A stretch of 57,029 nucleotides of DNA, counting the filler, from Sphacelaria rigidula (taxonomy: Eukaryota): the NCBI GenBank assembly GCA_964200075.2. It is 4 parts of 4 records of this genome, joined end to end, with 100 filler letters (N's around TTAATTAATTAA, not from the genome) between each part and the next. Parts side by side here need not be neighbours in the genome. Positions count along the whole stretch, not along the records: positions 1 to 14,187 come from CAXNAA020002404.1; 3 more parts are not named here. One strand, given 5' to 3'. Positions 1 through 57,029 of the stretch are shown in pieces (position 1 is the stretch's first letter; every line of letters starts with the position of its first letter). The translations under genes were made by a program, and so were the position numbers. The notes beneath the pieces were generated by a model, which saw nothing but the letters and a program-made list of their open reading frames with translations, searched no databases and had not been told where the DNA came from.

Positions 1-420
1 CAGGGTACTGCTTGCATCCGTCAGCATGACGGCTGCTGCCGTTGGCATCGGCGCCAGCGCTCGCGGCCACGGCAAGATTAATTTAGCAAGAAGAGAAGCT
101 GATGCATACTGTATACAGTAGTTCGTCTTCAGATTCCAAAACAAAAAAAAAGACTGCAGAACTGCCATGTTGTCTTCTGTTCTGTGTAGTACTTTGCACT
201 CCATACACCACTGCACAGTTATCTTGTTTTCAGTGTACTACCCTGTACTCCATATAATGGCGTCATGGTTCCAACAGTTCTTCGAAACTTTCTCCTTGTT
301 TTTTCAAAAGTTCTCCTCGTTTTTTTAAAAGTACTCCGAAAAAAACGAGAGTGTTTTCTGTACAGAAATCTGATGCCGAATCTGGAATAGCCTGAGACAA
401 CAACCAATTTGAAAATTGGA

Positions 421-793
421 ATTGGGGATGAGAAACCCGGGGAAGTAAAATCTTCGTATCCACACCAAATCTTCGAAATATGGTTCCATTTCTTCACTTA
501 CTGATAGCTTTTGACAACTACTAAACGCCATGCAAATTTGGATCTCGATGGCCGAAATGTTGGGGCCCTAGGTGAAATACCAATTTCGGAACCATTTTGG
601 CGTCTGTTCAGACACCCAGAATTCCCCAAAATTGTTTTTTCACCTAGGACACCAACATTTCGGTTATCGAGATCCAAATTTCTATGGTGTGTGGCAGTTG
701 TCAAAAGCTATCGGTAGATAAAGAAATGGAACCATATTTCGAAGATTTGGTGTGGATACGAATATTTTTTTCTCCGGGTTCCTCATCCCCAAT
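421..793. mobile_element. Fold-back (palindromic) MITE-like element with ~170-bp imperfect arms
   Basis: Left arm attggggatgagaaacccggg...ttcgtatccacaccaaatcttcgaaatatggttccatttctt is the reverse complement of right arm aagaaatggaaccatatttcgaagatttggtgtggatacgaa...ccgggttcctcatccccaat. The mirror ORFs 498..704(-) and 511..717(+) give near-identical peptides. Confidence 0.8.
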
Positions 794-3700
794 AAGAGAT
801 CCATCCCCAATTTGTAACATCCCGAGTTTACTCGGTCATTACTCATAATATTTCATATTTTCAAATCTTTCGTGTTCGCTGTGTCGTCCTCCCCGTCACG
901 GTGCTTCTTTTCGAAAGGGATGCGTAGTAAATGGTCAGACGACTAAGGCAAGCAACTAATGAGTACCCCGCCCCCCCCCATGAGCTGCGGCTGTGTAGAG
1001 TTCTAATGCACCACATACTCATGAAGTAGGCTTCCTGTGACCAGCATATTTTAAATGTCGGCGTAATTAGCAAGAGAAGGGCGCGATGCATCGTAGAATA
1101 TTCCATGATTTTGCAAATTGCGTGCATAGTTCATGGGGCACAGTGGGTCTCTGCACTACGGTACAGTGTATCTTGCACTGCTGCAGCACGAGTTTATCGT
1201 GCCCGCCACAGTCACAACCGAGGAGGCCCTCCCCGTCTGTTTACATGTGGCATTCACTGTACGGGGGAGGTCGTGCATTGGACTTCTGTCCTGTAGTGAC
1301 ACCAAAATGTTCTTCCGTTCAACGACACGAGAAGTAACGCGGAGCGAGCGGTAGGACCCCTCGCGTGTTGTGCGAATATCATACTTGCAACGGTTCAGTG
1401 TGCGAGAAACTGGACAAAACAGCGTATTTGAAATTTTACCTGGTGTACTAGTCATCTTCCTATACAGCAGGCGTGTGCACACATCAAAGGTACGCTGCAA
1501 TCAACCATGTACCGCCTTATGATCCATCCATACACCCTGGACATGAATGTACATAATTCGTGCTTCATTATTTTTCCATCCAACGACAATACAGGTGGTA
1601 TCGCACCAACAGCAAAAAAAAAAACTCCGCGGGGAACCAACACGTCCTTATGTTTTCCACGCAACCAGTCCAACACTACGCATATGAAAATACACCCTGA
1701 AACCAACAGGAATAGATGATCAAAGCTTTCAACATGAGCGCACATGCATGCCACATTTGTGCGACTCATTTATACGGCAACGGCGCATTTTTCTCATCCC
1801 CCTCGCCTTCAGCCGAGCACATCATTATTGACCCATGCCCTATAACCATTACATGCCTAAATCGTATTCCAACTTCCACGTCACCCACCACCTCTCCACC
1901 CTCGCAACAATGGCAAGCGGGACAGGCGAAGCGAACGATATGTACCCTTCGTGTACACAATACTGCGACTCTCTTCCCAAAGCATTTGATTCTTACTTCG
2001 CGCGGTCGGTGCCACAAGATTCACCCTCAACTCAGTGCAGCAAAGCCACGACCCAAGCAACAAAAACTGTCCCGGAACTGTTTCCTACTGGCCTCTTCCC
2101 CCGTCTCGTCACTCGGGAACCAGAGAGAGAATCGGAGATTTTCAACCACTTCTTGTACCATAGAATCTACGAATCTACGCTAACACACGGTGAAAAAAAC
2201 ACGGTCGGTTCCCTCTTCGAGCCAGCACGGCGTGCCTAGAACACATGTTTATCCTCTCTTGTCACAAACTTTCAAAGCAAACTATAACGCGAAGCAAACC
2301 CCCCCCCCCCCCCGGACACCAAACAATAAGGGGGTTCGCTCAACGACGCTTTCAAAACCCGCACACTTGAAACTTTCGGCATTTATTCCATTCCTCCTCT
2401 GCTCCTTTTTTGTGACTCACTGTGCAAATGAGTACACGCCACGTGAAACAAACTAGACAAGAACAGGAGGGGAACAAGAAGAAGGAATAAGACACAAGAA
2501 AAACACGCCAATCTTCTTCTCTCAACCGCCCAGATTCATAATAGCAAAAGCATCACCCCCCTCCCCCCTGCGCGCGCAACCATTTCACCCGTACTCTCCG
2601 ACCTCTACATTTTCAACCTTCGACCTTCCAAATTTTGGGACACCAGTAAGTCTTCTCCATCCGTTTGTATTCGCATGGAAACATGCCGACAAAACGACAA
2701 CAATTTCAAATCATTCCCAACACACCGCTCTCCGCTTTCAAACCAACAAAAGCATGAGATACTCCATCTCCACTTCCCTCATTTCTTCCACTTCCCCCCT
2801 CTCGATCAACGTGCCGAAAACAACCGTCAACGGGGTACTTCCTAGAAAGCACCCCCCCCCCCCGAAGGCATGGAACGCTACGAGGAAAATCGGCACAAAC
2901 CACAACCGTCCCCGCCAAAAGACATGCTTCCCCTTTTGCTGCCCTTTCGAACCATTCAATTTCCTTTTTTTGTGTGTGTGACCCCTGCATGTCTCTGTCC
3001 GCACGCTACGAAAAGAGCGAAGGGCGCCAGTGACAATTCAACGAAAATAACACGACCATCATCGACATATTTACAACAGTGAGACGCGAGGGTTACGATC
3101 CTCGCGGCAAGACGAGTTCAAACCACCAAGGGCCGGCCGAGAGGAGAGACAAACACAAAGTCACTGAAAGCCGAGGGGGCACAAGACCGCAAATCAAACA
3201 AAAAAAGGAGCCTCAGCAAGCATCACTGGCCATGACCCCCCTCCCCCGCTCCTCAACTCCCATTAACAAACACGACGACACCATTTTTCCAACACACACG
3301 GGACACAAGTAGGTGTTGTGTGAACGAGCTACAGTATATAGATGCAGTAGATGCAAACATCGCTCGTCGTACACCAATCACTCCGTAAACCCAAACGCAA
3401 CAGCACGTTTCCCGGAAAAACTCCGCCATAACCTACCGCACGGTTCATGTGCATTTTTTCTTCCTTCCTCCTCTTCTTGTCATTTTTCTGGACCTTTGTA
3501 AACGCAAAGCACAACCACAACAAACGGAGGGAAAGATACACTAGTATACTCGACCCATCTCGCCCCGAATGCACGGACACTTCCAATATCCTGCACCTAA
3601 GCTACTACACCTTGCCGTTTCTCCCTTCGACCACTCGGTCACCTTCCCTTTGTACATTTTGGCATCTTGTCCCACGCCGCCCCCCCCAGTTATTTTCTTT

Positions 3701-4351
3701 TCATCATAGAGAAAAAGAAAAAAAACGCCCCTTACACGCAGGTATTTCTCCTGCTCCCCTGTGTCATCGGTTGTCTCTTTCGACGAACTTTACTGTTGTG
3801 CAGTAACGCAGCCCCCGGCGGTCTTCATCTCATCCCTCCATCCCACCCAACGAAGTATGAGGCGTGCGGGACGCAACAACGTGCTTCGAATAATATATTT
3901 GAAAGCAGGTTTCGAGTGTGTCACGTACCGCGGACCGCACCACTCCCCCCCGCCCCTCGTCACACACACGATACCATCACCAACACACGCGCGAGGGACA
4001 ACAAGGCACACGACTCACCAAAACCGGCGGCCCATCACTCCTCCCCCCCCCTGCATCAAACAAGAACCTATTGACAGCAGGAACCTAATTAAAAAATCCA
4101 ATACGTACGTATAACAATCTCTCGGTATCCTTGCGCGTGTGCTACTGTATTTTTAGTTTGATTGATGAAGGGGCGCGGGGGGGGGGAGCCTTTCTCATTC
4201 CTCATGCCGCCAGCTGAGCTCCAATACAGCTGGTTCCAAGGGGCAGGTTCTTCGCTCGTTCTCATTTGTCGTTCCGGCTTAGTTCCTCCTCTCCGGTGGC
4301 TTTGCGTGTGCTACCGGTCGTACTCCATACTTTACATCCTGCATGACGTAT

Positions 4352-7300
4352 TTACATCTGGAATCCGCCGTCGATTCCGCCTTCGTCATTCTCCACGCTG
4401 TCTCGTGTGGGGAAGTCGTTCTCAGGAGCTGATGCCTCTAGAATGCGCCTGCAGTCGGGTGTTACATATCGGAGGAGAGTCAAATACTGGCGGATACTGA
4501 CTATACTGGGTAATCGGTCGCCTACTACTGGCGGATACTGGCGAAACTGGATAATTTAGCGCCGAGGTGATGAACTCTCATGTGTGATGACATCTCAACA
4601 TCACCATGAACGAGGGGAAGGTGCCACCTCGTATGTAACGCAGGAAATGTTGTGTTCGATTCCGAGTTTCAGTACGCATCGCACGTAGCACATTGTCACA
4701 CCTTCGACAACATACGGTCGATAGTTGCAATACGTGATTGTTGCCGTAGTGTCGCGACGCGGGTGTATCCTCCATCGTCGCCCTCCTTCTCCGGTAGACA
4801 AGAAACGTACTGCATAGAGTATCGTCATATTGCAACTATTGGCTTGAGGGAATATGTCGGCAGTCACACCACCTAGAGTAACACGCTCAATATTTCCCCT
4901 TCAAGAGTAATCGATTAATTCATCCAATAACCAATCACACTCACCTGCGGCGTTGCGTGACTACGCTTTCCTCCATCTTGTCGTGCAACCTCTCCTCCAG
5001 GAACTGTCTGTTGAGGGCGAGGTGGTCATCCTTGGTCATCATCATGGCCTGCGTGCGTATACCGTGTGAAAACAGGCGAAAGAGGAAAACCGCGATCACA
5101 AACAAAGATGCAAGGTCAACAGCAGCAAAGGAGATGAAGCCAGCCCAGGATGAGACATGGGATGCGTGGTCGTCTGACCTCGACAAACTCGTTCGAGATG
5201 AACCCCCTAGTTTCACCTACAGGTATACATCTAGGAGAGTAGGGTATAATTCACCACAAAACTTTGTTGTGACTCTCGGGGAAGTACGACAAACAAACAA
5301 AAAAGGAAAAAACATCCTGAACCTTGCCTAGAGCAACCGGTGAGGGTTGCTGAGGAATCAAACACACAAAGTGACGACGGTTGGGCACCATCACAGCAGC
5401 GACAGCCGTCGGAACAACTGTACTGCTGTTGCGGCCGCCGCAACCTACTCCTCATGTGCCCCTTGTTCTGTGGTGGCCAACGACGCCCGACATCTACACA
5501 TTCGTGAACCTGTCCACGGGGGATCTCTTCCACGGTGATTGACACGTGCTGCACGAAGAAACGCAGGGAATCGTTTCTACCGCGGGCACGGGGCCCCGAA
5601 CTGTAGGCGCACATATGGTCCCCACAAACACCCGAAATCTTTCACGTCGTTCCAATAAGCAAGGGTCAGACGATTTCATGATTCGTCTGGAAAATACTTG
5701 ATTTTGGTGTTACTGATTCGTACCGTATCAATCAATCCTTGAGCTTTGTTTTCGGCGTTGCAACCCAGGTACGCGCACCCCAGGCCCGTGGAATGGCGCA
5801 AAAACTGCGTCAAGTTTCTTCCTCATCAGCGGTCAGCTTTTTCCCTTCCCTATTTGGAGCACTCAGGTTTGAAAAATCGTGGATTTGGTGATTCGAACCG
5901 GCGATGATTGGTCCGAACCATGGATGAAAGCCAAGTGCACCGCTTGTCTTTACCCTCACCTCGGTCACTCGGCTGGCCTCGATGCTGCGGAAGCTCATGA
6001 TCTGGCTTCCGATACGTCCGGGGTCGATGACGCGGTTCTTCTGAGTTCGGGGGTCCTGGATGAGCAAGATGGGACCATCCAGGATGGCTTCCATAAGCTC
6101 ATTGCCCTGTTTTCGTTTTTATATTTTTGTCAAGCCATTTGTTCAGCTGTCTTCCGAGTCGTTGTTCTCGTGAGGCAATGAATGGAAAAACATACGGATT
6201 TGACTCGTTGTTGTCCGAATAGAGATTTAAAAAAAAAAGTCTCAATGCGTCGAGACTTGGCTGCGTCACATCACTTCGAGGAACAAACCGCAGGAAATCC
6301 TTTCGTCTCTCGTCTCCAAAAAAAGTCTTGAGAGGACAGGGCACCACAAGCACCCGGGTAACTTGGGCGAAAAAACGGCCAATATGTGTCAACCCATACG
6401 TTTAGTCAAGTGTTGGCATACCCGGGCACACCACGTCAACGAAGGAATGCTACACGAGGAAGAGACTGACCGATCCAACACCACTCACTCATCCGTAGCG
6501 ACACATACATTCCGTTACCAGACTGATACTACCGATAACACTGTATACTGTAGCTGAGAGGCACAAAAGGTACTTGACATATAGCCGACTAGGTGAAGCA
6601 AACACCCTCCTCAGAACGCCAACACACCATGATACGAATAATACGACGGCGAGACGTAACGTGAAAGTGATGATGAGATAGCCTCCTGCGTGCCCCCACC
6701 CCCCCCGCACGCCTGCCGTCGGACGCCGTAACCCCCCCCCGGTACACGAGAGGANNNNNNNNNNCCCCAGAACCCCAACACACCATGAAACAAATAATAC
6801 CACGGCGAGACGTAACGTGAAAGTGATGATGAGAAAGCCCCCTACCCCCCCCCCCCCCCTCGGAGAAGTGACTTGTTAGAGGACGTAAAATCCACGTGTA
6901 ACCAAAATGACAACAGCCGAGCATATTGAACAGTTGGGAACTCCTGCGTTGGGGGTCATTTTCGCCGATGTCACCAACACATACGGGGCGCTTCATGCAG
7001 TCTGTAGTCAGTAATCAGTAATCAGCGATCATGCGCTAAATGACCTGTCCTGTTCGACACTTTTGGGTTTGGTTCGAACATGTACTCATGATCACGCATG
7101 CCATAGTCGTAAGACCGTTGACCTCGCATCCCTACAAAGCCGGGACGGAGCACGAAGCGCCGTGGTGTGTTTGGCGAGTCGCATGAAGGGTGAGCTGCAT
7201 CCTGCCAAGATTCTTCGGCCCGTAGCCTACTGACTCATCTTGCATTGTGGATGACAGCCTTCAACGAGTTGCTTTATTCTCTGGTATCGCCACTCCCTCG

Positions 7301-10300
7301 GACAGGCACGGCTTATACACTGCCTCATGGGTGCCTCACCATTTGAATACTACGTGGTACGATCATCCTCATTGTGCGGAGTTGAGGTTCTCCCACGCCC
7401 CACAAGGTGATCTAGCTCGACCACCATTATGGTTACCGCAAAAAAAAAAAAACGCAAGTGCGCAAAAAACAGACGGTAACCTGATTGCCTAGCTACTGCA
7501 GTGAGTGGCGTGTTTCATGACGTCATCGCCTACAGACGCCACCCCATCGGGGGTCCGCCCCTACAAAGCCGGGGGGGGGAGGGGGGCTACCGCGGCATCA
7601 CTTTTGACGGCAGGTCGAAACACGCTTGAAAATGTTCGTTTGTTCGAACGCACCTTGAGATTGGGACCGTCTTCGAGGTCGTTCTTATGCATGAACCTCT
7701 CCACCCAGTTCAGCGTGTAACGGTCGCCGGATATCCTCAGCTCGGAGCAGTAGCTGCTGATGGCCGCCTTCGTGATCATATCCAGCAACAGCTTGTAGTT
7801 CTTGCCGCGGTAGGGCGAGCTCGTGTTGTTGAGTGGGTCTGCGTCGCACCCACACACGCACGCACGTGAACACAGCACGTCAAGTGGACGGAAATATGAC
7901 CATACAACCAGTGTTGGTGCTTCACTAGAAAATGACCATCGCGTCGAGGTCAGGGACTGTTGCAGGGCACGACACGGTGGCGGACACAACAACAGTCCTG
8001 AGCCGCGTTTGGGTTCCTATTTTTGGTGGGAGACCGCGCAGTCGGGGGTGATCGGGGTTGATTTCAAGACCGAAAACACAATCCCAGACTCGCAACAGCC
8101 CCCCAGGTCATAGTTTTCCCTTCCTTCTCTCCGTGTTGTGTAAATAGTGATTCTATCTACATTTTATTTCTCATCAAATTATTCATCGCACTTTGAACCC
8201 TTGCCCTTTCTTGGGGCAAGCCCGTGGTCTCGAGCGAGGAACCCATCTCCTCCCGGTATATCAAGTAAATAGATAGAAACGTCCTAGTAATGGTATCGAA
8301 CACCTTGAAACTGAAACCAATACAAACTCTTGATTTCAAATATCCAGAGTGGACTATATTCTCAAGAAAAGATTCACAATAATAAACTAAATGTTCACAT
8401 ACACAAATGTTCCTGAATTTCTCAACTGATGGTGAAAGTCCATCTACATGTATGAACAAAAAGCATCGCATTCGACTCTACCGACTCTTCGGCCTCTCTA
8501 CATGCTACGCCCGCCCGTCTCCAAGCGATTGGCTAGATGAGCAGCGCTTGCTGACGAGGCGTTTACTTCCCTCGAGGGAAAAAAAAGAGAGAGCAGGAAA
8601 TCCACTACTACTAGTTGACTTTGTCTCCCTCACCGTGATCGAAGACCATCCTCCTGTCGCGCTCGGCTGTTTCCTTGTCAAGACATATCGCGTCCTCACG
8701 ATGCCTCTCCAGCTCCGAGTTTTCAGCGGAAACGAGTTCTAGATCGCGGATCCACTCTTGGGAGATCTGCTCCCTGATCTGCTTATCCGGTACGTTTCGA
8801 TGGCCACAGGTGAACACATGGCAAGGAGCGGGTGAATAATCGCCGATTCGGACCATGAAGTCTTCGACCTCTCAACTTACCCCTGACTGATCGAAAAAGG
8901 AACAACAAATAGTTCACCGCAGATCATAACATTCTCTCGCGCAAGCTTTGCGCTATTCCACGTGCCTGAGGTGCAGCGCTAAAAACAAAGGAAGAGGGAT
9001 TTCTTCGGACGGTATAAATCAATCATCTACACTGAAATCAAGAACTTGGCAGATGAATCATGATGAAATTGTTCGAGTCGACTCTTGATGATATGCAGGG
9101 TATCATGACTACACTGCAACGATAGGTCATCGCTGGTCCACCATGCCCGGAAGTTAACTCCAAAGGCTCATGAGGCCACCGAATCGCATCGAGACTTGAT
9201 AAATTCTTGCCGTGATATAAAGACAGTTCTTTACCGGCGGCTAATTCCGCTGCCTTGGCTCATTTGTCGGCTTTGGCTTTGGCAATCTTGGCTGAGATTT
9301 CCGTGAGAGACAGTTCGATCACCACCTTTTTTCTGCCTAAGCTGCTTAGCAGTATGTCTAGCGGCTACCGAGAGGGGAAAGAGAGGGGGGGAGGAAGTGT
9401 CTTTGCCTCCAATGGTCGTATGACCATGGCATGCATCATCATGACTCCGCCCCCCCCTCCCCCCCCCCCTCTCCCCGTCTTCAAGGGCAAGCGTGGTCAA
9501 TGGTCGAACGACCAAGGCAAGCAATAAATGAGTACTCGCCCCTTCCCCCCCTGCCCCCCTCGGCGTTATTGTTCAGGATGAAGAGAGGACGGCCGCGTAA
9601 ACTATACCGTCAGGATTACCCTGTACTGGTTTCAGAGGTGAACGGCCAACAGCCAACTGCCCGTTTCGTAATTTGGATTTTTTTAAATATGTGAGCCGAC
9701 ATTTATGGTTTTGGCAAATTCGTTTCGTCACAGAATATATTTTGGACTGTGGCTCATTGTGTGCTGCAAGACAGCAGCAGCGCCACAAGAATGTTATCGG
9801 TAAAAACTGCACAGTAGTCACGCATGCACCCCGGAGCACCAGCTGCAACGCCGCAAGATATTATGCGCTATCGCTTTAAATCTCGCATCCGGTTACACAT
9901 ATCCAGTGACATGTTCACGTCAGCGCAGCACAGGAACCACAAGGGACCGCGTTAAAACGAACGCACCTGCATCAGTTTTTTGACAATGGTCTGCGGCTCG
10001 ATGAGCACCGTGTACTCCTTCGCCGCGCGGTTGGCTTGAAGAAAAGGATTGTTGCCCGACCTCCCGCGAGGCCGCTGAACCAGTCGCCGTACAAGGATCT
10101 CCTCCGGTTCTTGCCGCATGAGCCGACGCATGTGACTTATTTTTTGTCGTTTTCCATGATCGATGCAAAAACGGTGGAATGGTGGCACTTCAGAGAGACA
10201 TAGTGAGCTACGGGGCGGACAGCTGATGAAAAACAGACCGCGCGCTGGGGGGAGGGGAACGATATTTGCACGCGAGTACCGTAGCAGACTCTATCATCCG

Positions 10301-11823
10301 AGGTACGGTGTATCAACATCTGAGAATTCAGGCTTCTCGGATATGATACGACACGCACGAAATTTCCGTCATGCCAACAATTGAAATTTTCATTATTTAG
10401 GCACATCAGCCCGACCTCTCGGGCACGTGGTCACAGACGTCGGATGGTGCTTCCAACACCGACCCTGCAATTCCTCACGACGAATTGAGCTCTCATGAGT
10501 TCTTGTGACAATTGATTAGAAAAAAGGAAGGCCGACGTCAAACAAAAACTAAGGCAGTTGCCCTAAAGAGACGCAATTACTGATTCACGAGGAAAAACCA
10601 TCGTATCAGAAGGTGATGAACACGACGCTACAAGAGTGACAAGACACAATAAACTCGCAATAAATTCCATGTTGCATAAATGCTACTGCAACGCTGACAC
10701 ATGAGAGTCCGAAGGCACTCACTCTGCCCAACCGATTTCCTGCACTTCTCCGTTGGCTTTTGTGTGCGCCTTCAGCCACTGGGGTGTGAGATCGTCGCGA
10801 AACTCCAGCCAGTAGTATACTACACTCGCAATGGCCGCTTCTGAGAGCATATTCTTCACAGCCCTGTCACAACATGAATTAACATTCACCAGACCATACC
10901 AAACGCAGGGAGGGGAGGGGAGAGGGGAGAGGGGAGGGGGGGGGCGCACTCACTTATTGCTTGCCTTAGTCATTTGACCATTGACGACGCATCTCCTTCG
11001 AGACGGAGCACCATTCCTACTCCTGGTTGCGACACCTCCAACATTTGGGCGTTCATTACGTTTCTATTCAACACCACACAAAAACACAAAAACCTCCAGC
11101 ATATCTTACACCCTGTACCTTTCCTGATTCGCCGTCTGCGGCCACCATCCATCTCCTGGTGTAGCGATCGTTTTCTCACGAACGTCCCATTTATCAAACG
11201 ATTTCAGGCCACCTTCGTCTACTTCCCACGTTTCCCCCCACAACACATCCCGCTCCTCCATGCCCAGTCCACCTTTCGCCACTATATGAGTTATACTCTC
11301 AATCGCCGCGCCACAGGGGCAGATTTGCACATCTACTTCCTCCTCCACTCGACTACTGGTATACTTCTTTGTGCCAGGTCCAGGTCCCTCACCCGAGCGG
11401 AGGTGGGATGTACTCATGAGCGGAGGCGGGGGGGAGGGGGAGGGGGAGGGATTGAACATAGTGTCGTCTAAACAAATCTGGAAAGCGTATGCTGTCCGTC
11501 GTGCCGCGCATGTCGACAGCAAGATTTCGATAGTTCCGGGAATTACGCGCGTAGAGAATACAGTACCCGAGAATCGTGCTACCAAAAATAAAAAAGAGTG
11601 CACCAAGACAAATCGACAGCATCTGCCATACAAAAGGCGCTGCTTCACACCATCGCTTTCCGTCACCGCCGGCAAAGACGTATTGCTTAATTTTTTTTTT
11701 TCTTTCGTCCCCTCTTACCGTCGCTTCAGCTCTTCGGGCCCCCCGCTGTCATCACTGTTACCCCCACCCCTTGTTCGAGGAGGGTTCAAGGTCACCATCG
11801 ACAGCCCATGACCTCTACCCGAC
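4352..11823 (-). CDS. Multi-exon gene, 5' end unresolved; uncharacterised protein with two tandem RbcX-like helical repeats
   Basis: Exons on minus: 11823-11719, 10863-10723, 10135-9967, 8778-8634, 7838-7654, 6106-5960, 5048-4945, 4448-4352 (TAA). All introns are GT..AG and phase-compatible. Spliced peptide: SGRGHGLSMVTLNPP...RAVKNMLSEAAIASVVYYWLEFRDDLTPQWLKAH...GWADHMRRLMRQEPEE...RGRSGNNPFL...IEPQTIVKKLMQIREQISQEWIRDL...SSPYRGKNYKLLLDMITKAAISSYCSEL...NWVERFM...GNELMEAILDGP...IDPGRIGSQIMSFRSIEA...GGFQM*. The gene structure is seen directly; the product label is inference. Confidence 0.85.
6612..6842. repeat. Local direct duplication (~75-bp core) either side of a 10-N gap
   Basis: cagaac(g/c)ccaacacaccatga...acggcgagacgtaacgtgaaagtgatgatgaga occurs at ~6612 and ~6768. 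Confidence 0.7.
7081..7343 (+). repeat. Dispersed repeat R1 (intronic copy); reverse-orientation copies at ~12910-13048, ~13994-14086 and ~38097-38407
   Basis: Core gacctcgcatccct..aaagccgggacggagcacg is shared by all copies; gcatgaagggtgagctgcatcctg...gcctactga...gagttgctttattctctggtatc is shared with the 38.1-38.4 kb copy. Confidence 0.8.
10950..11412 (-). mobile_element. 5'-truncated non-LTR retrotransposon (LINE) 3' end, in an intron
   Basis: Minus-strand peptide ...KKYTSSRVEEEVDVQICPCGAAIESITHIV... resembles a LINE ORF2 C-terminal Cys/His knuckle. The 3' terminus aaggcaagcaa(t/c)... is shared with short copies at ~915-966 and ~9480-9536. Confidence 0.65.
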
Positions 11824-14187
11824 CTGGTGTGGAGGTAGATGAGAACGAGGACATGGGCAAGGAAGGGAAGATGGGGCGAGACGGGAATATTTATGATTCT
11901 CATGTTTTGAGTGAACGTACACGTGCCGAGGTGAACGATAAAAAAAAACTGAAATTGTGAACGTTGAGATCTTCGGAAAGTTCCTCGCATCATTGCGCTG
12001 TGCGCAGACGTGGAGCAGAGTCTTGAGATTCCTTTGGGCGCCTGCACCACTGCACGGCGATGCTGCTTGATATGATATGAAATCATCAACATCATTGCAA
12101 TGGAACATTCCAGAGGCGAGCTCGAGAGGAGACTCTTTCCCCCTCAGCGTTCTTGTCCAAATGGTGAACGATAAACGATTACTATCAAAACTCTTTGCGG
12201 GTTCCACACCAAGGTATAGGCGCATGTCCGCGTGATACTCGCCACTGATCCACTTGGTGTGACAAACGGCCGCCATTATTGTACTGCCTGCTGATCACAG
12301 CCGTCTTTTTTGTACGATGGATGTCCTCACCTACATTTGCACGTGTACGACCTGTACAGCTAAGCTGCGGCGAGCTCGGCAATGCGTTTTATATTTCAAA
12401 AATGGTTCCGACGAAGTTTGGTTCCTCCGAAAACAGTCCATGATCCTCGACGAAATTGGTGGGAAAAACACCCCGCCGTCACAGCGACATTTTTCCAGGC
12501 GTCGTGTCTCCGAATCCCTCACAAATGGAGGGAGGGCAGAGGGTGTGTGTGTGCGCGCGGTACGCATGCCGTTGTATCATTTGTTCATTTCTCGCACTTT
12601 AACCACCCCATTTCCTCAGGACGAGTCCGTGGCCTCAAGGGATCAACCCATCTCTGCCCGGTGCACGCCTTGCTTTTTGGTCTCGCGGATAGGATCAGCA
12701 CTCCCGCAACGCGTCAACTCATGTGCAACAAACTCAGTCGACTACATGCCAGCGTATTATTTTTAACTCCCATCACCGTTAGACCGACCTACGATCCACA
12801 AACGGTGAGAAAACGTGCCCGGGCGCTGCCGAAGCTCGAAGAAATCCACCTCGACTTTGAAGCAATTGTGAGGACTGCGTACTTTGCACCAGCGCACACC
12901 CTGGTCCCTCGCCGAACACATCACGGCGCAGGGTGCTTGGTTTTTGGTGGCGAGCCTGTTCCGGCAAAAACCAGGCGTGCTCCGTCCCGGCTATGAAGGG
13001 ATGCAAGGTCAATGGTCTCATGACTACGGCATGGAAGATCATGAGCACTCGGCCTCTCGTGACCATGTATGATGCCTGGGCGCTGCCTGGACCGAGAAAT
13101 CCATGTTTGGGTGGGAACAGCCATAAACATCCGTACTTGTCCCACAAAAACGGCGTGGGGCGAGGGGTCGTAATAACTGCAGGCCCTGACCTCCACCCCC
13201 CCATCTATTCTCGGTTCAACTTGTTGTGGGGGAGGTCTGAGGGGGGGAAGGGGGGGGCGAGGGGAACGGGTTCCATTTGATGCAGTGGATACTGGTGACA
13301 ACAGAAACGTCAATACAATTAGTCCCACTATAGTGCCGAGTCCCATAACAACAGTACCGTCACACGAGTTGGCAACCCACCGTGCGACAACCTCCTGCAC
13401 GTGTATTGTACTATACTAACTGTACTGAAAGTACAGTACAACACGGTAGGTAAGAAGAGTGTGCTGAGGGGTGCCTTTCGTACCTTCGGGCGATGACCTC
13501 TTTTTGATGTTACGGGGGTGTGCTCGTACTGCAGTTGACATGACAGACTTGCAGAATGCGGTTCGTTCCTTGATCCCCGCAACACTAGAAAGTCATAATC
13601 CGGCGATCAGAATACCTACGACCACCGGCCCCGGAGAGGACGGAGACACGAAACTCTTTGAGCTATTCGCGCACAGGCGATCCTTAATTGTTCAAGGGGT
13701 CGTTCAATCGGGTATACACGGTGGAAAGACAGGGAGGGAAGGGTATTCGTCATCCACTTTGAGGTTTCCTTCTTTCTCGAGAACTCCTGGCAGGGAAGGG
13801 GGAGAAGGGGGGAGCGGGAAAGGGCTGCTGCAGTTCGTTGGGGGGATTGCGTAGAGAGGGTGGGCGGGGCGTATGGCTTCTGCAAAAGGGGTTCAAGCTT
13901 TGTACTGCCAAATCTAGACTACTATTCCACCAGCAAACGGCTCATAAGAGGGACGGTTTCAGCAAAACAACGTGAACTTCCCCCCCCCGTAACAGCCTGG
14001 TCCGGCGAAAATTCCGCGTGCTCCGTCGCGGCTTTGTAGGGATGCGAGGTCAATGGTCTCATAACCATGACATGTATATCATGATTAACCCCCGCCCCCC
14101 CTTCCCCTCTCCCCAGAATTACCGGGAAACCTAACGGTACTGACGGCCCCCCGTCACCAGCGGGAGACGTCGTTAATGGCCTAAAGA

Positions 14188-14287
14188 NNNNNNNNNNNNN
14201 NNNNNNNNNNNNNNNNNNNNNNNNNNNNNNNTTAATTAATTAANNNNNNNNNNNNNNNNNNNNNNNNNNNNNNNNNNNNNNNNNNNN
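14188..14287. other. Artificial scaffold spacer (N-run with TTAATTAATTAA six-frame stop linker)
   Basis: 100-nt N..ttaattaattaa..N block, identical in design to those at 28470 and 42751. Confidence 0.95.
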
Positions 14288-14392
14288 TTCAATCCTCCGG
14301 GTTCTCATCCTCAATCAAAAGCACCATCCTCAACATAGATGGTTGGCTGTTTTGACCAGCGATGAACTTTTTCTCCATATTATTTTAGACCG

Positions 14393-14865
14393 ACTCTAAT
14401 GGGAGCCGTTCAAAAATCCTGCTCAAAACTGTCCTTTTGGCCCTTCTCCGTCGTTCTACAATACGCCTGAAAAGAGGGCTAGGCGGATGTTGACGCCTCG
14501 GAATGACTTGCTTTACTCATTGAGGCCGTTCCAGGGCCTCCTTGCATTTCGCGCTGGCCGCACTTTCATTTTTGGCCAAACACGGATTTCCAACAAAAAA
14601 CGGTCAAGCGATCAGAAAACTGGGGGAAATTTTGATCACCTGACTATTTTTTACTGGAAATCCGTGCCTCGCCTCATTTGGCCAGAAACGAAAGTGCGGC
14701 CAGCGGGAAATGCAAAGTTGCCCTAGAACGGTCTCAACGAGTAGAGTAAGTCATTCCAAGGCGTCAACATCCGCCTAGCCCTCTTTTTTTGGGGAGTAAA
14801 TCGACGGAGGAGGGCCAAAAAGGCAGTTTTTGACAGGATTTTTGAACGGCTGCCATTATTAGAGG
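14393..14865. mobile_element. Fold-back MITE-like element (~470 bp); related partial copies at ~19845-19910 and ~44095-44470
   Basis: gccgttcaaaaatcctg...gagggctaggcggatgttgacgcc pairs with ggcgtcaacatccgcctagccctc...caggatttttgaacggc. The arm motif caaggtgtcaaca recurs at 19.87 kb and twice at 44.3-44.4 kb. Confidence 0.8.
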
Positions 14866-16999
14866 CCTCAAGCAATCAGGCCTGAAAAATCGTGGATTTG
14901 GTGATTCGAATCGGCGATGATTCGTCCGAACCGTGAACAATTATTATTATACTATACAGTATACCCTTTAGAGCGCGAGGGTTTTCCATCTTGATCATGC
15001 ACAGTTTGATCAAGTAAAGTTAGCCCGATTCAACAGATGACCTATCATACTTTACTACTACTCTCGCTGTCTCACTCACGGTGAAAGAAAATTCATCTTA
15101 TCATTCTGACTCAAACTTTGACCCTTATTTACCCAACCCCAAAGACATCGTTGATTTGATTTCCCTCAACAAATGATACTTGACGTAGTTAGCTTGTGAT
15201 CACGAGAAGAGGGTCCGCATCAGATGAACAGTACGAGTACGGAAATGGGAGAAGTACTGCTCAGACATCGAAACGGTTTTCAATGTGAAGACATGGCAAT
15301 ATAATAAGGGCGTGTCTACGGTACACACATTTTTTTCGATCGAAAAAAAAGGGGCACGTTGACGTTGATATGAGCGAAATTCGCTCATTTTTGTCGAGTT
15401 GGGTCCAGGCGAATTTCAATGCTTCGATAAAAAAAAGGTAGTGAAATTCGTGAATCGGTGCTACTTGGTAGCTCGTGTTCGATAGACAATCTGTGCCGCC
15501 TGCCCTATTTGCATGCAGTTGGGGTTTTGTTTCTGATGCGCGCACCTGATTCGGCGTAGAGCGGGTTTTCGCGCATAACTTTTGCTTCAGGCCGCTTCCT
15601 ATAATAAACAAAAATCACCCTCAGAATAAATATTTTTTCCCACTTTTTGTCCAGACAAGAACTTGGCGTAATTTTTGTTCGACCACTTCTTACAGCAACT
15701 AAAAAAAAACACAGAGTTGCAGCGTCATGGACACGCGTTTTTAGCTAAGATTCAAATCTGAATCCTGTCATCCGCTGCACGATGAAGCAAGCGACTACAG
15801 CTTGCCGCACACACGCTCATCCACAACCGCCGACGCACACCACAGCCCACAGCAGCTCATCCACGAGCAAGCACCACCACTACCAAGGAATACGTGGCGG
15901 CCGCAATCATCCTACCCCCCCCGAGTCTGGTTCAGTGGGCATACGACAGGGTACACGTGTACCACAGCAACACGATCAGCCCCAACGTCCTCAAGGCGCA
16001 CCAGGGCATCGCGATCGCCTACAGCGCGCTGGCTGTGAAAAACAGCGCACGATGAGTGCAGCCGATCGCAATGATCAGACGACGAGTACATTTTTGAACT
16101 GTGCAGCGGGGGGCTAAAATCAAGTGGCTCGACAGCAACGACGTTCCAAAGCCGTACGGGCTTCACGTGCAGGCACTGCGCCATGCTACGCTCAGCTCAG
16201 GTGAGGGTTTGGATTTGTGCCCACACGCATCTTGGTTGTTGAATGCCGATTGCAATCGCCCGCTACGCTACGACACAATGCGAGTACGCACGATCGTGAA
16301 GATGGTCGTGCTGATAGGGCATTCTGCCGGGGAGGTGACCGTGCTGCACTCGTGACACTACAGAGTGACTTATAAATTGCACCGCAACATTAGGATTTAA
16401 AATATGCGGAGGATCTTGGATATTACTTGAGTACGATATAGAGGTTGCGTAGTCGCCGCACAAGTCAGTAACAGTAACTGGTGAAGGATAGAATGAGGCG
16501 CACACTTCGAGCGGAACCCAGCGCCAATGTAATGCGACCTTGGTGTGAATTATGCAGTAAAACACGCTGGTGATAGGCTCGCAGACTCGAGTCACACCTG
16601 TAGCCTACGTCCTACAGTACAGGAGTGAACAGTACAGTAAAGCCGGGGCAGATACAACAGCAGCATAGAAACGAAGCGACAAGCAGACCAGCAGACAGCG
16701 AGGGTTACAATGCCGCCCCAGGGGGTCATTGCGATGCTCGTGTATCTGCATATCCCCATCTTAGTGTGGCTGGTTGTGTCTTCCCGCCGCCGCCACTGCT
16801 GGCGCCGATGCCAGCTGCAGCGGCCCCCACGCTGACGGGTGCAAGCAGCACCACGGCTTTCCCCCCCCAGTTCTTCGCCTGATTTTAAACGGATCCTTAG
16901 TGTTGGCCGGGTGCCGATCTTGAACGCTCGGCCATAGTCGCCCTTCGCGCAAAAAAAAAATCACTACAGAATCATCCTAGTATCATCAGTCAGGTTGGG

Positions 17000-18900
17000 C
17001 CGATCTCACCAGATCGCGGTTGGGGAAGAAAACACCTACGCAATTATCGAAATCGCCGTGCAAGCGATGGCATCCTGAACTCTCGTCCCTCGCGCATCCA
17101 CGTATACAGGCAAGAAACGGCAGACCAAGACTTTTACCGACACAGCTTCTGCCGTCTAGAATCGGTGGGAAACTATCAAGAAGGAGGTTAAACAAGACGT
17201 AGTCGCCGTTATTGGCAGGTGAGGATCTGTGATGTTTTCGTGGGATCGGGAGTAAAGGATACGATAGGGAGAAGCGGTAAATCAATGAATGAATCGTTTC
17301 GGTTCCGAAATGTACCGCGTCGCTTTTTGTAGAAGCTTCTCACTGAAGCCCTTGATATCCCTCAGTAGGGCATCGACATGAAGCTATACGCACACGCCAG
17401 TATTACAGGCAAAGACAAGCACGAACAGCATGAAAAATTGGTCGAGAAAAGCGAATGAGAAAACCTACTCTCAATCAACGCTCTACTCTCAATCTCAGAA
17501 CACATTATTGATCGCGAGTTCGCAAACTCGAAGTTTATTCGGTGGGCGTAGGTGGACAACTGTAGTATGTTTGCACCTTTCGCTGGAGGGTGGAGTTCAG
17601 CGGCGATGCTGTCGTCAGAATATACGCAGGAAGAAGCGGTTTGCATAGGGGCTTTTGTGTGCAAGACGTCCATGAACGGTGTAACCGAAACTCGTGTCGT
17701 TGCGGACGATACACCGCAGCACAGTACGATGAGGGGACCACGATTGGGCTGCGGGGGAACACCAATCACCAGCGGGGGGTGCTGACGGGGTACGACCGCA
17801 CCGCCGCAGTTTATTTCCGATTTTATTTTGCCACGGTGCCGCTCGGTGCGCTTTTATTTCCGTGAAGCACAGATGTGCTGCTACCTTCCCGAGCTATTGC
17901 ATATACACTTGCCGCTAACTGAACGTTTGACTCACGCCGCTGCCGTTGTCGTACTCTCTCATGCAACAAAGTAAAGGTTGGCGACAAACCTCCCTCCGGT
18001 CAACAAATGCCGGATCTCATGGGGCGCCTTATGGTGCATGCCTGGACTGTTACGCAGAGAAAACGATGGAGGATTGGAAGAAGCGGCAATCGCAGAAGAC
18101 GGTGAGGAAAAAGTGTGACTCGACAGACATGTCGTTGGAGGGCGGCGAGGACGTGAGTCAGGGTGGGACAACCGACGGCGGGGCACGTGCGATGCCCAAG
18201 GACTGGGTTCCCCCTCATCTACTCGTCTATGCCTTCTGGGGTCCGCAGAGTGCAGTCCCTGAGCAGGAATTCGACCTGCTGACCTTCAGTGGGCCGGAGA
18301 GGAAGAAGCGGCGAGTTTCCACCTAGACCGAAGCTGGCACCCCCGCCGAGGGAGACAGCGCCGACGATCCGCCGGTGAATGCCGTTGAGTCGCCAGAGGC
18401 AATGAAGAAGCTCGACGACGACGGCGGCATGATGAGCCGCCTAAGCCTGTTGAAGGAGAACAAGGAGAAAAGCACGGAGGAAAAAAACGCTTCGCCATTT
18501 ACGCCGCACAGCGCGATAAAATCATAACCACAATGCAGGGAGCCGTGAAACAAGCGTCGCAACTTCGAGTAGAGGTTGCCAGGGTGGCGGCGGTGTAGGA
18601 GCACCACCAAGAGGTGCGGATGCTGCAGAGCAGCGTATCTGTTTTGAAGGAGCTGAGGAGAGCCGTCGAGGCGAAGGAGAAGCTGGCAGAGCTGCTGCAG
18701 GTTCTGAACGGCACCTCGGTCGAGAACTCTGCAGCCGCTTGTACCGAGACCGTTGAAGTTCCAGCACAGTCGAAGCTCGAATCACCCGGCCTACCTACCG
18801 ACACCGACGTGACGGAGACCCCATCAACCTCGGATGCGAGCGAATATCTGATTGAGGGCGACGGCTGTGGACAGTCTCAGTGTCCGCGCGGAGATAGTTC
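17000..18900 (+). pseudogene. Degenerate ORF remnant with a Myb/SANT-like segment and a coiled-coil tail; probable Harbinger ORF1-type gene
   Basis: Frame at 17040-17220 reads ...TFTDTASAV*NRWETIKKEVK... with in-frame stops. Downstream fragments include PSGQQMPDLMGRL, MPKDWVPPHLLVYAFWGP and VLKELRRAVEAKEKLAELL, broken by stops and frameshifts. Confidence 0.4.
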
Positions 18901-20239
18901 GAGCAGCCACGTCGGGGTTGGAGGGGGGGAGGGAGGGCAAGGCCGTGCGCAGGAGAGGGCCGCAACGGATGTCCGCCAGCGGAGGGACAAAGCAGACCTC
19001 ATCGACGTTGCCTGACTTTTGCCACACGAAAGGGTGCGGTTGTACGTCATTTGACTGCGTTTGTTTGTTCACGCATATATTTCCCTTCGAGTTTTTGTTT
19101 TTCGATCTTGTCACGGTGCTGGCGACGTATGTTTGCGAGTCCGTTCGTTTATCCATGTTTTCTTTTGAAATGGATTCATATTTTCCTCTTACTCTGTTTT
19201 GTCGATCGACTAAAAAGCGACTGAGCGAAGATAGGTGGGATCTTCGGGGGTCGGCCGATGTGCGACAAAACCTCGCAGAACAAAAGGAAGATAAATCTTG
19301 TGTTTGTATGAGATATCGGCGAAGCATTTGTTCCTTCGGTTTTGTTCCACGGGAGTTCCTGGTCGGACTTTTATTTCCTTTTTTTGCTTTTGAAGTTTGG
19401 TCTGAGACGATTCCTTTTGTGTTCTATTTTCTATGTTCATTTTTATCAAGCACACCCATTTTGTTGACCGCGTCAACATTGATGTAGCGGAAATGGGTGG
19501 GGCCTCTTTTTCTTTTCATAGCGAGTATTTTAGTTTTGGTCTGTCTGGGGTACGTCTATCGGGTGACCTCGACTGGATCCCTGCGGTCCGTCAAAGCGCG
19601 ACAATCAATCAAATCAATCAATTTCTTTTTGATTCCTCAAAACAAATATTTTCCCACAATGCATACGCCAACCAGTTTCTCGGAAACCGCTCACTGGAGA
19701 CAGCGATCAGTCGAATCCAGCAACAAATCCGAGCTTTGTATGGACTTGACTGAACTACGAGAAAAAGCAGTGGAGAGCGAGAAGAAGCAAGGTTGGCCAG
19801 AAAAAAAATGCCAACAGCGGAAAAATACCAAGGTGTGCTCAAACCGTCTCAACCAGTAGAGCAAGGCGTTCCAAGGTGTCAAAACCCACCTTGCTCTCTT
19901 TTAGGGCGTACAAGTTTAGGGTGAAGTTGATATGTTCATGACTCTACTCAGAGTGAGGTAGAGTCGGGTACGTTGTTGACTCTCTACCCGAGTGCTGCCA
20001 CTAATGAAAAAAATTCGGGTGTGGTGCGTTGCTCGTGGGCAAGGAGCAGCGTGTTTTGCTGTATGCTTTGCCGCGCAAATACTTCGGTGCATGCACGTAG
20101 TAACGGTGTTCGAAATGTACCCGACGCCTTCACCCGACAGCAGTGCGGTAAAGCCGCTGTGATTCCATACAGTATGGCTCGAGCCTGAGTCATCACACGT
20201 GGGTGCATAAACAAAACTATGAAGCAAGCGATTTGTTTC

Positions 20240-20833
20240 ATTTTCCGACGGCAGTCAGTCTCATCGTACGTCTAGATCTAAAGAAGGAAGAACTCTGATC
20301 TTCCACACAATAATCGCACGGGCTGCCGAGGTTCGCACGTTTACGGTATACGTCTTGCAACAGTAACGCCCAACCTATCCCTCTTCCCCCCATCTCGAAC
20401 ACCGGTACCGGCAGCTTCTCGGCAAAACCCCGTCGCAACCCACACAACATCGTATCCGCCGTCAACGAAGAAGAGTCCACCAATGAATTCAATAACCGGC
20501 GTCTATAGTTCCACTCGCGCCTGCTGGACCATCCTATGAGATATTTCACGACAAGTACGACATAAATACGCTCTTTCGAATTTACGTCCCAATGAGCAAT
20601 GTCAAAAGTGGCAATGAACATCAGGCCACGAAATTACAACGGATACAACGACGAACGCTCGTTTGAGATCGTCAACCTCGGGCAGAAAAATCCACGTTGT
20701 ATACAATTCGTGGACAAACTTTCGACAAAATTCGTGAAAAAACTGCCTCCAGAGCTGATCGCTCACTGAAGAACACTGTCCGTTGACGTCGAGGCAGTTG
20801 CCCCTCCCCAGCACATGCAAGCGCCCTAGCACC
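20240..20833 (-). mobile_element. PIF/Harbinger-type DDE transposase remnant (frameshifted)
   Basis: After a CAG acceptor: VLGRLHVLGRGNCLD...LWRQFFHEFCRKFVHELYTTWIFLPEVDDLKR, then IATFDIAHWD and GLFFVDGGY in other frames. These match from memory the LRxLGRG, FFHxFC, DxTHxxW and VDGGY motifs of PIF/Harbinger transposases. Confidence 0.6.
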
Positions 20834-21229
20834 TGCCGAGAAGTAACGTCATCGTACCAAAAGCGCGTCAGACGGTGGAAATGTCTATACGATTGAAAAA
20901 ATGGGTATAAATGCGTCCTAATTCGGTCTCACGGTCGGCGAGGAAAGGGGGCGGTGGGCCCTTCTGACGACAAAAAGTGGGGCAAGCACCGTAGAACAGA
21001 GGTGGAGTGGGGAAAAAAAAATCGATCCGGTTCGATCGAGGTGCTCGATGCTTGATTCACAGAGCGTTGATGGAATGCACGCCACAGATTATTGTGCTTG
21101 CGATGCAAAGGCATACTGATACACTGAGTGTAGTTCAGTACAGTCGATTCGACACATCAACACGCTTGGTACATACACCGTCACCCGAGCGGTATGTAGT
21201 CAAATGAGCAATATTCCACAGGCACCGAA

Positions 21230-21463
21230 GGTAAGGTACCGTACCGAGCGTACCCTCGGTATTTACCGGGGTCTCCCATACCGTGGTAGGCGTGGGTATC
21301 GTAGGTACGAGTTTTGAAAATACCCAATTGGGCGGGTACGGTAGGTATTGGTATATCGAAATACCGTGGTATCGTAGGTATGACATTTGAAAATACCCGA
21401 TTGAACTGGTATCGGTGGGGTATGAGATGTTCCAAATAGCGGTGCCGGGTACCTGCCTTACCC
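21230..21463. mobile_element. MITE with ggtaagg...ccttacc termini and internal ggtatcgtagg/ttgaaaatac subrepeats
   Basis: Starts ggtaaggtaccgtaccg and ends gggtacctgccttaccc; near-identical to the element at 22470-23317. Confidence 0.7.
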
Positions 21464-22469
21464 TCGATACCGGTCTCAAAACTGTCATCCGGCAGTACGC
21501 TGAAGCGTTTCAGGGCGTGTCTTGGCACTTTTCTTCTCGGTCGAGAAAAAGGGGCGGTATAATTGATTTGAGCGAAATTCGCTCATGCTTCTCGAAGTGG
21601 GTCCAAGCGAATTGTCAAGCTCTCGATCGAAAAGAGACAGTGGAATTCGTGAAACGGTATATGGTCACTCGTGTACATGGTATAGACCGTGTGTACTGTC
21701 TGCACTGCTTGCAAGCAGTGTCTTGAGTGCGTTCGTGCGTGTTTCGTACAGTAGGATTTTGAAGAGAAGCGGGCAAGGTGCAGTGCAGTCAGTCTAGGAC
21801 TATCAGTTCTCTCTGCTTACAATGCGACGTGAGAGGGACTTCATATCGACGTGCAGCCTCGTACTGCCTGCACTATCCATGAGCGCGTACGCAACTCGGT
21901 TGCCCACCGTACCACGCAGTTCCGTCGCTGATCCTAGCATGAAATAAGATGGGCCAATTTTCGCCAACAAAAAATAAACAAAGCATACTCAACTACTGCA
22001 GTGTATCTATCCCTGTGCTCATGGATANNNNNNNNNNCTGTGCTCAACTCGTACTTGCTGCAGGTTACGGTGGTAGCTGAGAATGAGTTGGATGGAGTTC
22101 ACATGGTTCTGTGAAAGGATGTTATCTGGCGTGGTGGTCTGTAAGATAGAAGTGGAGAGCCGCTTCGCAGCTTTGTGCATTTCGCCCGCATGTATTTGAT
22201 CGAAGAAGCTTAGCTTTATTGTTTTGTAGTTTTTCCCTGCGCGCCACCAACTACAAATTTGAGTTGAAGCCTTCGAAGACCAGAAATGCGGTGAACCTAT
22301 CAGATCGGAAAAGTAAAATTTCGACCGCACTTCAGACTACATAATAATAAGTTCATTCGAATTGATCTGGGTATATATCACTTGTGAAAGGAAGAAGTAC
22401 CTGCTCCGACAACTTCTGACCTTTGCGTAAGTTGGGACCAGCTGCTGCACCGTGGGAAGTGCATCACGT

Positions 22470-23317
22470 CCGGCATTTACCGGGTATACCCCCGGTTTTA
22501 CCGGGGTATCCCATACCGTGGTATGCGTAGGTATCGTAGGTATGAGTTTTGAAAATACCTGACTGAGCGGGTACGGTAGGCATCGAAATGTCGAAATGCC
22601 GTGGTATCGTAGGTATCGTAGGTATGAGTTTTGAAAATACTTGATTGATCGGGTACGGTAGGTATAGGAATCTCGAAAAACCGTGGTTTCATGTATCGTA
22701 GGTGTGATGTTTGCTGTCGTCCCATCTTTTCTGGACGCCGGTCTACCCCTTTCGGTATATCTGGGCGCACCAGCCGGGGTCACACAGGAGGAAGGTCAAC
22801 ACAGGAGCTTTTTAATATTTTCTTTGTTTTTTTGTACTCCACCTTCCTTCTGCGGTGCTCGCCTTTATTTTTTATCGCGAGAGGGATTCAGCAATCCCTT
22901 TCCCTCGTCGACCGTTACGTCGAATTTTGTGTACCCACGACATAGTCGCCCTCCACTGTTGGGCATGGCGTGAAAAAAAATCCCAGATCGCTCCGAGACT
23001 TGAACCCACGACCCAACCGCCAGAAGGTTTAGAGGTTACCAACTGAGCCACCTGGGCGACCAGGTACGAGACTTGAAAATACCCGAGCGGGCGGGTACGG
23101 TGGGTACAGTCATGAAATCTTGAAACATCGTGGTATCGTAGGTATCGTAGGTATGAGGTTTGGAAATACCTGATTGAGCGGGTACGGTAGGTACCGGTAT
23201 CTCAAAATACCGCGGTATCGTAGGTATCATAGGTATGACATTTGAAAATACCCGATTGGACCGGTATCGGTAGGGTATGACATGTTCCAAATACCGGTAC
23301 CGGGTACCTACCTTACC
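22470..23317. mobile_element. Second copy of the same MITE family with expanded subrepeats, interrupted by a SINE
   Basis: tttaccggggt.tcccataccgtggta and repeated ggtatcgtaggtatga..ttgaaaatac units; ends ataccggtaccgggtacctaccttacc. Confidence 0.7.
22702..23061 (-). mobile_element. tRNA-derived SINE
   Basis: Minus-strand head GGTCGCCCAGGTGGCTCAGTTGG (A-box) ... GGGTTCAAGTCTC (B-box); body cggtcgacgagggaaagg...ctcctgtgttgaccttcctcctgtg; CA-rich tail. Confidence 0.85.
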
Positions 23318-26300
23318 TACGGGCCCAATATTCTAAGTACTGTACTGTACAGTATTATATACAAGATTATATATACTGACTGTACCAGTGCTGTGCTGTC
23401 CCACGCGGTAATGGTAGTGCTACTGTAGCTCAATGCGGAACACACAGCAAGTTGGATGAGGTAAGTGTTCTCCACAACAAAAATATGGCTACGGATCATG
23501 GCTTACCTTGAGGCGGAGAGGCACGCATCGCCGACCTGAGGCGTCCTCCTTGCCCGACGTAAACCATGGCTTCTCGCGGTTTCCCCCCCAGCCACCTTCA
23601 TGAGCTCGACATATATATACGGGATAGGGAATGCGAAACGGTCCTGGAATTTTAGGGCTGCTCATGACTCCGGCTCAAGTAGTGCATCCGTGTCCGCAAG
23701 CCTTCTCCCCCAGGCTGTATCATAATCCGGCCTCTCGTACACGGCCCGGCGTGCTGGCGCTTTCGGGCCGTCATCGTTATCGTCCGTATCACCACCTGGC
23801 GGGTGGCGGGTGCCCTGTCTTCAGACTGCATCTCGTCGACCAGTTTCCTTGCCGGCCAACAACATTGTGTTCACGTTGGTCAACGCGGCCATGGCCGCAG
23901 CCATGCGTATGTCGTCATCGGAAGAGTCAGAGTGGTTGACTCCCATGTCTCTCTAGCGCTGACGACTGGAGTCTGTGCGGGGTGCGGGCTGCACAGAAGG
24001 TATAGTACTGGTGGTGTCCGCAGGAGGCGTTTTCTATTCTGAAGATTTCTCTCTGGGGTTGTGTCTCAGACAAAATTGTATACATTTCTTTCTTGGATCG
24101 GCCGAGTTTTCGGCCCGGACAAAAATCTGAGATTTTTATCGAGCGATATCCCCCAATAGGAAGTGGCCAGACAAAAATCCTGGACCAAAAGTGGGAAAAA
24201 ATATTTATTTTGGTGATTCGTTTTTATTTTTGAAAGCGGGCTAAAGGCTCGATAGAGGTAGGATGTCGACAAGATGTTGAAGAAATCTGAGGTTTGTGTA
24301 TGCGGATGACGAAATATAGGATCAGGTCACGGAGTGGCGGATGACGACACAGGAGGATGGTAGGGATCACCGTGAGAGAGTAAAATGCACATCCGCCCAC
24401 CCTCGCTCAGTTATGTTCAGTCCCCAAGCCCAAAATGCACTCCGCGCTCGCCAATAGGCAGCAAGGCAAGGAACAGGCACAGGTGCAAGACTGTCAAGTA
24501 CAGTACAAGTGGTGGTTTTCGAACGTGATCGAATCAATTTGGGTGCAACACAAGATAGCAGAAGCTGCGCGAACACCCAGACAACGACAGCACCGCCGAT
24601 AGAGGGCCGGGATCGGCGTCTCAACAGCCACTTCCCTTAACAGGCTGAGCTGCGCTGCCCGCGGTACACGAGATGTAGGTTTCCATGACGCGATGTCGCT
24701 CACCCCGGTGCAGCAGGGGTAGCAGCAACCACCGCAGTAGGTGCGAGGGCAACGGGAGTTGAAACCGCCGACTAGACCAATGACCCAACAAACCCAATTT
24801 TTCAACTTCAAAAAATAGAATAATTCGGCAAAGAGGGGTCATTGCGGAATACAGTCAGGGAACAGTGAGGGTGGGAGCGAGGGGGGCGGGAGGAGGAACA
24901 TGCGATACCAGCGCCGAGGCTTGCTGGTAGGTTCGGGCCCTGCTGCTCAGCGAGGGGGCCGATCGAAGAGCTTTTTGTATCAAGCACGGCCGGAGAAGAG
25001 CTTGTTGTGTCGCATCTTCGTTTACTGACCCGGGCGACAGATCGGTGGGCGTGACCGGAACAACTCGATTTGGCCCGGGCGTCCTACACCTACTTGGTGA
25101 GGATAGAAGTACCAACGCAGCACGCCTGTATACACGGAGTAGAAGTACACCCAATCGATAGCACGTTACCCCAACTCCTCAGTACTATTTGCATGAGTAG
25201 TTGACTCAGTTGGGCATATCAAACCCGTTGTACCCACGTCGTGATCGCAAGTTGATCGCTTCAAAGAGGGGTGCAAATCTGGAATTCAGAAAGATCGGTA
25301 CGAAGCACCCGCGGTCTAACCCCGACAGTGCACACAAGACTCAGCGCCCAAAAATTGACACCCACACAGCAATGCCCACCGCTACCGACAGCCCCGAGGA
25401 GCTCTACGCAACACGGAAGTGATTCCTCCCCCTCCCCCGCCCAAATATGACCTCGGTTTTGGCCGGCCGTTACTAAGTATTGGGCGACGATTGGAACGCC
25501 TGGGGACCTGAATATATTTTTAAAGAACATTCAACAGGAGGATAAAAGCTGCTGCTCGTATTGTTGTGCGTCTCGTTGCAGTATATTGTGCCATCTTTCA
25601 ACTCTATTTTCTCGGCAACGAAGCAGAGGATTGGACTGTGGTTTGATGCATGCGCTTCCCACACACCAAAACTAAAACTAAAACTAAAATAAAGCAGGTT
25701 TTCGTGACGCGTGCGGTGGAGGCCGCAGGCAGCACTTGGCAAACCGCTGTACCAAACACAAGAGCAAACACGAGATCTACTGAAAACGCGTTACCTGCAA
25801 CGTTTTGGGGCTTTTCGGATCCGCCGTAGCGAATTGAGCAACTCCGCCGCCACACTGAATAGGTCTAGGGGTGTGTACGGGGGTCTGTTTAGTGCCAAAA
25901 GCCGGTTTGCTTTCTGTTTCGAGGACTGCACAAAAAAAAAAACAGCTGTCGCATACTAAACCCAGATAACTTGGGATGGAGCATGTGTTCTGCTCGGCAG
26001 AGGTCCGGCAGAGGTCCGAACAGTCCATGCTGTCTTCAATACGTCTTCAATATCCCCCCGCATCCATTTAATAGATTGTGGTAAACGGATTTTTGGCTGG
26101 TAAGGCCTTCATGAACCCCCATAACTATGGTGTCTCCAGACCAAGCCCCCCCCCCCCAAAAAAAAACTCTGCGACATAGTTGCCTGAGCTGCTGTCCTAA
26201 TTTTGTGTTTCGAAAAACAGTACTCGGCACGCAGTGCCGTCCTGTCGAAGTTGGAAAAAGAAAAGGAGTCATTATGTAGGGGATGTTTTAAACGTTAGCG

Positions 26301-27139
26301 ACGAAAAAGACGCCTCGTGCCCAGGCTCATCATCCCTGTTCTGTAGCTGATATGATATGGTGGTGCGTTAAAACCCTGCGAAGACGGCTTGATCTGCGAC
26401 GGGGCAAGTGTGAACTGCTGTACTGTTGTAGGGTCACGGTCGATACACAAGTCTCGCGACGCTATCAAAATCGTCACCCTCAGGGTATATTGAACGGATG
26501 GATCATCTCTGAAACCAGCTATGTGATTCGTGCCCACAGTTTTATCCTGTGGTGTCGTGATACTAACTTGAGGACGGGGATAAAAGTACATTGCTGGAGC
26601 AACTCTACCTGGGTAGGTCACTCCTATTTCTTTCACGGTGAGGCTAGAAGTACTGACGCAGCAAGTATAAAAGGGACAGTCGTACACAGTAAGGATAGTA
26701 GGCTTCGTCAATCGGTCAGAATAGACTCGCGCATGAGTTCCATAGCAATGTCAGGACGCATAACGGTACAATTATAGGTCGATACAACCCGTTCCTCCCC
26801 ACATCGTGCCCGCAGGTTCACCGCCCCATAACATGGATCCGACCTGGAAGGCAGATAGGCCAGTAGGTAGGACACATTGCTTGAGACATTGACGAAAAAC
26901 ACCGCGTCGAGCCTCTAACATCGGCAGCAACACATCAACTGGTAGGATCCAACGAACTGCCCCGTACGACCCTGCCCAACTCCGACAACATAGTCATAAC
27001 TCAACCCCAACCGACGTGAGAAACAGGAGAATAGCAGCCTGAAAACGAAAAAAAAAAAAGGCCGTGTGTACAATGTGCCATATACCGGGAAAGAAAATCA
27101 ACAACATTTCACCATCTCCCGATTAGTACTTATTGGGAC

Positions 27140-28469
27140 AAACCCAAGTGTTGGTACAAGCCGAGTGCAGACCCAGAATGGTTCAACCGAAGCGCGTACT
27201 AGTACCTGGAAGGAACAAAGAACGAGATCATTTCCTTGTCACCTCTCGTCTGAAGTCGGGATAGCTTCCGAGTATTAGTACAAGCCGAGTGCAGACGCAT
27301 AATGGGTCAACCGCAGCGCGTACCAGTACCCGGAGAAAAGAAGGAACGAGGTCATTTCCTGTTGACCTTACATCTAAAGTCGGGACAGATTCCGAATATT
27401 AGTACAAGCCGAGTGCAGAAGCAGAATGGGTTAATCAGTGGGGTACTATTACCCGGAGAGAAGAAGAAACGAGGATAATTCCTTGTCACCTCCCGTCTGA
27501 AGTCGGGACACATTCCGAGTATTGGTACAATCCGAGTGCAGACCCAGAATGGGTCAACCGAAGCGCGTACTAGTACCTGGAAAGAACGAGAAACGAGGTC
27601 ATTTCCTGTCACCTGCCGTCTGAAGTCGGGACAGATTCCGAGTATTGGTACAAGCCGCGTGCAGACGCATTATGGGTCAATCGAAGCGCGTACTAGTACC
27701 CGGAGAGAACAAGAAATGAGGTCATTTCCTAGTCACCTCCCGTGTGAAGTCGGGACAAATTTCGAGTATTGGTACAAGCCGAGTGCAGACGCACAATGGG
27801 TCAACCGAAGCGCGCACTATTACCTGGAGAGGAGAAGAAACGACGACAATTCCTTGTCACCTCCCGTCTAAAGTCAGGAGAGATTCCGAGTATTGGTACA
27901 AGCCGAGTGCAAACGCATCATGGGTCAATCGAAGCGCGTCCTGGTACCCGGAGAGAAGAAGAAACGAGGTCATTTCCTAGTCACCTCCCGTGTGAATGTC
28001 GGGACAGATTTCGAGTATAAGCACGAGCCGAGTGCAGACGCATAATGGGTCAACCGAAGCGCGTACGAGTACCTGGAGAGAAGAAGAAACGAGGTCATTT
28101 CCTCGTCACCTCCCGTGTGAATGTCGGGACAGATTCCGAGTATAAGCACGAGCCGAGTGCAGACGCATAATGGGTCAACCGAAGCGCGTACGAGTACCTG
28201 GAGAGAAGAAGAAACGAGGTCATTTCCTTGTCACCTCCCATGTGAACTCGGGGAAGATTTCGAGTATTAGTACAAGCCGAGTGCAGAAGCAAAATGGGTC
28301 AACCGAAGCGCGTACTAGTACCCGAAGAGAACAAGAAACGAGGACAATTCCTTGTCACCTCCCGTCTGAAGTCGGGACAGCTTCCGAGTATTGATACAAG
28401 CCGAGTGCAGACGCACAATTGGTCAACCGAAGCACGTACTAGCACCCGAAGAGAAGAAGAAACGAGGTC
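27140..28469. repeat. Tandem satellite, ~124-bp monomer, about 11 copies, running into an assembly gap
   Basis: gagtgca(g) recurs at ~27163, 27287, 27411, 27534, 27657, 27781, 27905, 28030, 28155, 28279 and 28403. The whole monomer is conserved (acaagccgagtgcagacgca.aatgggtcaaccgaagcgcgtac...gtcacctcccgt.tgaagtcgggacag). Confidence 0.95.
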
Positions 28470-28569
28470 NNNNNNNNNNNNNNNNNNNNNNNNNNNNNNN
28501 NNNNNNNNNNNNNTTAATTAATTAANNNNNNNNNNNNNNNNNNNNNNNNNNNNNNNNNNNNNNNNNNNN
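28470..28569. other. Artificial scaffold spacer
   Basis: N..ttaattaattaa..N, 100 nt. Confidence 0.95.
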
Positions 28570-29302
28570 GATGTTATTGCTGCTGTCTTGGCCCGTGCCT
28601 GTTGCGCGTTGCTTGCTCTGATGAATGTTTTGAGTATGCTTGTCGAAAAAAGATTGTGTGATCAGGGGCGGGGGTGATAACCGGCCGGCGAATGATGTCG
28701 AGGCGATCTTCTGGAAAAACAGAGCCCGAAGTTTGGAACGGCTGTATCTTGTTTCTCGATCAAGGTTTCTCGAAACGTTTTCTGGAAAAAGTCCGCGCAC
28801 TATCTAGTGAAAATAAACCATGGAAACAACATGCAGGGATGATCACTCGAGGCCAAAACAATGGGAAGTAGACACGTATGAAGAGGGTGGAGTCAACCCT
28901 TGTGGCACACCGCATGCAGTTTTTCGTCTATTGTAGAGGCGCCTTTACCCTTTTGACGCGGTTATTATACTAGGTACCTTGTACGTAGAGAGAACTGGTC
29001 TATATTAGAATATGATCATACGTTATGATGCAAATGGAAGATAATGAGCTCTATTCAGCATTTCAGGTGCGGAAGATGGTGCTGTTCGTAAGGTGACAAT
29101 ATCCAAGCGAGGGTGGCTCGGCTGGAGCAAGCGCCGACGTATCCATCGTCGAGTGTGGCCATCGAGGGAAACATGTCACAACAGTATAATCATACAGGTC
29201 AGGCCCACTGTGGACAGTATAAAGGCATGGTCATGCAGCGAGATATATTGGCAGCAAGCAATATATAGCTATACTGTTGTATAGGATGGCAGAAGCACGG
29301 GT

Positions 29303-29680
29303 CAGCCCGCAAGGCGCCGGCGCCCCACCCGGCCGTGTACCCCTGGAACAGGCAGCACATCATCGTGCAATACTGTATCAGTAGCCTAATACGGTACTTG
29401 TACCACCAGGCTGTATGTCGCATACGCAAGGTGTATGCCTCAATGCACAAGATGTGCGTTGAACAAAACACCGATTTCAAACTGCAGAACGGCAATAGCA
29501 GGCTCAGCCCGCAAGGTGCTGGCGTCCCACCCGGCCGTGCATCCAGGAAACAGGCAGGACGTCACCGTGCAGTACTGTAGGAGTAGCCGAATCCGAGACT
29601 TGTACCATCATGATGTATATCGCATAAATAAGGAGTATACCTCGACGCACAACGGGTACGTTGAACAGAACGCCGGTCGC
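29303..29680. repeat. Diverged tandem duplication, ~202-bp unit, 2 copies
   Basis: cagcccgcaagg.gc.ggcg.cccacccggccgtg at 29303 and 29505, with similarity continuing to gttgaaca.aac.ccg. Confidence 0.8.
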
Positions 29681-29791
29681 AACAAGAGATAGGATTACCA
29701 TGCGCATATATCCCAAGGCCCCACCAACTAAACCCCACGAGCCGTAGCCCCCCAAGCAACTGGATTCTAGTACACTGCCAGCGTGGTGCTA

Positions 29792-30100
29792 CGGTAGAAG
29801 TGCATAAGAACTTTCTGAGGTTAGAATCGTTAGAAGCCCTTTATCTCGTCCAAAACACTTATTATGAAATACAGTATGTGAAAGTACGCCAGGATTACTG
29901 CTTCAATATGCTAGGGATCTCCCGAATGGATTTGCAAACTTGGATGCCCTGATCCATGTTCTTGTGCATCTAGATTTCCTCGTACCGTGTTATAGGTAGC
30001 TAGCCTGTGACCACGGAAGGCGTCCGCATCGGATGCCCAGTACGAATGTACCGCGTAGATATCGGAATGATTTTTATGTGGAGGCATCATCATCATCATC

Positions 30101-30131
<31 letters not shown>

Positions 30132-30216
30132 GCAACAACAACAACAATCTAGAATCTAGAATCGTTAGGAGCCCCTGAACAAGAGAAGATGTTGCGCTGA
30201 AAGTGCACGCCTATCG
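29792..30216. mobile_element. Tc1/mariner-type MITE (TA-flanked) carrying a nested short retroposon
   Basis: TA-cggtagaagtgca...gtgcacgcctatcg-TA. The body aligns with 31924-32157 except for an insertion at 29975-30146. Confidence 0.7.
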
Positions 30217-30865
30217 TACCATTGCTCTACAGTAGTCGGGAATGTGAAAACCCTCATTCTTTCTATGGCGACTCTTCTCGTGGTCGCACTGGGGTAGATG
30301 CGAGGGGCGAGGGACTGCGGTTCCCGTGTTGTTTTGATGAGACCCCTTGTATATCCCGACACCTCCCTAGGGTTCCATCCTGTCTGCTGTTGACACTTTC
30401 CGCGATACCCCCCCCCCCCCCCCCCACAAAACCACCTCAAACCCCCCCGACTACAACAGGCCCACAACACACAGAGACAAGACACNNNNNNNNNNTTTGA
30501 TTAGCCCCCTTCTATCTCCCCCCCCCCCCCCCCGGTTCCACCCTCGCTTGTTTTGACCCTTTCCCCGCCCCCCCCCCCCCCCCCCCCCAAACAAAAACTA
30601 GCCTAAAACTGTCACGAAGAAAGCGGTCATACAGCACCTGATGTTTGGTTTCAGGCTGCATGCAGCGCCTCATATGGGGAGCGGCATATGGGCGACATTG
30701 GCAGGAACGAACCCAAGTGTCGGGATTCCCAGCTGCTCGTGATGGTCGGGAGACTTCTTCGATTCACGTGAAGATTTTGCCTCCTCAAACAGCCACTTTG
30801 GGGGGGGGGGGCTATGGCAAAAATTGTATGCTGTGTGCATTGTATACTGTCAGATATACATAGTT

Positions 30866-31212
30866 GCCGGTCGCCCCGGTGGCTCAGCCCGCAACCTCGA
30901 AATCCTCTGACGGTTGGGTCGTGCGTTCGAGTTTCAGAGCGATCTGGGCTTTCTTGTCACACGATGCCCAGCAGTGCAGAGCGACTGGGTACATAAAATT
31001 CGACTCAACGGTCGACGAGGAAAAGGTTTCGCTGAACCCCTCTCGCGATAAAAAATGAAGACAAGCACCGCAAAAGGGAGGTGGAGAACTAGAACAAATG
31101 AAAAAGAAAAGCTCCTGTGTTGGCCTTCCTCCTGTACGATCCCGGTGGGTGCGCCCACACATACAGAAAGGTGTAAACCAACGTACAGAATAAATCGAAT
31201 GACAACTCACAC
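30866..31212 (+). mobile_element. tRNA-derived SINE
   Basis: gccggtcgccccggtggctcag...gttcgagtttc head; same body as the 22.7 and 38.5 kb copies; ends gacaactcacac. Confidence 0.85.
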
Positions 31213-31923
31213 GTGGTAAATATATAGAGAGATACTTCCTCCAACACATAGGTGAAGGGCGTTATGGGGCGCAGATCATATCTTTTGAACCGAATGGTGT
31301 GCAATACTATAGTTAGGTTCGTTAAAAAGATACAGTCACGGAAATTCTCAAGAAAAAAAAGGGAAAAAAGTCCGAGTTGGCTTTGTCGAGAATATGCGGG
31401 TCAAAGTTGACCACATACAGGCAGATTTCGACCGATTTGAACCGTTTTCGGCCGAATTTTGATGATTTGTGCTTATTTCCACGTGTTACCTTGCCGACAA
31501 CTGTAGGTATACTTTCAGACGATGCGTGGGCATCGTCGATCAACAATGAAGCGAGAACAAAATGCCAATTTCACTTTTCCGAATTTCCACTTTTCCCCCT
31601 TCGTCGGAAAACAGGACGAAAACCGTCTTTTTGAGGCCGACTGTTCTTTTTGTAGCCACTGGCCCGTGCAGGAGGCCGCGCGGTCAAAGCTGAAAGCGGC
31701 GGGTTTCAACTAAAAAAATGCCAAGGATTTCAAAAACATCATCGTTATTGGCATCGGAAACGGTCGTGGCCTCGTGTAAACATAACGCACTTTACTAACG
31801 TGTTGGAGGAAGTATATACACACGACCCATCCAATTCGAGATTATTGTGCGACGTACCGCAAGTGGTACACGACTAATGTGCTGTACAGTAGTAGCAGCA
31901 GGATTGCCGCTGGAGTGATACTA

Positions 31924-32157
31924 CGGTAGGGGTGCACGAATATTTCATGAGGCTAGAACTTTTAGGAGTCCTTTGTCTCATCGAAAACACGACTTATGAA
32001 ATATGTGAGAGTACGCCAGGATTACTATCCAAATGTGCTGGGGGTATCCCGACGGAATTTCCAAATGGGGAAGCCCTGACCCATATTCTTATACATCATA
32101 AATCATTACGAGCCCCTGAACCAGACACGAGTTTGCGCAAAAAGTGCACCCCTACCG
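31924..32157. mobile_element. MITE with perfect 14-bp TIRs
   Basis: cggtaggggtgcac ... gtgcacccctaccg; uninterrupted relative of 29792-30216. Confidence 0.8.
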
Positions 32158-33149
32158 CTGCATTGCCAGCTGGCCGCTCAGACGTTGTGCATTGTTGCAA
32201 AGCTACGACGCCGGTAGAAAGAAACTTCTACATATCAGTAGCAATGTGCATGCGCTGCACCACGGTAGTCCAAAAGTACACTACAGTAGCCACAGCGTAA
32301 ATACAGTCGATCGCTGCAGCACAGGCAGCGCGGTAAGCACAGGGAACAGTGCCAGCAGGGATGGCCACCTGGGGACTAGGGATGCAGCGAGTAAGTGGGT
32401 AGTAGGAAAGTACTTGGAGGAGCGTGTTGACATGGTCACAACGTATGGACAGTTAGGAACATGGTATCAATATTATGAAAAATCATCATGTGTGATATGA
32501 CGGATCGTTTCAGCATGATATCGGTGATCCATCCAATGCGAGAGAGCAACAAACGAGGAACAATCAACGTGCAAACAAGTGAGAAGATGCTTCTTCTCTG
32601 ATTAATAGCCATGTATCCCTTCCGCGTGACAACGGGAGGGACATCCGCGTGACAACGGGAGGGACAATAATCATCCCGGTGTGTCAGATACGCATCCGAA
32701 AAAATGTTGATTGGCGATGATACCCCGCCTTCGACTGGCGTCGCGAACAACTCTTGTTGGTTGTTGGCGTTGGCACCTTGGACCATGCGTAGTATTTTTC
32801 TTCACTTGGAGGTATCTAAAACTTGGAATTTTCCCACCGGCGGGGAGTGGCGGGGTATCTGGCATCCCAGCTCTTCAGGAACGATCAACAAAAATAGGCT
32901 GCAGCGAAATTATTGTGTACCCGGTGCCATATAATGCAGGGTCGGGTGCGGGGTAAGTATTACAAAACCCATATGCAGGGTCGGGTGCGGCGCAGGTATA
33001 CCAAAACCCATACGTATCACAGGCGTCCGCGCCAAGAAATTCGCGCACGACCATATGTCTTGAATCTTTGCGACACACATAACGGAGGTTCGTCCCCCGA
33101 ACATTCACAGAATGTTGCGAGGGGAGAGTGCTGTTGGACGGTCGACGAT

Positions 33150-33960
33150 GAGGATTCCCCATGACCATCCCGGACAAGTGCTGGTGATAAGGAACGAGTA
33201 TCATGTGTAGTCACTGGATCATACCGGTTCATCTGCCAGGGTCGAAGCAAAAACGATCTCCCCGAGCATATGATGGTGGTGGACATTCTCTGTGTCACGT
33301 GTCAGACCACCTTCGAATGTTTTTTTCGTCTGCCAGAGTCAGATAAACGAAGATGTCCCCGAACTAGTGCCGGTGCTGGATAACGATTGCCTCGTGTAAT
33401 CTTTGTGCCTGGAATATTTCCACCCTTTAAGATATCAGTAAAGATGATGTCACCGAGTAAGTGCCCGTGGGTAACGACGAGTATCATGTTTAAGGTCTCT
33501 CGCTATTTGTCTTTCATCTGCCAGGGTGGAAAAAGGATGCTCCCGGACAAGTGCTGGTGATGGGAAACAAGTATACCGTGTAGTCACTGGATCACACCGG
33601 TTCATTTGCCAGGGGCGAACCAAAAACGATCTACACGAGGAACTCGCTGATGGTGGTGGACATCCACTGTGTCGTATGTAAATGACTGGGTCACATTCGC
33701 TCGTTTGCCGGGGTCGAAGTAGACACGGCGTTCCTAGCCGAGTGCCGAGGATTTACCACCATTCCCACATGCAAAATCACTCAGTCATATTGTTTCATAT
33801 TTCAGGGTCGAATGATAGACGGTGTTTCCGAAGGACAGCCGGTGGTTCACGACGATTATCATATGATAACCGGGTAAAATGATAGTGGTCATGTTCCCGT
33901 CATTTACCAGGCGTTCACTGAATATGGCGGTCATACAGGAATGTTGATGGTGGATCAAGA
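33150..33960. repeat. Degenerate tandem array, ~90-110-bp units
   Basis: Recurrent tcatctgccagggtcgaa, cccggacaagtgctggtgat and gatggtggtggacat motifs at ~33.23, 33.33, 33.52, 33.61, 33.71 and 33.80 kb. Confidence 0.6.
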
Positions 33961-35209
33961 TCGAAACCTGTCAAACGCAGGGAAATGGGCATGTTCATAG
34001 ACGTGTTGAAGTGTCACGACGAATTCGAAAATACTTCCAAAAAGGGTACAACAAACCGAGAACGACAACCACAACGTCCACTCAATCACAGGCACGACGT
34101 GACCACCCACCCTACTTTCCACCCACAGCAAGCGCACTCCACGGCATCACCGCCCCTGCCCGAAGAACACACCGGCAACGATAGAGGGCACTCCCTCCCA
34201 GCGGGGATCCCCCCCTGCCCCAGCAACGCGCCTTATGAAGGCTTCCCCTGCTTAAGTACCGCACGCAAGGAGACTGCATCAACCCCGCCACAGCGGCCAA
34301 ACACTCGCATCGAGGGAAAGTTGCAAAAGCACCGTCCACGGATCCAAATGTCAAATGCGCAGACCGTGGCAGCCCCTCTCTCTCTCTGGTGCATAATCTG
34401 TCGTACGATCCTGGTAAGGGTTTCCTCGTGGATGACTCGTAGAGAGTAAGTCGAGACCTCTAGCGTCATATTGGACAGCGTACGCACGTGCAAAGTCAGG
34501 AGGCACTTAATTGTCTCGCTCGTGAGGGTTAAGATATACGCCGCTAGTCTCGAGGCTTTGAGACAACCCAGCGTACTTTTGCCTGCAGTCAGCGTCATGG
34601 TTCTTCTCGTGCGGATCATCGAGCCCGACGTACGTCCCGCTCGAGCGACCCGTGTGGGGGTGGGGGCGACGCCGGCCATTGGAGATGTGCTTGTGACCAT
34701 CGTTGGCCGTGTCATGGAATTTTATTCCATAGCCTGCGACCTTGAAGTCCTGCCCGGCGTTGTCATGCAGAAAAACGTTCGGGGCCAGCGCTTTTTGTAG
34801 GGACTGGACTGAGGCAATATTTCGGCTGAAGCCGATACCACTGCGTACGGCGCGCTCTGGAATATGTCGAAGGACGAGCACGGACGAGTAGATGACGGTC
34901 AAACCCACAGGCAAAATTGCCCGTTAGTGCTTTCGCGGTTTTCGATGCATGATTGTGAAGCAGTGTAGTATACGGACTACCTCGTGTGGGCTACACCGGG
35001 AAACTGGGGTACATTGGCTCACACATTGGGGAATTTCTGCGTGCGCGTGTGGCAGTGGATATGGAGAATCTGTGAATGCGGGACCTCATGCTACGAGCGC
35101 TCGCGAGGGACTGGTTCACCGACTCTCGTCCGTTCTTCCGGGCCAGCAGGGAGCAGGCCGTCCACAACGAACCGGATCTTGGCCTGCGCGACGCATAGTC
35201 ATAGTGCAA

Positions 35210-35510
35210 TATAGCTCACGGTTGAGAGTCTTGACGAACAGAAACTGAGGAAGTAGCTCGTGGTGGATAAAATAAATGACTCGAGCTAACCAGTCATCAC
35301 TCGTAGTGAAAACAATAAGGGACTCCAGTACACAAGTCAGTGCTCGTCGGGAAAACAAGAAATGACCCGAGCACACGAGTCATTGATCGTGGTTGAAAAG
35401 AGAAATGACTCGAGCACTCGAATCATTGCTCGTGGTGAAAACATACATGACTCGGACAAACGAGTCATGCTCGGTGTTTTAAAAAAATACTCATGGGTGC
35501 ACTCGTTTCG
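35210..35510. repeat. Short degenerate tandem subrepeats (gactcgagc...ctcgtggtgaaaa), probably TE subterminal
   Basis: About six recurrences of aatgactcgag / ctcgtggtg motifs. Confidence 0.55.
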
Positions 35511-37206
35511 ACGGGTGGTGATTCCTCTGATCTGTGATATTTCTGAGCAAAACATACACGATTTCGGTCGTCAAATTTTGTTTTTTTGAACTCAGCACCT
35601 TCGTTACTCGTGTCATCCTACCATGACATGCCATGATGGGATCGTCTCTGGCCACAGCTCCCTCACCTCTGCGTACGAATACAATCCATCATTTACCCCC
35701 ACGAACGGTCGACAAGTTGCCTGGTTCACCACCAACTCGGTCATTTCTCCAAGCGACAGTAGAGAGGGTGGGGTACCTTCCCGATACCCCGATATCAAAA
35801 GAAGTAGGGTCAAGAGAAAAAATAGCACACTCGCCGTTTCAAGTGCTGTCGTGCTGCCGTATTATCGCCAGGTGTGCAATCCAGATTCAGTGCAACCTTG
35901 CAGACACGTGGGGGTGGAGGATTCTTGAGCCTAAAACTAAAACAATTATACGTGCAGAATGGCAATAATCAAAAGTTATGTCAGACAAGGAAAAATGACA
36001 ATAAATTGTAACCCATTATTACAGTAGTAGTGGGCGGTCCAGCTATTCAGAGGTGTTTGGGGTTTTCCTCGCGTGCTACTCTTCGATAGAACTCGAAACT
36101 TCTACAACGAAGATAGAACTCGAAATTGTAGCGTCGGTAGATTTTGGTACAATGAACAGATGGTCCTCGAAACACAGTCCCCACGTCAGTGTTACTTGGT
36201 GTTATCGGGCGATACGAGTAAATACTCCGTTTATCAGGAGAGTGTTGTTGACGGTGAAACACAGTTTTTCGGCTCTAGTGCAATGAGTAGATAGAATGAA
36301 AGAAAAAGAAAACTCTACATTTCTTCAAAAAGAGGATCGAGACAGGCTCGATCGAGCGAAAATACAGAACAGGAAGAACCTGGGTTGAAACGTGGGAGGA
36401 CCCCCGATGACCGGCCAGTCCGTAAGTCACTCAATATTGAGTACATATGACTTTTTTTGTTGGAATATTCAACGGATATAAATATCTTCAGATACTCAAT
36501 GCGATAAGTGGCGGCAAGCGCAACGAGCCCAAGAAAGTCGCCAATTACGAAAAAAACACAAAATGCCACAAAATGAATAGTTTGACCGCCCACTACTGTA
36601 CGTAAAACAAAAATGAGACAACTACCGGCTGGTCTAGCCTAGAAGCGAGTTGAAGCTCTCAAAGAGATATCTCATCGATACAGACAAGTTGGCCCCTGAC
36701 CCGCATTTCGTATTCATCGTCTGACTAAGGGGAAGGTGCCCTTCTGCTCAAAAGTCTGGGCCATGTTTTTTTCGTTGATTAAACCCCATGTCTAGTAATT
36801 CCTATACCGTACGTATATAGCGTCCATACTCAAGTTTATATGAAACCCCGGACGATGTTTACAGAGGATGACGATTTTTGGTGCGGACATTTCCTGGAGC
36901 ACGGGGAAACGAGCAGAGGCACTAAATACACTTAATCTGGGTATCGCGTCTCAGTTTTCGAGATTTTTGCTTTGTAATTTCGTGTGGAGAACCACTAGTG
37001 CATAATCTAAAAGAGACAGCGTTGTTTAGTTTTCCGTTGTTGTTTTTTTCTCATTTTTCTAGTAGAGTTTTGAGGGAAAATGGACATCGCTCTTGGACAA
37101 TACCTCAATTTGTAAGCTCAATCTTTCGAATCGTGATTTGAAACTGAACATGGAGGATCAAAAAGGCATGCTGAAGGGAAAAAAGAGAAAAGGACCTTGC
37201 TTTGTT

Positions 37207-37208
<2 letters not shown>

Positions 37209-37248
<40 letters not shown>
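37209..37248. repeat. (GA)n microsatellite
   Basis: About 20 GA units. Confidence 0.95.
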
Positions 37249-37254
<6 letters not shown>

Positions 37255-37299
37255 GCGTTCTCGTGTAAAAGTGGTCTTTACCGTACTAAAACGCTCTAG

Positions 37300-38090
37300 T
37301 TCTACTCGATATGCATCTCGCGTGGGCCTTTCTCCTTGCTCTAAGAGCCTCTTTTACTTCCTCATCCCACCATTTTCCTGCTCTGTTGCATACGATCAGT
37401 TCCTCTCCCGTATGGCTTCACTCGCTGTGCTTTTGGCCATCTGCTCCCATCCTTCTATGGTCTTATCTCCTGCCCGATTTCTTTCCATCTCGGTATCAAC
37501 TGCACCTACGCGTTCCAACAGCTCAGAAACTTTCAATGCATCCTTGACCATCTCTCCTGGGAACTCTTGCTGTTTTCCTTTCACATCTAGTATATCGATT
37601 CTCCTTTCGTACAACCCTCTACCCTGCCTATTTCTTTTAGCTCTCGTCTGTTGGCTTTTCTGTTCCCACGTCCTTCGCGCATCCATGCACTTCCATTTCT
37701 TTACTACTTTTATGCTCCACCACTATATAGTCAAGAACGGAGTGTTCTCTCTCGCCTTCACATGTCCTCGTCCGTGTCCATTGCACCTCTGACCTCTGTG
37801 CTCTATCGCTCAGCGTCTTCATCCCGTGATGCTCAAGGAACTTCACCATTGCTACCCCATTCGTGTTCTTCTTATCTTCCCCGTGTTGCCCAATGATATC
37901 ATCCGGTTGACCTGCTTTTCCTACCCTTGCATTAAAATCTCCCACTAATATTACTTCTCCTTGCCTTTCATATCTGTGTTCACCTCTGCCATCTCTCCAA
38001 ACCTCCGCTGTATACCATTCACCCTACTCTTGTACTCTGGGGGCATGTAGATGTTCCCTACGACTCTATACTCCTTATCTCCACCCCTTG
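37300..38090 (-). mobile_element. LINE ORF2 fragment, apurinic-type endonuclease domain, frameshifted
   Basis: VGNIYMPP..., GDFNARVG...IIGQHGEDKKNTNG...WTR...SVLDYIVV: the canonical GDFNA and SxxDYI motifs of LINE APE domains. Confidence 0.85.
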
Positions 38091-38523
38091 GGTGTGTATT
38101 GGTTAGACACCCATGAGGCATTGTATACGACGTGGCTGCCTCTGGAAGTGGTGATACCAGAGAATAAAGCAACTCATCGTAGGCTGTCATCCAAATGCAA
38201 GATAATTAATCAGTAGGCTTCGGGCCGAATAGTCTTAGCAGGATGCAGCTCACCCTTCATGCGACTCGCCGAACACACCACGGCTCTTCGCGCTTGGCGG
38301 TTTGAGTGCAAGCCTGGTCCGGCGAAAATCCGGCGTGCTCCGTCCCGGCTTTGCAGGGATGCGAGGTCAATGATCTGATGACTGTGGCATGCATGATCAT
38401 GAGCACACCCTCGGGTCTGTACCTGTTCCCCCAGATCCAGTTGTATAGCATTACCATCATTTGAATGATTTCCTCTCCCCCATGGTGCACAAAACTCCTT
38501 CATTTTTTCGTCTGCCCATGCTA

Positions 38524-38896
38524 GCCGGTCGCCCCGGTGGCTCAGTGAGTAACCTCAAAACGTTCGACGGCTGAGTCATGGGTTCGAATCTCGGTGCAGT
38601 CACACGAGTTGGGATTTTGTCCCACACAATCCCCAACAATCGAGAGCGATTATAATATGTCGTGGGTGCACAAACTTCGACTCAACGGTCGACGAGGGAA
38701 AAGGACTGCTGAACCCCCACCTCGATGAACGAAAACAAGGCAAGCACCGCAGAAGGAAGGTCGAGATAAAAAACAAACGAAGAAAAAACAACTCCTGTGT
38801 TGGCCTTCCTCCTGTGTGATCCCGGCTGATGGGCCCACATATCCGAAAGGTGTAGACTGGCGTCCAGAATAGATGGGATGACAACACACAACACAC
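38524..38896 (+). mobile_element. tRNA-derived SINE
   Basis: gccggtcgccccggtggctcagtg...gggttcgaatctc; tail gatgggatgacaacacacaacacac. Confidence 0.85.
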
Positions 38897-38899
38897 ATC

Positions 38900-41100
38900 C
38901 TGCCTTTCTGTTCTCGAGTTTATCTACACACTCCTTCACTTCCTCTCCTGTGAACTCTCACTGTAGTTCATTTGTACCATTCTGTTTTGTACCATTATGT
39001 TCCTGTTTCGATGCCTCTACATCTGCCTCTGCCCGCACGTTGATGCCGCTTGAATTCCGAATTAAAACTCTCGTTAGTGAGTGGTGTTCCTAGTTTTCGA
39101 TAGTGCTCCACTAGTACTTCTATCCCATCCCCTTCGAACTACAATGCTAACTTCACCATTCCACCGTTCTGTGTTCTTAGTGTGGCTATCCCTATATCCG
39201 CCTCCCCTGTCTGTTTCACCGGTATCCCTTCTATTCCTACCCACATTGCTTCATTCCGCGGTCAAAATATCCATGTACACTACACATTCCCATGTTCCCT
39301 TCTTTTCCTCCTCTGCCATAATTTCCACCTCCTTTATAGCTTTAGCATACGCCTTCCACCCCACCGCAGCGTTTCCCATGTATATCTTGCGCGGGTCTCT
39401 CTCCTTACTCTTACGGCCTATTTTACTTCCTTGCCCCATCATTTTACTGCTCTGTTGAATAGGGTCAGTTTCTCTCCTGACTTTAGTTGCTGAGATCTTG
39501 ACCAATTTCTCCCATCCTTACGGAATCTTCGCTCCCGCCCGATTCCTCTCTACTTCGGTATTAGCTGTACATACGCTTTTCAACAGCTCGTGAACTTTCC
39601 CTGCACATTCGATCATCTTCCTTTCAAATTTTTTCTGTTTCCGTTCATTTTCAGTTAACCTATTCTCCATCTGTACAACTTTCTACCCCACCTACTTTAT
39701 ATAGCTCTCGTCTGTTGGCTGTCTGTCCATATTAGGTGATGGTCCGTAGTATCCACGCCCGCTGGGCATACACGTACTTCCGTTTCCTCGCTACTTTCAT
39801 ACTCTACCACTGAATAGTCAAGAATGGAGCTTCCTTCTCTCTTTTGTTTGCTGTCCATGTCCGTTACGCGCATCTAACCTGTTTCCTCTATCGCTCAACG
39901 TCTTCATCTCGTTGTTCTCGAGAATTTCAACACATCTACAGTACTCCACTCGTATTGTTCTTCGTTTCCCCGTATTGCGCAATGTGATCATTCGGTTGGC
40001 TTGCTTTCCCAATCCTTGCATCAAAAGCTCCCACTCACAATACTTATCCTTGCCTTTTACAGCCGTGTACATTTGCTGGTCTCGCCTCAAACTTCCTCTG
40101 TACATCGTTTACCGTACTCTTCGACCCTGGAGGGATGGAGACGTTCCCTACGAAAAGCACTTTCATTCCCTGCTCCCCGGTACTCGTATTCATATCCCCT
40201 CTTCGCATTCTGTGTCTTTGATCGCCTTTACTGTGCCGTAGGTATTCCTTGACTTGAGAATCCTATCCCCTCCGCTTCCGTATTCTTGCGGTCCTATCCC
40301 TTTCGCACTTTCCTTATCCGTGCGTACTCTTCAACTTTGCATCCTATTTCCGCTCCATCTTTCTCCCATAACTCTTGGATTCCCGCTATATCTAGGTCGC
40401 GCGAACTCACTCGTTCGGCTATCTCATTTTTTCGTGCGCTCGTTCGTGGCGAATCCACGCACGTTCCACGATCCTATTCTCAGCTTCCTTTTCGAACCAC
40501 TATCCAGTCTCTTATTGCCTATTTCGCTCCGTCGTGTTTGCTTCTAGTTTCCATTGCTTGATTTTTCTTTCCGTTTCCGGTCTGGTCTTTGTCTGCTTTG
40601 GGCAGCTATTTCCTTTCCCCCATTCCGTTCAGGACTTTTCCTTGTTCCTGCTTCCCCGCTCCTCGGTTTACCCGAGGGCTATGGCATAGGTTTGCCGTTC
40701 CACTCGCTTGACATACTCGTCACCCTACCCTTCTAAGCCATCCCGGCACTTTATTCGTCTCTATTCTCTCTCACTCTTTGCTCGCTCTCTGCTCCAGCAT
40801 GACTCGGAAGTGCCCTCCCTCCCTTTATACGTTTCCTCTTATCAAACAATATTGTTCTACTGTACTTCATCGCATTTTCTCTTGAAGTTTTCTTCTCGTC
40901 ATACCGCTAGGGATTCCAAACACGAGCCTTACAAGTATTTTACCTGCCAACTGTATCATTCGTCATTTATCCTTCCTTATAGTCTCCTCTTCGATCTCTT
41001 TCTAGATTATCTCCAGCTTGTTTGCTCCGAAGATTGGGGTGGGACGTAGACAAGGCACTGATATCCTTGTTGGAGATCGGACGTCTTTCGATTCCTTTGC
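38900..41100 (-). mobile_element. Second, more degenerate LINE fragment (ORF1-like purine-rich 5' region, APE domain and linker)
   Basis: 39690-40030 parallels 37630-37950 (agctctcgtctgttggct; tagtcaagaa.gga; tatcgctca.cgtcttcatc; gcat.aaa..ctcccact). Peptide ENNEMKTLSDR matches EHHGMKTLSDR. Confidence 0.7.
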
Positions 41101-42750
41101 TGGCTTACAGGCTGGGCCAGCCTACGAGCGGATTTGTACTACTTTGCAGGCGAATTCGCAATTTTTTCCTTTGAGTTAGAAAGTGAAATTTGGTATGGAC
41201 AATCAACAGGGCATGAAGAAAAGCTGTCTGTGAGGTCCCAACGACCTTTTATTCCTCGTGAGTTAAGGGCATTTTACTAACACCTCAAAACTGATTTTTG
41301 CCTTTAATTCACGAAAAAACAAGAAAAAAATCGCCGGGACCTCACAGACAGCTTTTCATGCCCTGTCGATTGTCCATACCAAATTTCACATTCCAACTCC
41401 AAGAAAAAAATTGCGAAGTTACCTTTGAAAAACCGAGGCGGCGGAAATTCGGAACAGTATTTTGCAGGCCGTTCATCGGCCCACGTTTGGTGTTTGTGGG
41501 TTGAAACTTTGTGCGGAACCTTGCTAGGTCGTGATGAACCAACAAGAAAAATGGGTGAGGTTGGGTTTCATTTTTATTTTCACTGATTGAGGGCGTTTTA
41601 GTATTGTAACGATGATTTTTCCACGAGAACGCCCGAACCTCTCATGAAAATAGAAAAATGAAGGCCCTTTTTTTGTACTCAGCATACCTCTGTCGTTCAC
41701 CATACCAAGTTTCAGATTACAATTCTAAAAATTGAGCTGAAAAATTGAGGTGAGGCCCGAGAGCAATCTTCATTTCTCCTCGAAACCCCCCCGGAAACAC
41801 GAAAAAAGATGAGGAAAAAACAAAAACAAACGAAAAAGCTGTGTTTTTTATTTCATTATTATGCACCAGCGGTTCTCCATACCAAATTTCATAGCACAAC
41901 TCTCAAAAACTGAGACGCGATATCCAGATTCAGGTCATCTAGTGCGTCTGCTCGTAATATACTGATTTTAGTATGGAAACTTATGTGCGCCATTTCTCGA
42001 GGTAGATTACGAATTAGGTGAAAGTGAGGGTACCTATCGTCTCCCCGTGCTCCAGGGAAGGTCCACACCAAAAATCGTCATCATCCGCTTGATCGATCGT
42101 TCGGGGTTTGATTTAGATTTTAGTGTGGACGCTATCTCTACTAGGTATAGGAATTACTATACATGGGGTTCACTCGACGAGAAAAAATTGGTCCAAATGT
42201 TTTGAGCAGATGGGCACTTTTCCCTCGATTAGATTTATCAATACGATATGCGGATCACGGCTTTACTCGCCCGTGTCGTTGAGATATCGCTTAGAGAGCT
42301 CAAATCCGTTTCTAGGCTGGCCATTCGTGTTGAGACAATAATTGGGATATGAACGCAACAAGAGTGTCTACATGCAGCACCATGTCCACAATGTCAACGA
42401 TGCTTCAATGCAAAATGATTCATGAGGGGTGTCTTTCATCACCAATCGGGCGTGGGTTGGAGGGACAGCTGCACGTGTTACGACATCTAGACAAAGTAGA
42501 CAGTACGGTACATGACCTGCGCCAGACGACACAGTCCAGTATGACGACTACAGTACTGTGGCACCGCATACCATGATACTACGAAAAATGGGTGCTATTG
42601 TAACACATGCCACGTGAAACACCGTAGTACTGTGTGCACCCAACTGTCTCCTGTACTCGCATATACAGCCACCTACGGCACACAGCGTTCACGCATGACC
42701 TCCCCTACATACCTCCTTGCCCAAATAGGCCTCAGCGATCTCCTTCATCT

Positions 42751-42850
42751 NNNNNNNNNNNNNNNNNNNNNNNNNNNNNNNNNNNNNNNNNNNNTTAATT
42801 AATTAANNNNNNNNNNNNNNNNNNNNNNNNNNNNNNNNNNNNNNNNNNNN
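42751..42850. other. Artificial scaffold spacer
   Basis: N..ttaattaattaa..N, 100 nt. Confidence 0.95.
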
Positions 42851-44094
42851 CTGAAACGATTCATTCACTGATTGAACGCTTTTCACTCTCAATCGTATCA
42901 TTTACTCTCAATCTCACGAAAACACTGTTTTTTCATATTGCACAATATTGTCGAAAGTTGTGCAGACAGCCAGCCTACCGCGCGTCCGTCCATCATCCGG
43001 CCGTTGGGAGCTGTGACACCATTGCCCACCATTCAAAACGGCGTGTTTGCGGGGGGAAATCCATATGACAAGTTTTTCGTGACATTTGAGAGTTGGGTGT
43101 GATTTGAGAGTGGCTTTCATCATTCGCTTAAACTTGGCCAACTTTTCATCCTGTGTGTGCCTTTCGTCGGCTCATAACTGCCACGTGCCTACAGCTACAC
43201 GTTAATATCCCACTCGGGTATCGAGGGCCTCAGTGGCAAGCTACTACAGAGGGAATAGTGGGCCTGGTGGAGGTGCATTTCGCAACTGAAACGGCGCCAT
43301 AACTAATTGACCGCTCTTCACTCGCAGTCGTACCTTGAACTCTCAATTTCACGAACACGTTGTTACATGTAAACCGAAGCGACAAAAGGAGAACACACGG
43401 AGCAGCTGTGACCCCACGGTTGGGATCGTTTTCGCCATTATTGCTCATTTGAGGGGCTTCATGAAGAGTCTGAAACCAGCGGTCATGCACTGTATGGCCA
43501 TTTGGGGGGAAAAGGCCCATGTTGCGGGACCGTGCACAAAGGAGTCAGTGTTACTGCGAGTTGTTCGCCTTTCTCGTATGAAGTTCTTTTTTTCTTCCAC
43601 TCAAATCCACCAGACGCTCCAAGATCATGGCGCAAGGAGGAGAGCGTGTACTCCAGCGCTAATCATTACCTCCGTCTGCGGGTTCGCAAACCCTGCTTAG
43701 AGATGTCTACGAAATATCAGAAACGAATTTCACAAAAAATCAGTTTCAAAATATACAAAATTCCCCATATCGGACACGACTCCCCCTTTCTCACGTCCTT
43801 ACTCATTACTCCGAGAGACTCATCACTTGCACTTCATGAAGCCCTCGTAAAAACAGAAGCTACGTATGAGACACGTTCGCGCAACAACAACCAAATCATC
43901 TTCGACATACCGAACAGAAACGAAAGGGGTCAGCTTGGACAGCAGAAAAATTCAAACATACTCGTACTGGTATGTGTGAACGTATGTCACTCGGGTGGCA
44001 CGTTCCCCTCCATAAAGGTCGCGACTTTTTGCATATTTCGATTGCTTGCAGAAAGGCTTGTAACGAAAAATGAAACTTGTTGAAAAGTGCAACC

Positions 44095-44470
44095 TCAGTC
44101 GCAAGCGGTCAAGTTATCAAAAAAACAGGGGGAAAACTGATATATTTTTTGGTAACTTGACCGTTTGTTATTGAAAGTGCAAGTTTCGCCAGAAACAAAA
44201 CCGTGACGTACGGAAAACTCAAAGATGCTCTGGAAAGGCCTCAGCGAGTTCAGCACGTCATTCCAAGGTGTCAACATCCGCCTAGCCCTCTTCTCGGGGA
44301 AAAAACGACGGAGAATCGCCAATGCAAGTTTGACCAAAAACGAAACAGTCTACGGGAAACGCAAAGGTGCTCTGGAACCGTATCAGCGAGTAGAGCAAGT
44401 CGTTCAAAGGTGTCAACAGCCGCCTAGCACTCTTTTCGGGGGGAAAAACGACGGAGAAGGGCCAAAAATG
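44095..44470. repeat. Two tandem partial arms of the 14.4-kb fold-back family
   Basis: gctctggaa...cagcgagt..agca.gtc.ttc.aaggtgtcaaca.ccgcctagc.ctctt...aaaaacgacggagaa occurs twice, ~140 bp apart. Confidence 0.7.
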
Positions 44471-45144
44471 CACTATTCAACAACTTTTATTTCTCGATAC
44501 ATGAGGAGTAGCCGAAGGCAAAAAATCTTGTTGCTATTGGTCGGTATTTTGTCGCACAGCTCAGCAAAAAGACAAGGCGACGAGAATTTTTTCCCAAGAT
44601 ACCAAGTCTCATGTTTCAACGGTAGTCTATTTACGAGGGAACACCAACGGTTTCTAGAATTAACACAACATTCCCAAGAGGGTTCCCAAGATGATCACAA
44701 ACCGATTCATTTTCTCGGTCAATCCAAATCTCCCGCAATGTTTCGAAAATGGGAGTCTATCAGTGGCGTACCTGCGTATTTAGACCGCCGTGACGCATAC
44801 GGCGGCGGTGCCTCCACTCTCTAATATTCTTCCGTCAAGCGTAATGTACTCACTCCACTGCTCCCCCCAGTCCTCACATTGCTCGTTTCTTTCAACAGAT
44901 GAGTCTCGAACGTCATGATTTTCTTGAAAAAAATCACGGCGAGGTGAAATCGCGACAGAAAATGTCATTGTTCACATCATTGTATACAAAATGTACACCC
45001 AAGTAAATTTAGCACGCAACCGAACGGAACCAAACCTGGACAACAGAATATCCGGGACCTGAAAGAGTCCGTATATGCATGATAATCAAGCACCCGTCAC
45101 CTTGCGGAGAGCGGAGCTAGGTTTTTTAGCAAGCGCTCTCATCC

Positions 45145-48100
45145 CTACACCTCAGCCGAGGTCACCTTGACATGGCCATTGGTTGCAGCGCGATTGCTCT
45201 CTACATCGTCAACGAGTCCGGCCATAGTGACCTCCTGCGCCTCTGCCATACTCCTGGCGCGACAGCGATCCATCACACCATTCGTCATAACGCCCGTGGC
45301 GAGTTCGGGAGCAGGAACGGCCACACCGGCCATCGGCAAAACATCATTGGCTGTCGCCATGCTCTTGGAGCGATGGCGGCGGGTGTAGGGATCTCTCTGG
45401 AAAAAGTCGTACTTCAGCGCTTGCGGCACATTCGGCTTAGCGTTTGCGGGTATCGGATCCTCCTCCAGGATCACCTCGAGGTCGTCCGACATCAGAGCTT
45501 GCGCTTTCCTGTTGAAAGCATGAAGGGTTTGGAGTAAAGCGTCGGTGGTTGCACAATGAATCAGGGCATTATTGCAAGATAAGGTCGTGTCGACATCGAC
45601 CACAGCACTTCGCAGAAAGGTTTTTGTAAGCATCCTCTCCTTGTGGTCGGGTAGAGAGCTTTGGTATTTGCTCACATCATACTGCAATCCGACAGCAGTA
45701 GTGAAATCAACGCACAACAACTTGACACAGTATCGGAAATCGCTAGGATACGAGAGGCTGCGCACCGTCATTGCCTCGGGGTGTAACTGCAAATACTACG
45801 AACCAAGACTTACGTGATAATACGCGCTGACTCCGCCTTGATCCTACGCAAGCGCAGGTGCTTGCCAGCACCCTTGTACCGCTCCCCCAGGGTCTTGAGA
45901 GTTTCCATGGCACTGAAGTCGTCAATGTCGGCTGTGTGGAAGTGGACTTCAACCATGCCAGGATCATTACGGTGATCGAACAGAGCGAGAAATGATTCAC
46001 TAGAGGCGAAAAAAAGTGCGCCAACGATTTCGTACACCTGCCGCGCGACAACGCCGGAAGAGGCAAGCGCGGGCAAGTAGACGTGGGGATGGGATCATGA
46101 TACACAAGCAGGTCTCATCCAACAAGCAAGAGCATGCTCCATACGATCAGCAACATGACTCTTCCGTCACGACATGAACGCATGCTTCGGATGAACCTTT
46201 GAAGAATTGCGTAGGCAATAGAGAACCTTGACGCAAATGTGCACCCAGACTGCCAGTGCCCTCAAACAGAATTTCAGCCATTAGCGGCAGTAGATTACGG
46301 CGAGCTCTCGTGCAACGATACCGGCAGTCGGGTGAAGTGACCATGTTTTCACGTACCTTGACGATGGCTGGGTCCGTCACCTCCACGCCAGGGCGATAGT
46401 ACGAGCGAGCAGTGATAGCTTCTGAGCTCTTCCATACAAACGCAAGGCACGCGACGGCGATGCCAATTGCCACGGCGATAGCGAGGTTGGTGAACGGAGT
46501 GGCTACCGTTACCACAACTATGATCAGAGCGTCTGCGCGCGAGATTCTCTTCTCATTGACCGACTTGTGACCCCGGTACTTCTCTGGCAAGGCGGCAGCG
46601 AGCACCATCAACGTGCTTCCCCAATCGAACGTATTAAAAGCAATCACAAGCATCACGCCCACCAGGCCCGCCAGGGGGATAAGGTTGATCAACGGAGACG
46701 CACCCAGCACCACGACAAGCACTAGGATTCCGGACACGGTGGCAGCGATACGGGTACGCCCGCCTGACTTAATGTTCACCATGGTCAGACCGATCTCAGA
46801 GTTACCGCCCTGGCCCCCGAAGGCGCCTGCGACCAAGTTGCCGACTCCGCCCAGGATGGCCTCACGATGAATGTTCGAAGACGTCTGCGTTATCTCATTC
46901 ACAAGGCGCACCGTCATCAGCGACTCCACCAGCCCAACCGCCATCAGGCTGATTGCAGTGGGCAGAATGGTGGAGAATGTTTCACCGTTAAGCGGAGGCA
47001 TGTTCCACTGGTCGTCAGCCCACGCCGGAATCGGGGCCTCGCCCTTCACCTCGGCGATGTCTTCCAAAGTGTTCGTTCCTGAGAAACCAATCGCGAAGCG
47101 CACGATCACCCACTCCACCACGGTTGCGACAATGATGCCCGCCAGGATCGCGGGTATGAACTTCAGAAACGACATCCATTTGGGCAATTTCTTCGACTCC
47201 ACGAGTCTCGGGTACGTGACGATGACGACCATGGTGATAGCCATAACTAGCAGCGTATACCACAGTAGCTCGCCAGAAATCCATTCAGATCCATCTGTGA
47301 ACACCGAAAAGCTGTTGAGGCGGCGACCCGCGGTAGCACCGCCGAGCGTAAGACCTGTCTGGAAGTTCTTCATTTGGGCCAAAAACAGCACAATCGCAAG
47401 CCCGTTGACGAAACCGATGATCACGCTCACTGGCATGAGGCGGAGGAGTTTCGCCACCCCAAGAAAACCCAGTACGATCTGGATCACCCCCGCGAGCATG
47501 AAGGCATAGAACATGAGCTCCGTGCCCTCGTCAGCTACGAAACCTTCCAGAATCACGCCCATACTCCCTGAGTTACTGTAAACCATTCCCGTTCGCCCTG
47601 GGGTGAACAAAAAAAGCAGGATACAATACCATGACAAACCGTGCGTTGGGGGCGGGGAAACGTCATCAGCATGTGAATGTACGTGAACCTTGCTCCGTGG
47701 GCGATTCACATTCCCAAGGGGGGAAAGAGAGATTTACTTCTCGCCCACATCAACTTTGAATCGGTTCCGATCCTAGTTGGGCCGTCGAAAAACGCGCAAT
47801 GGCGCTTCCTGAGAGAAAGGGGGGGTGGAGGAGGGGGATTCCCGTTGGGCCGGATAACATTTCATGTTTCCTGGTCGGAGATTCGGACAGTCAAGCTGTC
47901 AGTTTGGATGCGTGGATAGGACCACAGACGTAGGCTTGACTCGCATCCCAGTCCTGCTATTCTCTGCTTGTCGCGCTTTCGGGTGTTGCCGAAACACCGG
48001 TCATCATCATCATCACTGGATATCGACGTTCCCTTCTCCTATCTTGGCAATCGTGAACACACATGGGGAAGGGCGGCAACGGGAAAAGTGCTGTTGAGTG

Positions 48101-49055
48101 GAGGAAATCGGCGCTGAGAGCCACAATATTCGCGTTGTCCGCACTTAACCCGCCGATGGCTACTCACTCAGCCAAAAGCATCCAAGTCCGTAGTATCCAC
48201 CAACTATATATCACAACACCTCGCTCAGTGAACGGAGTATAACGACTTCAGCGTTCGCACTTCGTGTCGGTAAACTAGGCTCACACATGTCGGCACCCTT
48301 ACCTCCAAAGAGGGCCATGACAAGCATGATTATCCACGTTCCGCGCAGGCCCACAGAGGGCTTCAAGCCTGCCAAAATGGCGAACGCTACTGCCGTGGGC
48401 ACGGCGGTAAGTCCAGTTGTGATACCGGCTAGCCACTCCACGCGATTGCTCGTAATCCAGAGCAATACATCTCGCCACTTGTGTGCACTGGAGTTGAACG
48501 AAGAAGGACACCCGCACGACCGCGCGCACGTGTAGGGCTCTTCCTCCTTGTACTGCGTCATGCAAAATACGAATGTGCAATTGCAGTGACAAGAACGGAT
48601 GTCAGTTTTCTGTGTATGAGGTCGCAACATGATGAAACAGCACGTGATGGGATTGACTGTCGCTCACCTCATCCTCGACGAATCGAGCCTAGTCCCGACA
48701 TGGAACTTGCTTGTACTGCTTGCTTGTACCAATTGAATCTGAAGTCTGTATCCATGTCAGAAGCAGACGCACAGTACCGCGTTGGGCATGTTTCCCCCCC
48801 TCAGCCCTCGCCGAAATACGGCAGCAATAGAACCCAAGACTTGATTTTTAATCGGATATCCACTTCGCTGTGTGGGGCGCCTGCACAGTCCTGTACACAC
48901 CACACTACATTAATAAACGTGTGGTGACCGACAGTAGCGACTACCAATGGCAGAGCATGCACGTGACTTTCAGGCTCGTCTTTCTGGAGTGTATTTGAAG
49001 CTAGATCTGACAGTTGATAACTGGTGGAGCGCGAGTGGTGGGGCATACGCGCCAT
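45145..49055 (-). CDS. SulP/SLC26-family anion transporter with C-terminal STAS domain
   Basis: Exons: putative first exon from ATG 49055 (donor uncertain), 48552-48303, 47597-46357, 46037-45814, 45508-45145 (TAG), with phase-consistent GT-AG junctions. Motifs: EWLAGITTGLTAVPTAVAFAILAGLKPSVGL, LFGGRTGM, GFVNGLAIV, GLVESLMT, NIKSGGRTR, NLAIAVAIG; STAS VYEIVGALFFAS...DFSAMETL..LGERY..AGK. Confidence 0.92.
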
Positions 49056-52000
49056 CGTCCTCTCCCTTCCGCACCTGAACGAGTCGACCGATGTCAACAG
49101 TATTGCGAAGGTGCGAAGAGTAAGGTATATCGTCGAGTACCCTGGATTGTCAGTTGATACTGTATCCTCACTACTCTGGATGGGTACTGGGCATATTCGG
49201 ATATTGATATTTACCTACTCGTGAATACCGAATACTTTCGGCAGTCGACACCGTGAGTATTGTGCTGTGCTGGGTTGGGAATTGAATACAGCCAGGTTGG
49301 CGTTCATCATTCGAGAATGGCCATGCTTTGCGTTATTGGGATAGCGACACTAGCGAGGGTGGTACTCTGGCACACATCTCAGGTGTTGTCTTGTTGAAGC
49401 GGGTGTGGCTATTCGCGGTTGGTGTTCGCATTTGTATACCACGTCGTATTTTGTTTTTTTCATAACTTTCGAAACCGTTTCTTTCGGGACCCGGCACAAA
49501 GCGACAAGAGCTTTCGCTTTACATACAACCCCGTCGCTCAGAAGGAGCTCCTATTATGGCGGCGTTTCAAACAAAAGGTATCTAACCAGTTGGAACCAGC
49601 TCCGAAATGCTCCTCCCGTCCTTAATTCTTATTTTCTTCACAAGACACGCTTTGGGTGTGGAAGCACTGCTGCGAGAGTGACAAGGTTGCGAAAGCATAC
49701 AGGGAAGATAGTAGGTACAGTATAGGTATCTTGTAGCAGTAGTGGTAGCACCAATTGTAAGGAAATCATGAGAGAACGTGTTGAAGGAAAATGCTCAGGC
49801 GTAACCCAACACACCACTAGGTCTGAACCTTATCTTATGGCTCAACAGCGGTCGGGCACTCTTCTTCACTAGTTCTCATACCAACACTCGACACACTGCA
49901 AGTAGGCGGGCCAAATAGGCGTGCTGCTTCACTTGGGAAACAAGTTTTGGAATCGAATTGACCAGTCCATCTCCACTCATATATGGAGGATCGCGGCCCT
50001 GTCATACCCTCCTGTTCTCTCCTAGTACGCGACAGAGTTCCATTCTCAACTCTTTCATATTCTTGGGGAGAATGCTCGAGTACTTGTCCACCAGGTATGT
50101 GGTACATTTTTATTACATACCTTGACTTTCTCCTGCGATTCCTCGATGCCTCACTGGTGTGCCGTTACACGTACATATTTCAGCGGGGGAAATTACGACA
50201 TGCCGCGTACCACTGCACGCATGAACGCATCACCAGTGGAGCGGTCCTTGTGCCTAGATGCCCGCGAACCATGGGCCTCAATTAAAGAGTTGATGTCATC
50301 GTTGACAACCAAAATCGCAGTCGAACAGTCAACCCTTTCACCACCAAGCATGAAGAGTTCGGGACGTTTGCGGTAGGAGCAATCGTTGACGCAAATTCAA
50401 CAAGCAACACACAAAGGGCGGGGATGGCTACCTGACGCAAACTGTTCCGTGTCTGTTACTGAAGCAGCAGAGATGGTGCTTGGTATTTTCCGAGGTTTGC
50501 ATTTCAGGTCGGTGTTGAAGAAACACAGTAACCCAACTTGCATGCACATTTAAATTCCTCGACATCGTAGACACGGTGCATGCACGAAACCATCACCACT
50601 TCTCGAACTTGATTCCAGTACGCTCCCACGGGAGGCATCGTTGTATACTTGTCCCAGTATGGGCACTGTGGATACTTCTTCCCTGCACATGGAGAATCAA
50701 AGAAAAAGTAAACGTCCACTGCCGCAAACGGCGAGACTCACACTTGCAAAATGCACAAGGATACCCTCAAGTTCCGTACCTGAGGGCGAGGACGACGACG
50801 ACAGCGCCCTCGCAAGTGCACGGGTGATACAGTAAAACGTGGCCCTCATCTGCTCCGTGTTCGGAGGCCACGAGCATTTGCTTCTTGCGAAGCTGCAACA
50901 TAGCGCAGACATTTTTTTTTGTCATTTTCAAGAATCTTGTTCTCCCGCGGATTTCTGCTCCTCATATTTCTCTTCATATCTTCCAGCTGTTACTACACCG
51001 ACGAGCCGGTTTCGTTGCTTCCGCGAAGCTTGGACATCTGCTTCTATCGAATCTAGAACGTTGCGTAGACAAGATGCATGGTCATGTCCTACTCTTCGTT
51101 TCGCCGAGGGACGAGACGCACCGGAATTTTCGCGCTGATAGTTTTCCAACAATTTTTTCCTTTAGTTTTTCAAAACACGAACTCCCAAAACACTTCAAAA
51201 TACATTTATTTCATCTGATCTGATCAATTGGGACGCAAGAAACCAACCAACATGATTCCATTTATCGCAACACCAACCTCACTGTATATGTGCATGAGCG
51301 AGCTATGGCCGGTGGCATCAGCAGTAGCCAGTAGTGATGCGACGTGGTGAAGGCAGTCGCTACATCCTTTCATCATTTTATCCCTTTGACGGTGACCGCC
51401 CCGCAGGTGGAATGAGATCAACTATGTCACAATTACGGTTCAGAAGAGCTCTTTCTCGCAACACAAAACGCCTCATTTCATGAACATGTCGATATTGGGC
51501 GTCTATATAGAACATAGTCACGGAGAACGTCCGACCGGTTTTGACCCTGAAGTCAATTGTGTGCAGTCAATATATGAGTTATGTCTTCGCTGGATGCAAC
51601 AGCAGGTCACAGTCAGCGTGCCGTGACGCTCCACTGAACATAGTCGACTGTATGCTGCGGATTTCCCTGCTTTGTGTTCCGCAACAACACTACAGACAGC
51701 GTGGGGCTATGCTGGCAACAAACGACGGATCAGGCAGGCGGCACAGACCACGTGCACAGTAAAAAGTACCTTGCTTGCGTGTTATGGTTGAATTGTCGTG
51801 ACCAAAATGACAAATACGACGGGACAGCGAACTAGTCCACCTGTAAAGGAACAAAGTGACTTTTTTGATAGCCGCGATTGGCCAGAATGGTCGCCACTCT
51901 CGGGCTTCGTTTCTGGATTAGATTCTCCGTAGGAAACTTCCGAACACACATGGTTGACTTTGTGAGCGTCAGGGCCATTCTGCGAACAGGTCCCCACCCC

Positions 52001-52431
52001 TCGGCCCGCTGAAACCCCCGGCTGTCATGTCCCTGCACCGTCAGCCTGTGGAACTGTGCCGAAGCGACGCTCGCTGTGTAAGGGTCAAACTGTACTATTC
52101 ATCGAGTGATTGATTAGTCCAAGGTTGTATTTTGCAGGGTATGGTTTTCTGTTTACCCCGGGTATTTACCGTGCCCCACAGTTCTGTGACTTCCGTACCC
52201 TTACCCAACATGTCCGTGAGTTTTGTCAGCCTCTCGTACTGTCACCGGGGGGCACGGGTACGTCCTTGATAAGATACCCGGTGGCGAGTGGGGTTGTCAC
52301 TGGCGGGTCAGCTTCCTGTGAAGTAGTCATCTCCGGTTGACGTGCGTATTCAGGTTTTCATGATGCTCATACATTCAAGTGTAACGGTGTGGCTTCCACA
52401 CGATGACAATATATTCGCGGAAACGTTCGCC

Positions 52432-52906
52432 TGTGGCGGTTCAAGAGACAACCAACTAGACTACTGACTGGTCAGAAGTCTAGTTGGTCGTCTCTTGAAC
52501 CGTCACAAAATTTAGTTGTGGGTGTTCAATTCCCGTCACTTTCACTCCGAGGAGGGCGCCTCATCTTGCCAGCGCTCCATCGAATGCCATCACAACCTCT
52601 AGTGTTGACGTTTTCACCGTGTCCATGCGTTACTCGTCTCCCCCACTCGTTCCCAGAGTGTGTGCACCGGGGTCCTTAGCTGTACACTCCAAACATAGCC
52701 AACATACCCCACCCTTTTTCTTTTGGGCCAATTTTTTACAGAGGTTTTCTCTCCTTGGGTCCATTTTTTGTCAGAAGTTTTCGCCCCTCTTTTTTCTTCA
52801 AAGAAAGTGCGTCCGACGGGAATCAAACCAGCGACTAATTATTGTGACGGTTCAAGAGACAACCAACTAGTCAGTAGTCTAGTTGGTTGTGTCTTAAACC
52901 GTCACA
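52432..52906. repeat. Inverted pair of units, each a 65-75-bp palindrome followed by a tRNA T-arm/B-box-like segment
   Basis: tgtg(g/a)cggttcaagagacaaccaactag...ctagttggt.gt.tctt.aaccgtcaca at 52432-52507 and 52843-52906. Inner flanks: tagttgtgggtgttcaattcccgtc (+) and tagtcgctggtttgattcccgtc (-). Confidence 0.8.
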
Positions 52907-53979
52907 CGCCCCACAGCGAATTGCATCAGAGCGAGTACACGTTGACACACGATCAACGCAAACGGAATCATAGCGATGGGCGTTCCTCCCTCTCAAACCC
53001 CTGCTGTGCCGACTAGGCACGAGCTCGTGGCGGTGAGAGGCGATGAAGGGAGGGCAACCCCGGTTGCTGTGTCCGTTTTGAAAATGCAAGCAATATGTCT
53101 CCAAGTCTCGCCCGCACGACGACGCCTAGGCTGCCAAGATCACGATGTTAGTCCAAACTTCGCAACTCAGATTCTCAGCCTACGAAACGCCATTTACGCT
53201 CACACGATGATCACTCTACAAACACTGGCGGGACTGTCAAGGACGGGATTCTCGGCACAGGAGGCTTCGGCGAGGAAATTGAATGTTATTTGATCGTCTG
53301 TTCAACATACTGTTGCAGCGACTTACTTGACGTCATCACTGGCGTCCTTCATTTTGCGTCAAGGATAGAGAGGACATTGGCGAAATATGATACAAAAACG
53401 ATGTCATGGAATAAGTACCGTAATTGTGCGTGTCATCGCACACCCCCTGGATCGAATTTCAAAGCTCGATTACTCCACAACAAGAAGAGCATCACTTCTG
53501 AAAAGGGTGACGCTGTAAAGATCTCGTCGATACCTGTCCGAAAACGCGTCGTTTGGTATTGGCATCGTTTCCGTCATGGAGTAATCGGGCCTTGAAATTC
53601 GGTCCATGGGGTGTGCGATGAATCGCACAGTTACGTACCTAGACAGTTCGTTCTTGTGTGGAGGGAGACTCTAGGGTCGAGATGAGATGTGTCTCGAGGG
53701 GGGACCGTGATCGGTGCCGTCTTGAGTTGGAGTATGACTATTACTCCGGGGACAGGATAGACAATGACCCGAGGAGACAGGCTAGTGTTCCAGAGGAAAC
53801 GTTCCCGGAACTATACCGGGGACATGAACATTTGTGGAACGAGGTACAGGGATCCAACAGTTTTCCTTGTATGGACTGAAACTACGATAAAAGCAGCTGA
53901 AATCTGCCGCACGTGCATGAGCTACAGCAGCGATCCTTGTCACAGGGATGAACAGTGAGGTGAACTGATCTTTTCCCAC

Positions 53980-55630
53980 ACTCTCCCCGCAGCCAGCAGG
54001 GTGCGGCGCGATCTCCAAATCTCTCCAAAACTCAGCCAGCATCCAACCTATTTAAAATATTTCATGTCATTCACGACGTCGAACCAAATCTCTCCAGAAC
54101 AGTACATTACAGGTACAGTAGTAGTGTAATCTCAGCACGTGAACCAAACTCCGAGACAGCGGTTTCGCAATGCACGAGGAAGCGTAGTACCTTCACAGAA
54201 CCCATCACCAGATATGCTTTAGTAAAAGGAGCGATCTACGACTAGTCCGACGCCATCAGCGGGTACTATCGACAGCTCTTGGCCGTGGCTTCCTAGCGTG
54301 AATTTCACGTGCGTATACATCTGTGAGCAAAATGTACTGTCGGTGCCAGATTGGGTTCAAGGTCAGTCTCTTGGCTGCCTCGGTCACAAAAACATGTACC
54401 ATATCCCATTGTGGGCCTTCGTACGCACACTCACGGACAAAACTGTGGCACGTGGTGGATGAAAGAGCACGGATACTAGATTAGTAGGGTCTGAACTGAG
54501 ATCTGAATGAAAACGTACGCTCGACATGGAGTTCAGGGGAGATTTAAGTTTGAAAAAACAAGTATCACACATGTTCGGCCCGCCTGATACACGTCCTTCT
54601 CTCGCTTTAGCCGCGAACCAAGGCAATGTCGGACTCGTGTCACCCTACCGTAAAAATACATCATGTGTCCACTGCACTGCCATATCCATCTATGCCATAG
54701 GTGCCGAGGGGATGAAGTATATTCCAAAATATTCCGAAATCCGGGAAATCTCCCAGAAAAGCACAACCGTTTCATTTCCTCTGAAAATGAAACGTGTTTC
54801 AAGTAAAAGTCATCGTATATGTGTGTTGTGTGTTGTCGTCCCTTTTATTCGTATACCGATGTGTAACGGCTACGAGTATTTTCAATTCCAGACCCTGGAC
54901 AACCTGCGTTCATCACTTGCAATAAAAAGTGTGTGGATGCAATATAGGCTATCGCGCGTACTACAGTCAGTGTGGTGAAATTTCAATTTGCTGTTGTACT
55001 TGCAGTACGATGAAGTTCACTAGTCCGTCAAGTTCAGAGTAAATTCAAGCTCGGGAGTACAGGACGGCTGTCAAAACAAGCTGTGCCAGCCGCCTCTGTG
55101 CGGTGTTATCGTCATAGGTTCAGCAATAAGAACTAGATGGGCTGACAGGCGGCATTCGCACGCCCGTGGGGCTCGCACACGCTCTCGCTTAGTTGTTGCA
55201 CACCCTAAACTACAACCTGGTTGGAACTGAGCCTCTCTGCTGTGTTGCACTGGCACTGTAAGAACTGTGAACTGTCAGTACTTTGGCTCGTGTACGTACC
55301 AACAAGTGAAAATTCAGAGGTTTTCTCTCGACTTGCAGATGAAGCAGAAGTGACGAAACCGTCTGGCGTCCTTCACCAAGCCTCCGAATCACATACAAAC
55401 ATTGGATATGATATGAATCAGCTGATGGGGGTCAAAATAGGGAAAGGAACAGACTGGCTGGCCGCTGGAGGAAAAGTCGATTATCCTAGTGCCCACAGGA
55501 GCTTGGAGGCTCCAATCTTGGTTGCAGTTGTCAACACGACGACCGCCGCCATCGCTACCGACAGACACTAGAGAAAGCGACGTGCTGAACGCGCCGCTCC
55601 AAAAGCCCTATAATAGTGAAACTGCCGAAG

Positions 55631-55687
<57 letters not shown>

Positions 55688-56384
55688 GTCATCCCATCTA
55701 TTATGGACGCCCGTCTACACCTTCCGATATATGTGGGCGCATCAGCCGGGGTGGGGTTACACAGGAGGAAGGTCAACACAGGACCTTTTTCTTTTTGAGC
55801 GTGCTGTCTGTACAAATTTTCCTCTCGTGAAAAGGTGAAAGGCGAATGCATCTCACATGCCAAATCTCATCCTCATGAAGGGCTGCATGTCGTTATCCTC
55901 AAAGACGTAGTCCCGGACCCAAACCAACGATAAAACCACCCACGATCTGAAGAGCCACAGTTGGCGGGTGATGGGTTCGCCCACAATGTGGCGGTTCGGG
56001 CTAAATCATGGCTGGTACACACACGAAGCACAAGCCCGGGGCTGGCTACGTGAATTTCTTCTCACACAGCCATCGATAAGGGCATACCTATTTTGGGGAT
56101 TTCTCCTCTCGAGGTCAGGGACCGACGATCAACAGCGCATACGAGGCCTCATCATCATTCGACATCGATTTCTAAACCATACAGGTCCCGAGGGTTATCT
56201 ACAGACGACCCCCTCGGCATACGATGCTAATGCCGCATGACGTTGTATATTTTCTCACCTCCTCCGGCTCCCAGTTGAGCTCGCCAGTCTTGAGATCGAC
56301 TGTACTTCTGCCGGGAACAGTGGAGTCGGAGGCGTGCCGCACAGAGTCGCCGTCACCTCCGCTAACTGGACTCTGGGGAGCCAT
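53980..56384 (-). CDS. Probable multi-exon gene of unknown function (5' exons; 3' part unresolved)
   Basis: Candidate exons: 56384-56259 (MAPQSPVSGG...NWEPEE|GTGAGA), 56171-56143, 56000-55857 (PNRHIVGEPITRQLWLFRSWVVLSLVWVRDYVFEDNDMQPFMRMRFG|GTGAGA), 55554-~55397 (DGGGRRVDNCNQDWSLQ...FDPHQLIHII), and an exon-like block at ~54048-53980 (WMLAEFWRDLEIAPHP). The first four join in phase, but the splice-site choices are not unique. Confidence 0.45.
55633..55800 (-). mobile_element. 5'-truncated SINE with expanded (CA)n tail, seen as (GT)n on plus
   Basis: (gt)n followed by tgtcatcccatcta...gtctacaccttc.gatat...cacaggaggaaggtcaacacagga, the 3' half of the SINE family. Confidence 0.85.
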
Positions 56385-56565
56385 CGTTGCCAGTTATCTT
56401 CCTGTATGCAAATTATTATGGCCTGCGCGAAAGTTGGTGTCGGGCGCGTGGTTTTTTGATGCGAGTGACTGAATTTTCGTCATCAAATGCGTTGTATGCT
56501 GCTGAACTGGATTATACTGCTGTGCAGGAGGCGCGGTGCGGGTTGATACTCAGTACATACTGCCG

Positions 56566-56584
56566 ATTATTATTATTATTATTA

Positions 56585-56644
<60 letters not shown>
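56566..56644. repeat. (ATT)n microsatellite
   Basis: About 26 ATT units with one interruption. Confidence 0.95.
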
Positions 56645-56646
<2 letters not shown>

Positions 56647-57029
56647 CCATCACATTAGCTCTATCTCTCGAACTCCGATGAAAAACTTATTTCTACTATA
56701 TCACACTAGCCACTTACTTTTGCAGAGCCGTTATGCATTTTTCCTCCCGGCTTTCGGCTTTCGGAACAGCATAATCGGCCTCATCGCCGGTGGTCGCAAG
56801 GATGAAGCTGTAACTGAAAAGCATCTCCATTATTTTTAAAAGTACCACTCCCCGCGAGAGCACACGGTGGATCATGTGCCCCCAAGCCCATAGTCGTTTA
56901 CTGTACTGTATCTGCATTATTTAGCTAAATATACTTTTATAAAACGGTAACTACAGTAGTAGTACCGGCCCGCTAGTAAGAAACGTGTCAGTAAAAAAAT
57001 CAGCCTCAAATTTTAGACAAACTTAGGAA

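Follow-up and report, generated by a model that had tools for sequence, protein, structure and literature searches.

In cyanobacteria and green plants, Rubisco is assembled with the help of RbcX, a single-domain protein of about 110-155 residues that works as a homodimer. The red-type Rubiscos of red algae and diatoms display the best CO2/O2 specificities known, and attempts to transfer them into crops have foundered on assembly. In the available text of one review, homologues of RbcX and of other green-type factors are reported as not found in organisms hosting red-type Rubisco (PMC9833100), and the accessible part of a 2025 paper describes the assembly factors of rhodophyte Rubisco as still unidentified (PMC12452902). 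The gene described here, from the brown alga Sphacelaria rigidula, encodes a tandem variant of the known RbcX fold, and this arrangement is what is new. The protein, of ~350 residues in its mature form, is made of two diverged RbcX-fold domains in one chain: duplication and fusion of the gene have made one asymmetric chain out of a homodimeric chaperone.

Gene structure and transcripts

The window, i.e. the whole stretch of DNA analysed (57,029 nucleotides), consists of four pieces of ~14.2 kb each with artificial spacers in between. The RbcX-like gene resides in the piece spanning positions 1 to 14,187 (CAXNAA020002404.1, Sphacelaria rigidula), which is terminated at 14187 by the artificial spacer N44-TTAATTAATTAA-N44 (14188..14287). 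On the minus strand, from 11823 down to 4352, eight GT-AG exons form a 363-residue open frame without the N-terminus. The first exon present has its 5' border at 11823; the stop codon ends at 4352, below which the 3' UTR extends.

Exon 0 (11719..11823), the first in the window, encodes the end of the presequence and an acidic/Gly stretch (...SGRGHGLSMVTLNPPRTRGGGNSDDSGGPEELKR). Helices 1-2 of domain 1 are encoded by exon A (10723..10863; AVKNMLSEAAIASVVYYWLEFRDDLTPQWLKAH...GWA), located by tblastn and RNA joints. Exon B (9967..10135) contributes helix 3 of the same domain and a beta-hairpin insertion whose loop is rich in Gly (RPRGRSGNNPFL), and also opens helix 4; exon C (8634..8778) completes this helix (IREQISQEWIRDLELVSAEN...) and encodes the beginning of the inter-domain linker. 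Exon D (7654..7838) carries the motif conserved in the linker (DPLNNTSSPYRGKNY) along with helices 1-2 of domain 2. Exon E (5960..6106; GNELMEAIL...IDPGRIGSQIMSFRSIEA) adds helix 3 of this domain, a short hairpin and the beginning of helix 4, which is completed by exon F (4945..5048; DDHLALNRQFLEERL...). The coding part of exon G (4352..4448), also on the minus strand as are all the others, specifies an acidic C-terminal tail, and ends with the TAA stop codon at 4352-4354. The same exons have been recovered by tblastn with three orthologues.

The 5' border of exon 0 is an AG acceptor, and at least one further exon must therefore lie upstream. Searching the window for the 5' exon by tblastn with presequences gave no credible match, and the 30-letter loose end of an RNA contig, as well as its two 15-letter halves, had 0 matches in the window. 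The contig, whose loose end is at 11825, continues for ~255 letters which are absent from the window. The 5' exon is absent because the piece carrying the gene ends at 14187, and the missing exon or exons lie beyond the spacer.

Transcripts were monitored in three runs of one study (X1, X2 and X3), labelled only 'RNA?' and taken as RNA because spliced contigs are of high depth, whereas intron contigs have a depth of 3-21. Spliced contigs, at a depth of about 600-720 in all three runs, confirm exactly the seven predicted junctions, with joints at 4447/8>4944/5, 5047/8>5959/60, 6105/6>7653/4, 7838>8634, 8778>9967, 10135>10723 and 10862/3>11718/9. All seven have CT..AC ends on the plus strand, corresponding to GT..AG on the minus strand; none of them was found in the DNA-like run X5. 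In record 1 of X1, contig positions 1353-1700 correspond to 4100-4447, and ~1350 more letters follow beyond 4100. The preliminary description had quoted peptides of the protein and proposed that splicing joins them: all the peptides have been found in minus-strand frames, seven GT..AG introns join them into one frame open throughout, and the contigs of X1-X3 match the predicted joints. The RbcX-like gene of this brown alga is nuclear and expressed, and we are highly confident that the tandem RbcX-fold protein is real and expressed.

Two RbcX-like halves in one chain

The RbcX family of Pfam (PF02341, gathering cut-off 27 bits) has been identified in 26 of 50 relatives at E <= 1, and is the sole recurring Pfam family among them. 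In 10 of the 50 the match, which falls in half 1 or half 2, reaches at least 27 bits, with a maximum of 57.0, and precomputed annotation assigns the family to 37 of 43 red-algal-type relatives. Against PF02341 the four closest orthologues reach 12.1-16 bits (E 0.015-0.24), below the 27-bit cut-off, and five single-exon translations of the window matched no Pfam family at E <= 10. Similarly, a phmmer search of PDB sequences with the Ectocarpus protein yielded two chance-level matches (E 0.3 and 1.5). A single sequence of this type is too diverged, and a family profile is needed for RbcX to be detected. Searched with such a profile, PDB sequences gave RbcX chains at E 5.1e-7 to 5e-4, with matching stretches in both halves: 2py8 at E 5.1e-7 (half 2 versus RbcX 12-125), 2peo at E 2e-6 and 7xsd at E 3.3e-6 (half 1, helix 4), and 3q20 at E 2.7e-4 (half 1, helices 1-3). 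At the family-profile level, both halves are homologous to RbcX.

The two halves are also homologous to each other, as had been proposed. Aligned by hhalign with family profiles, they match over 117 columns with a probability of 99.2% (E 9.1e-20) and 15% identity. BLASTP of half 1 against half 2 of this sequence alone gave no significant match (E 0.099 and 0.24); the two matches are collinear, and fall at equivalent helices.

Structural work was carried out on an AlphaFold2 model of the Undaria orthologue (pLDDT 90.6, pTM 0.83). The RbcX fold bundles helices 1-3 with the initial part of the long helix 4, and in the model each half is predicted to adopt it. After VIA re-alignment, RbcX entries occupy all of ranks 1-19, with Z 11.2-7.5; the row that follows is at 5.8. 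Identity in the structural alignments to RbcX is 14-20%. Model residues 17-141 superpose on RbcX 4-86 at 1.6 A over 80 residues, and residues 186-289 on AtRbcX2 at 1.5 A over 80 residues. Family profiles, Pfam and the fold search of the model concur in supporting the RbcX likeness initially noticed in both halves.

Between the two domains runs a conserved linker of ~25 residues, whose motif includes R187 (120/122 aligned sequences), P185 (108/122) and Y191 (98/122). In the model a beta-hairpin is inserted between helices 3 and 4 in each domain. The 'RGRSGNNPFL loop', regarded as an insertion in the preliminary description, corresponds in the model to the tip of the hairpin of half 1. Of the 122 aligned members only 80 have the Gly-rich loop, which is therefore not a family-wide functional site.

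Distribution, predicted targeting and putative role

Orthologues in Ectocarpus, Pylaiella, Scytosiphon and Undaria share 65-69% identity with the Sphacelaria protein, the one in Discosporangium 57%. The family includes 452 representatives at E <= 1e-3, 227 of them at E <= 1e-10; among the 150 matches listed, most of those 280-480 aa long match across both halves. Its range is that drawn from a few named rows and from the taxa of a protein atlas: named members belong to brown algae, Phaeothamnion and Gracilariales red algae, and Bacillariophyta are the commonest phylum in the two nearest atlas clusters. A homologue search with the 122-sequence alignment retrieved 15 proteins, and the named ones are from brown algae or Phaeothamnion. 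Brown algae, Phaeothamnion, Gracilariales and Bacillariophyta are all known to carry form ID Rubisco.

The N-termini of the Ectocarpus and Pylaiella proteins feature a hydrophobic, signal-like stretch ending in ...GHA|F and ...GHS|F, respectively, followed by a Ser/Thr/Arg-rich stretch. Junctions were assigned by eye (...TGHA|FVAP in orthologue P0002, ...TGHS|FVPS in P0005), and by eye a small residue followed by Phe was also spotted in at least 12 further relatives; among the family members listed that start with Met, 116 in number, at least 14 show such a junction. Judging from the orthologues, the protein encoded in the window, where the gene is without its first exon, probably enters the plastid by a signal peptide and then a transit peptide.

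The conservation of canonical RbcX sites is uneven. Positions 29, 32 and 70 of RbcX make up a polar corner surface contacting the neighbouring RbcL. Groove tyrosines 17 and 20 reportedly hold the RbcL C-terminal peptide, a role said to have been described by Saschenbrecker et al. in 2007. Mutant RbcX proteins are found in the PDB as entries 2pej and 2pek, titled 'Y17A/Y20L' and 'Q29A'. Residues were mapped by HMMER alignments, sequence-based and not structure-based, and counted in the 122-sequence alignment, which is weighted towards about 35 red-algal sequences; across it, neither half keeps the two tyrosines. At the equivalent of position 17 half 1 has F54/L28/M12/I5 of 107, and half 2 L75/A14/M13/F9/Y4 of 121; at the equivalent of position 20, half 1 has Q40/R36/E10 of 107, and half 2 Q41/R14/H10 of 121. 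The motif comparison made in the preliminary description glosses over the replacement of both tyrosines in both halves. At the polar corner, half 1 features Y at position 29 (84/112), E at position 32 (79/115) and R73/K14 of 122 at position 70, half 2 E40/Y26 of 118, D (48/112) and Q44/R23 of 120, respectively. At the level of aligned residues half 1 retains more of the polar RbcX surface than half 2, notably the equivalents of Glu at position 32 and Arg/Lys at position 70. The Arg of helix 4 is near-invariant (111/122 in half 1, 115/119 in half 2), and Trp-Leu...Phe of helix 2 is conserved in both halves.

A plausible scenario can be drawn. The protein would enter the plastid by a signal peptide and then a transit peptide, and there, by homology with RbcX, the two domains would pack against each other within one chain much as the subunits of the RbcX homodimer do. 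The protein would bind newly folded red-type (form ID) RbcL, and RbcL dimers or octamers would be held until the small subunit displaces it. In an asymmetric chain, the two halves would be free to specialise. Linked to Rubisco through homology of fold, the tandem protein is a credible candidate chaperone for the red-type enzyme. We give the whole explanation, an expressed plastid tandem RbcX pseudo-dimer acting on form ID RbcL, an even chance of being correct; that the Rubisco large subunit is the client is, taken by itself, equally balanced. A bolder claim is that the family is the missing form ID Rubisco assembly chaperone, a single-chain asymmetric RbcX pseudo-dimer needed by red algae and secondary-plastid descendants for L8S8, and that its lack is part of the failed assembly of red-algal and diatom Rubisco in E. 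coli and crop chloroplasts. This we regard as rather unlikely.

Alternatively, the twofold RbcX fold may now serve a different plastid client or function: it may belong to some other assembly pathway, act as a scaffold, or have a task in Rubisco biology other than L8 assembly, e.g. in the pyrenoid. RbcX homology would then be uninformative on the present partner. This is a substantial possibility, though short of an even chance. It is favoured by the replacement of the groove tyrosines in both halves, the large divergence from RbcX in the structural alignments, and the conservation of elements new with respect to RbcX, as the linker motif and the beta-hairpins. Red-type Rubisco may moreover have a built-in RbcX substitute, since red-type small subunits bear a hairpin reported, in the available text of PMC9833100, to make RbcX dispensable. 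Yet the equivalent of position 17 is still hydrophobic, the Glu and Arg/Lys equivalents of positions 32 and 70 are kept in half 1, and so is the helix 4 Arg in both halves. To our knowledge, the RbcX fold has no other function. Finally, form ID Rubisco is shared by every named member taxon. Chaperones for this enzyme are missing according to the accessible text of PMC9833100 and PMC12452902.

That the likeness is convergent, the family being unrelated to RbcX and folding as a generic helical bundle, is very improbable. Helical models can attain middling Z by chance, and in a Foldseek search of the PDB RbcX chains came first, but the best E was 0.52, not significant by itself. However, profile matches, which do not depend on structure, reach E 5e-7 with PDB sequences and 57 bits with Pfam in relatives, and fall at equivalent profile positions in both halves. 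In a search independent of Foldseek, only 5 of 48,161 chains had Z >= 8, all RbcX, with matches to both halves, and the next chain was at 6.6; the cores superpose at 1.5-1.6 A over 80 residues. Sequence profiles and fold search both point to RbcX, and a convergent bundle has been rejected. The reading of the locus as two adjacent genes, or as a gene-model artefact, in place of a single two-domain protein has a negligible probability, and is refuted by the single spliced contig which in each of X1-X3 spans exons G to A across the domain boundary: nothing in its favour was found, apart from database models truncated to fragments of 98-134 aa, and the uninterrupted frame, the full-length two-domain proteins found across the family and the compact Undaria model (pTM 0.83) are against it.

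The tandem RbcX family is a concrete candidate for a red-type Rubisco assembly factor. The existence in just the lineages with red-type Rubisco of a conserved, expressed double-RbcX-fold family, probably plastid-targeted, contradicts the statement, in the available text of PMC9833100, that no homologue occurs. A full-text literature search, within the text it gave access to, found no paper describing the family, and the main text of a preprint on the diatom pyrenoid proteome (10.1101/2023.10.26.564148) has 0 mentions of RbcX or chaperones. Red-algal members already carry an RbcX flag in Pfam, and the automatic name of one NCBI record is 'Chaperonin-like RbcX'; specialists may therefore know of the family.

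Comparison with known RbcX systems

Cyanobacterial RbcX and plant RbcX-I (2peo, 2py8, 2pen, 3q20, 4gr2) have the same fold as each half, made of four helices of which helix 4 is long (Z 8.9-11.2, core 1.6 A over 80 residues). Homology is at the profile level, and both halves share with RbcX the helix 2 Trp-Leu...Phe and the helix 4 Arg. In contrast to RbcX, the tandem protein carries two diverged copies in one ~350-residue chain, a conserved linker and hairpin insertions, tyrosines 17 and 20 are replaced, and the Rubisco of the hosts is form ID instead of form IB.

Eukaryotic RbcX-II proteins (AtRbcX2, 4gr6; Chlamydomonas RbcX-IIa, 5bs1 and 5bs2) gave the best individual matches when folds were searched without bias. 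AtRbcX2 4gr6_B matches half 2 with Z 9.8 (1.5 A over 80 residues), and RbcX-IIa 5bs2_A matches half 1 with Z 9.2 (2.2 A over 81 residues). RbcX-II proteins are nuclear-encoded plastid proteins, as the tandem protein probably is. They differ in being single-domain homodimers of the green lineage, and are less similar in sequence: searched with the family profile, 4gr6 scores no better than E 0.065.

A seaweed RbcX-domain protein with extra parts has been described in Ulva. UM003_0241, annotated as 'RbcX-like' and carrying a C-terminal Rubisco-binding motif, is located in the pyrenoid matrix and periphery according to the available text of a preprint (bioRxiv 10.64898/2026.07.16.738900). Compared by its description, it differs from the tandem protein in that it comes from a green alga with green-type Rubisco, and has one RbcX domain plus a binding motif. 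Its presence in the pyrenoid, as described there, shows that RbcX-fold proteins can gain added Rubisco-related roles.

Gene model and transcripts

The gene lies on the minus strand of the piece at 1-14187. Setting exon borders at canonical splice sites joins eight exons in a single continuous frame: exon 0, the first exon present (11719-11823), exons A (10723-10863), B (9967-10135, which holds a Gly-rich loop), C (8634-8778), D (7654-7838), E (5960-6106) and F (4945-5048), and the coding part of exon G (4352-4448). The seven introns measure 496-1547 bases, each bounded by GT and AG. The peptides quoted in the preliminary description were found in minus-strand frames and are brought by these sites into one frame; of its limits, 4352 is the last base of the stop codon, and 11823 is where exon 0 meets its splice acceptor. 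G+C content is about 50% in the window, and the flagged region is devoid of long ORFs. The spliced translation measures 363 residues, and its N-terminus is missing. Identical artificial spacers (N44-TTAATTAATTAA-N44) reside at 14188-14287, 28470-28569 and 42751-42850, at a spacing of about 14,281 bases. The window is made of four separate pieces, each about 14.2 kb long, and features that fall on two of them are not necessarily neighbours. Genes can be cut at the ends of pieces, this gene among them: its 5' exon, or exons, lie beyond the end of the piece hosting it, and are absent because the window is discontinuous.

Transcript-like contigs match the model. In each of three RNA-like sequencing runs (X1-X3) one contig of 2.0-2.5 kb was found at a depth of about 600-720, and these contigs, along with a second one per run, cross all seven junctions exactly at the predicted borders; over the introns, contigs of these runs reach a depth of 3-21. 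None of the splice joints was seen in a DNA-like run (X5). Runs X1-X3 all come from one study and carry only the label “RNA?”; we take their contigs as RNA evidence for the gene model, and the splicing initially proposed from sequence alone is borne out. One contig extends past 11825 by about 255 letters absent from the mapped stretch. The first 30 of them, which occur nowhere in the window, lengthen the frame upstream by 11 codons (QPATLQTRSSR, read by hand), a stretch that resembles the Ectocarpus presequence in character.

Several segments of the introns are repeats of very high copy number. Segments at 6796-7469, 10840-11176 and 13873-14180, as well as at 5448-6121, 9492-9828 and 12525-13198, lie inside or around introns, and exhibit in both RNA-like and DNA-like runs a contig word depth from 100 to >10,000 times that of flanking single-copy DNA. 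They are high-copy repeats or transposable elements. In the 5448-6121 bin the repeat must be confined to the intron part, since just one DNA contig, at about 64x, covers exon E. At 6489-7014, on the minus strand, a near-identical string of about 25 residues is read twice, on the sides of a 10-N gap (6755-6764), which indicates that an assembly gap interrupts a tandem duplication, or repeat, in intron 4. On the piece at 1-14187, no further ORF of at least 110 aa was recognised by Pfam. Two minus-strand ORFs matching PF00916 (46150-47733, E 3.5e-34, profile positions 77-355; 48214-48663, E 1.7e-07, profile positions 6-50) are exons of one SulP-type sulfate permease gene, spanning 46150-48663. 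The minus-strand ORF at 37640-38023, which matches PF14529 below threshold (E 3.7e-05; score 24 bits, cut-off 27.4), is probably a fragment of a LINE-like retroelement (endonuclease/reverse-transcriptase); the 37-41 kb region shows strong negative GC and AT skew. Permease gene and LINE-like fragment reside on other pieces, and need not be neighbours of the gene in the genome.

Two RbcX-like domains in one chain

Three independent lines, Pfam, the match of a family profile to PDB sequences, and structure, lead to RbcX. Brown-algal proteins score 12-16 bits against the Pfam RbcX cut-off of 27, and single exons give no RbcX score in Pfam. When 50 relatives were compared to Pfam, RbcX was the sole recurrent family, seen in 26 and in none of the other 24; ten passed the cut-off, with scores up to 57 bits, and the matching stretches fall sometimes in both halves. 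A precomputed RbcX annotation is carried by 37 of 43 red-algal-type proteins. The family profile, searched against PDB sequences, gave significant matches to RbcX chains only, among which 2py8 (E 5.1e-7, profile 205-336 on RbcX 12-125), 2peo and 7xsd (E 2e-6 and 3.3e-6, profile 134-176/190 on the helix-4 region), 3q20 (E 2.7e-4, profile 31-97 on RbcX 8-66) and 2pem (E 5e-4); E was only 0.065 for AtRbcX2.

The two halves had been described as homologous in appearance. Compared by BLASTP within the single sequence, they give two weak collinear matches (E 0.099 and 0.24); with the 122-sequence family alignment split at the linker, hhalign relates them with a probability of 99.2% (E 9.1e-20, 117 columns). 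The duplication is genuine and, at 15% identity, old.

AlphaFold2, run on the family alignment to model the Undaria orthologue, returned a structure with pLDDT 90.6 and pTM 0.83. Foldseek ranked RbcX first, at a non-significant level (best E 0.52). When the Foldseek list was realigned by VIA-align, RbcX entries filled ranks 1-19 with Z from 11.2 to 7.5, the following row having 5.8. A scan of 48,161 representative chains, independent of Foldseek, found five chains at Z >= 8, all five RbcX, the next chain having 6.6. In the VIA-align superpositions, residues 17-141 fit RbcX 4-86 at 1.6 A, and residues 186-289 fit AtRbcX2 at 1.5 A, in either case over 80 residues. Helical models may reach such Z values by chance, as the tool itself warns; we give weight to the structural match because of the exclusivity of RbcX, the gap in Z and the low rmsd, and because the sequence profiles agree. 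The tandem RbcX-like identity first proposed is supported by the Pfam matches of relatives, the PDB profile matches and these superpositions.

In the Undaria model, domain 1 includes helices at 19-45, 50-62 and 70-79, a long beta-hairpin (83-90 and 110-117) and a helix 4 in two parts (119-141, 144-160). A well predicted linker (161-186) follows, and bears a conserved motif (P185 in 108/122, R187 in 120/122, Y191 in 98/122 sequences). Domain 2 has helices at 187-213, 216-230 and 239-247, then a short hairpin, a helix 4 (267-290, 292-328) and an acidic tail. The Gly-rich loop already spotted in the preliminary description is the tip of the domain 1 hairpin (pLDDT about 75). It corresponds to Undaria 93-105, is present in 80 of the 122 aligned members, with consensus R-G-G-S-G-N-N-P-Y-L (N in 66/80, P in 73/80), and is deleted in 42, mainly red-algal-type, members. 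Strongly conserved where it occurs, it is a constrained, lineage-specific insertion, for which no RbcX counterpart is known.

Residues were mapped by HMMER alignments, and all counts derive from an alignment in which about 35 red-algal sequences weigh heavily. Both halves keep the helix 2 Trp-Leu...Phe (in half 1, W 99/119, L 92/119, F 100/118), as is the Arg of helix 4 (111/122 in half 1, 115/119 in half 2). Glu at the position-32 equivalent (79/115) and Arg/Lys at the position-70 equivalent (87/122) are mainly found in half 1. The functional roles of RbcX positions are those described in the RbcX literature. In contrast to canonical RbcX, both groove tyrosines are lost in this family: the position-17 equivalent is always hydrophobic, almost never Tyr, and Gln/Arg/Glu stands at the position-20 equivalent. 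A canonical peptide-binding cleft is therefore not assured. PDB entry titles record Y17A/Y20L and Q29A RbcX mutants.

Distribution and N-terminal sequences

Exon D as sole query retrieves full-length proteins of Ectocarpus (414 aa), Pylaiella (421 aa), Scytosiphon and Undaria, 79-85% identical over the exon. Identity of the whole spliced protein is 65-69% to these four, 57% to Discosporangium and 27% to a red-algal-type member. In tblastn searches across the window the orthologues recovered the same exons, and no other credible match. A profile of five brown-algal orthologues matched, among 1.84 billion proteins, 452 representatives at E <= 1e-3, 227 at E <= 1e-10 and 21 at E <= 1e-30; the majority of the longer matches align across both halves. 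Taxon names are scarce; named members belong to brown algae, to Phaeothamnion and, in the red algae, to Gracilariopsis, Agarophyton and Gracilaria; one of these red-algal members is auto-named “Chaperonin-like RbcX”. In a protein atlas the Ectocarpus protein falls into a 90-member “hypothetical protein” cluster, in which Bacillariophyta is the commonest known phylum; the nearest named cluster, green-algal RbcX (score 0.88), is by the rule of the atlas tool merely a lead. Another cluster of the same atlas groups 62 RbcX-domain proteins, about 152 aa long and 98% of them with PF02341; all of its records are viral, Nucleocytoviricota being the commonest. RbcX-like genes thus appear to occur in giant viruses.

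Ectocarpus and Pylaiella N-termini open with a hydrophobic, signal-like segment whose last residue is Ala/Ser, then come Phe and a Ser/Thr/Arg-rich stretch, a pattern found in plastid proteins of algae with complex red plastids. The same small-residue/Phe junction was seen by eye in at least 12 further relatives. Red-algal members have a Ser/Thr/Pro-rich start, without the hydrophobic signal.

Plausible client and comparison with known RbcX

No role is known for the RbcX fold other than that of Rubisco large-subunit chaperone, which speaks against a different role for the tandem protein, and form ID Rubisco is present in every taxon named for a family member. Two protomers fused in one asymmetric chain would offer a plausible route to specialise one RbcL-contacting corner. 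RbcX homologues are stated in PMC9833100 to be absent from organisms with form ID Rubisco, an enzyme which, according to PMC9833100 and PMC12452902, fails heterologous assembly, its factors being unidentified. On the basis of the known role of the fold, the form ID taxa, the gap in the literature and the plausibility of an asymmetric chain, the Rubisco large subunit may be the client of the tandem RbcX-like protein, a reading that we regard as about evenly balanced. A different role, favored by the loss of the groove tyrosines, and by the ability to stand in for RbcX that PMC9833100 reports for the hairpin of red-type small subunits, is possible, if somewhat less probable. That the protein takes part in assembling red-type Rubisco is a hypothesis, a good and testable one, rather than a result.

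A full-text literature search covering few subscription journals found neither a red-lineage RbcX homologue nor a tandem RbcX; an “RbcX-like” protein of a green seaweed is described in bioRxiv 10.64898/2026.07.16.738900. The tandem protein presents a known fold in a new architectural form, in lineages where that fold is said to be missing.
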